Source: Eledone cirrhosa (taxonomy: Eukaryota). From it: a stretch of 64,000 bases of DNA. Under the pieces are notes generated by a model. It saw nothing but the letters and a program-made list of their open reading frames with translations. It searched no databases and was not told where the DNA came from. Positions 1 through 64,000 of the stretch are shown one piece after another. The position numbers and the translations under genes are program-made. The stretch covers positions 70,184,001-70,248,000 of the forward strand of contig OZ024747.1 in the NCBI GenBank assembly GCA_964016885.1. Direction: 5' to 3'. Positions within the stretch are counted from its first letter, which is position 1, and the number at the start of each line of letters is the position of its first letter.

Positions 1-27
1 TATATATATATATATATATATATATAA
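1..27. repeat. (TA)n microsatellite (truncated by window start)
   Basis: Direct reading; further (TA)n tracts at 222-240, 669-682 and 919-934. Confidence 0.97.
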
Positions 28-103
28 CGAAGGAGGTGTGGTAAGGAATCAGATGGACCATAACGCACCAGAGTACTCAATACTTAGGGTAGTAGAGTGG
101 GTA

Positions 104-224
104 ATAGGAAAATGTTGGACCTCGACGGCAGAGCTCAAGGCGTTTCGACGGTTATTTCTGGACTCAGAAATAGCCGTCGAAACGGCTTGAGCTCTGCCGC
201 CGTCGGGGTCAAACTTTTTCCTAT
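104..224. repeat. Long imperfect inverted repeat (fold-back), ~57-60 bp arms with 4-nt loop GACT
   Basis: Left arm ATAGGAAAATGTTGGACCTCGACGGCAGAGCTCAAGGCGTTTCGACGGTTATTTCTG (104-160) is the reverse complement of 165-224 apart from ~5 substitutions and a 3-bp indel. Confidence 0.95.
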
Positions 225-243
225 ATATATATATATATATACT

Positions 244-344
244 GGCCAGTCTGCTGACATGCAAATCTGGCTGATTAGGGGATCTACTAATATGCAGATC
301 TAACTGCTCGGCCAGTCTGCTAATATGCAAATCAGGCCGATCAG
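244..344 (+). promoter_or_regulatory. Three diverged ~33-bp tandem units, each with an octamer(-like) motif
   Basis: ATGCAAAT 259-266, ATGCAGAT 292-299, ATGCAAAT 325-332 (exact 33-bp spacing); units 1 and 3 share GGCCAGTCTGCT. The repeat is seen directly; regulatory function is inferred only. Confidence 0.45.
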
Positions 345-393
345 TCACTGTGTATTTTTGAAAATAGCATATATTTTCACTAGCTCTGACGGT

Positions 394-473
394 TTGGCAG
401 GTGTACAGTGAGCTGTACTGATGAAGGGTGATACGCAGAAACATTAGTGTCTGCAGTTCTGTTCACATGCCAA
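394..473 (+). ncRNA. Type I hammerhead ribozyme motif (Penelope/retrozyme-like), stem II degenerate
   Basis: Core CTGATGA 418-424, GAAA 438-441, short stem III CA-TTAG-TG 442-449, cleavage triplet GTC 449-451. Stem I GAGCTGTA (410-417) pairs with TGCAGTTC (452-459) and extends to TTGGCA (394-399)/TGCCAA (468-473). Confidence 0.72.
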
Positions 474-570
474 CACAAGAGCAAGAATGAAGGGTTCATT
501 CTACTGACATGACTATAAAATTGAGGCTTGTTTACATAATTGTAAACGACTCGAATGTTATTATTAATAT

Positions 571-656
571 ATCCTTACGGGATCGATAAAATAAAGTACC
601 AGTAATGCACTGGGTAATTGCTGGCCTTGTGCCAAAAGTAGAAACAATTATTAATA
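571..656 (+). mobile_element. SINE 3' fragment (short subtype)
   Basis: ATCCTTACGGGATCGATAAAATAAAGTACCAGTAATGCACTGGGTAATTGCTGGCCTTGTGCCAAAAGTAGAAACAATTATT, near-identical to 38222-38300 and 44534-44618. Confidence 0.88.
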
Positions 657-931
657 TTCGAAAAACACATATATATATATATTAAAAACCTTTTTTGATT
701 AAAAACCTTTTTTGTATAGCAAACCGTGCCAATCTTCTTTCCTGATTTATTATTACTCCAAGTGTTTACAACATAGGAATTACAGCATACCCGCAGCATC
801 ACTATGAAAACGCCTTGTTGAGTCAAACTTAGCCAAGCGTTGATATCATCCACTACCCGGAATATCATAACTGGACTACACCTAAGTGGACTGCATATAA
901 CTATTATTTGTTACCCCGTATATATATATAT

Positions 932-1045
932 ATAGGAAAAAGTATGACCCCGACGGCAGAGTTCAAGCCGTTTCGACGGCTATTTCGGCTAGAAATAGCC
1001 GTCGAAAGCAACCAAAATTGCTTTCATTCATCAGAATGAAAAAAT
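932..1045 (-). ncRNA. Hammerhead-like element end with an extra hairpin; same family as the 104-224 arms
   Basis: Minus strand reads CTGATGA (1034-1028), AT, hairpin GAAAGCAA/TTGCTTTC, 12-bp hairpin GACGGCTATTTC/GAAATAGCCGTC, GAAA, stem CGGC/GCCG, TC (GTC at 954-952), then GGGGTCATACTTTTTCC and (TA)n. Stem I pairing is poor. Confidence 0.5.
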
Positions 1046-1104
1046 CCTGGTGTCTTTACTGGCAGTGGATTTGAAAAACAAAAATATAACAGATATGATA
1101 TATA

Positions 1105-1800
1105 AACCTTCCTCTTTCCATCTCCTACCACTCTACTCCTTCTTCTATCCCTCTCACTACCCATTTTCCATAACTCCCCATTTACCTCTTTTATTTTGTC
1201 ACCAGCTTCCAGTTTCTTGACACATCAAGTCCACAGACGCAGCAGTGGCACCACACTCACCACCACCACCACCATAACTCCCCAGGACATTGACTACCGC
1301 AACTGTCGCCGCCGACGCCATCATCTCCGCCACTATGATCTCCATCACCATCACCATCACCAACACCATCATCCTCATCCTCCCCTCTTTAATTTTCCTC
1401 ATATCCCCTCTTTTTCCTCTTTTACCTTTCTCCTTGATGCATTTCTCCCCCCTTTTTTATACATTACTACTGATTCTTCCCCACCTCCCACTACTCCTTC
1501 TTAAATCATAATGTGACGCCATATTAACCTCCTTCTCTATCCGTCTTCCACCTTTACTCCTACTACACCTATCTGCTTGACTCCTACTCTCTATATCTCA
1601 CACACCCGCTTTGCTACCTCACATCTCGTTGTCTATATCTTTGTTTTTCTTTTGTTCTTCCTTTCAGATCTCTACTTCCAAACTATTCAAACCTTAACGC
1701 CGCTGCCGCCGCCGCCGCCATCACCAACACCATCAACACCACCAACACCACCACAATAACTAATATCATCAATTACCATCCACAACCACCACCTATACGA
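1105..1800. repeat. Pyrimidine-rich low-complexity DNA with decayed CAC/CAT/GCC triplet repeats
   Basis: Composition and short triplet runs, e.g. 1258-1275, 1340-1380, 1698-1756. Confidence 0.8.
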
Positions 1801-1810
1801 CTATTGCTAA

Positions 1811-1914
1811 TACTACTACTACTACTACTACCACTACCACTACCACTACCACCACTACTACCACTACCACTACTACTGCCACTGCCACTACCACTATTAC
1901 TGCCACTGCCACTG

Positions 1915-1966
<52 letters not shown>

Positions 1967-2058
1967 CACTACCACTACCACCACTACCACCACTACTACC
2001 ACTACCACTACTACTGCCACTGCCACTACCACTATTACTGCCACTGCCACTGCCACTG

Positions 2059-2122
<64 letters not shown>

Positions 2123-2125
2123 CAC
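1811..2125. repeat. Compound microsatellite (CTA)n/(CCACTA)n/(CCACTG)n with an internal ~138-bp duplication
   Basis: Block starting CCACTACCACCACTACTACCACTACCACTACTACTGCCACTGCC at 1843 recurs at 1981. Confidence 0.95.
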
Positions 2126-2356
2126 TTACTAACATGTACTCAAGTCAAAAAGGGAGCGTCCACGTGGTCGCTTGATAAGGAAGACAGCAGCTTAATGTCT
2201 TTTATATCTCAACCTATTCTATATACTATAGTCTGAAGAGAGGTATGGACATGTTAATGTAGCCTTATTTGGCATTGTCATGGATGGAGGGCGTTTTACC
2301 ATAGGAATAGTCGATGAAGCTTGACGTGGCACTGAATAGCAACTACTATGTATAAC

Positions 2357-2539
2357 ATGCATTTGTGGCATTTAGTTATGTCCCTTTACGTTCTGTGTTC
2401 AAATCCCACCTAGGCTAGTTTTACCTTTTATCCTTACGGGGTCGATAAAATAAAGTACCAGTAATGCACTGGTTCGATTTAATTTGCTCGGCTTCCTCTT
2501 CAAATGTTTGACCTTGCACCAAAAGTAGAAGCAATTATG
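2357..2539 (+). mobile_element. tRNA-derived SINE, 5'-truncated (long subtype)
   Basis: B-box-like GTTCAAATC (~2397), core TCCTTACGGGGTCGATAAAATAAAGTACCAGT, tail CCTTGCACCAAAAGTAGAAGCAATTAT. Confidence 0.85.
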
Positions 2540-2749
2540 TATAACATTCGCAACCATCTAAAACAGTGCCTTACAAATGGGCTCGTACCGCTCCCTGCTC
2601 ACCTTTAGGGTTTATGAGGGGCTGTGAGGAAAATCACACTACAGAGGAGGCGGGACTTTAAAGATTTGGTTGGGCGGAGAGAACAAATTTATATCAGTGA
2701 AGTACAGATACAAAGAACACCAAACTACGCTGCTAACTTCAATTATATT

Positions 2750-2978
2750 TTAACCATTTAGCATTTAAACCGGCCGTAGCCGGCCAGAATGTTCTCGCCT
2801 CTTCCTGTTCAAACCGGCTGTAACCTGCTGCTCATACTTAGGTTAAGGTATTGTTCTGATAATAAATAATTTCAAAATCTTATGGATTCGATATTTTGTG
2901 AGATAATTATGTAAGATAAAGTCTTTACCGTAAAAATACAATAGTATAACTAGAGTAATATAAATGCTAAAGGGTTAA
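2750..2978. mobile_element. piggyBac-type non-autonomous element (MITE), ~221 bp between TTAA sites
   Basis: TTAA|CCATTTAGCATTTA ... TAAATGCTAAAGGG|TTAA: 14-bp terminal inverted repeats with one mismatch, TTAA at 2750-2753 and 2975-2978. TTAA target duplication with CCY termini is the piggyBac signature. Confidence 0.85.
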
Positions 2979-2990
2979 AATATTTGGGTT

Positions 2991-5900
2991 TCAAATGTGT
3001 TATGTGCTCAAATGTGTTTTATGCTCAAATGTGTTATATGCTCAAATGTGTTATATGCTCAAATGTGTTTTATGCTCAAATGTGTTTTATGCTCAAATGT
3101 GTTTTATGCTCAAATGTGTTATATGCTCAAACGTGTTTTATGCTCAAATGTGTTTTATGCTCAAATGTGTCATATGCTCAAATGTGTTTTATGCTCAAAT
3201 GTGTTTTATGCTCAAATGTGTCATATGCTCAAATGTGTTATATGCTCAAATGTGTTATATGCTCAAATGTGTTTTATGCTCAAATGTGTTTTATGCTCAA
3301 ATGTGTTATATGCTCAAATGTGTCATATGCTCAAATGTGTCATATGCTCAAATATGTTGTATGCTCAAATGTGTTATATGCTCAAATGTGTTTTATGCTC
3401 AAATGTGTTTTATGCTCAAATGTGTTATATGCTCAAATGTGTTGTATGCTCAAATGTGTTTTATGCTCAAATGTGTTATATGCTCAAATGTGTTATATGC
3501 TCAAATGTGTTTTATGCTCAAATGTGTTTTATGCTCAAATGTGTTATATGCTCAAATGTGTTTTATGCTCAAATGTGTTATATGCTCAAATGTGTTTTAT
3601 GCTCAAATGTGTTTTATGCTCAAATGTGTTTTATGCTCAAATGTGTTATATGCTCAAACGTGTTTTATGCTCAAATGTGTTTTATGCTCAAATGTGTCAT
3701 ATGCTCAAATGTGTTTTATGCTCAAATGTGTTTTATGCTCAAATGTGTCATATGCTCAAATGTGTTATATGCTCAAATGTGTTATATGCTCAAATGTGTT
3801 TTATGCTCAAATGTGTTTTATGCTCAAATGTGTTATATGCTCAAATGTGTCATGTGCTCAAATGTGTCATATGCTCAAATAAGTTGTATGCTCAAATGTG
3901 TTATATGCTCAAATGTGTTTTATGCTCAAATGTGTTTTATGCTCAAATGTGTTATATGCTCAAATGTGTTGTATGCTCAAATGTGTTTTATGCTCAAATG
4001 TGTTATATGCTCAAATGTGTTATATGCTCAAATGTGTTTTATGCTCAAATGTGTTTTATGCTCAAATGTGTTATATGCTCAAATGTGTTTTATGCTCAAA
4101 TGTGTTATATGCTCAAATGTGTTTTATGCTCAAATGTGTTTTATGCTCAAATGTGTTATATGCTCAAATGTGTTTTATGCTCAATTGTGTTATATGCTCA
4201 AATGTGTTTTATGCTCAAATGTGTTATATGCTCAAATGTGTTATATGCTCAAATGTGTTTTATGCTCAAATGTGTTTTATGCTCAAATGTGTTATATGTT
4301 CAAATGTGTTTTATGCTCAAATGTGTTATATGCTCAAATGTTTTTATGCTCAAATGTGTTATATGCTAAAATGTGTTATATGCTCAAATGTGTTTTATGC
4401 TCAAATGTGTTTTATGCTCAAATGTGTTATATGCTCAAAAGTGTTATATGCTCAAATGTGTTATATGCTCAAATGTGTTTTATGCTCAAATGTGTTTTAT
4501 GCTCAAATGTGTTATATGCTAAAATGTGTTTTATGCTCAAATGTGTCATCTGCTCAAATGTGTTTTATGCTCAAATGTGTTTTATGCTCAAATGTGTTAT
4601 ATGCTCAAATGTGTTTTATGCTTAAATGTGTTTTATGCTCAAATGTGTTTTATGCTCAAATGTGTTATATGCTCAAATGTGTTATATGCTTAAATGTGTT
4701 TTATGCTCAAATGTGTTTTATGCTCAAATGTGTTATATGCTCAAATGTGTTTTATGCTCAAATGTGTTTTATCCTCAAATGTGTTTTATGCTCAAATGTG
4801 TTTTATGTTCAAATGTGTTATATGCTCAAATGTGTTATATGCTCAAATGTGTTTTATGTTCAAATGTGTTTTATGCTCAAATGTATCTTATGCTCAAATG
4901 TGTTATATGCTCAAATGTGTTATATGCTCAAATGTGTTTTATGCTCAAATGTGTTTTATGCTCAAATGTGTTTTATGCTCAAATGTGTTATATGCTCAAA
5001 CGTGTTTTATGCTCAAATGTGTTTTATGCTCAAATGTGTCATATGCTCAAATGTGTTTTATGCTCAAATGTGTTTTATGCTCAAATGTGTTATATGCTCA
5101 AATGTGTTTTATGCTCAAATGTGTCATATGCTCAAATGTGTTTTATGCTCAAATGTGTTATATGCTCAAATGTGTTATATGCTCAAATGTGTTTTATGCT
5201 CAAATGTGTTTTATGCTCAAATGTGTTATATGCTCAAATGTGTCATATGCTCAAATGTGTTTTATGCTCAAATGTGTTTTATGCTCAAATGTGTTTTATG
5301 CTCAAATGTGTTTTATGCTCAAATGTGTTATATGCTCAAATGTGTTATATGCTCAAATGTGTTATATGCTCAAATGTGTTATATGCTCAAATGCGTTTTA
5401 TGCTCAAATGTGTTTTATGCTCAAATGTGTTATATGCTCAAATGTGTTATATGCTCAAATGTGTTTTATGCTCAAATGTGTTTTATGCTCAAATGTGTTA
5501 TATGCTCAAATGTGTTTTATGCTCAAATGTGTTATATGCTCAAATGTGTTTTATGCTCAAATGTGTTATATGCTAAAATGTGTTTTATGCTCAAATGTGT
5601 TATCTGCTCAAATGTGTTTTATGCTCAAATGTGTTTTATGCTCAAATGTGTTATATGCTCAAATGTGTTTTATGCTTAAATGTGTTTTATGCTCAAATGT
5701 GTTTTATGCTCAAATGTGTTATATGCTCAAATGTGTTATATGCTTAAATGTGTTTTATGCTCAAATGTGTTTTATGCTCAAATGTGTTTTATGCTCAAAT
5801 GTGTTATATGCTCAAATGTGTTTTATGCTCAAATGTGTTTTATCCTCAAATGTGTTTTATGCTCAAATGTGTTTTATGTTCAAATGTGTTATATGCTCAA

Positions 5901-8900
5901 ATGTGTTATATGCTCAAATGTGTTTTATGTTCAAATGTGTTTTATGCGCAAATGTGTTTTATGCTCAAATGTGTTATATGCTCAAATGTGTTTTATGCTT
6001 AAATGTGTTTTATGCTCAAATGTGTTTTATGCTCAAATGTGTTATATGCTCAAATGTGTTATATGCTTAAATGTGTTTTATGCTCAAATGTGTTTTATGC
6101 TCAAATGTGTTATATGCTCAAACGTGTTTTATGCTCAAATGTGTTTTATGCTCAAATGTGTCATATGCTCAAATGTGTTTTATGCTCAAATGTGTTTTAT
6201 GCTCAAATGTGTCATATGCTCAAATGTGTTATATGCTCAAATGTGTTATATGCTCAAATGTGTTTTATGCTCAAATGTGTTTTATGCTCAAATGTGTTAT
6301 ATGCTCAAATGTGTCATGTGCTCAAATGTGTCATATGCTCAAATAAGTTGTATGCTCAAATGTGTTATATGCTCAAATGTGTTTTATGCTCAAATGTGTT
6401 TTATGCTCAAATGTGTTATATGCTCAAATGTGTTGTATGCTCAAATGTGTTTTATGCTCAAATGTGTTATATGCTCAAATGTGTTATATGCTCAAATGTG
6501 TTTTATGCTCAAATGTGTTTTATGCTCAAATGTGTTATATGCTCAAATGTGTTTTATGCTCAAATGTGTTATATGCTCAAATGTGTTTTATGCTCAAATG
6601 TGTTTTATGCTCAAATGTGTTATATGCTCAAATGTGTTTTATGCTCAATTGTGTTATATGCTCAAATGTGTTTTATGCTCAAATGTGTTATATGCTCAAA
6701 TGTGTTATATGCTCAAATGTGTTTTATGCTCAAATGTGTTTTATGCTCAAATGTGTTATATGTTCAAATGTGTTTTATGCTCAAATGTGTTATATGCTCA
6801 AATGTTTTTATGCTCAAATGTGTTATATGCTAAAATGTGTTATATGCTCAAATGTGTTTTATGCTCAAATGTGTTTTATGCTCAAATGTGTTATATGCTC
6901 AAAAGTGTTATATGCTCAAATGTGTTATATGCTCAAATGTGTTTTATGCTCAAATGTGTTTTATGCTCAAATGTGTTATATGCTAAAATGTGTTTTATGC
7001 TCAAATGTGTCATCTGCTCAAATGTGTTTTATGCTCAAATGTGTTTTATGCTCAAATGTGTTATATGCTCAAATGTGTTTTATGCTTAAATGTGTTTTAT
7101 GCTCAAATGTGTTTTATGCTCAAATGTGTTATATGCTCAAATGTGTTATATGCTTAAATGTGTTTTATGCTCAAATGTGTTTTATGCTCAAATGTGTTAT
7201 ATGCTCAAATGTGTTTTATGCTCAAATGTGTTTTATCCTCAAATGTGTTTTATGCTCAAATGTGTTTTATGTTCAAATGTGTTATATGCTCAAATGTGTT
7301 ATATGCTCAAATGTGTTTTATGTTCAAATGTGTTTTATGCTCAAATGTATCTTATGCTCAAATGTGTTATATGCTCAAATGTGTTATATGCTCAAATGTG
7401 TTTTATGCTCAAATGTGTTTTATGCTCAAATGTGTTTTATGCTCAAATGTGTTATATGCTCAAACGTGTTTTATGCTCAAATGTGTTTTATGCTCAAATG
7501 TGTCATATGCTCAAATGTGTTTTATGCTCAAATGTGTTTTATGCTCAAATGTGTTATATGCTCAAATGTGTTTTATGCTCAAATGTGTCATATGCTCAAA
7601 TGTGTTTTATGCTCAAATGTGTTATATGCTCAAATGTGTTATATGCTCAAATGTGTTTTATGCTCAAATGTGTTTTATGCTCAAATGTGTTATATGCTCA
7701 AATGTGTCATATGCTCAAATGTGTTTTATGCTCAAATGTGTTTTATGCTCAAATGTGTTTTATGCTCAAATGTGTTTTATGCTCAAATGTGTTATATGCT
7801 CAAATGTGTTATATGCTCAAATGTGTTATATGCTCAAATGTGTTATATGCTCAAATGCGTTTTATGCTCAAATGTGTTTTATGCTCAAATGTGTTATATG
7901 CTCAAATGTGTTATATGCTCAAATGTGTTTTATGCTCAAATGTGTTTTATGCTCAAATGTGTTATATGCTCAAATGTGTTTTATGCTCAAATGTGTTATA
8001 TGCTCAAATGTGTTTTATGCTCAAATGTGTTATATGCTAAAATGTGTTTTATGCTCAAATGTGTTATCTGCTCAAATGTGTTTTATGCTCAAATGTGTTT
8101 TATGCTCAAATGTGTTATATGCTCAAATGTGTTTTATGCTTAAATGTGTTTTATGCTCAAATGTGTTTTATGCTCAAATGTGTTATATGCTCAAATGTGT
8201 TATATGCTTAAATGTGTTTTATGCTCAAATGTGTTTTATGCTCAAATGTGTTTTATGCTCAAATGTGTTATATGCTCAAATGTGTTTTATGCTCAAATGT
8301 GTTTTATCCTCAAATGTGTTTTATGCTCAAATGTGTTTTATGTTCAAATGTGTTATATGCTCAAATGTGTTATATGCTCAAATGTGTTTTATGTTCAAAT
8401 GTGTTTTATGCGCAAATGTGTTTTATGCTCAAATGTGTTATATGCTCAAATGTGTTTTATGCTTAAATGTGTTTTATGCTCAAATGTGTTTTATGCTCAA
8501 ATGTGTTATATGCTCAAATGTGTTATATGCTTAAATGTGTTTTATGCTCAAATGTGTTTTATGCTCAAATGTGTTTTATGCTCAAATGTGCTTTATACTC
8601 AAATGTGTTTTATCCTCAAATGTGTTTTATGCTCAAATGTGTTATATGCTCAAATGTGTTATATGCTCAAATGTGTTTTATGCTCAAATGTGTTTTATCC
8701 TCAAATGTGTTATATGCTCAAATGTGTTATATGCTCCAATGTGTTATATGCTCCAATGTGTTTTATGCTCAAATGTGTTATATGCTCAAATGTGTTATAT
8801 GCTCAAATGTGTTATATGCTCAAATGTGTTTTATGCTCAAATGAGTTATATGCTCAAATGTGTTATATGCTCAAATGTGTTTTATGCTCAAATGTGTTTT

Positions 8901-11900
8901 ATCCTCAAATGTGTTATATGCTCAAACGTGTTTTATGCTCAAATGTGTTATATGCTCAAATGTGTTATATGCTCAAATGTTTTATATGCTCAAATGTGTT
9001 ATATGTTCAAATGTGTTATATGCTCAAATGTTTTTTATGATCAAATGTGTTTTATGCTCAAATGTGTTTTATGCTCAAATGTGTTATATGTTCACATGTG
9101 TTATATGCTCAAATGTGTTTTATGCTGAAATGTGTTCTATGCTCAAATGTGTTATATGCTCAAATGTGTTTTATGCTCAAATGTGTTTTATCCTCAAATG
9201 TGTTTTATGCTCAAATGTGTTATATGCTCAAATGTGTCATATGCTCAAATGTGTTTTATGCTCACATGTGTTTTATGCTCAAATGTGTTATATGCTCAAA
9301 TGTGTTATATGCTCAAATGTGTTATATGCTCAAATGTGTTATATGCTCAAATGTGTTATATGCCCAAATGTGTTATATGCCCAAATGTGTTATATGCTCA
9401 AATGTGTTATATGCTCAAATGTGTTATATGCTCAAATGTGTTATATGCTCAAATGTGTTTTATGCTCAAATGTGTTATATGCTCAAATGTGTTATATGCT
9501 CAAATGTGTTTTATGCTCAAATGTGTTTTATGCTCAAATGTGTTTTATGCTCAAATGTGTTATATGCTCAAATGTGTTATATGCTCAAATGTGTTATATG
9601 CTCAAATGTGTTTTATGCTCAAATGTGTTATATGCTCAAATGTGTTATATGCTCAAATGTGTTATATGCTCAAATGTGTTATATGCTCAAATGTGTTTTA
9701 CGCTCAAATGTGTTTTACGCTCAAATGTGTTTTACGCTCAAATGTGTTATATGCTCAAATGTGTTATATGCTCAAATGTGTTATATGATCAAATGTGTTT
9801 TATGCTCAAATGTGATATATGCTCAAATGTGTTATATGCTCAAATGTGTTATATGCTCAAATGTGTTATATGCTCAAATCTGTTTTATGCTCAAATGTGT
9901 TTTATGCTCAAATGTGTTTTATACTCAAATGCGTTATATGCTCAAATGTGTTATATGCTCCAATGTGTTATATGCTCCAATGTGTTATATGCTCCAATGT
10001 GTTATATGCTCAAATGTGTTATATGCTCAAATGTGTTATATGCTCAAATGTGTTATATGCTCGAATGTGTTATATGCTCAAATGTGTTATTTGCTCAAAT
10101 GTGTTATATGCTCAAATGTGTTATATGCTCAAATGTGTTATATGCTCAAATGTGTTTTATGCTCAAATGTGTTTTATGCTCAAATGTGTTATATGCTCAA
10201 ATGTGTTATATGCTCAAATGTGTTATATGCCCAAATGTGTTATATGCTCAAATGTGTTATATGCTCAAATGTGTTATATGCTCAAATGTGTTATATGCTC
10301 AAATGTGTTATATGCCCAAATGTGTTATATGCTCAAATGTGTTATATGCTCAAATGTGTTATATGCTCAAATGTGTTATATGCTCAAATGTGTTTTATGC
10401 TCAAATGTGTTTTATGCTCAAATGTGTTATATGCTCAAATGTGTTATATGCTCAAATGTGTTATATGCTCAAATGTGTTATGTGCTCAAATGTGTTACAT
10501 GCTCAAATGTGTTATATGCTCAAATGTGTTATATGCTCAAATGTGTTATATGCTCAAATGTGTTATATGCTCCAATGTGTTATATGCTCCAATGTGTTAT
10601 ATGCTCCAATCTGTTATATGCTCAAATGTGTTATATGCTCAAATGTGTTATATGCTCAAATGTGTTATATGCTCAAATGTGTTTTATGCTCAAATATGTT
10701 TTATGCTCAAATGTGTTATATGCTCAAATGTGTTATATGCTCAAATGTGTTATATGCTCAAATGTGTTTTATGCTCAAATGTTTTATATGCTCAAATGTG
10801 TTATATGCTCAAATGTGTTATATGCTCAAATGTGTTTTATGCTCAAATGTGTTATATGTTCAAATGTGTTTTATGCTCAAATGTGTTATATGCTCAAATG
10901 TTTTTATGCTCAAATGTGTTATATGCTAAAATGTGTTATATGCTCAAATGTGTTTTATGCTCAAATGTGTTTTATGCTCAAATGTGTTATATGCTCAAAA
11001 GTGTTATATGCTCAAATGTGTTATATGCTCAAATGTGTTTTATGCTCAAATGTGTTTTATGCTCAAATGTGTTATATGCTAAAATGTGTTTTATGCTCAA
11101 ATGTGTCATCTGCTCAAATGTGTTTTATGCTCAAATGTGTTTTATGCTCAAATGTGTTATATGCTCAAATGTGTTTTATGCTTAAATGTGTTTTATGCTC
11201 AAATGTGTTTTATGCTCAAATGTGTTATATGCTCAAATGTGTTATATGCTTAAATGTGTTTTATGCTCAAATGTGTTTTATGCTCAAATGTGTTATATGC
11301 TCAAATGTGTTTTATGCTCAAATGTGTTTTATCCTCAAATGTGTTTTATGCTCAAATGTGTTTTATGTTCAAATGTGTTATATGCTCAAATGTGTTATAT
11401 GCTCAAATGTGTTTTATGTTCAAATGTGTTTTATGCTCAAATGTATCTTATGCTCAAATGTGTTATATGCTCAAATGTGTTATATGCTCAAATGTGTTTT
11501 ATGCTCAAATGTGTTTTATGCTCAAATGTGTTTTATGCTCAAATGTGTTATATGCTCAAACGTGTTTTATGCTCAAATGTGTTTTATGCTCAAATGTGTC
11601 ATATGCTCAAATGTGTTTTATGCTCAAATGTGTTTTATGCTCAAATGTGTTATATGCTCAAATGTGTTTTATGCTCAAATGTGTCATATGCTCAAATGTG
11701 TTTTATGCTCAAATGTGTTATATGCTCAAATGTGTTATATGCTCAAATGTGTTTTATGCTCAAATGTGTTTTATGCTCAAATGTGTTATATGCTCAAATG
11801 TGTCATATGCTCAAATGTGTTTTATGCTCAAATGTGTTTTATGCTCAAATGTGTTTTATGCTCAAATGTGTTTTATGCTCAAATGTGTTATATGCTCAAA

Positions 11901-14900
11901 TGTGTTATATGCTCAAATGTGTTATATGCTCAAATGTGTTATATGCTCAAATGCGTTTTATGCTCAAATGTGTTTTATGCTCAAATGTGTTATATGCTCA
12001 AATGTGTTATATGCTCAAATGTGTTTTATGCTCAAATGTGTTTTATGCTCAAATGTGTTATATGCTCAAATGTGTTTTATGCTCAAATGTGTTATATGCT
12101 CAAATGTGTTTTATGCTCAAATGTGTTATATGCTAAAATGTGTTTTATGCTCAAATGTGTTATCTGCTCAAATGTGTTTTATGCTCAAATGTGTTTTATG
12201 CTCAAATGTGTTATATGCTCAAATGTGTTTTATGCTTAAATGTGTTTTATGCTCAAATGTGTTTTATGCTCAAATGTGTTATATGCTCAAATGTGTTATA
12301 TGCTTAAATGTGTTTTATGCTCAAATGTGTTTTATGCTCAAATGTGTTTTATGCTCAAATGTGTTATATGCTCAAATGTGTTTTATGCTCAAATGTGTTT
12401 TATCCTCAAATGTGTTTTATGCTCAAATGTGTTTTATGTTCAAATGTGTTATATGCTCAAATGTGTTATATGCTCAAATGTGTTTTATGTTCAAATGTGT
12501 TTTATGCGCAAATGTGTTTTATGCTCAAATGTGTTATATGCTCAAATGTGTTTTATGCTTAAATGTGTTTTATGCTCAAATGTGTTTTATGCTCAAATGT
12601 GTTATATGCTCAAATGTGTTATATGCTTAAATGTGTTTTATGCTCAAATGTGTTTTATGCTCAAATGTGTTTTATGCTCAAATGTGCTTTATACTCAAAT
12701 GTGTTTTATCCTCAAATGTGTTTTATGCTCAAATGTGTTATATGCTCAAATGTGTTATATGCTCAAATGTGTTTTATGCTCAAATGTGTTTTATCCTCAA
12801 ATGTGTTATATGCTCAAATGTGTTATATGCTCCAATGTGTTATATGCTCCAATGTGTTTTATGCTCAAATGTGTTATATGCTCAAATGTGTTATATGCTC
12901 AAATGTGTTATATGCTCAAATGTGTTTTATGCTCAAATGAGTTATATGCTCAAATGTGTTATATGCTCAAATGTGTTTTATGCTCAAATGTGTTTTATCC
13001 TCAAATGTGTTATATGCTCAAACGTGTTTTATGCTCAAATGTGTTATATGCTCAAATGTGTTATATGCTCAAATGTTTTATATGCTCAAATGTGTTATAT
13101 GTTCAAATGTGTTATATGCTCAAATGTTTTTTATGATCAAATGTGTTTTATGCTCAAATGTGTTTTATGCTCAAATGTGTTATATGTTCACATGTGTTAT
13201 ATGCTCAAATGTGTTTTATGCTGAAATGTGTTCTATGCTCAAATGTGTTATATGCTCAAATGTGTTTTATGCTCAAATGTGTTTTATCCTCAAATGTGTT
13301 TTATGCTCAAATGTGTTATATGCTCAAATGTGTCATATGCTCAAATGTGTTTTATGCTCACATGTGTTTTATGCTCAAATGTGTTATATGCTCAAATGTG
13401 TTATATGCTCAAATGTGTTATATGCTCAAATGTGTTATATGCTCAAATGTGTTATATGCCCAAATGTGTTATATGCCCAAATGTGTTATATGCTCAAATG
13501 TGTTATATGCTCAAATGTGTTATATGCTCAAATGTGTTATATGCTCAAATGTGTTTTATGCTCAAATGTGTTATATGCTCAAATGTGTTATATGCTCAAA
13601 TGTGTTTTATGCTCAAATGTGTTTTATGCTCAAATGTGTTTTATGCTCAAATGTGTTATATGCTCAAATGTGTTATATGCTCAAATGTGTTATATGCTCA
13701 AATGTGTTTTATGCTCAAATGTGTTATATGCTCAAATGTGTTATATGCTCAAATGTGTTATATGCTCAAATGTGTTATATGCTCAAATGTGTTTTACGCT
13801 CAAATGTGTTTTACGCTCAAATGTGTTTTACGCTCAAATGTGTTATATGCTCAAATGTGTTATATGCTCAAATGTGTTATATGATCAAATGTGTTTTATG
13901 CTCAAATGTGATATATGCTCAAATGTGTTATATGCTCAAATGTGTTATATGCTCAAATGTGTTATATGCTCAAATCTGTTTTATGCTCAAATGTGTTTTA
14001 TGCTCAAATGTGTTTTATACTCAAATGCGTTATATGCTCAAATGTGTTATATGCTCCAATGTGTTATATGCTCCAATGTGTTATATGCTCCAATGTGTTA
14101 TATGCTCAAATGTGTTATATGCTCAAATGTGTTATATGCTCAAATGTGTTATATGCTCGAATGTGTTATATGCTCAAATGTGTTATTTGCTCAAATGTGT
14201 TATATGCTCAAATGTGTTATATGCTCAAATGTGTTATATGCTCAAATGTGTTTTATGCTCAAATGTGTTTTATGCTCAAATGTGTTATATGCTCAAATGT
14301 GTTATATGCTCAAATGTGTTATATGCCCAAATGTGTTATATGCTCAAATGTGTTATATGCTCAAATGTGTTATATGCTCAAATGTGTTATATGCTCAAAT
14401 GTGTTATATGCCCAAATGTGTTATATGCTCAAATGTGTTATATGCTCAAATGTGTTATATGCTCAAATGTGTTATATGCTCAAATGTGTTTTATGCTCAA
14501 ATGTGTTTTATGCTCAAATGTGTTATATGCTCAAATGTGTTATATGCTCAAATGTGTTATATGCTCAAATGTGTTATGTGCTCAAATGTGTTACATGCTC
14601 AAATGTGTTATATGCTCAAATGTGTTATATGCTCAAATGTGTTATATGCTCAAATGTGTTATATGCTCCAATGTGTTATATGCTCCAATGTGTTATATGC
14701 TCCAATCTGTTATATGCTCAAATGTGTTATATGCTCAAATGTGTTATATGCTCAAATGTGTTATATGCTCAAATGTGTTTTATGCTCAAATATGTTTTAT
14801 GCTCAAATGTGTTATATGCTCAAATGTGTTATATGCTCAAATGTGTTATATGCTCAAATGTGTTTTATGCTCAAATGTTTTATATGCTCAAATGTGTTAT

Positions 14901-17900
14901 ATGCTCAAATGTGTTATATGCTCAAATGTGTTTTATGCTCAAATGAGTTATATGCTCAAATGTGTTATATGCTCAAATGTGTTTTATGCTCAAATGTGTT
15001 TTATCCTCAAATGTGTTATATGCTCAAACGTGTTTTATGCTCAAATGTGTTATATGCTCAAATGTGTTATATGCTCAAATGTTTTATATGCTCAAATGTG
15101 TTATATGTTCAAATGTGTTATATGCTCAAATGTTTTTATGATCAAATGTGTTTTATGCTCAAATGTGTTTTATGCTCAAATGTGTTATATGTTCACATGT
15201 GTTATATGCTCAAATGTGTTTTATGCTCAAATGTGTTCTATGCTCAAATGTGTTATATGCTCAAATGTGTTTTATGCTCAAATGTGTTTTATGCTCAAAT
15301 GTGTTTTATGCTCACATGTGTTTTATGCTCAAATGTGTTATATGCTAAATGTGTTATATGCTCAAATGTGTTATATGCTCAAATGTGTTATATGCTCAAA
15401 TGTGTTATATGCCCAAATGTGTTATATGCCCAAATGTGTTATATGCTCAAATGTGTTATATGCTCAAATGTGTTATATGCCCAAATGTGTTATATGCCCA
15501 AATGTGTTTTATGTTCAAATGTGTTTTATGCGCAAATGTGTTTTATGCTCAAATGTGTTATATGCTCAAATGTGTTTTATGCTTAAATGTGTTTTATGCT
15601 CAAATGTGTTTTATGCTCAAATGTGTTATATGCTCAAATGTGTTATATGCTTAAATGTGTTTTATGCTCAAATGTGTTTTATGCTCAAATGTGTTTTATG
15701 CTCAAATGTGCTTTATACTCAAATGTGTTTTATCCTCAAATGTGTTTTATGCTCAAATGTGTTATATGCTCAAATGTGTTATATGCTCAAATGTGTTTTA
15801 TGCTCAAATGTGTTTTATCCTCAAATGTGTTATATGCTCAAATGTGTTATATGCTCAAATGTGTTATATGCTCAAATGTGTTTTATGCTCAAATGTGTTA
15901 TATGCTCAAATGTGTTATATGCTCAAATGTGTTATATGCTCAAATGTGTTTTATGCTCAAATGAGTTATATGCTCAAATGTGTTATATGCTCAAATGTGT
16001 TTTATGCTCAAATGTGTTTTATCCTCAAATGTGTTATATGCTCAAACGTGTTTTATGCTCAAATGTGTTATATGCTCAAATGTGTTATATGCTCAAATGT
16101 TTTATATGCTCAAATGTGTTATATGTTCAAATGTGTTATATGCTCAAATGTTTTTTATGATCAAATGTGTTTTATGCTCAAATGTGTTTTATGCTCAAAT
16201 GTGTTATATGTTCACATGTGTTATATGCTCAAATGTGTTTTATGCTGAAATGTGTTCTATGCTCAAATGTGTTATATGCTCAAATGTGTTTTATGCTCAA
16301 ATGTGTTTTATCCTCAAATGTGTTTTATGCTCAAATGTGTTATATGCTCAAATGTGTCATATGCTCAAATGTGTTTTATGCTCACATGTGTTTTATGCTC
16401 AAATGTGTTATATGCTCAAATGTGTTATATGCTCAAATGTGTTATATGCTCAAATGTGTTATATGCTCAAATGTGTTATATGCCCAAATGTGTTATATGC
16501 CCAAATGTGTTATATGCTCAAATGTGTTATATGCTCAAATGTGTTATATGCTCAAATGTGTTATATGCTCAAATGTGTTTTATGCTCAAATGTGTTATAT
16601 GCTCAAATGTGTTATATGCTCAAATGTGTTTTATGCTCAAATGTGTTTTATGCTCAAATGTGTTTTATGCTCAAATGTGTTATATGCTCAAATGTGTTAT
16701 ATGCTCAAATGTGTTATATGCTCAAATGTGTTTTATGCTCAAATGTGTTATATGCTCAAATGTGTTATATGCTCAAATGTGTTATATGCTCAAATGTGTT
16801 ATATGCTCAAATGTGTTTTACGCTCAAATGTGTTTTACGCTCAAATGTGTTTTACGCTCAAATGTGTTATATGCTCAAATGTGTTATATGCTCAAATGTG
16901 TTATATGATCAAATGTGTTTTATGCTCAAATGTGATATATGCTCAAATGTGTTATATGCTCAAATGTGTTATATGCTCAAATGTGTTATATGCTCAAATC
17001 TGTTTTATGCTCAAATGTGTTTTATGCTCAAATGTGTTTTATACTCAAATGCGTTATATGCTCAAATGTGTTATATGCTCCAATGTGTTATATGCTCCAA
17101 TGTGTTATATGCTCCAATGTGTTATATGCTCAAATGTGTTATATGCTCAAATGTGTTATATGCTCAAATGTGTTATATGCTCGAATGTGTTATATGCTCA
17201 AATGTGTTATTTGCTCAAATGTGTTATATGCTCAAATGTGTTATATGCTCAAATGTGTTATATGCTCAAATGTGTTTTATGCTCAAATGTGTTTTATGCT
17301 CAAATGTGTTATATGCTCAAATGTGTTATATGCTCAAATGTGTTATATGCCCAAATGTGTTATATGCTCAAATGTGTTATATGCTCAAATGTGTTATATG
17401 CTCAAATGTGTTATATGCTCAAATGTGTTATATGCCCAAATGTGTTATATGCTCAAATGTGTTATATGCTCAAATGTGTTATATGCTCAAATGTGTTATA
17501 TGCTCAAATGTGTTTTATGCTCAAATGTGTTTTATGCTCAAATGTGTTATATGCTCAAATGTGTTATATGCTCAAATGTGTTATATGCTCAAATGTGTTA
17601 TGTGCTCAAATGTGTTACATGCTCAAATGTGTTATATGCTCAAATGTGTTATATGCTCAAATGTGTTATATGCTCAAATGTGTTATATGCTCCAATGTGT
17701 TATATGCTCCAATGTGTTATATGCTCCAATCTGTTATATGCTCAAATGTGTTATATGCTCAAATGTGTTATATGCTCAAATGTGTTATATGCTCAAATGT
17801 GTTATATGCTCAAATGTGTTTTATGCTCAAATATGTTTTATGCTCAAATGTGTTATATGCTCAAATGTGTTATATGCTCAAATGTGTTATATGCTCAAAT

Positions 17901-20900
17901 GTGTTTTATGCTCAAATGTTTTATATGCTCAAATGTGTTATATGCTCAAATGTGTTATATGCTCAAATGTGTTTTATGCTCAAATGAGTTATATGCTCAA
18001 ATGTGTTATATGCTCAAATGTGTTTTATGCTCAAATGTGTTTTATCCTCAAATGTGTTATATGCTCAAACGTGTTTTATGCTCAAATGTGTTATATGCTC
18101 AAATGTGTTATATGCTCAAATGTTTTATATGCTCAAATGTGTTATATGTTCAAATGTGTTATATGCTCAAATGTTTTTATGATCAAATGTGTTTTATGCT
18201 CAAATGTGTTTTATGCTCAAATGTGTTATATGTTCACATGTGTTATATGCTCAAATGTGTTTTATGCTCAAATGTGTTCTATGCTCAAATGTGTTATATG
18301 CTCAAATGTGTTTTATGCTCAAATGTGTTTTATGCTCAAATGTGTTTTATGCTCACATGTGTTTTATGCTCAAATGTGTTATATGCTAAATGTGTTATAT
18401 GCTCAAATGTGTTATATGCTCAAATGTGTTATATGCTCAAATGTGTTATATGCCCAAATGTGTTATATGCCCAAATGTGTTATATGCTCAAATGTGTTAT
18501 ATGCTCAAATGTGTTATATGCTCAAATGTGTTATATGCTCAAATGTGTTTTATGCTCAAATGTGTTATATGCTCAAATGTGTTATATGCTCAAATGTGTT
18601 TTATGCTCAAATGTGTTTTATGCTCAAATGTGTTTTATGCTCAAATGTGTTATATGCTCAAATGTGTTTTATGCTCAAATGTGTTTTATGCTCAAATGTG
18701 TTATATGCTCAAATGTGTTATATGCTCAAATGTGTTATATGCTCAAATGTGTTATACGCTCAAATGTGTTTTACGCTCAAATGTGTTATATGCTCAAATG
18801 TGTTATATGCTCAAATGTGTTATATGCTCAAATGTGTTATATGCTCAAATGTGTTTTATGCTCAAATGTGATATATGCTCAAATGTGTTATATGCTCAAA
18901 TGTGTTATATGCTCAAATGTGTTATATGCTCAAATCTGTTTTATGCTCAAATGTGTTTTATGCTCAAATGTGTTTTATACTCAAATGCGTTATATGCTCA
19001 AATGTGTTATATGCTCAAATGTGTTATATGCTCCAATGTGTTATATGCTCCAATGTGTTATATGCTCAAATGTGTTATTTGCTCAAATGTGTTATATGCT
19101 CAAATGTGTTATATGCTCAAATGTGTTATATGCTCAAATGTGTTTTATGCTCAAATGTGTTTTATGCTCAAATGTGTTATATGCTCAAATGTGTTATATG
19201 CTCAAATGTGTTATATGCCCAAATGTGTTATATGCTCAAATGTGTTATATGCTCAAATGTGTTATATGCTCAAATGTGTTATATGCTCAAATGTGTTTTA
19301 TGCTCAAATGTGTTTTATGCTCAAATGTGTTATATGCTCAAATGTGTTATATGCTCAAATGTGTTATATGCTCAAATGTGTTTTATGCTCAAATGTGTTT
19401 TATGCTCAAATGTATTATATGCTCAAATGTGTTATATGCTCAAATGTGTTATATGCTCAAATGTGTTTTATGCTCAAATGTGTTTTATGCTCAAATGTGT
19501 TATATGCTCAAATGTGTTATATGCTCAAATGTGTTATATGCTCAAATGTGTTATGTGCTCAAATGTGTTACATGCTCAAATGTGTTATATGCTCAAATGT
19601 GTTATATGCTCAAATGTGTTATATGCTCAAATGTGTTATATGCTCAAATGTGTTATATGCTCAAATGTGTTATATGCTCAAATGTGTTATATGCTCCAAT
19701 GTGTTATATGCTCCAATGTGTTATATGCTCAAATGTGTTATATGCTCAAATGTGTTATATGCTGCAATGTGTTATATGCTCAAATGTGTTATATGCTCAA
19801 ATGTGTTATATGCTCAAATGTGTTATATGCTCAAATGTGTTATATGCTCAAATGTGTTATATGCTCAAATGTGTTATATGCTCAAATGTGTTATATGCTC
19901 AAATGTGTTATATGCTCAAATGTGTTATATGCTCCAATGTGTTATATGCTCCAATGTGTTATATGCTCAAATGTGTTATATGCTCAAATGTGTTATATGC
20001 TCAAATGTGTTTTATGCTCAAATATGTTTTATGCTCAAATGTGTTATATGCTCAAATGTGTTATATGCTCAAATGTGTTATATGCTCAAATGTGTTATAT
20101 GCTCAAATGTGTTATATGCTCAAATGTGTTATATGCTCAAATGTGTTATATGCTCAAATGTGTTATATGCTCAAATGTGTTTTATGCTCAAATGTGTTTT
20201 ATGCTCACATGTGTTTTATGCTCAAATGTGTTATATGCTAAATGTGTTATATGCTCAAATGTGTTATATGCTCAAATGTGTTATATGCTCAAATGTGTTA
20301 TATGCCCAAATGTGTTATATGCCCAAATGTGTTATATGCTCAAATGTGTTATATGCTCAAATGTGTTATATGCTCAAATGTGTTATATGCTCAAATGTGT
20401 TTTATGCTCAAATGTGTTATATGCTCAAATGTGTTATATACTCAAATGTGTTTTATGCTCAAATGTGTTTTATGCTCAAATGTGTTTTATGCTCAAATGT
20501 GTTATATGCTCAAATGTGTTATATGCTCAAATGTGTTTTATGCTCAAATGTGTTTTATGCTCAAATGTGTTATATGCTCAAATGTGTTATATGCTCCAAT
20601 GTGTTATATGCTCGAATGTGTTATATGCTCGAATGTGTTATATGCTCAAATGTGTTATTTGCTCAAATGTGTTATATGCTCAAATGTGTTATATGCTCAA
20701 ATGTGTTTTATGCTCAAATGTGTTTTATGCTCAAATGTGTTATATGCTCAAATGTGTTATATGCTCAAATGTGTTATATGCTCAAATGTGTTTTATGCTC
20801 AAATGTGTTTTATGCTCAAATGTGTTATATGCTCAAATGTGTTTTATGCTCAAATGTGTTTTATGCTCAAATGTGTTTTATGCTCAAATGTGTTATATGC

Positions 20901-23900
20901 TCAAATGTGTTTTATGCTCAAATGTGTTTTATGCTCAAATGTGTTATATGCTCAAATGTGTTATATGCTCAAATGTGTTATATGCTCAAATGTGTTATAC
21001 GCTCAAATGTGTTTTACGCTCAAATGTGTTATATGCTCAAATGTGTTATATGCTCAAATGTGTTATATGCTCAAATGTGTTATATGCTCAAATGTGTTTT
21101 ATGTTCAAATGTGATATATGCTCAAATGTGTTATATGCTCAAATGTGTTATATGTTCAAATGTGTTATATGCTCAAATCTGTTTTATGCTCAAATGTGTT
21201 TTATGCTCAAATGTGTTTTATACTCAAATGCGTTATATGCTCAAATGTGTTATATGCTCAAATGTGTTATATGCTCCAATGTGTTATATGCTCCAATGTG
21301 TTATATGCTCAAATGTGTTATTTGCTCAAATGTGTTATATGCTCAAATGTGTTATATGCTCAAATGTGTTATATGCTCAAATGTGTTTTATGCTCAAATG
21401 TGTTTTATGCTCAAATGTGTTATATGCTCAAATGTGTTATATGCTCAAATGTGTTATATGCCCAAATGTGTTATATGCTCAAATGTGTTATATGCTCAAA
21501 TGTGTTATATGCTCAAATGTGTTATATGCTCAAATGTGTTTTATGCTCAAATGTGTTTTATGCTCAAATGTGTTATATGCTCAAATGTGTTATATGCTCA
21601 AATGTGTTATATGCTCAAATGTGTTATATGCTCAAATGTGTTTTATGCTCAAATGTGTTTTATGCTCAAATGTATTATATGCTCAAATGTGTTATATGCT
21701 CAAATGTGTTATATGCTCAAATGTGTTTTATGCTCAAATGTGTTTTATGCTCAAATGTGTTATATGCTCAAATGTGTTATATGCTCAAATGTGTTATATG
21801 CTCAAATGTGTTATGTGCTCAAATGTGTTACATGCTCAAATGTGTTATATGCTCAAATGTGTTATATGCTCAAATGTGTTATATGCTCAAATGTGTTATA
21901 TGCTCAAATGTGTTATATGCTCAAATGTGTTATATGCTCAAATGTGTTATATGCTCAAATGTGTTATATGCTCCAATGTGTTATATGCTCAAATGTGTTA
22001 TATGCTCAAATGTGTTATATGCTCAAATGTGTTATATGCTCAAATGTGTTTTATGCTCAAATATGTTTTATGCTCAAATGTGTTATATGCTCAAATGTGT
22101 TATATGCTCAAATGTGTTATATGCTCAAATGTGTTATATGCTCAAATGTGTTATATGCTCCAATGTGTTATATGCTCAAATGTGTTATATGCTCAAATGT
22201 GTTATATGCTCAAATGTGTTATATGCTCAAATGTGTTTTATGCTCAAATATGTTTTATGCTCAAATGTGTTATATGCTCAAATGTGTTATATGCTCAAAT
22301 GTGTTATATGCTCAAATGTGTTATATGCTCAAATGTGTTATATGCTCAAATGTGTTATATGCTCAAATGTGTTATATGCTCAAATGTGTTTTATGCTCAA
22401 ATGTGTTTTATGCTCACATGTGTTTTATGCTCAAATGTGTTATATGCTAAATGTGTTATATGCTCAAATGTGTTATATGCTCAAATGTGTTATATGCTCA
22501 AATGTGTTATATGCCCAAATGTGTTATATGCCCAAATGTGTTATATGCTCAAATGTGTTATATGCTCAAATGTGTTATATGCTCAAATGTGTTATATGCT
22601 TAAATGTGTTTTATGCTCAAATGTGTTATATGCTCAAATGTGTTATATGCTCAAATGTGTTTTATGCTCAAATGTGTTTTATGCTCAAATGTGTTTTATG
22701 CTCAAATGTGTTATATGCTCAAATGTGTTATATGTTCAAATGTGTTTTATGCTCAAATGTGTTTTATGCTCAAATGTGTTATATGCTCAAATGTGTTATA
22801 TGCTCAAATGTGTCATATGCTCAAATGTGTTATACGCTCAAATGTGTTTTACGCTCAAATGTGTTATATGCTCAAATGTGTTATATGCTCAAATGTGTTA
22901 TATGCTCAAATGTGTTATATGCTCAAATGTGTTATATGCTCAAATGTGTTTTATGCTCAAATGTGATATATGCTCAAATGTGTTATATGCTCAAATGTGT
23001 TATATGCTCAAATGTGTTATATGCTCAAATCTGTTTTATGCTCAAATGTGTTTTATGCTCAAATGTGTTTTATACTCAAATGCGTTATATGCTCAAATGT
23101 GTTATATGCTCAAATGTGTTATATGCTCCAATGTGTTATATGCTCCAATGTGTTATATGCTCCAATGTGTTATATGCTCAAATGTGTTATATGCTCCAAT
23201 GTGTATATGCTCGAATATGTTATATGCTCGAATGTGTTATATGCTCAAATGTGTTATTTGCTCAAATGTGTTATATGCTCAAATGTGTTATATGCTCAAA
23301 TGTGTTTTATGCTCAAATGTGTTTTATGCTCAAATGTGTTATATGCTCAAATGTGTTATATGCTCAAATGTGTTATATGCCCAAATGTGTTATATGCTCA
23401 AATGTGTTATATGCTCAAATGTGTTATATGCTCAAATGTGTTATATGCTCAAATGTGTTTTATGCTCAAATGTGTTTTATGCTCAAATGTGTTATATGCT
23501 CAAATATGTTATATGCTCAAATGTGTTATATGCTCAAATGTGTTTTATGCTCAAATGTGTTTTATGCTCAAATGTATTATATGCTCAAATGTGTTATATG
23601 CTCAAATGTGTTATATGCTCAAATGTGTTTTATGCTCAAATGTGTTTTATGCTCAAATGTGTTATATGCTCAAATGTGTTATATGCTCAAATGTGTTATA
23701 TGCTCAAATGTGTTATGTGCTCAAATGTGTTACATGCTCAAATGTGTTATATGCTCAAATGTGTTATATGCTCAAATGTGTTATATGCTCAAATGTGTTA
23801 TATGCTCAAATGTGTTATATGCTCCAATGTGTTATATGCTCCAATGTGTTATATGCTCAAATGTGTTATATGCTCAAATGTGTTATATGCTCCAATGTGT

Positions 23901-26900
23901 TATATGCTCAAATGTGTTATATGCTCAAATGTGTTATATGCTCAAATGTGTTATATGCTCAAATGTGTTTTATGCTCAAATATGTTTTATGCTCAAATGT
24001 GTTATATGCTCAAATGTGTTATATGCTCAAATGTGTTATATGCTCAAATGTGTTATATGCTCAAATGTGTTATATGCTCCAATGTGTTATATGCTCAAAT
24101 GTGTTATATGCTCAAATGTGTTATATGCTCAAATGTGTTATATGCTCAAATGTGTTTTATGCTCAAATATGTTTTATGCTCAAATGTGTTATATGCTCAA
24201 ATGTGTTATATGCTCAAATGTGTTATATGCTCAAATGTGTTATATGCTCAAATGCGTTTTATGCTCAAATGTGTTTTATCCTCAAATGTGTTATATGCTC
24301 AAACGTGTTTTATGCTCAAATGTGTTATATGCTCAAATGTGTTATATGCTCAAATGTTTTATATGCTCAAATGTGTTATATGTTCAAATGTGTTATATGC
24401 TCAAATGTTTTTTATGATCAAATGTGTTTTATGCTCAAATGTGTTTTATGCTCAAATGTGTTATATGTTCACGTGTGTTATATGCTCAAATGTGTTTTAT
24501 GCTGAAATGTGTTCTATGCTCAAATGTGTTATATGCTCAAATGTGTTTTATGCTCAAATGTGTTTTATCCTCAAATGTGTTTTATGCTCAAATGTGTTAT
24601 ATGCTCAAATGTGTCATATGCTCAAATGTGTTTTATGCTCAAATGTGTTATATGCTCAAATGTGTTATATGCTCAAATGTGTTATATGCTCAAATGTGTT
24701 ATATGCTCAAATGTGTTATATGCCCAAATGTGTTATATGCCCAAATGTGTTATATGCTCAAATGTGTTATATGCTCAAATGTGTTATATGCTCAAATGTG
24801 TTATATGCTCAAATGTGTTTTATGCTCAAATGTGTTATATGCTCAAATGTGTTATATGCTCAAATGTGTTTTATGCTCAAATGTGTTTTATGCTCAAATG
24901 TGTTTTATGCTCAAATGTGTTATATGCTCAAATGTGTTATATGCTCAAATGTGTTATATGCTCAAATGTGTTTTATGCTCAAATGTGTTATATGCTCAAA
25001 TGTGTTATATGCTCAAATGTGTTATATGCTCAAATGTGTTATATGCTCAAATGTGTTTTACGCTCAAATGTGTTTTACGCTCAAATGTGTTATATGCTCA
25101 AATGTGTTATATGCTCAAATGTGTTATATGCTCAAATGTGTTTTATGCTCAAATGTGATATATGCTCAAATGTGTTATATGCTCAAATGTGTTATATGCT
25201 CAAATGTGTTATATGCTCAAATCTGTTTTATGCTCAAATGTGTTTTATGCTCAAATGTGTTTTATACTCAAATGCGTTATATGCTCAAATGTGTTATATG
25301 CTCCAATGTGTTATATGCTCCAATGTGTTATATGCTCCAATGTGTTATATGCTCAAATGTGTTATATGCTCAAATGTGTTATATGCTCAAATGTGTTATA
25401 TGCTCGAATGTGTTATATGCTCAAATGTGTTATTTGCTCAAATGTGTTATATGCTCAAATGTGTTATATGCTCAAATGTGTTATATGCTCAAATGTGTTT
25501 TATGCTCAAATGTGTTTTATGCTCAAATGTGTTATATGCTCAAATGTGTTATATGCTCAAATGTGTTATATGCCCAAATGTGTTATATGCTCAAATGTGT
25601 TATATGCTCAAATGTGTTATATGCTCAAATGTGTTTTATGCTCAAATGTGTTTTATGCTCAAATGTGTTATATGCTCAAATGTGTTATATGCTCAAATGT
25701 GTTATATGCTCAAATGTGTTATATGCTCAAATGTGTTATATGCTCAAATGTGTTATATGCTCAAATGTGTTTTATGCTCAAATGTGTTTTATGCTCAAAT
25801 GTGTTTTATGCTCAAATGTATTATATGCTTAAATGTGTTATATGCTCAAATGTGTTATATGCTCAAATGTGTTTTATGCTCAAATGTGTTTTATGCTCAA
25901 ATGTGTTATATGCTCAAATGTGTTATATGCTCAAATGTGTTATATGCTCAAATGTGTTATGTGCTCAAATGTGTTACATGCTCAAATGTGTTATATGCTC
26001 AAATGTGTTATATGCTCAAATGTGTTATATGCTCCAATGTGTTATATGCTCCAATGTGTTATATGCTCCAATGTGTTATATGCTCCAATGTGTTATATGC
26101 TCAAATGTGTTATATGCTCAAATGTGTTATATGCTCAAATGTGTTTTATGCTCAAATATGTTTTATGCTCAAATGTGTTATATGCTCAAATGTGTTATAT
26201 GCTCAAATGTGTTATATGCTCAAATGTGTTTTATGCTCAAATGTGTTATATGCTCAAATGTGTTATATGCTCAAATGTGTTATATGCTCAAATGTGTTTT
26301 ATGCTCAAATGAGTTATATGCTCAAATGTGTTATATGCTCAAATGTGTTTTATGCTCAAATGTGTTTTATCCTCAAATGTGTTATATGCTCAAACGTGTT
26401 TTATGCTCAAATGTGTTATATGCTCAAATGTGTTATATGCTCAAATGTTTTATATGCTCAAATGTGTTATATGTTCAAATGTGTTATATGCTCAAATGTT
26501 TTTATGATCAAATGTGTTTTATGCTCAAATGTGTTTTATGCTCAAATGTGTTATATGTTCACATGTGTTATATGCTCAAATGTGTTTTATGCTCAAATGT
26601 GTTCTATGCTCAAATGTGTTATATGCTCAAATGTGTTTTATGCTCAAATGTGTTTTATGCTCAAATGTGTTTTATGCTCACATGTGTTTTATGCTCAAAT
26701 GTGTTATATGCTAAATGTGTTATATGCTCAAATGTGTTATATGCTCAAATGTGTTATATGCTCAAATGTGTTATATGCCCAAATGTGTTATATGCCCAAA
26801 TGTGTTATATGCTCAAATGTGTTATATGCTCAAATGTGTTATATGCTCAAATGTGTTATATGCTCAAATGTGTTATATGCTCAAATGTGTTTTATGCTCA

Positions 26901-29900
26901 AATGTGTTTTATGCTCAAATGTGTTTTATGCTCAAATGTGTTATATGCTCAAATGTGTTTTATGCTCAAATGTGTTTTATGCTCAAATGTGTTATATGCT
27001 CAAATGTGTTATATGCTCAAATGTGTTATATGCTCAAATGTGTTATATGCTCAAATGTGTTATATGCTCAAATGTGTTATATGCTCAAATGTGTTTTATG
27101 CTCAACTGTGATATATGCTCAAATGTGTTATATGCTCAAATGTGTTATATGCTCAAATGTGTTATATGCTCAAATCTGTTTTATGCTCAAATGTGTTTTA
27201 TGCTCAAATGTGTTTTATACTCAAATGCGTTATATGCTCAAATGTGTTATATGCTCAAATGTGTTATATGCTCCAATGTGTTATATGCTCCAATGTGTTA
27301 TATGCTCAAATGTGTTATTTGCTCAAATGTGTTATATGCTCAAATGTGTTATATGCTCAAATGTGTTATATGCTCAAATGTGTTTTATGCTCAAATGTGT
27401 TTTATGCTCAAATGTGTTATATGCTCAAATGTGTTATATGCTCAAATGTGTTATATGCCCAAATGTGTTATATGCTCAAATGTGTTATATGCTCAAATGT
27501 GTTATATGCTCAAATGTGTTATATGCTCAAATGTGTTTTATGCTCAAATGTGTTTTATGCTCAAATGTGTTATATGCTCAAATGTGTTATATGCTCAAAT
27601 GTGTTATATGCTCAAATGTGTTATATGCTCAAATGTGTTATATGCTCAAATGTGTTTTATGCTCAAATGTGTTTTATGCTCAAATGTATTATATGCTCAA
27701 ATGTGTTATATGCTCAAATGTGTTATATGCTCAAATGTGTTTTATGCTCAAATGTGTTTTATGCTCAAATGTGTTATATGCTCAAATGTGTTATATGCTC
27801 AAATGTGTTATATGCTCAAATGTGTTATGTGCTCAAATGTGTTACATGCTCAAATGTGTTATATGCTCAAATGTGTTATATGCTCAAATGTGTTATATGC
27901 TCAAATGTGTTATATGCTCAAATGTGTTATATGCTCAAATGTGTTATATGCTCCAATGTGTTATATGCTCCAATGTGTTATATGCTCAAATGTGTTATAT
28001 GCTCAAATGTGTTATATGCTCCAATGTGTTATATGCTCAAATGTGTTATATGCTCAAATGTGTTATATGCTCAAATGTGTTATATGCTCAAATGTGTTTT
28101 ATGCTCAAATGTGTTATATGCTCAAATGTGTTATATGCTCAAATGTGTTATATGCTCAAATGTGTTATATGCTCAAATGTGTTATATGCTCAAATGTGTT
28201 ATATGCTCCAATGTGTTATATGCTCAAATGTGTTATATGCTCAAATGTGTTATATGCTCAAATGTGTTATATGCTCAAATGTGTTATATGCTCAAATGTG
28301 TTATATGCTCAAATGTGTTATATGCTCAAATGTGTTATATGCTCAAATGTGTTATATGCTCAAATGTGTTATATGCTCAAATGTGTTATATGCTCAAATG
28401 TGTTTTATGCTCAAATGTGTTTTATGCTCACATGTGTTTTATGCTCAAATGTGTTATATGCTAAATGTGTTATATGCTCAAATGTGTTATATGCTCAAAT
28501 GTGTTATATGCTCAAATGTGTTATATGCCCAAATGTGTTATATGCCCAAATGTGTTATATGCTCAAATGTGTTATATGCTCAAATGTGTTATATGCTCAA
28601 ATGTGTTATATGCTCAAATGTGTTATATGCTCAAATGTGTTTTATGCTCAAATGTGTTATATGCTCAAATGTGTTATATGCTCAAATGTGTTTTATGCTC
28701 AAATGTGTTTTATGCTCAAATGTGTTTTATGCTCAAATGTGTTATATGCTCAAATGTGTTTTATGCTCAAATGTGTTTTATGCTCAAATGTGTTATATGC
28801 TCAAATGTGTTATATGCTCAAATGTGTCATATGCTCAAATGTGTTATACGCTCAAATGTGTTATATGCTCAAATGTGTTATATGCTCAAATGTGTTATAT
28901 GCTCAAATGTGTTATATGCTCAAATGTGTTATATGCTCAAATGTGTTTTATGCTCAAATGTGATATATGCTCAAATGTGTTATATGCTCAAATGTGTTAT
29001 ATGCTCAAATGTGTTATATGCTCAAATGTGTTATATGCTCAAATCTGTTTTATGCTCAAATGTGTTTTATGCTCAAATGTGTTTTATACTCAAATGCGTT
29101 ATATGCTCAAATGTGTTATATGCTCAAATGTGTTATATGCTCCAATGTGTTATATGCTCCAATGTGTTATATGCTCCAATGTGTTATATGCTCCAATGTG
29201 TTATATGCTCGAATGTGTTATATGCTCGAATGTGTTATATGCTCAAATGTGTTATTTGCTCAAATGTGTTATATGCTCAAATGTGTTATATGCTCAAATG
29301 TGTTTTATGCTCAAATGTGTTTTATGCTCAAATGTGTTATATGCTCAAATGTGTTATATGCTCAAATGTGTTATATGCTCAAATGTGTTTTATGCTCAAA
29401 TGTGTTATATGCTCAAATGTGTTATATGCTCAAATGTGTTTTATGCTCAAATGTGTTTTATGCTCAAATGTGTTTTATGCTCAAATGTGTTATATGCTCA
29501 AATGTGTTTTATGCTCAAATGTGTTTTATGCTCAAATGTGTTATATGCTCAAATGTGTTATATGCTCAAATGTGTTATATGCTCAAATGTGTTATACGCT
29601 CAAATGTGTTTTACGCTCAAATGTGTTATATGCTCAAATGTGTTATATGCTCAAATGTGTTATATGCTCAAATGTGTTATATGCTCAAATGTGTTTTATG
29701 CTCAAATGTGATATATGCTCAAATGTGTTATATGCTCAAATGTGTTATATGCTCAAATGTGTTATATGCTCAAATCTGTTTTATGCTCAAATGTGTTTTA
29801 TGCTAAAATGTGTTTTATACTCAAATGCGTTATATGCTCAAATGTGTTATATGCTCAAATGTGTTATATGCTCCAATGTGTTATATGCTCCAATGTGTTA

Positions 29901-32900
29901 TATGCTCAAATGTGTTATTTGCTCAAATGTGTTATATGCTCAAATGTGTTATATGCTCAAATGTGTTATATGCTCAAATGTGTTTTATGCTCAAATGTGT
30001 TTTATGCTCAAATGTGTTATATGCTCAAATGTGTTATATGCTCAAATGTGTTATATGCCCAAATGTGTTATATGCTCAAATGTGTTATATGCTCAAATGT
30101 GTTATATGCTCAAATGTGTTATATGCTCAAATGTGTTTTATGCTCAAATGTGTTTTATGCTCAAATGTGTTATATGCTCAAATGTGTTATATGCTCAAAT
30201 GTGTTATATGCTCAAATGTGTTATATGCTCAAATGTGTTTTATGCTCAAATGTGTTTTATGCTCAAATGTATTATATGCTCAAATGTGTTATATGCTCAA
30301 ATGTGTTATATGCTCAAATGTGTTTTATGCTCAAATGTGTTTTATGCTCAAATGTGTTATATGCTCAAATGTGTTATATGCTCAAATGTGTTATATGCTC
30401 AAATGTGTTATGTGCTCAAATGTGTTACATGCTCAAATGTGTTATATGCTCAAATGTGTTATATGCTCAAATGTGTTATATGCTCAAATGTGTTATATGC
30501 TCAAATGTGTTATATGCTCCAATGTGTTATATGCTCCAATGTGTTATATGCTCAAATGTGTTATATGCTCAAATGTGTTATATGCTCCAATGTGTTATAT
30601 GCTCAAATGTGTTATATGCTCAAATGTGTTATATGCTCAAATGTGTTTTATGCTCAAATGTGTTATATGCTCAAATGTGTTATATGCTCAAATGTGTTAT
30701 ATGCTCAAATGTGTTATATGCTCAAATGTGTTATATGCTCAAATGTGTTATATGCTCAAATGTGTTATATGCTCCAATGTGTTATATGCTCAAATGTGTT
30801 ATATGCTCAAATGTGTTATATGCTCAAATGTGTTTTATGCTCAAATATGTTTTATGCTCAAATGTGTTATATGCTCAAATGTGTTATATGCTCAAATGTG
30901 TTATATGCTCAAATGTGTTATATGCTCAAATGTGTTATATGCTCAAATGTGTTATATGCTCAAATGTGTTATATGCTCAAATGTGTTATATGCTCAAATG
31001 TGTTATATGCTCAAATGTGTTATATGCTCAAATGTGTTTTATGCTCACATGTGTTTTATGCTCAAATGTGTTATATGCTAAATGTGTTATATGCTCAAAT
31101 GTGTTATATGCTCAAATGTGTTATATGCTCAAATGTGTTATATGCCCAAATGTGTTATATGCCCAAATGTGTTATATGCTCAAATGTGTTATATGCTCAA
31201 ATGTGTTATATGCTCAAATGTGTTATATGCTCAAATGTGTTTTATGCTCAAATGTGTTATATGCTCAAATGTGTTTTATGCTCAAATGTGTTTTATACTC
31301 AAATGCGTTATATGCTCAAATGTGTTATATGCTCAAATGTGTTATATGCTCCAATGTGTTATATGCTCCAATGTGTTATATGCTCCAATGTGTTATATGC
31401 TCCAATGTGTTATATGCTCGAATGTGTTATATGCTCGAATGTGTTATATGCTCAAATGTGTTATTTGCTCAAATGTGTTATATGCTCAAATGTGTTATAT
31501 GCTCAAATGTGTTTTATGCTCAAATGTGTTTTATGCTCAAATGTGTTATATGCTCAAATGTGTTATATGCTCAAATGTGTTATATGCTCAAATGTGTTTT
31601 ATGCTCAAATGTGTTATATGCTCAAATGTGTTATATGCTCAAATGTGTTTTATGCTCAAATGTGTTTTATGCTCAAATGTGTTTTATGCTCAAATGTGTT
31701 ATATGCTCAAATGTGTTTTATGCTCAAATGTGTTTTATGCTCAAATGTGTTATATGCTCAAATGTGTTATATGCTCAAATGTGTTATATGCTCAAATGTG
31801 TTATATGCTCAAATGTGTTATATGCTCAAATGTGTTATGTGCTCAAATGTGTTATATGCTCAAATGTGTTTTATGCTCAAATGTGATATATGCTCAAATG
31901 TGTTATATGCTCAAATGTGTTATATGCTCAAATGTGTTATATGCTCAAATCTGTTTTATGCTCAAATGTGTTTTATGCTCAAATGTGTTTTATACTCAAA
32001 TGCGTTATATGCTCAAATGTGTTATATGCTCAAATGTGTTATATGCTCCAATGTGTTATATGCTCCAATGTGTTATATGCTCAAATGTGTTATTTGCTCA
32101 AATGTGTTATATGCTCAAATGTGTTATATGCTCAAATGTGTTATATGCTCAAATGTGTTTTATGCTCAAATGTGTTTTATGCTCAAATGTGTTATATGCT
32201 CAAATGTGTTATATGCTCAAATGTGTTATATGCCCAAATGTGTTATATGCTCAAATGTGTTATATGCTCAAATGTGTTATATGCTCAAATGTGTTATATG
32301 CTCAAATGTGTTTTATGCTCAAATGTGTTATATGCTCAAATGTGTTATATGCTCAAATGTGTTATATGCTCAAATGTGTTATATGCTCAAATGTGTTTTA
32401 TGCTCAAATGTGTTTTATGCTCAAATGTATTATATGCTCAAATGTGTTATATGCTCAAATGTGTTATATGCTCAAATGTGTTTTATGCTCAAATGTGTTT
32501 TATGCTCAAATGTGTTATATGCTCAAATGTGTTATATGCTCAAATGTGTTATATGCTCAAATGTGTTATGTGCTCAAATGTGTTACATGCTCAAATGTGT
32601 TATATGCTCAAATGTGTTATATGCTCAAATGTGTTATATGCTCAAATGTGTTATATGCTCAAATGTGTTATATGCTCCAATGTGTCATATGCTCCAATGT
32701 GTTATATGCTCCAATGTGTTATATGCTCAAATGTGTTATATGCTCAAATGTGTTATATGCTCCAATGTGTTATATGCTCAAATGTGTTATATGCTCAAAT
32801 GTGTTATATGCTCAAATGTGTTATATGCTCAAATGTGTTTTATGCTCAAATATGTTTTATGCTCAAATGTGTTATATGCTCAAATGTGTTATATGCTCAA

Positions 32901-35084
32901 ATGTGTTATATGCTCAAATGTGTTATATGCTCAAATGTGTTATATGCTCAAATGTGTTATATGCTCAAATGTGTTATATGCTCCAATGTGTTATATGCTC
33001 AAATGTGTTATATGCTCAAATGTGTTATATGCTCAAATGTGTTATATGCTCAAATGTGTTTTATGCTCAAATATGTTTTATGCTCAAATGTGTTATATGC
33101 TCAAATGTGTTATATGCTCAAATGTGTTATATGCTCAAATGTGTTATATGCTCAAATGTGTTATATGCTCAAATGTGTTATATGCTCAAATGTGTTATAT
33201 GCTCAAATGTGTTATATGCTCAAATGTGTTATATGCTCAAATGTGTTATATGCTCAAATGTGTTTTGTGCTCAAATGTGTTTTATGCTCACATGTGTTTT
33301 ATGCTCAAATGTGTTATATGCTAAATGTGTTATATGCTCAAATGTGTTATATGCTCAAATGTGTTATATGCTCAAATGTGTTATATGCCCAAATGTGTTA
33401 TATGCCCAAATGTGTTATATGCTCAAATGTGTTATATGCTCAAATGTGTTATATGCTCAAATGTGTTATATGCTCAAATGTGTTTTATGCTCAAATGTGT
33501 TATATGCTCAAATGTGTTATATGCTCAAATGTGTTTTATGCTCAAATGTGTTTTATGCTCAAATGTGTTTTATGCTCAAATGTGTTATATGCTCAAATGT
33601 GTTATATGCTCAAATGTGTTATATGCTCAAATGTGTTATATGCTCAAATGTGTTATATGCTCAAATGTGTTATATGCTCAAATGTGTTTTATGCTCAAAT
33701 GTGATATATGCTCAAATGTGTTATATGCTCAAATGTGTTATATGCTCAAATGTGTTATATGCTCAAATGTGTTTTATGCTCAAATGTGTTTTATGCTCAA
33801 ATGTGTTATATGCTCAAATGTGTTATATGCTCCAATGTGTTATATGCTCAAATGTGTTATATGCTCCAATGTGTTATATGCTCGAATGTGTTATATGCTC
33901 GAATGTGTTATATGCTCAAATGTGTTATTTGCTCAAATGTGTTATATGCTCAAATGTGTTATATGCTCAAATGTGTTTTATGCTCAAATGTGTTTTATGC
34001 TCAAATGTGTTATATGCTCAAATGTGTTATATGCTCAAATGTGTTATATGCCCAAATGTGTTATATGCTCAAATGTGTTATATGCTCAAATGTGTTATAT
34101 GCTCAAATGTGTTATATGCTCAAATGTGTTTTATGCTCAAATGTGTTTTATGCTCAAATGTGTTATATGCTCAAATGTGTTATATGCTCAAATGTGTTAT
34201 ATGCTCAAATGTGTTTTATGCTCAAATGTGTTTTATGCTCAAATGTATTATATGCTCAAATGTGTTATATGCTCAAATGTGTTATATGCTCAAATGTGTT
34301 TTATGCTCAAATGTGTTTTATGCTCAAATGTGTTATATGCTCAAATGTGTTATATGCTCAAATGTGTTATATGCTCAAATGTGTTATGTGCTCAAATGTG
34401 TTACATGCTCAAATGTGTTATATGCTCAAATGTGTTATATGCTCAAATGTGTTATATGCTCAAATGTGTTATATGCTCAAATGTGTTATATGCTCCAATG
34501 TGTTATATGCTCCAATGTGTTATATGCTCAAATGTGTTATATGCTCAAATGTGTTATATGCTCCAATGTGTTATATGCTCCAATGTGTTATATGCTCAAA
34601 TGTGTTATATGCTCAAATGTGTTATATGCTCAAATGTGTTATATGCTCAAATGTGTTTTATGCTCAAATATGTTTTATGCTCAAATGTGTTATATGCTCA
34701 AATGTGTTATATGCTCAAATGTGTTATATGCTCAAATGTGTTATATGCTCAAATGTGTTATATGCTCAAATGTGTTATATGCTCCAATGTGTTATATGCT
34801 CAAATGTGTTATATGCTCAAATGTGTTATATGCTCAAATGTGTTATATGCTCAAATGTGTTTTATGCTCAAATATGTTTTATGCTCAAATGTGTTATATG
34901 CTCAAATGTGTTATATGCTCAAATGTGTTATATGCTCAAATGTGTTATATGCTCAAATGTGTTATATGCTCAAATGTGTTATATGCTCAAATGTGTTATA
35001 TGCTCAAATGTGTTATATGCTCAAATGTGTTATATGCTCAAATGTGTTATATGCTCAAATGTGTTATATGCTCAAATGTGTTAT
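2991..35084. repeat. 17-bp satellite array, ~32.1 kb, ~1,890 monomers, consensus GCTCAAATGTGTT(A/T)TAT
   Basis: Uninterrupted head-to-tail repeat in a single orientation, with two major monomer variants, rare point variants and a few 16-bp monomers. Confidence 0.99.
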
Positions 35085-35197
35085 TCGTACCAGGGTAAAT
35101 TCGAGGCACTGAGATCTGTCCAATCAAACTTAAAGCTAATGTAAATATGTTTACATTTGTTTTACGTTTATTTACAATCACTATTTTATTACATCAG

Positions 35198-35229
35198 GGT
35201 AAAAGTGGGGGGAGGAGGCGGCGGCTATA
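35198..35229 (+). other. Candidate 32-nt micro-exon
   Basis: T-rich tract ending TTTTATTACATCAG, GC-rich 32 nt, then consensus donor GTAAGT (35230-35235). No transcript evidence. Confidence 0.25.
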
Positions 35230-35284
35230 GTAAGTATCCAAATATTTTAGTTCGTCATAAAAGATTGCGAAAAGCTGATCTCAA

Positions 35285-36460
35285 TCACCATCGTCCTTAA
35301 CATACCCAACGCCATCCCCCTCTACAGTAACCAATATAACCACAACAACCATCAACACTATCACTGTAATCAAAACTACCGCTACCAATACCGACACCAC
35401 CACCACCACCATCACACATGACCCCACCAACACAACCACTATAACAACCATTACCACCATCACACCATCACCAAACTTCCGTCCCTCTCAAGTAAACCGC
35501 TGTCATCTCTTCCTTCTCTCTTTTCTCTCCCTTCTGTCTCTCTGTCTGTCTGTCTGTCTGTCTCAATCTATCTATTACCCTTACCAGTCCTTTCATACTC
35601 TAGTTTCACTATGACCGACACCGCCGTTCCCACCACCAACGTTACCAACGCCACCACCACCACCACCATCACCTCATTTACCTCTTCCTCCACCACCACC
35701 ACCACCACCACCATCAGTGACGTTCCTTCACAAGTAACCAACGAGCTACCACAATGATTCAGTCATCCTTAGCCTCCACCCTCACCAATCCCACTACACC
35801 TTCAATCACTTACTTGGACGCTCCCTCCTTCAATCGTCACTCATTTTTAATCTAGTCTACTCTAAAGCACAACAGCATTCCCTCTCTGGACATTTCCGTC
35901 CATCTTATGGTCAACTTCACCATCTTTCTCTATCCCTTGCATCCACCCATTCCTCTTTCTTCCATTCTTATTTTCCTTCTTGTGTCATTATTTAGATCTG
36001 TCCCCTTCTTTTGTGCCCCTGTGGCTAATAAAGAAACATATCTATCTATCCATCTATCTATCTATCTACCTCTCTACTCTCTCTCTCTCTCATATATATA
36101 TATATGTACACATATACACATTTTCTATCTTTTTTTCCTGTCATTTCGGTCATCGTCTCATAGTTATCTATCTATCTTACATTCTTTTAGATTTTCTTTT
36201 TCTCTTTCTTTCATTCTTTCTTTCTTCCTTTCTTTTTTCATTAGTTATTTCTTCTAACTTTCAGTCATTCATCGTATTTCATCCCCCCAACCCACCCCAG
36301 AAATAGTTGTTATATTCACCAGCGTTGTTTTATTCGCATTCTACTTCTGCATCACCATCCTCAACTTCATCCTCCTGCTCGTCATCCTCAACCTACTCCC
36401 CACAAAAACTGTCCACATTAAAAACTCCTTTTTCTTCCTCTTAACTTCCACTTATCCCTT
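35285..36460. repeat. Low-complexity region: decayed CAC repeats, (TCTG)n, (TCTA)n, (TC)n, (TA)n, TTTC runs
   Basis: Direct reading, e.g. 35542-35563, 36040-36104. Confidence 0.85.
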
Positions 36461-36467
36461 TCCTCAT

Positions 36468-36677
36468 GTCATCGTTGGCAGAGTCGTTAAAGCATTGGAC
36501 AAAATGCTTTGCGGAATATTTTCGGCTCTTTACTCTCTAAGTTCAAATCCAGACAAAGTCAATTCAGGCTTTGATCCTCTCTGGTTGATAAAATATACTA
36601 TTCAAGTATTAGAGTCATCATAATTGACTTTCCACTCTCAACATTTCTCGCCTTGAGCCTATGTTAGACACCATTAT
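36468..36677 (+). mobile_element. Old diverged full-length tRNA-derived SINE
   Basis: A-box-like TTGGCAGAGTCGTT, B-box AGTTCAAATCC, degenerate core GATCCTCTCTGGTTGATAAAAT, tail GCCTTGAGCCTATGTTAGA. Confidence 0.7.
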
Positions 36678-36700
36678 TTTTTCTTACTACTACTACTATC

Positions 36701-36823
36701 AATAATAAATGTTTCTACTTTTGGCACAAGGCCAGCAATTATCCCAGTGTATTGCTGGTACTTTATTTTATCGCCCCCATAAGGATGAAAGGCAAATTTA
36801 ACCTCGGCAGGATTTGAACTCAA
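36701..36823 (-). mobile_element. SINE (short subtype), B-box to tail
   Basis: Reverse complement reads GAGTTCAAATCCTGCCGAGG...CCTTTCATCCTTATGGGGGCGATAAAATAAAGTACCAG...GCTGGCCTTGTGCCAAAAGTAGAAAC. Confidence 0.88.
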
Positions 36824-36842
36824 TACTACTATCAATAAAAAT

Positions 36843-37050
36843 AAAGGTTTCTTATATAGGCACAAGGCCAGCAATTTTTGGGGAGGGGAAAGTCGATTAA
36901 ATCGACCCCATTGCGGGACTGGTACTTTATTTTATCGACCCCGTGAAAGGCAAAGTTAACCTCGGCAGGATTTGAACTCAGATCATAAAGGGCCGTAACT
37001 CCATGTTACAAAGCATGTGTCCGACCCTCTCCCGATACTGCTAATCCACT
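36843..37050 (-). mobile_element. Full-length tRNA-derived SINE (long subtype)
   Basis: Reverse complement has A-box-like TTAGCAGTATCGG, B-box GAGTTCAAATCC, core GGGGTCGATAAAATAAAGTACCAG, GTCGATTTAATCGAC hairpin and GCTGGCCTTGTGCC tail. Confidence 0.88.
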
Positions 37051-37339
37051 AATACTAATAATAAGAAGAATGATTATAAAACAGTAAAAACAACAGCACG
37101 ACTAGCAGCAGTAGCAGTTAAACAACCACTACCAACAGCTAAAACAGAATCAACCCAAGAAGAAGATGAGCGAAGCTTTCTCACACCCTCCCTCCTCCCC
37201 AAACAATAGATACATACATAAACACCCACACAACCACAAACATACGAACAGACACAAAACCCTAATATTCTCGTAGCGAAAATGAGTTGACAACCACGAA
37301 AAAAAAACAAAAAAGCCTAAACGCATGAAAAAAAACAAA

Positions 37340-38110
37340 CTTCAGCTTTGTGGCAGTGTGTGCCCCATCATGAGCCAGCAAACTGGACTTGTTAAAATAT
37401 CTAGATATTTTCCTGGTAACATCTCGTTCATTAGAATTAGTGGGAAGTTGGAACGACATTTTGGATGAATGCCTTACAAACCTCCTCAGGCACTTCAAAC
37501 TGTCTGTCAACTGTCGTCTGGATTTCCCGAATGCACCAACGCGAGTCATCCAGGCGGTGTTTGAATACAGTGTTCATCAGAGTGTCAGATAATATAAACA
37601 TGAGTTGTCCACAGTTTCAGGTAGTGGAATATATGAAACATAAATTTGTGACCTGTGCAAACTACTTCGAACAAACTAATCGTCTTGGTTCTAGAGAATA
37701 GAAACTGAACATATCCTTCCCCGTGCGGAAAGAATCGAGGGACTGGATTAGAAAACCAGTTACACGGAAACTGGAGGGGGTCATCGTAGACAACACGTGG
37801 CATGTTTCTTTAGAGAAAAACATTAGAGCAGTATCGATGAGATTCAGCAAAGTGGTAGCTACAGAAACCTGTAGAGAAGGAATTAATCAGGACGAGCATG
37901 CTGGGCACAGAAGGAGGTTCTTCCTTCTATTGTGCTTTATGAAATATGGGTGTGAATAGCAAGATTGGAGTGCGGAATAGGTCTGCTCTCATTTTGCCTT
38001 TCTTGGCAGAAGGAAAGAAACCGGGAGAGAACCGTTTCAATGCCCTTGAGGTGACAGAATAATCTGTGATCTTGTGTAGGTCTTCGGCGCTTGTGACCAA
38101 TGTAAGAAAT
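37340..38110 (+). pseudogene. Complex non-repetitive island, possibly a decayed LINE reverse-transcriptase fragment
   Basis: One + frame (37465-37959, one internal stop) contains KLEGVIVDN...LEKNIRAV and KYGCE*QDWS, loosely like the KxLGVxxD and YGxExW motifs downstream of LINE RT. No clear YADD motif. Confidence 0.3.
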
Positions 38111-38112
38111 CA

Positions 38113-38311
38113 TGCCGTGGATTGGCAGTATCGGTGGAGGGTCGGATGCCATACTTTGACGCATAGAGTTACGGCTCTTGTCATTCTGAGTTCAAATCTC
38201 GCGAAGCTAGCTTGGCCTTTCATCCTTACGGGGTTGATAAAATAAAGTACCAGTAATGCACTGGGTAATTGCTGGCCTTGTGCCAAACATAGAAACAATT
38301 ATATATATATA
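38113..38311 (+). mobile_element. Full-length tRNA-derived SINE (short subtype) with (AT)n tail
   Basis: TTGGCAGTATCGG (A-box-like), GAGTTCAAATC (B-box), CCTTTCATCCTTACGGGGTTGATAAAATAAAGTACCAG core, GCTGGCCTTGTGCC tail. Confidence 0.9.
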
Positions 38312-39015
38312 TTTTCCTTCCCTCCTTGCTGTTTATCCTTATACTTCCTTCTATTTTCATTTATACTCTCCAGAGCCTCTCGTTCTTCACCATTACATCC
38401 ATTCTTCTTCCTCTGTATCCACTTTTACATTTCCTCAACTTTTGTTGTTTCTTAATTTTCATTTTCGTTATATTTTCTTGCATCTTCCTTTATTACCTTT
38501 TACATTTCACCGCCATCAACGTCACAATCATCATCACAACCATCATGATGATGATTCTGATGATGATAGTCACCGTTGATGTACTTATCCCAATTATTAG
38601 TCTCCCTCCCCATCATCAAAATCCACATTAGCATCGTCGTGGTTATCATCATCATCTTCAACACCATCCTCTCAACGCCGTAAACACTATCGCCTCCGCT
38701 ACCCCCCCCCCCCCCCCCCCCCTCCTCCCCCTCCTCCTCCTCCTCCTCATCATCATCATCATCATCATCATCATTAGCAGCAGGAACAGGAGAAGTAGCA
38801 GTATCATCACCATCATCACCATCATTGCCATACTCTAATCCTCATCACCTCCATCGTCATCACCATCATCATCATCACCATTTTCCACCTCCTCCTCCTC
38901 ACCGTCATCACCATTTTCTTCCCCCCTCCTTCTCTTCACCTTCATCACTACCATAATCATAATCATCATTGTCTTCCTCTTTGTCGTCGTTAACATCATC
39001 ATCATCATCATCAAG
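38312..39015. repeat. Pyrimidine-rich DNA with poly-C, (CCT)n and (CAT)n
   Basis: Poly-C ~38702-38722, (CCT)n to ~38747, (CAT)n ~38748-38774. Confidence 0.88.
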
Positions 39016-39136
39016 ACATGACAGCGCTACTGATGTCATCGCTGTCTTGTTCTCGTCATTAATGGAGAGCAGCTGTTCAGCAATTCTCTTCGTCGCCATT
39101 TTTAACAATACTATCAGGCTGACCGAAATTTACTTA

Positions 39137-40760
39137 CACCACTACCACCACTACCACCACCACCACCACCACCACCACCACCACCACCACTAGCATCGCA
39201 ACGTCCATCTTGACCATCCTTATCCCCCCCCCCCCCCCCACCACTACCACCACTACCACCACCACCACTACTACTACCACCACCACCACCACCATCACCA
39301 CTAGCATCGCAACGTCCATCTTGACCATCCTTATCCCCACCACTACCACCACCACCACCACCACCACCACCACTACCACCACTACCACCACCACACTACC
39401 ACCACCACCACCACTACCACTAGCATCGCAACGTCCATCTTGACCATCCTTATACCCACCACCACCACCACCACCACCACCACCACCACCACCACCACCA
39501 CTACCACCACCACCACTACCACCACCACCACCACCACTACCACCACTACCACCACCACCACTACCACCACCACCACCACTACCACCACTACCACCACTAC
39601 CACCACCACCACCACCACCACCACTACCACCACCACCACCACCACCACCACTACCACCACCAATACCAGCTCCACTACCACTACTACCATCGCAACGTCC
39701 ATCTTAACCATCCTTATCCCCACCACCACCACCACCACTACCACCACTACCACTACCACCACCACTACCACCACCACCACCACCACTACCACCACTACCA
39801 CCACCACTACCACCACCACCACCACCACCACCACCACCACTACCACCACCACCACTACCACCACCACAACCACCACCACCACCACTACCACCACTACCAC
39901 CACCACTACCACCACCACCACTACCACTACCACTACCACCACCACCACCACCACCACCACCACCACCACCACCACCACCACTACCACCACTACCACCACC
40001 ACTACCACCACCACCACCACCACCACCACCACCACCACCACCACCACCACCACCACCACCACTACCACCACCACCACTACCACCACCACAACCACCACCA
40101 CCACCACTACCACCACTACCACCACCACAACCACCACCACCACCACTACCACCACTACCACCACCACTACCACCACCACCACTACCACCACCACAACCAC
40201 CACCACCACCACTACCACCACTACCACCACCACTACCACCACCACCACCACCACTACCACCACCACCACCACCACTACCACCACCACCACCACCACCACT
40301 ACCACCACCACCACTACCACCACCACAACCACCACCACCACCACTACCACCACTACCACCACCACTACCACCACCACCACTACCACCACCACCACCACCA
40401 CCACCACTACCACCAACAATATCAGCTCCACTACCATCACCACCACTACCACTACTACTATTGCAACGTCCATCTTGACCATCCTTATCCCCACCACCAC
40501 CACCACCACCACCACTACCACCAACAATATCATCACCACCACCACCACCACCACAAGCCCCATCACCATCACTTCCACCACTTCCACCGCTACCGCCACA
40601 TCCACTATCAGCACCGCCACCATCACTTCCACCGCTTCCAACACCACCACCACTACCACCACTACCATCACATCGTCCATCTTGACCATCCTTATCACCA
40701 CCATCATAAGCCCCATCACCATCACTTTCACCACTTCCATCACCATCACATAACTATCAG
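39137..40760. repeat. (CAC/TAC)n triplet array punctuated by a recurrent ~36-bp motif
   Basis: TAGCATCGCAACGTCCATCTTGACCATCCTTATCCCC at ~39191, 39302, 39421; partial copies at ~39688, 40461, 40672. Confidence 0.95.
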
Positions 40761-40814
40761 CACCGCTACACACCGCAACGACTAGCTTGACCACCACCAC
40801 CACCACCACAAGCT

Positions 40815-41235
40815 CTAACACCATCACTTCCACCACTTCCACCACTACCGCCACCATCACACCCACTATCAGCACCACCGCCACCACTTCCACCACCGCC
40901 ACCACTTCCACCACTTCCACCACCACCACCGCCACCATCACACCCACTATCAGCACCACCACCACCACTTCCACCACTTCCACCACCACCACCGCCACCA
41001 TCACACCCACTATCAGCACCACCGCCATCACTTCCACCACTTCCACCACCACCGCCACCATCACACCCACTATCAGCACCACCGCCACCACTTCCACCAC
41101 CGCCACCACTTCCACCACTTCCACCACCACCACCGCCACCATCACACCCACTATCAGCACCACCGCCACCACTTCCACCACCGCCACCACCACCACCGCC
41201 ACCATCACACCCACTATCAGCACCACCACCATCAC
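40815..41235. repeat. Minisatellite, ~60-80 bp variable unit, ~6 copies
   Basis: Recurrent ACCGCCACCATCACACCCACTATCAGCACC plus CACTTCCAC blocks. Confidence 0.9.
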
Positions 41236-41514
41236 TTCCGTCACCACAACACCAACACAACCCCACGATTGCAACGACCACATTCACTATCACTACAAAT
41301 ACCACTAACTCCTCGACCCTATCACCAACACCACCAACACTAACACCTCCACCACTAATACTACCACCACCACTAGACCGCCGCAACGACTAGCTTGACC
41401 ATCACTATCAGTAGCAGTCACAATATTACTGTATTGCCCCAGCATAATCCTCACCACCACCACCACTTCTTAAATCCTGCCCAGCACCATCACTATCATC
41501 GGCAGCCATAGTAC

Positions 41515-43172
41515 TACCATCACTAGCACCATCGTCACAGCCACCACCACCACCTCTACCATCACTAACACCATCGTCACAGTCACCACCACCACCATCA
41601 CAGCCCCCCCCCCCCCCCTCCAACACCTCAACCATCACTAGCACCATCGTCACAGTCACCACCACCACCACCACCTCCACCATCACTAGCACCATCGTCA
41701 CAGTCACCACCACCACCACCACCTCTACCATCACCAGCACCACCATCACAGCCCCCACCACCACCACCTCAACCATCACTAGCACCATCGTCACAGCCCC
41801 CCCTCCACCACCTCAACCATCACTAGCACCATCGTCACAGTCACCACCACCACCACCACCACCATCACCATCACCAGCACCATCGTCACAGCCCCCACCA
41901 CCACCACCTCTACCATCACCAGGACCACCATCACAGCCACCACCACCTCTACCATCACCAGCACCATCGTCACAGTCACAGCCACCACCACCTCAACCAT
42001 CACCAGCACCACCATCACAGCACCCACTACCACCACCTCTACCATCACCAGCACCACCATCACAGCCCCCACCACCACCACCTCTACCATCACCACCACC
42101 ATCGTCACAGCCACCACCACCACCTCTACCATCACCAGCACCACCATCACAGCCGCCACTCCACCACCACCACCTCTACCATCACCAGCACCACCATCAC
42201 AGCCCCCACCACCACCACCTCAACCATCACTAGCACCATCGTCACAGCTCCCACCACCACCACCTCTACCATCACCAGCACCACCATCACAGCCCCCACC
42301 ACCACCACCTCTACCATCACCAGCACCACCATCACAGCCCCCACCACCACCACCTCAACCATCACTAGCACCATCGTCACAGCCCCCCCTCCACCACCTC
42401 AACCATCACTAGCACCATCGTCACAGTCACCACCACCACCACCACCATCACCATCACCAGCACCACCATCACAGCCCCCACCACCACCACCTCTCCCATC
42501 ACCAGCACCACCATCACAGCCCCCACCACCACCACCTCTACCATCACCAGCACCACCATCACAGCCCCCACCACCACCACCTCTACCATCACCAGCACCA
42601 CCATCACAGCCACCACCACCGCCACCTCTACCATCACCAGCACCACCATCACAGCCCCCACCACCACCACCTCTACCATCACCAGCACCACCATCACAGC
42701 CCCCACCACCACCACCTCTACCATCACCAGCACCATCATCACAGCCCCCACCACCACCACCTCTACCATCACCAGCACCACCATCACAGCCACCACTCCA
42801 CCACCACCACCTCTACCATCACCAGCACCACCATCACAGCCCCCACCACCGCCACCTCTACCATCACCAGCACCACCATCACAGCCCCCACCACCACCAC
42901 CTCTACCATCACTAGCACCATCGTCACAGCTCCCACCACCACCTCTACCATCACCAGCACCACCATCACAGCCACCACTCCACCACCACCACCTCTACCA
43001 TCACCAGCACCACCATCACAGCCCCCACTACCGCCACCTCTACCATCACCAGCACCACCATCACAGCCCCCACCACCACCACCTCTACCATCACCAGCAC
43101 CACCATCATAGCCCCCACCACCACCACCTCTACCATCACCAGCACCACCATCACAGCCACCACTACCTCTAC
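41515..43172. repeat. ~45-bp minisatellite CCTCTACCATCACCAGCACCACCATCACAGCCCCCACCACCACCA
   Basis: More than 30 tandem copies of two subtypes (TCTACC..CCAGCACCACC and TCAACC..CTAGCACCATCG), with occasional non-triplet indels. Confidence 0.93.
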
Positions 43173-43489
43173 TGTCACCACGATCTCCATCACATTCATC
43201 CCTTCATCCCGTTACCACCACGCCAATGTGACAATCATGACACAACCTCCACCTCATCATGTCTACTAAAACCAGCATCATTATCAGCGGCACTATTTCT
43301 ACTACTACAACCCATACCAAATACCCTCCCCACCGCAAAAACAACAATAACAACAACAGCTACAACTATAAATATTAGCTTTGTTACTTTCAGTCGTAGC
43401 CACCACCACTGCTGCCACCTTTGGCGTCATTTTATCCGCTGTTGATGCCCCCCCCCCCCCACCGTCAACTATTATCACATAAGTCTCAA

Positions 43490-43662
43490 GGCAGTCGCTT
43501 GACCTTCCTAGAAATAACAGCCAGTTTTCCATCAAATAAAAGTGCAATGATTTAGAAAAGGATAGTGTGGCCTTGGGTTCCATGGTTATGGGAGAAATCG
43601 CGATGGAATTCCTTTGATTATATATCTGCTACGATTAGTACTGAGCTGGGGTTAAACAATAA
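43490..43662 (+). mobile_element. Diverged fragment of a second interspersed repeat (SINE/LINE-tail-like)
   Basis: GTCGCTTGACCTTCCTAGAAATAACAGCC ... GGAATTCCTTTGAT ... GAGCTGGGGTTAAACAAT resembles a common cephalopod repeat. Recognised from recall only; single copy in this window. Confidence 0.4.
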
Positions 43663-43770
43663 AAGCCACCATCCCCGTCACTACACATACCACCACCCTC
43701 AACAGAATCACGAATACAATCCGCCTTCGCAACAACAACGACAACATCAATAATGTATGACAACAACAAT

Positions 43771-43999
43771 AACAATCTTTAACTTTGGCACAAGGCCAGC
43801 AATTTCCCGCAGGGGCGAAAATTCGATTAGATTGAACCAGTATTTGACTGGTTTTTAATTTTATCGACTCTAGTCATCATCTCAGAAAGATAAAAGGAAA
43901 TGTTGACCTCAGTGAGATTGGAACTCACAACGTAGAGACCCATAACTAGATGCCGCAAAACATTGTTCAAAACGTTGTCAAATTCGTCAACTTGTCGCC
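43771..43999 (-). mobile_element. Diverged full-length SINE (long subtype)
   Basis: Forward strand shows TGGCACAAGGCCAGCAATT, TTTTATCGAC and GATTGGAACTC, the reverse complement of the same family. Confidence 0.8.
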
Positions 44000-44272
44000 A
44001 TCAGCATCCTTATCAATTCTGTGAACCACCACCTTTCGTTCACACCCCTTCTCGTTTATCATCATCATTCCCAGTACAACTGCCAACAGCAACACTATCA
44101 CCAACAACCGCCTCCAGCAAAACCACCACCAACACCACCACCGTCATCATTAGAGCGGCCACAATTAAAGTGACCAAGAATACTCACACTAACGTTCTCA
44201 CCACCATCATCACCACTACAACTAAGACCACCGCTATCATCATTATCATTACTTTGAAATCTAATATTGTTA

Positions 44273-44383
44273 CCGTATTAGTAGAGGGTCAGACACGCTT
44301 TCCAGCGTAGTTACGTCCCTTTACGATCTGTAATGTACTGGGTAACTGCTGGCCTTGTGCCAAAAGTAGAAACAATTATTATC
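44273..44383 (+). mobile_element. Internally deleted SINE (head joined to tail; B-box and core missing)
   Basis: GTAGAGGGTCAGAC..AGTTACGTCCCTTTACGATCTG fused directly to TAATGTACTGGGTAACTGCTGGCCTTGTGCCAAAAGTAGAAACAATTATT. Confidence 0.75.
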
Positions 44384-44439
44384 ACTACCACTACCATTAC
44401 AAAAAAAATCTATGACCAGCATTACCCCACTATTACTAC

Positions 44440-44698
44440 CATCGGTAGATGTTCGGACGCCATGCTTTGCAGCATAGAGCTACGACCCTTTGAAGTCTGA
44501 GTTCAAATCATGCCGAGGCTCACTTTGCCTATGATCCTTACGGGGTCGATAAAATAAAGTACCAGTAATGTACTGGGATCATTGCTGGCCTTGTGCCAAA
44601 AGTAGAAACAATTATTACTACGGGGTCGATAAAATAAAGTACCAGTAATGTACTGTGATCATTGCTGGCCTTGTGACACAGGTAGAAACAATTATTAC
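44440..44698 (+). mobile_element. SINE (short subtype) with an 80-bp tandem duplication of its 3' end
   Basis: 44539-44618 and 44619-44698 are near-identical (TACGGGGTCGATAAAAT...GAAACAATTATTAC); B-box GAGTTCAAATC at ~44499. Confidence 0.9.
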
Positions 44699-44700
44699 TA

Positions 44701-47700
44701 ACAGCACTATCAACATTATTAACATCACTACCACTATCAGCACTATCAACATTATTAACATCACTACCACTATCAGCACTATCAACATTATTAACATCAC
44801 TACCACTATCAGCACTATCAACATTATTAACATCACTACCACTATCAACACTATCAACATTATTAACATCACTACCACTATCAGCACTATCAACATTATT
44901 AACATCACTACCACTATCAACACTATCAACATTATTAACATCACTACCACTATCAACATTATTAACATTATTAACATCACTACCACTATCAACACTATCA
45001 ACATTATTAACATCACTACCACTATCAGCACTATCAGCACTATCAACATTATTAACATCACTACCACTATCACCACTATCAGCACTATCAACACTATCAA
45101 CATTATTAACATCACTACCACTATCAGCACTATCAGCACTATCAACTTTATTAACATCACTACCACTATCACCACTATCACCACTATCAGCACTATCAAC
45201 ATTATTAACATCACTACCACTATCAACACTATCAACATTATTAACATCACTGCCACTATCACCACTATCAGCACTATCAACATTATTAACATCACTACCA
45301 CTATCAACACTATCAACATTATTAACATCACTACCACTATCAGCACTATCAGCACTATCAACATTATTAACATCACTACCACTATCACCACTATCAGCAC
45401 TATCAACATTATTAACATCACTACCACTATCAACACTATCAACATTATTAACATCACTACCACTATCAGCACAATCAGCACTATCAACATTATTAACATC
45501 ACTACCACTATCACCACTATCAGCACTATCAACACTATCAACATTATTAACATCACTACCACTATCAGCACTATCAGCACTATCAACATTATTAACATCA
45601 CTACCACTATCACCACTATCAGCACTATCAACATTATTAACATCACTACCACTATCAACACTATCAACATTATTAACATCACTACCACTATCAGCACTAT
45701 CAGCACTATCAACATTATTAACATCACTACCACTATCAACACTATCAACATTATTAACATCACTGCCACTATCACCACTATCAGCACTATCAACATTATT
45801 AACATCACTACCACTATCAGCACTATCAGCATTATCAACATTATTAACATCACTACCACTATCAGCACTATCAACATTATTAACATCACTACCACTATCA
45901 GCACTATCAACATTATTAACATCACTACCACTATCAGCACTATCAACATTATTAACATCACTACCACAATCAGCACTATCAACATTATTAACATCACTAC
46001 CACTATCAACACTATCAACATTATTAACATCACTACCACTATCACCACTATCAACACTATCAACATTATTAACATCACTACCACTATCAACACTGTCAAC
46101 ATTATTAACATCACTACCACTATCAACACTATCAACATTATTAACATCACTACCACTATCACCACTATCAACACTATCAACATTATTAACATCACTACCA
46201 CTATCAGCACTATCAACATTATTAACATCACTACCACTATCAACACTATCAACATTATTAACATCACTACCACTATCAGCACTATCAACATTATTAACAT
46301 CACTACCACTATCAACACTATCAACATTATTAACATCACTACCACTATCAGCACTATCAACATTATTAACATCACTACCACTATCAACACTATCAACATT
46401 ATTAACATCACTACCACTATCAGCACTATCAGCACTATCAACATTATTAACATCACTACCACTATCACCACTATCAGCACTATCAGCACTATCAACATTA
46501 TTAACATCACTACCACTATCACCACTATCAGCACTATCAACATTATTAACATCACTACCACTATCACCACTATCAGCACTATCAACATTATTAACATCAC
46601 TACCACTATCACCACTATCAGCACTATCAACATTATTAACATCACTACCACCATCACCACTATCAGCACTATCAACATTATTAACATCACTACCACTATC
46701 ACCAATATCAGCACTATCTACATTATTAACATCACTACCACTATCAACACTATCAACATTATTAACATCACTACCACTATCAGCACTATCAGCACTATCA
46801 ACATTATTAACATCACTACCAGTATCAGCACTATCAGCACTATCAACATTATTAACATCACTACCACTATCAGCACTATCAACATTATTAACATCACTAC
46901 CACTATCAGCACTATCAACATTATTAACATCACTACCACTATCAGTACTATCAACATTATTAACACCACTACCACTATCAGCACTATCAACATTATTAAC
47001 ATCACTACCACTATCAGCACTATCAACATTATTAACATCACTACCACTATCAACACTATCAAGATTATTAACATCACTAGCACTATCAGCACTATCAGCA
47101 CTATCAACATTATTAACATCACTACCACTATCACCACTATCAACACTATCAACATTATTAACATCACTACCACTATCAACACTATCAACATTATTAACAT
47201 CACTACCACTATCAGCACTATCAGCACTATCAACATTATTAACATCACTACCACTATCACCACTATCAACACTATCAACATTATTAACATCACTACCACT
47301 ATCAACACTATCAACATTATTAACATCACTACCACTATCAACACTATCAACATTATTAACATCACTACCACTATCACCACTATCAACACTATCAACATTA
47401 TTAACATCACTACCACTATCAACACTATCAACATTATTAACATCACTACCACTATCAACACTATCAACATTATTAACATCACTACCACTATCAGCACTAT
47501 CAGCACTATCAACATTATTAACATCACTACCACTATCCCCACTATCAACACTATCAACATTATTAACATCACTACCACTATCAACACTATCAACATTATT
47601 AACATCACTACCACTATAAACACTATCAACATTATTAACATCACTACCACTATCACCACTATCAACACTATCAACATTATTAACATCAATACCACTATCA

Positions 47701-50700
47701 GCACTATCAACATTATTAACATCACTACCACTATCAGCATTATCAGCACTATCAACATTATTAACATCACTACCACTATCAGCACTATCAGCACTATCAA
47801 CATTATTAACATCACTACCACTATCAACACTATCAACATTATTAACATCACTACCACTATCACCACTATCAGCACTATCAACATTATTAACATCACTACC
47901 ACTATCACCACTATCAACATTATTAACATCACTACCACTATCAACACATCAACACCACTATCAACACTATCAACACTATCAACATTATTAACATCACTAC
48001 CACTATCAACACTATCAACACTATCAACATTATTAACATCACTACCACTATCTCCACTATCAACACTATCAACATTATTAACATCACTACCACTATCACC
48101 ACTATCAACACTATCAACATTATTAACATCACTACCACTATCAACACTATCAACATTATTAACATCACTACCACTATCAGCACTATCAACATTATTAACA
48201 TCACTACCACTATCAACATTATTAACATTATTAACATCACTACCACTATCACCACTATCAACACTATCAACATTATTAACATCACTACCACTATCACCAC
48301 TATCAACACTATCAACATTATTAACATCACTACCACTATCAGCACTATCAACATTATTAACATCACTACCACTATCACCACTATCAACACTATCAACATT
48401 ATTAACATCACTACCACTATCAGCACTATCAACATTATTAACATCACTACCACTATCAGCACTATCAGCACTATCAACATTATTAACATCACTACCACTA
48501 TCAACACTATCAACATTATTAACATCACTACCACTATCACCACTATCACCACTATCAACATTATTAACACCACTACCACTATCACCAATATCACCACTAT
48601 CAGCACTATCAACATTATTAACATCACTACCACTATCACCACTATCAGCACTATCAACATTATTAACATCACTACCACTATCACCACTATCAACACTATC
48701 AACATTATTAACATCACTACCACTATCACCACTATCAACACTATCAACATTATTAACACCACTACCACTATCACCACTATCACCACTATCAACATTATTA
48801 ACATCACTACCACTATCACCATTATCAACTCTATCAACATTATTAACATCAATACCACTATCAGCACTATCAACATTATTAACATCACTACCACTATCAG
48901 CACTATCAGCACTATCAACATTATTAACATCACTACCACTATCAACACTATCAACATTATTAACATCACTACCACTATCACCACTATCAGCACTATCAAC
49001 ATTATTAACATCACTACCACTATCAGCACTATCAACATTATTAACATCACTACCACTATCAGCACTATCAGCACTATCAACATTATTAACATCACTACCA
49101 CTATCAACACTATCAACATTATTAACATCACTACCACTATCACCAATATCAGCACTATCAACATTATTAACATCACTACCACTATCAGCACTATCAACAT
49201 TATTAACATCACTACCACTATCAGCACTATCAGCACTATCAACATTATTAACATCACTACCACTATCAGCACTATCAACATTATTAACATCACTACCACT
49301 ATCAGCACTATCAACATTATTAACACCACTACCACTATCACCAGTATCAGCACTATCAACATTATTAACACCACTACCACTATCACCACTATCACCACTA
49401 TCACCACTATCAACATTATTAACATCACGACCACTATCACCACTATCAGCACTATCAACATTATTAACATCACTACCACTATCACCACTATCAACACTAT
49501 CAACATTATTAACATCACTACCACTATCAGCACTATCAACATTATTAACATCACTACCACTATCAGCACTATCAACATTATTAACATCACTACCACTATT
49601 AACACTATCAACATTATTAACATCACTACCACTATCAGCACTATCAATATTATTAACATCACTACCACTATCAACACTATCAACATTATTAACATCACTA
49701 CCACTATCAGCACTATCAACATTATTAACATCACTACCACTATCACCACTATCAGCACTATCAACATTATTAACATCACTACCACTATCACCACTATCAG
49801 CACTATCAACATTATTAACATCACTACCACTATCAGCACTATCAACATTATTAACATCACTACCACTATCACCACTATCAACACTATCAACATTATTAAC
49901 ATCACTACCACTATCAACACTATCAACACTATCAACATTATTAACATCACTACCACTATCAACACTATCAACATTATTAACATCACTACCACTATCACCA
50001 CTATCAACACTATCAACATTATTAACATCACTACCACTATCAACACTATCAACATTATTAACATCACTACCACTATCAGCACTATCATCATTATTAACAT
50101 CACTACCACTATCAACATTATTAACATTATTAACATCACTACCACTATCACCACTATCAACACTATCAACATTATTAACATCACTACCACTATCAGCACT
50201 ATCAACACTATCAACATTATTAACATCACTACCACTATCACCACTATCAACACTATCAACATTATTAACATCACTACCACTATCACCACTATCAACACTA
50301 TCAACATTATTAACATCACTACCACTATCAGCACTATCAACATTATTAACATCACTACCACTATCAGCACTATCAGCACTATCAACATTATTAACATCAC
50401 TAGCACTATCAACACTATCAACATTATTAACATCACTACCACTATCACCACTATCACCACTATCAACATTATTAACACCACTACCACTATCACCACTATC
50501 ACCACTATCAGCACTATCAACATTATTAACATCACTACCACTATCACCACTATCAGCACTATCAACATTATTAACACCACTACCACTATCACCACTATCA
50601 CCACTATCAGCACTATCAACATTATTAACATCACTACCACTATCACCACTATCAGCACTATCAACATTATTAACATCACTACCACTATCACCACTATCAG

Positions 50701-53700
50701 CACTATCAACATTATTAACATCACTACCACTATCACCACTATCAACACTATCAACATTATTAACATCACTACCACTATCACCACTATCAACACTATCAAC
50801 ATTATTAACACCACTACCACTATCACCACTATCACCACTATCAACATTATTAACATCACTACCACTATCACCACTATCAACACTATCAACATTATTAACA
50901 TCACTACCACTATCACCACTATCAGCACTATCAACATTATTAACATCACTACCACTATCAACACTATCAACATTATTAACATCACTACCACTATCACCAC
51001 TATCACCACTATCAACATTATTAACATCACTACCACTATCACCACTATCAACATTATTAACATCACTACCACTATCACCACTATCAGCACTATCAACATT
51101 ATTAACATCACTACCACTATCACCATTATCACCACTATCAACATTATTAACACCACTACCACTATCACCACTATCAACACTATCAACATTATTAACATCA
51201 CTACCACTATCACCACTATCAACACTATCAACATTATTAACATCACTACCACTATCAACACTATCAACATTATTAACATCACTACCACTATCACCACTAT
51301 CAACACTATCAACATTATTAACACCACTACCACTATCACCACTATCAACACTATCAACATTATTAACACCACTACCACTATCACCACTATCACCACTATC
51401 AACATTATTAACATCACTACCACTATCAACACATCAACACCACTATCAACACTATCAACACTATCAACATTATTAACACCACTACCACTATCACCACTAT
51501 CACCACTATCAACATTATTAACATCACTACCACTATCACCACTATCAACACTATCAACATTATTAACACCACTACCACTATCACCACTATCAACACTATC
51601 AACATTATTAACATCACTACCACTATCACCACTATCACCACTATCAACATTATTAACATCACTACCACTATCACCACTATCAACACTATCAACATTATTA
51701 ACACCACTACCACTATCACCACTATCAACACTATCAACATTATTAACATCACTACCACTATCACCACTATCAACACTATCAACATTATTAACACCACTAC
51801 CACTATCACCACTATCACCACTATCAACACATCAACACCACTATCAACACTATCAACACTATCAACATTATTAACATCACTACCACTATCACCACTATCA
51901 ACACTATCAACATTATTAACACCACTACCACTATCACCACTATCAACACTATCAACATTATTAACACCACTACCACTATCACCACTATCACCACTATCAA
52001 CATTATTAACATCACTACCACTATCAACACATCAACACCACTATCAACACTATCAACACTATCAACATTATTAACACCACTACCACTATCACCACTATCA
52101 CCACTATCAACATTATTAACACCACTACCACTATCACCACTATCAACACTATCAACATTATTAACACCACTACCACTATCACCACTATCAACACTATCAA
52201 CATTATTAACACCACTACCACTATCACCACTATCACCACTATCAACATTATTAACATCACTACCACTATCAACACATCAACACCACTATCAACACTATCA
52301 ACACTATCAACATTATTAACACCACTACCACTATCACCACTATCACCACTATCAACATTATTAACATCACTACCACTATCACCACTATCAACACTATCAA
52401 CATTATTAACACCACTACCACTATCACCACTATCAACACTATCAACATTATTAACATCACTACCACTATCACCACTATCACCACTATCAACATTATTAAC
52501 ATCACTACCACTATCACCACTATCAACACTATCAACATTATTAACACCACTACCACTATCACCACTATCAACACTATCAACATTATTAACATCACTACCA
52601 CTATCACCACTATCAACACTATCAACATTATTAACACCACTACCACTATCACCACTATCACCACTATCAACACATCAACACCACTATCAACACTATCAAC
52701 ACTATCAACATTATTAACATCACTACCACTATCAACACTATCAACACTATCAACATTATTAACATCACTACCACTATCAACACTATCAACATAATTAACA
52801 TCACTACCACTATCACCACTATCAACACTATCAACATTATTAACATCACTACCACTATCAACACTATCAACATTATTAACATCACTACCACTATCAGCAC
52901 TATCAACATTATTAACATCACTACCACTATCAACATTATTAACATTATTAACATCACTACTACTATCACCACTATCAACACTATCAACATTATTAACATC
53001 ACTACCACTATCACCACTATCAACACTATCAACATTATTAACATCACTACCACTATCAGCACTATCAACACTATCAACATTATTAACATCACTACCACTA
53101 TCACCACTATCAGCACTATCAACATTATTAACATCACTACCACTATCAACACTATCAACATTATTAACATCACTACCACTATCAGCACTATCAACACTAT
53201 CAACATTATTAACATCACTACCACTATCACCACTATCAGCACTATCAACATTATTAACATCACTACCACTATCAACACTATAGACATTATTAACATCACT
53301 ACCACTATCAGCACTATCAGCACTATCAACATTATTAACATCACTACCACTATCAACACTATCAACATTATTAACATCACTACCACTATCACCACTATCA
53401 GCACTATCAACATTATTAACATCACTACCACTATCAGCACTATCAACATTATTAACATCACTACCACTATCAGCACTATCAGCACTATCAACATTATTAA
53501 CATCACTACCACTATCAACACTATCAACATTATTAACATCACTACCACTATCACCACTATCAGCACTATCAACATTATTAACATCACTACCACTATCAGC
53601 ACTATCAACATTATTAACATCACTACCACTATCAGCACTATCAGCACTATCAACATTATTAACATCACTACCACTATTAACACTATCAACATTATTAACA

Positions 53701-56700
53701 TCACTACCACTATCACCACTATCAGCACTATCAACATTATTAACATCACTACCACTATCAGCACTATCAACATTATTAACATCACTACCACTATCACCAC
53801 TATCACCACTATCACCACTATCAACATTATTAACACCACTACCACTATCACCACTATCAGCACTATCAACATTATTAACACCACTACCACTATCACCACT
53901 ATCACCACTATCACCACTATCAACATTATTAACATCACTACCACTATCACCACTATCAGCACTATCAACATTATTAACACCACTACCACTATCACCACTA
54001 TCACCACTATCACCACTATCAACATTATTAACATCACGACCACTATCACCACTATCAGCACTATCAACATTATTAACATCACTACCACTATCACCACTAT
54101 CAACACTATCAACATTATTAACATCACTACCACTATCAGCACTATCAACATTATTAACATCACTACCACTATCAGCACTATCAACATTATTAACATCACT
54201 ACCACTATCAACACTATCAACATTATTAACATCACTACCACTATCAGCACTATCAATATTATTAACATCACTACCACTATCAACACTATCAACATTATTA
54301 ACATCACTACCACTATCAGCACTATCAACATTATTAACATCACTACCACTATCACCACTATCAGCACTATCAACATTATTAACATCACTACCACTATCAG
54401 CACTATCATCATTATTAACATCACTACCACTATCAACATTATTAACATTATTAACATCACTACCACTATCAACACTATCAACATTATTAACATCACTACC
54501 ACTATCAGCACTATCCACACTATCAACATTATTAACATCACTACCACTATCACCACTATCAACACTATCAACATTATTAACATCACTACCACTATCACCA
54601 CTATCAACACTATCAACATTATTAACATCACTACCACTATCAGCACTATCAACATTATTAACATCACTACCACTATCAGCACTATCAGCACTATCAACAT
54701 TATTAACATCACTACCACTATCAACACTATCAACATTATTAACATCACTACCACTATCACCACTATCACCACTATCAACATTATTAACACCACTACCACT
54801 ATCACCACTATCACCACTATCAGCACTATCAACATTATTAACATCACTACCACTATCAGCACTATCAGCACTATCAACATTATTAACATCACTACCACTA
54901 TCAACACTATCAACATTATTAACATCACTACCACTATCACCACTATCAGCACTATCAACATTATTAACACCACTACCACTATCACCACTATCACCACTAT
55001 CAGCACTATCAACATTATTAACATCACTACCACTATCACCACTATCAGCACTATCAACATTATTAACATCACTACCACTATCACCACTATCAGCACTATC
55101 AACATTATTAACATCACTACCACTATCACCACTATCAACACTATCAACATTATTAACATCACTACCACTATCACCACTATCAACACTATCAACATTATTA
55201 ACACCACTACCACTATCACCACTATCACCACTATCAACATTATTATCATCACTACCACTATCACCACTATCAACACTATCAACATTATTAACATCACTAC
55301 CACTATCACCACTATCAACATTATTAACATCACTACCACTATCACCACTATCAGCACTATCAACATTATTAAAATCACTACCACTATCAGCACTATCAGC
55401 ACTATCAACATTATTAACATCACTACCACTATCAACACTATCAACATTATTAACATCACTACCACTATCACCACTATCACCACTATCAACATTATTAACA
55501 TCACTACCACTATCACCACTATCAACATTATTAACATCACTACCACTATCACCACTATCAGCACTATCAACATTATTAACATCACTACCACTATCAACAT
55601 TATTAACATTATTAACATCACTACCACTATCAACATTATTAACATTATTAACATCACTACTACTATCACCACTATCAACACTATCAACATTATTAACATC
55701 ACTACCACTATCACCACTATCAGCACTATCAACATTATTAACATCACTACCACTATCACCATTATCACCACTATCAACATTATTAACACCACTACCACTA
55801 TCACCACTATCAACACTATCAACATTATTAACATCACTACCACTATCACCACTATCAACACTATCAACATTATTAACATCACTACCACTATCAACACTAT
55901 CAACATTATTAACATCACTACCACTATCAACACTATCAACATTATTAACATCACTACCACTATCACCACTATCAACATTATTAACATCACTACCACTATC
56001 AACACTATCAACATTATTAACATCACTACCACTATCAACACTATCAACATTATTAACATCACTATCAACACTATCAACATTATTAACATCACTACCACTA
56101 TCAACACTATCAACATTATTAACACCACTACCACTATCACCACTATCAACACTATCAACATTATTAACACCACTACCACTATCACCACTATCACCACTAT
56201 CAACATTATTAACATCACTACCACTATCAACACATCAACACCACTATCAACACTATCAACACTATCAACATTATTAACACCACTACCACTATCACCACTA
56301 TCACCACTATCAACATTATTAACACCACCACCACTATCACCACTATCAACACTATCAACATTATTAACATCACTACCACTATCACCACTATCAACACTAT
56401 CAACATTATTAACACCACTACCACTATCACCACTATCACCACTATCAACATTATTAACACCACTACCACTATCACCACTATCAACACTATCAACATTATT
56501 AACATCACTACCACTATCACCACTATCAACACTATCAACATTATTAACACCACTACCACTATCACCACTATCACCACTATCAACATTATTAACATCACTA
56601 CCACTATCAACACATCAACACCACTATCAACACTATCAACACTATCAACATTATTAACATCACTACCACTATCAACACTATCAACACTATCAACATTATT

Positions 56701-59700
56701 AACATCACTACCACTATCAACACTATCAACATAATTAACATCACTACCACTATCACCACTATCAACACTATCAACATTATTAACATCACTACCACTATCA
56801 ACACTATCAACATTATTAACATCACTACCACTATCAGCACTATCAACATTATTAACATCACTACCACTATCAACATTATTAACATTATTAACATCACTAC
56901 TACAATCACCACTATCAACACTATCAACATTATTAACATCACTACCACTATCACCACTATCAACACTATCAACATTATTAACATCACTACCACTATCAGC
57001 ACTATCAACACTATCAACATTATTAACATCACTACCACTATCACCACTATCAGCACTATCAACATTATTAACATCACTACCACTATCAACACTATCAACA
57101 TTATTAACATCACTACCACTATCAGCACTATCAGCACTATCAACATTATTAACATCACTACCACTATCAACACTATCAACATTATTAACATCACTACCAC
57201 TATCAGCACTATCAGCACTATCAACATTATTAACATCACTACCACTATCAACACTATCAACATTATTAACATCACTACCACTATCAGCACTATCAGCACT
57301 ATCAACATTATTAACATCACTACCACTATCAACACTATCAACATTATTAACATCACTACCACTATCAGCACTATCAACACTATCAACATTATTAACATCA
57401 CTACCACTATCACCACTATCAGCACTATCAACATTATTAACATCACTACCACTATCAACACTATCAACATTATTAACATCACTACCACTATCAGCACTAT
57501 CAGCACTATCAACATTATTAACATCACTACCACTATCAACACTATAAACATTATTAACATCACTACCACTATCACCACTATCAGCACTATCAACATTATT
57601 AACATCACTACCACTATCAGCACTATCAGCACTATCAACATTATTAACATCACTACCACTATCAACACTATCAACATTATTAACATCACTACCACTATCA
57701 CCACTATCAGCACTATCAACATTATTAACATCACTACCACTATCAGCACTATCAACATTATTAACATCACTACCACTATCAGCACTATCAGCACTATCAA
57801 CATTATTAACATCACTACCACTATCAACACTATCAACATTATTTACATCACTACCACTATCACCACTATCAGCACTATCAACATTATTAACATCACTACC
57901 ACTATCAGCACTATCAACATTATTAACACCACTACCACTATCACCACTATCAGCACTATCAACATTATTAACACCACTACCACTATCACCACTATCACCA
58001 CTATCACCACTATCAACATTATTAACATCACGACCACTATCACCACTATCAGCACTATCAACATTATTAACATCACTACCACTATCACCACTATCAACAC
58101 TATCAACATTATTAACATCACTACCACTATCACCACTATCAACACTATCAACATTATTAACATCACTACCACTATCAACACTATCAACATTATTAACATC
58201 ACTACCACTATCACCACTATCAACACTATCAACATTATTAACACCACTACCACTATCACCATTATCACCACTATCAACATTATTAACATCACTACCACTA
58301 TCAACACATCAACACCACTATCAACACTATCAACACTATCAACATTATTAACATCACTACCACTATCAACACTATCAACACTATCAACATTATTAACATC
58401 ACTACCACTATCAACACTATCAACATAATTAACATCACTACCACTATCACCACTATCAACACTATCAACATTATTAACATCACTACCACTATCAACACTA
58501 TCAACATTATTAACATCACTACCACTATCAGCACTATCAACATTATTAACATCACTACCACTATCAACATTATTAACATTATTAACATCACTACTACTAT
58601 CACCACTATCAACACTATCAACATTATTAACATCACTACCACTATCACCACTATCAACACTATCAACATTATTAACATCACTACCACTATCAGCACTATC
58701 AACACTATCAACATTATTAACATCACTACCACTATCACCACTATCAGCACTATCAACATTATTAACATCACTACCACTATCAACACTATCAACATTATTA
58801 ACATCACTACCACTATCAGCACTATCAACACTATCAACATTATTAACATCACTACCACTATCACCACTATCAGCACTATCAACATTATTAACATCACTAC
58901 CACTATCAACACTATCAACATTATTAACATCACTACCACTATCAGCACTATCAGCACTATCAACATTATTAACATCACTACCACTATCAACACTATCAAC
59001 ATTATTAACATCACTACCACTATCACCACTATCAGCACTATCAACATTATTAACATCACTACCACTATCAGCACTATCAACATTATTAACATCACTACCA
59101 CTATCAGCACTATCAGCACTATCAACATTATTAACATCACTACCACTATCAACACTATCAACATTATTAACATCACTACCACTATCACCACTATCAGCAC
59201 TATCAACATTATTAACATCACTACCACTATCAGCACTATCAACATTATTAACATCACTACCACTATCAGCACTATCAGCACTATCAACATTATTAACATC
59301 ACTACCACTATCAACACTATCAACATTATTTACATCACTACCACTATCACCACTATCAGCACTATCAACATTATTAACATCACTACCACTATCAGCACTA
59401 TCAACATTATTAACACCACTACCACTATCACCACTATCAGCACTATCAACATTATTAACACCACTACCACTATCACCACTATCAACATTATTAACATCAC
59501 GACCACTATCACCACTATCAGCACTATCAACATTATTAACATCACTACCACTATCACCACTATCAACACTATCAACATTATTAACATCACTACCACTATC
59601 AGCACTATCAACATTATTAACATCACTACCACTATCAGCACTATCGACATTATTAACATCACTACCACTATCAACACTATCAACATTATTAACATCACTA

Positions 59701-62700
59701 ACACTATCAGCACTATCAATATTATTAACATCACTACCACTATCAACACTATCAACATTATTAACATCACTACCACTATCAGCACTATCAACATTATTAA
59801 CATCACTACCACTATCACCACTATCAGCACTATCAACATTATTAACATCACTACCACTATCACCACTATCAGCACTATCAACATTATTAACATCACTACC
59901 ACTATCACCACTATCAACATTATTAACATCACTACCACTATCAACACATCAACACCACTATCAACACTATCAACACTATCAACATTATTAACATCACTAC
60001 CACTATCAACACTATCAACACTATCAACATTATTAACATCACTACCACTATCAACACTATCAACATTATTAACATCACTACCACTATCACCACTATCAAC
60101 ACTATCAACATTATTAACATCACTACCACTATCAACACTATCAACATTATTAACATCACTACCACTATCAGCACTATCATCATTATTAACATCACTACCA
60201 CTATCAACATTGTTAACATTATTAACATCACTACCACTATCACCACTATCAACACTATCAACATTATTAACATCACTACCACTATCAGCACTATCAACAC
60301 TATCAACATTATTAACATCACTACCACTATCACCACTATGAACACTATCAACATTATTAACATCACTACCACTATCACCACTATCAACACTATCAACATT
60401 ATTAACATCACTACCACTATCAGCACTATCAACATTATTAACATCACTACCACTATCAGCACTATCAGCACTATCAACATTATTAACATCACTACCACTA
60501 TCAACACTATCAACATTATTAACATCACTACCACTATCACCACTATCACCACTATCAACATTATTAACACCACTACCACTATCACCACTATCACCACTAT
60601 CAGCACTATCAACATTATTAACATCACTACCACTATCACCACTATCAGCACTATCAACATTATTAACATCACTACCACTATCACCACTATCAACACTATC
60701 AACATTATTAACATCACTACCACTATCAACACTATCAACATTATTAACATCACTACCACTATCAACACTATCAACATTATTAACATCACTACCACTATCA
60801 CCACTATCAACATTATTAACATCACTACCACTATCACCACTATCAACATTATTAACATCACTACCACTATCAACACGTCAACACCACTATCAACACTATC
60901 AACACTATCAACATTATTAACACCACTACCACTATCACCACTATCACCACTATCAACATTATTAACACCACTACCACTATCACCACTATCAACACTATCA
61001 ACATTATTAACACCACTACCACTATCACCACTATCAACACTATCAACATTATTAACATCACTACCACTATCACCACTATCAACACTATCAACATTATTAA
61101 CACCACTACCACTATCACCATTATCACCACTATCAACATTATTAACATCACTACCACTATCAACACATCAACACCACTATCAACACTATCAACACTATCA
61201 ACATTATTAACATCACTACCACTATCAACACTATCAACACTATCAACATTATTAACATCACTACCACTATCAACACTATCAACATAATTAACATCACTAC
61301 CACTATCAGCACTATCAACATTTTTAACATCACTACCACTATCAGCACTATCAACATTATTAACATCACTACCACTATCAGCACTATCAACATTTTTAAC
61401 ATCACTACCACTATCAACATTATTAACATTATTAACATCACTACTACTATCAGCACTATCAACACTATCAACATTATTAACATCACTACCACTATCACCA
61501 CTATCAACACTATCAACATTATTAACATCACTACCACTATCAGCACTATCAACACTATCAACATTATTAACATCACTACCACTATCACCACTATCAGCAC
61601 TATCAACATTATTAACATCACTACCACTATCAACATTATCAACATTATTAACATCACTACCACTATCAGCACTATCAACACTATCAACATTATTAACATC
61701 ACTACCACTATCAACACTATCAACATTATTAACATCACTACCACTATCACCACTATCAGCACTATCAACATTATTAACATCACTACCACTATCAGCACTA
61801 TCAACATTATTAACATCACTACCACTATCACCACTATCAGCACTATCAACATTATTAACATCACTACCACTATCAACACTATCAACATTATTAACGTCAC
61901 TACCACTATCAACACTATCAGCACTATCAACATTATTAACATCACTACCACTATCACCACTATCAACACTATCAACATTATTAACACCACTACCACTATC
62001 ACCATTATCAACATTATTAACATCACTACCACTATCTCCACTATCAGCACTATCAACATTATTAACATCACTACCACTATCAGCACTATCAGCACTATCA
62101 ACATTATTAACATCACTACCACTATCAGCACTATCAGCACTATCAACATTATTAACATCACTACCACTATCAGCACTATCAACATTATTAACATCACTAC
62201 CACTATCTCCACTATCAGCACTATCAATATTATTAACATCACTACCACTATCAGCACTATCAGCACTATCAACATTATTAACATCACTTCCACTATCAAC
62301 ACTATCAGCACTATCAACATTATTAACATCACTAACACTATCACCACTATCAACACTATCAATATTATTAACATCACTACCACTATCAGCACTATCAACA
62401 TTATTAACATCACTACCAATATCAGCACTATCAACACTATCAACATTATTAACATCACTACCACTATCACCACTATCAACACTATCAACATTATTAACAT
62501 CACTACCACTATCACCACTATCAACACTATCAACATTATTAACATCACTACCACTATCAGCACTATCAACATTATTAACATCACTACCACTATCAGCACT
62601 ATCAGCACTATCAACATTATTAACATCACTACCACTATCAACACTATCAACATTATTAACATCACTACCACTATCACCACTATCACCACTATCAACATTA

Positions 62701-64000
62701 TTAACACCACTACCACTATCACCACTATCACCACTATCAGCACTATCAACATTATTAACATCACTACCACTATCACCACTATCAGCACTATCAACATTAT
62801 TAACACCACTACCACTATCACCACTATCACCACTATCAGCACTATCAACATTATTAACATCACTACCACTATCACCACTATCAGCACTATCAACATTATT
62901 AACATCACTACCACTATCACCACTATCAACACTATCAACATTATTAACATCACTACCACTATCACCACTATCAACACTATCAACATTATTAACACCACTA
63001 CCACTATCACCACTATCACCACTATCAACATTATTAACATCACTACCACTATCACCACTATCAACACTATCAACATTATTAACATCACTACCACTATCAC
63101 CACTATCAACATTATTAACATCACTACCACTATCACCACTATCAGCACTATCAACATTATTAACATCACTACCACTATCAGCACTATCAGCACTATCAAC
63201 ATTATTAACATCACTACCACTATCACCACTATCAACATTATTAACATCACTACCACTATCACCACTATCAGCACTATCAACATTATTAACATCACTACCA
63301 CTATCAGCACTATCAGCACTATCAACATTATTAACATCACTACCACTATCAACACTATCAACATTATTAACATCACTACCACTATCACCACTATCAGCAC
63401 TATCAACATTATTAACATCACTACCACTATCAGCACTATCAGCACTATCAACATTATTAACATCACTACCACTATCAACACTATCAACATTATTAACATC
63501 ACTACCACTATCACCACTATCAACACTATCAACATTATTAACATCACTACCACTATCACCACTATCAACACTATCAACATTATTAACATCACTACCACTA
63601 TCAGCACTATCAACACTATCAACATTATTAACATCACTACCACTATCACCACTATCAGCACTATCAACATTATTAACATCACTACCACTATCAACATTAT
63701 CAACATTATTAACATCACTACCACTATCAGCACTATCAACACTATCAACATTATTAACATCACTACCACTATCACCACTATCAGCACTATCAACATTATT
63801 AACATCACTACCACTATCAACACTATCAACACTATCAACATTATTAACACCACTACCACTATCACCATTATCAACATTATTAACATCACTACCACTATCT
63901 CCACTATCAGCACTATCAACATTATTAACATCACTACCACTATCAGCACTATCAGCACTATCAACATTATTAACATCACTACCACTATCAGCACTATCAG
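44701..64000. repeat. Large minisatellite array (>19.3 kb, runs off window) of 9-bp blocks: ATCACTACC-(ACTATCAVC)n-ATTATTAAC, mostly 36/45/54 bp
   Basis: Direct reading, e.g. ATCACTACC ACTATCAGC ACTATCAAC ATTATTAAC. Confidence 0.99.

What the first reader, a model, noticed from the sequence alone, without database searches (positions are those of the whole stretch)
1..1045. Mosaic of (TA)n-bounded mini-elements, each carrying a hammerhead or hammerhead-like motif
Seen: four (TA)n tracts (1-27, 222-240, 669-682, 919-934) divide the first kilobase into modules. Each module contains hammerhead core pieces with plausible stems (104-224, 394-473, 793-894, 932-1045). Established: Penelope-like retroelements and non-autonomous retrozymes carry type I hammerheads, and some retroelements prefer microsatellite targets. 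Inference: one TA microsatellite was hit repeatedly by several families of small, non-coding, ribozyme-bearing retroelements. This may be an undescribed TA-targeting retrozyme/PLE system.
Basis: partly seen in the sequence, partly recalled or inferred. Interest (0 to 1): 0.75.

Follow-up and report, generated by a model that had tools for sequence, protein, structure and literature searches.

The report
Penelope jumping-gene stubs in TA repeats
This kilobase is a pile-up of cut-off ends from three known-type Penelope-like jumping genes and one small non-coding ribozyme repeat, all sitting in TA repeats; none keeps an intact predicted ribozyme here, and the commonest stub stops at one fixed point that likely marks where the element's RNA begins.

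Summary
The mosaic is real, but the system is already described and 'a hammerhead in each module' is too strong. Window 1-1098 holds pieces of four high-copy families in (TA)n, plus a SINE fragment. Families A (28-221, 935-1007), C (698-918) and D (1004-1098) are 3' ends of Penelope-like elements whose ORFs carry the Hydra-clade motifs; Hydra is a published TA-targeting, hammerhead-bearing clade (Craig 2021) with an Octopus member. Family B (242-668) is a 437-nt non-coding retrozyme-like unit with Penelope-type ends. All four families have a predicted type I hammerhead (A: U3-A8 core; C: U4C core), yet no window copy is intact: A half, B stem II hit, C absent, D half. Best extra result: family A copies stop at a wall inside stem II (76 of 88 tailed arms end at or before it; 10,375 vs 1,100 exact hits either side), likely the transcription start, so the palindromes would be run-off cDNAs made from both cut strands. 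No covariation and no RNA evidence. This scan reported the same system, and the same wall idea, on other DNA before.

The parts
1..27 (.). (TA)n tract, continues about 40 nt upstream of the window
28..164 (-). Family A (Hydra-type PLE) tail-bearing arm: begins at the wall (A of TTAGTC at 164), 3' half of hammerhead (stem II 3' strand, GAAA, stem III, GUC, stem I 3' strand), pLTR end, 76-nt tail that is the 5' UTR of the next unit
   Evidence: 93% to long copy L191
165..221 (+). Family A inverted arm without tail, ending at the pLTR end; makes the 104-224 palindrome
222..241 (.). (TA)n tract
242..570 (+). Family B, part of a 437-nt non-coding circularly permuted unit (retrozyme-like)
410..459 (+). 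Family B type I hammerhead layout: core 418-424, GAAA 438-441, predicted cut after C451; G435 breaks stem II in this copy
571..647 (+). 5'-truncated SINE-like repeat inserted into family B, flanked by a 10-nt duplication (561-570 and 648-657)
648..668 (+). Family B 3' end (first of its two preferred ends, decayed)
669..682 (.). (AT)7 tract
681..918 (+). Family C (Hydra-type PLE) 3' end and tail; starts 9 nt downstream of the family's predicted cut site, with a 17-nt duplication at 681-714; no ribozyme in this copy
   Evidence: 94% to full-length L231
919..934 (.). (TA)n tract
935..1007 (.). Second family A palindrome; the tail-side arm is cut off after GAAA at 1004-1007
1004..1098 (-). Family D (Hydra-type PLE) 3' fragment with CUGAUGA (1034-1028) and stem II; GAAA, stem III and the end were lost at the junction with family A
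   Evidence: 98% to L092

Best explanation
The region is a nest of 5'-truncated ends of three Penelope-like retroelement families with Hydra-clade protein motifs plus one non-coding hammerhead repeat, likely inserted one after another into TA microsatellite by Hydra endonuclease/reverse transcriptase. Shown: families A, C and D continue upstream into ORFs with the Hydra motifs; each has two fixed 3' ends (pLTR end and tail end) abutting (TA)n and often an inverted arm; family B has the same two-end, inverted-arm footprint but no ORF. Inferred: the enzyme nicks both strands of (TA)n and primes two cDNAs at the two internal start sites just upstream of the ORF start, as shown in vitro for another PLE. 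In family A the RNA likely starts at the initiator-like TTAGTC/TCAGTC inside the ribozyme's stem II loop, so both cDNAs run off after about 58 and 134 nt and are joined head to head, giving the short palindromes that lack the 5' core strand. Family B is likely copied in trans from a circular or multimeric RNA. A later deletion between two GAAA motifs likely fused the second A copy to D.
For: ORF links: C, six fetched copies with 790-812 aa open frames, L231 flanked by two pLTRs matching window 696-934; A, ORF remnants contiguous with the ribozyme in L186, L190, L191; D, ORF end in L418/L110, L439, L443, L424 upstream of the shared 3' UTR. Motifs RWK or RWR, DKT, CxCX5C, CxxC, CxH are the Hydra diagnostics (PMC8557442 section 11). 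Ribozymes: in A only N7 varies freely (C18, A13, T1, G1 of 33; other core sites 31-33 of 33); in C N7 is T48/A43 of 91; an A copy folds into the three-way junction, z -2.7. Wall: 10,375 exact hits just 3' of it against 1,100 spanning it; 76 of 88 position-ordered tailed arms end at offset 48 or less, 31 at 45-48, only 3 reach the 5' core; arms stop there even when joined to unrelated DNA; both arms share the subfamily signature in 25 of 33 palindromes against 5.8 expected. The A tail leads straight into the ORF start in 3 tandem copies. PMC11167929 (parts 1-2 read): both strands cut and extended, two internal start sites, product length set by the template's 5' end. B: 1,051 exact copies, ends at unit positions 141-147 in 12 and 171-182 in 7 of 26, inverted arm in 12 of 26, up to 1.78 units.
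Against: No covariation in the A ribozyme: 0 of 19 pairs change on both sides. No Pfam or PDB match for the ORFs, and no tree was built, so the clade call rests on motifs. A has RWR, not RWK; D's N-terminus was not seen. Family C shows no wall (5' extents 9 to 1,500 nt in 30 arms), so the run-off reading is not general. The start-site reading rests on a recalled initiator consensus and has no RNA support. No peak of 5' ends at the predicted cut site (2 of 88 and 0 of 68 arms), so nothing here shows that the ribozymes cut in vivo. No intact family A ORF was found (not searched by protein). B shares no detectable sequence with 12 Hydra loci, so its partner enzyme is inferred from the footprint only.
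Confidence: 0.8

Rival explanations
1. The family A wall is a structural stop for reverse transcriptase inside the folded ribozyme (the inner hairpin of stem II), not the RNA's start.
For: The wall lies 2-3 nt into a predicted 7-bp hairpin; many ends also fall at offsets 36-44 (28 of 88).
Against: That hairpin is AU-rich, while stronger helices (stems I, III and the 9-bp stem II) are crossed without a wall; short repeats of the wall-proximal bases at junctions (L111; L125, L145; L377) look like re-copying of a free 5' end.
Confidence: 0.25
2. The palindromic A stub is itself a master non-autonomous element (MITE-like or retro-copied hairpin) that spreads as a unit.
For: The 30 best matches share nearly the same palindrome.
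Against: That set was selected by the query. In less biased samples the junction varies, the same junctions recur in several subfamilies and the two arms match each other's subfamily; the tail lies on one side only and long ORF-bearing parents exist.
Confidence: 0.07
3. The palindromes arise after insertion, by collapse of long inverted duplications at stem II.
For: Long inverted pairs exist (L160, L186, L191) and inverted repeats are unstable (general knowledge).
Against: Solo arms without any mirror partner start at the same base (L241, L246, L312, L331, L342, L353, L359); family C has equally common inverted pairs and no wall.
Confidence: 0.05
4. One reading: an undescribed system of small non-coding ribozyme elements.
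For: Family B is non-coding and retrozyme-like; Rfam does not see these ribozymes.
Against: A, C and D have coding parents of a published TA-targeting clade.
Confidence: 0.05

Closest known systems
Hydra clade of C-terminal EN+ Penelope-like elements, including Hydra-1_Obim (Craig et al. 2021, PMC8557442; abstract, passages, sections 6, 10, 11, File S1 rows, File S2 table, ORF excerpts read)
   Same: RWK/DKT/CxCX5C/CxxC/CxH motifs, (TA)n insertion, hammerhead in the pLTR often closed by a mismatch at the base of stem II, tail at one end, inverted 5'-truncated arm.
   Different: These are other families: their ribozymes differ from the listed Hydra-1_oBim one (compared by eye); A has a U3-A8 core and C a U4C core with long stem II, where all Hydra motifs listed in File S2 start CUGA; tails are 76 nt (A) and about 165 nt (C) against the 30-40 nt described; elements are longer than the <3 kb given.
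Animal non-LTR retrozymes (Cervera and de la Pena 2020, PMC7229834, passages read; Li et al. 10.64898/2026.07.22.740005, part 1 of 5 read)
   Same: Family B: non-coding tandem-capable unit with one type I hammerhead, low GC, dimers with two cores.
   Different: 437 nt is at the top of the size range; copies are mostly 0.4-1.8 units with two fixed ends and inverted arms in (TA)n; 'microsatellite' and 'target site' do not occur in PMC7229834's main text.
Poseidon PAc of Anolis (Frangieh et al. 2024, PMC11167929; parts 1-2 of 4 read)
   Same: Two internal start sites near the ORF start that define pLTR end and tail; both strands extended; AT-rich target.
   Different: Other clade; no genomic run-off wall is described in the parts read; its ribozyme overlaps the ORF start.
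PLE hammerhead variants (Cervera and de la Pena 2014, PMC4209133, parts 1-2 of 4; Perreault et al. 2011, PMC3088659, passages)
   Same: U3-A8 core known from Schistosoma PLEs and active in vitro; U4C known as a weak natural variant.
   Different: A has a 5-bp stem III with a palindromic loop and a two-tier stem II; C carries U4C as its family norm (88 of 91).

Membership tests
Hydra-clade PLE (A, C, D) | Single ORF with RT then C-terminal GIY-YIG endonuclease | tested here: met
   C: 790-812 aa frames with YRDD then YIG; A and D from broken or partial copies. By motif; Pfam gave no hit
Hydra-clade PLE (A, C, D) | RWK motif and DKT in place of DKG | tested here: met
   C: RWK, DKT. A: RWR, DKT. 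D: N-terminus not recovered
Hydra-clade PLE (A, C, D) | CxCX5C linker; CxxC and CxH around the catalytic E and N | tested here: met
   all three families
Hydra-clade PLE (A, C, D) | Insertion into (TA)n | tested here: met
   D's pLTR end 11 of 26 (9 more run into the tail), D's tail end 1 of 11
Hydra-clade PLE (A, C, D) | Canonical hammerhead in the pLTR | tested here: inconclusive
   D canonical core; A and C variant cores; layout and N7 freedom fit, covariation absent, activity untested
Hydra-clade PLE (A, C, D) | Phylogenetic placement with published Hydra RTs | not tested
   reference ORFs were seen only in a paper supplement and were not available to the tools
Neptune-clade PLE | DKG motif and CX2-5CxxC linker with CCHH | tested here: not met
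   DKT and CxCX5C found instead
Naiad PLE | N-terminal endonuclease, DKA, no canonical hammerhead | tested here: not met
   endonuclease is C-terminal
Non-LTR retrozyme (B) | Non-coding unit of about 150-450 nt with a type I hammerhead | tested here: met
   437 nt, longest sense ORF 33 aa; motif
Non-LTR retrozyme (B) | Head-to-tail copies with at least two complete ribozymes | tested here: met
   3 same-strand pairs 437-444 nt apart among the first 100 listed hits; at least 5 of 26 arms span two cores; no long arrays seen
Non-LTR retrozyme (B) | Self-cleavage and circular RNA in vivo | not testable with these tools
   needs RNA data or an assay

The most novel reading that the evidence does not exclude
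Family A's thousands of palindromic stubs are strong-stop DNAs: the RNA starts inside the upstream ribozyme, which disables that copy, the downstream ribozyme cuts off the RNA's 3' end, and the 41 nt between start and cut site act as a terminal repeat across which the Penelope enzyme must jump, retrovirus-style, to copy the gene. Most attempts fail and leave stubs; this would explain pseudo-LTRs and give the hammerhead a job.
Probability: 0.15. Interest if true: 0.7.

Novelty: new member of a known kind. Interest (0 to 1): 0.32.

Why it matters
As annotation it is ordinary: more Hydra-type Penelope families and one retrozyme. Two points have value for specialists. How Penelope elements make pseudo-LTRs and what their hammerheads do is open (PMC8557442, PMC11167929); a family in which about nine tenths of copies stop at one base gives a precise, cheap test of where the RNA starts and how the enzyme gets past it. 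And a retrozyme with the Hydra insertion footprint, in a genome with intact Hydra ORFs, names a candidate enzyme for retrozyme mobilisation.

Tried and rejected
Rfam: no hammerhead in the window or in four loci with intact family copies. Pfam and PDB sequence search: no match. My first guess of Neptune was dropped after reading the Hydra diagnostics. DNA-transposon MITE reading of 104-224 rejected (one-sided tail, coding parents). The wall as ribozyme cut site, as 3' splice site, as HDV-like or rearranged hammerhead was considered by eye and rejected: pairing does not fit and no constant upstream exon is seen. An initiator-linked wall in family C was tested and not found (the repeated value 383 there is a BLAST break, not a wall). 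A peak of family A ends at the predicted cut site was tested and not found (two duplicate loci dropped from 90). Family D flanks fetched gave no parent; it was found through. A script timed out before families C and D and was redone. Searches for a printed strong-stop model of Penelope elements listed nothing relevant; bioRxiv supplements and subscription papers were not visible.

Full report
Setting. The window lies in a 3.0-Gb animal genome (G000:C7:70184001-70248000). Its SINE-like repeat resembles octopus repeats as I recall them; this was not tested. Beyond the first 3 kb the window is mostly satellite.

Observation. The four TA tracts are present. Each module is a dispersed repeat. Rfam has no hammerhead hit in the window and misses intact family copies too, so that blank says little. 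A descriptor for canonical type I cores found 0 hits in the window but many in related loci, among them families B and D and several other families. In the window, only 410-459 has the whole layout, and G435 breaks its stem II: the family copy folds at z -2.8, the window copy at z -0.5. 793-894 has no core.

Family A (28-221, 935-1007). The 30 best matches are palindromes with a 76-nt tail on one side and (TA)n on both. Longer copies (1,100 exact hits of a 33-letter probe) show the missing half: a U3-A8 core (UUGANAA), G-C closed two-tier stem II, GAAA, 5-bp stem III, GUC and a CCCC/GGGG stem I. One copy folds into this junction as its minimum-energy form. Across 33 copies only N7 varies freely. 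There is no covariation (0 of 19 pairs), and most aligned copies were picked by an exact probe over stem II. The U3-A8 core is known from Schistosoma PLEs (PMC4209133) and is active in vitro (PMC3088659). Upstream lie a 3' UTR and ORF remnants; downstream, in 3 tandem copies, the tail runs into the ORF start.

Family C (698-918). Six fetched copies have open frames of 790-812 aa; L231 has pLTR and tail on both sides, 94% like the window; 1,227 exact hits of a 28-letter probe. Its ribozyme has U4C in 88 of 91, N7 T48/A43, and a cut site GUC (83) or GUA (7); it does not fold better than shuffles (z 0.05), so it is the least secure of the four. The window copy starts 9 nt past the cut site.

Family D (1004-1098, minus). 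Other copies carry a canonical core with an 11-bp stem II. Four loci link its microsatellite-rich 3' UTR to an ORF end. In the window it is fused to the second A palindrome at a shared GAAA, most simply by a deletion.

Clade. RWK or RWR, DKT, CxCX5C, CxxC and CxH are the diagnostics that PMC8557442 gives for Hydra, whose families nearly all insert into (TA)n and bear hammerheads; File S1 lists Hydra-1_Obim with (TA)n preference and File S2 shows the same mismatch-closed stem II style. Pfam and PDB gave nothing and no tree was made.

Family B (242-668). A 437-nt unit without ORF; 1,051 exact copies of the ribozyme probe. In 26 position-ordered loci (30 less 4 repeats) arms are 0.40-1.78 units long, start anywhere, and end at unit positions 141-147 (12) or 171-182 (7); 12 have an inverted arm. 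That is a retrozyme by layout (PMC7229834; bioRxiv 2026) with the two-end, inverted-arm footprint of PLEs. A SINE fragment with a 10-nt duplication interrupts the window copy.

TA targeting. Ends followed by (TA)3 within 4 nt: A tail 81 of 99, C tail 35 of 41, A pLTR end 63 of 144 (61 others run into the tail), C pLTR end 31 of 62, B first end 18 of 40, B second end 6 of 12, D pLTR end 11 of 26, D tail 1 of 11; controls 14 of 72, 5 of 55 and 343 of 22,445. These loci were picked by similarity; in 90 position-ordered A copies the tail met (TA)3 in 70.

The wall. A probe just 3' of TTAGTC has 10,375 exact hits, one spanning it 1,100. In 30 position-ordered arms, 24 end within 7 nt 5' of the probe. 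In 88 tailed arms, 76 end at offset 48 or less, 31 at 45-48 (the A is 47, the G 46), and 3 reach the 5' core; of 68 inverted arms 56 end at 48 or less, and the values 51-54 are mirror-junction artefacts. The window's own arm starts at the A (164). Arms of one palindrome share the subfamily signature in 25 of 33 against 5.8 expected, and the two mirror-image junction types occur 6 and 6 times. PMC11167929 shows that a PLE protein extends both strands from two internal sites near the ORF start and that shortening the template's 5' end shortens the product; PLE transcription starts within the pLTR. So I infer run-off at the transcription start; TTAGTC/TCAGTC matches the initiator consensus as I recall it. 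Against generality: family C has no wall. Against in-vivo cutting being recorded: only 2 of 156 arms start at the cut site.

Earlier notes of this scan. The same TA/hammerhead/Hydra/retrozyme system was reported on many other pieces of this genome, and e1-9939475 reached the same start-site reading for such a palindrome (my note predates seeing it). They are not independent evidence. Its minority at the cut site was not reproduced in my sample.

Verdict. Real, well explained, known kind; modest interest from the wall and from family B's footprint.

Noticed in passing
window 2991-35084: 17-bp satellite, about 1,889 copies at 95% match.
   Followed up: no
window 44697-64000: AC-rich satellite with nested 36/45/81-bp periods.
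   Followed up: no
window 2745-2983: Short element with 23-nt inverted ends bounded by TTAA, piggyBac-like MITE by recall.
   Followed up: no
window 561-657; L404, L408, L413, L416: The SINE-like repeat interrupts family B at nearly the same TTA-rich site in at least four other loci.
   Followed up: partly
L001, about 460 nt upstream of the window start: Another hammerhead-like motif of a further family with a palindromic stem III.
   Followed up: no
loci L014-L113: At least five more type I hammerhead families turn up in the TA-rich flanks.
   Followed up: no
L243, L289, L420: A diverged family A subfamily keeps the U3-A8 core with T or G at N7 and has TCAGTC or TTAGTC at the wall.
   Followed up: partly
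L179 minus strand 753-5281 (oriented copy): Long Helitron-like Rep/helicase frames next to a family C copy, named by recall of the motifs.
   Followed up: no
L418, L424, L439, L443: Family D carries TA/TG microsatellites inside its own 3' UTR, so it may seed new targets as it spreads.
   Followed up: no
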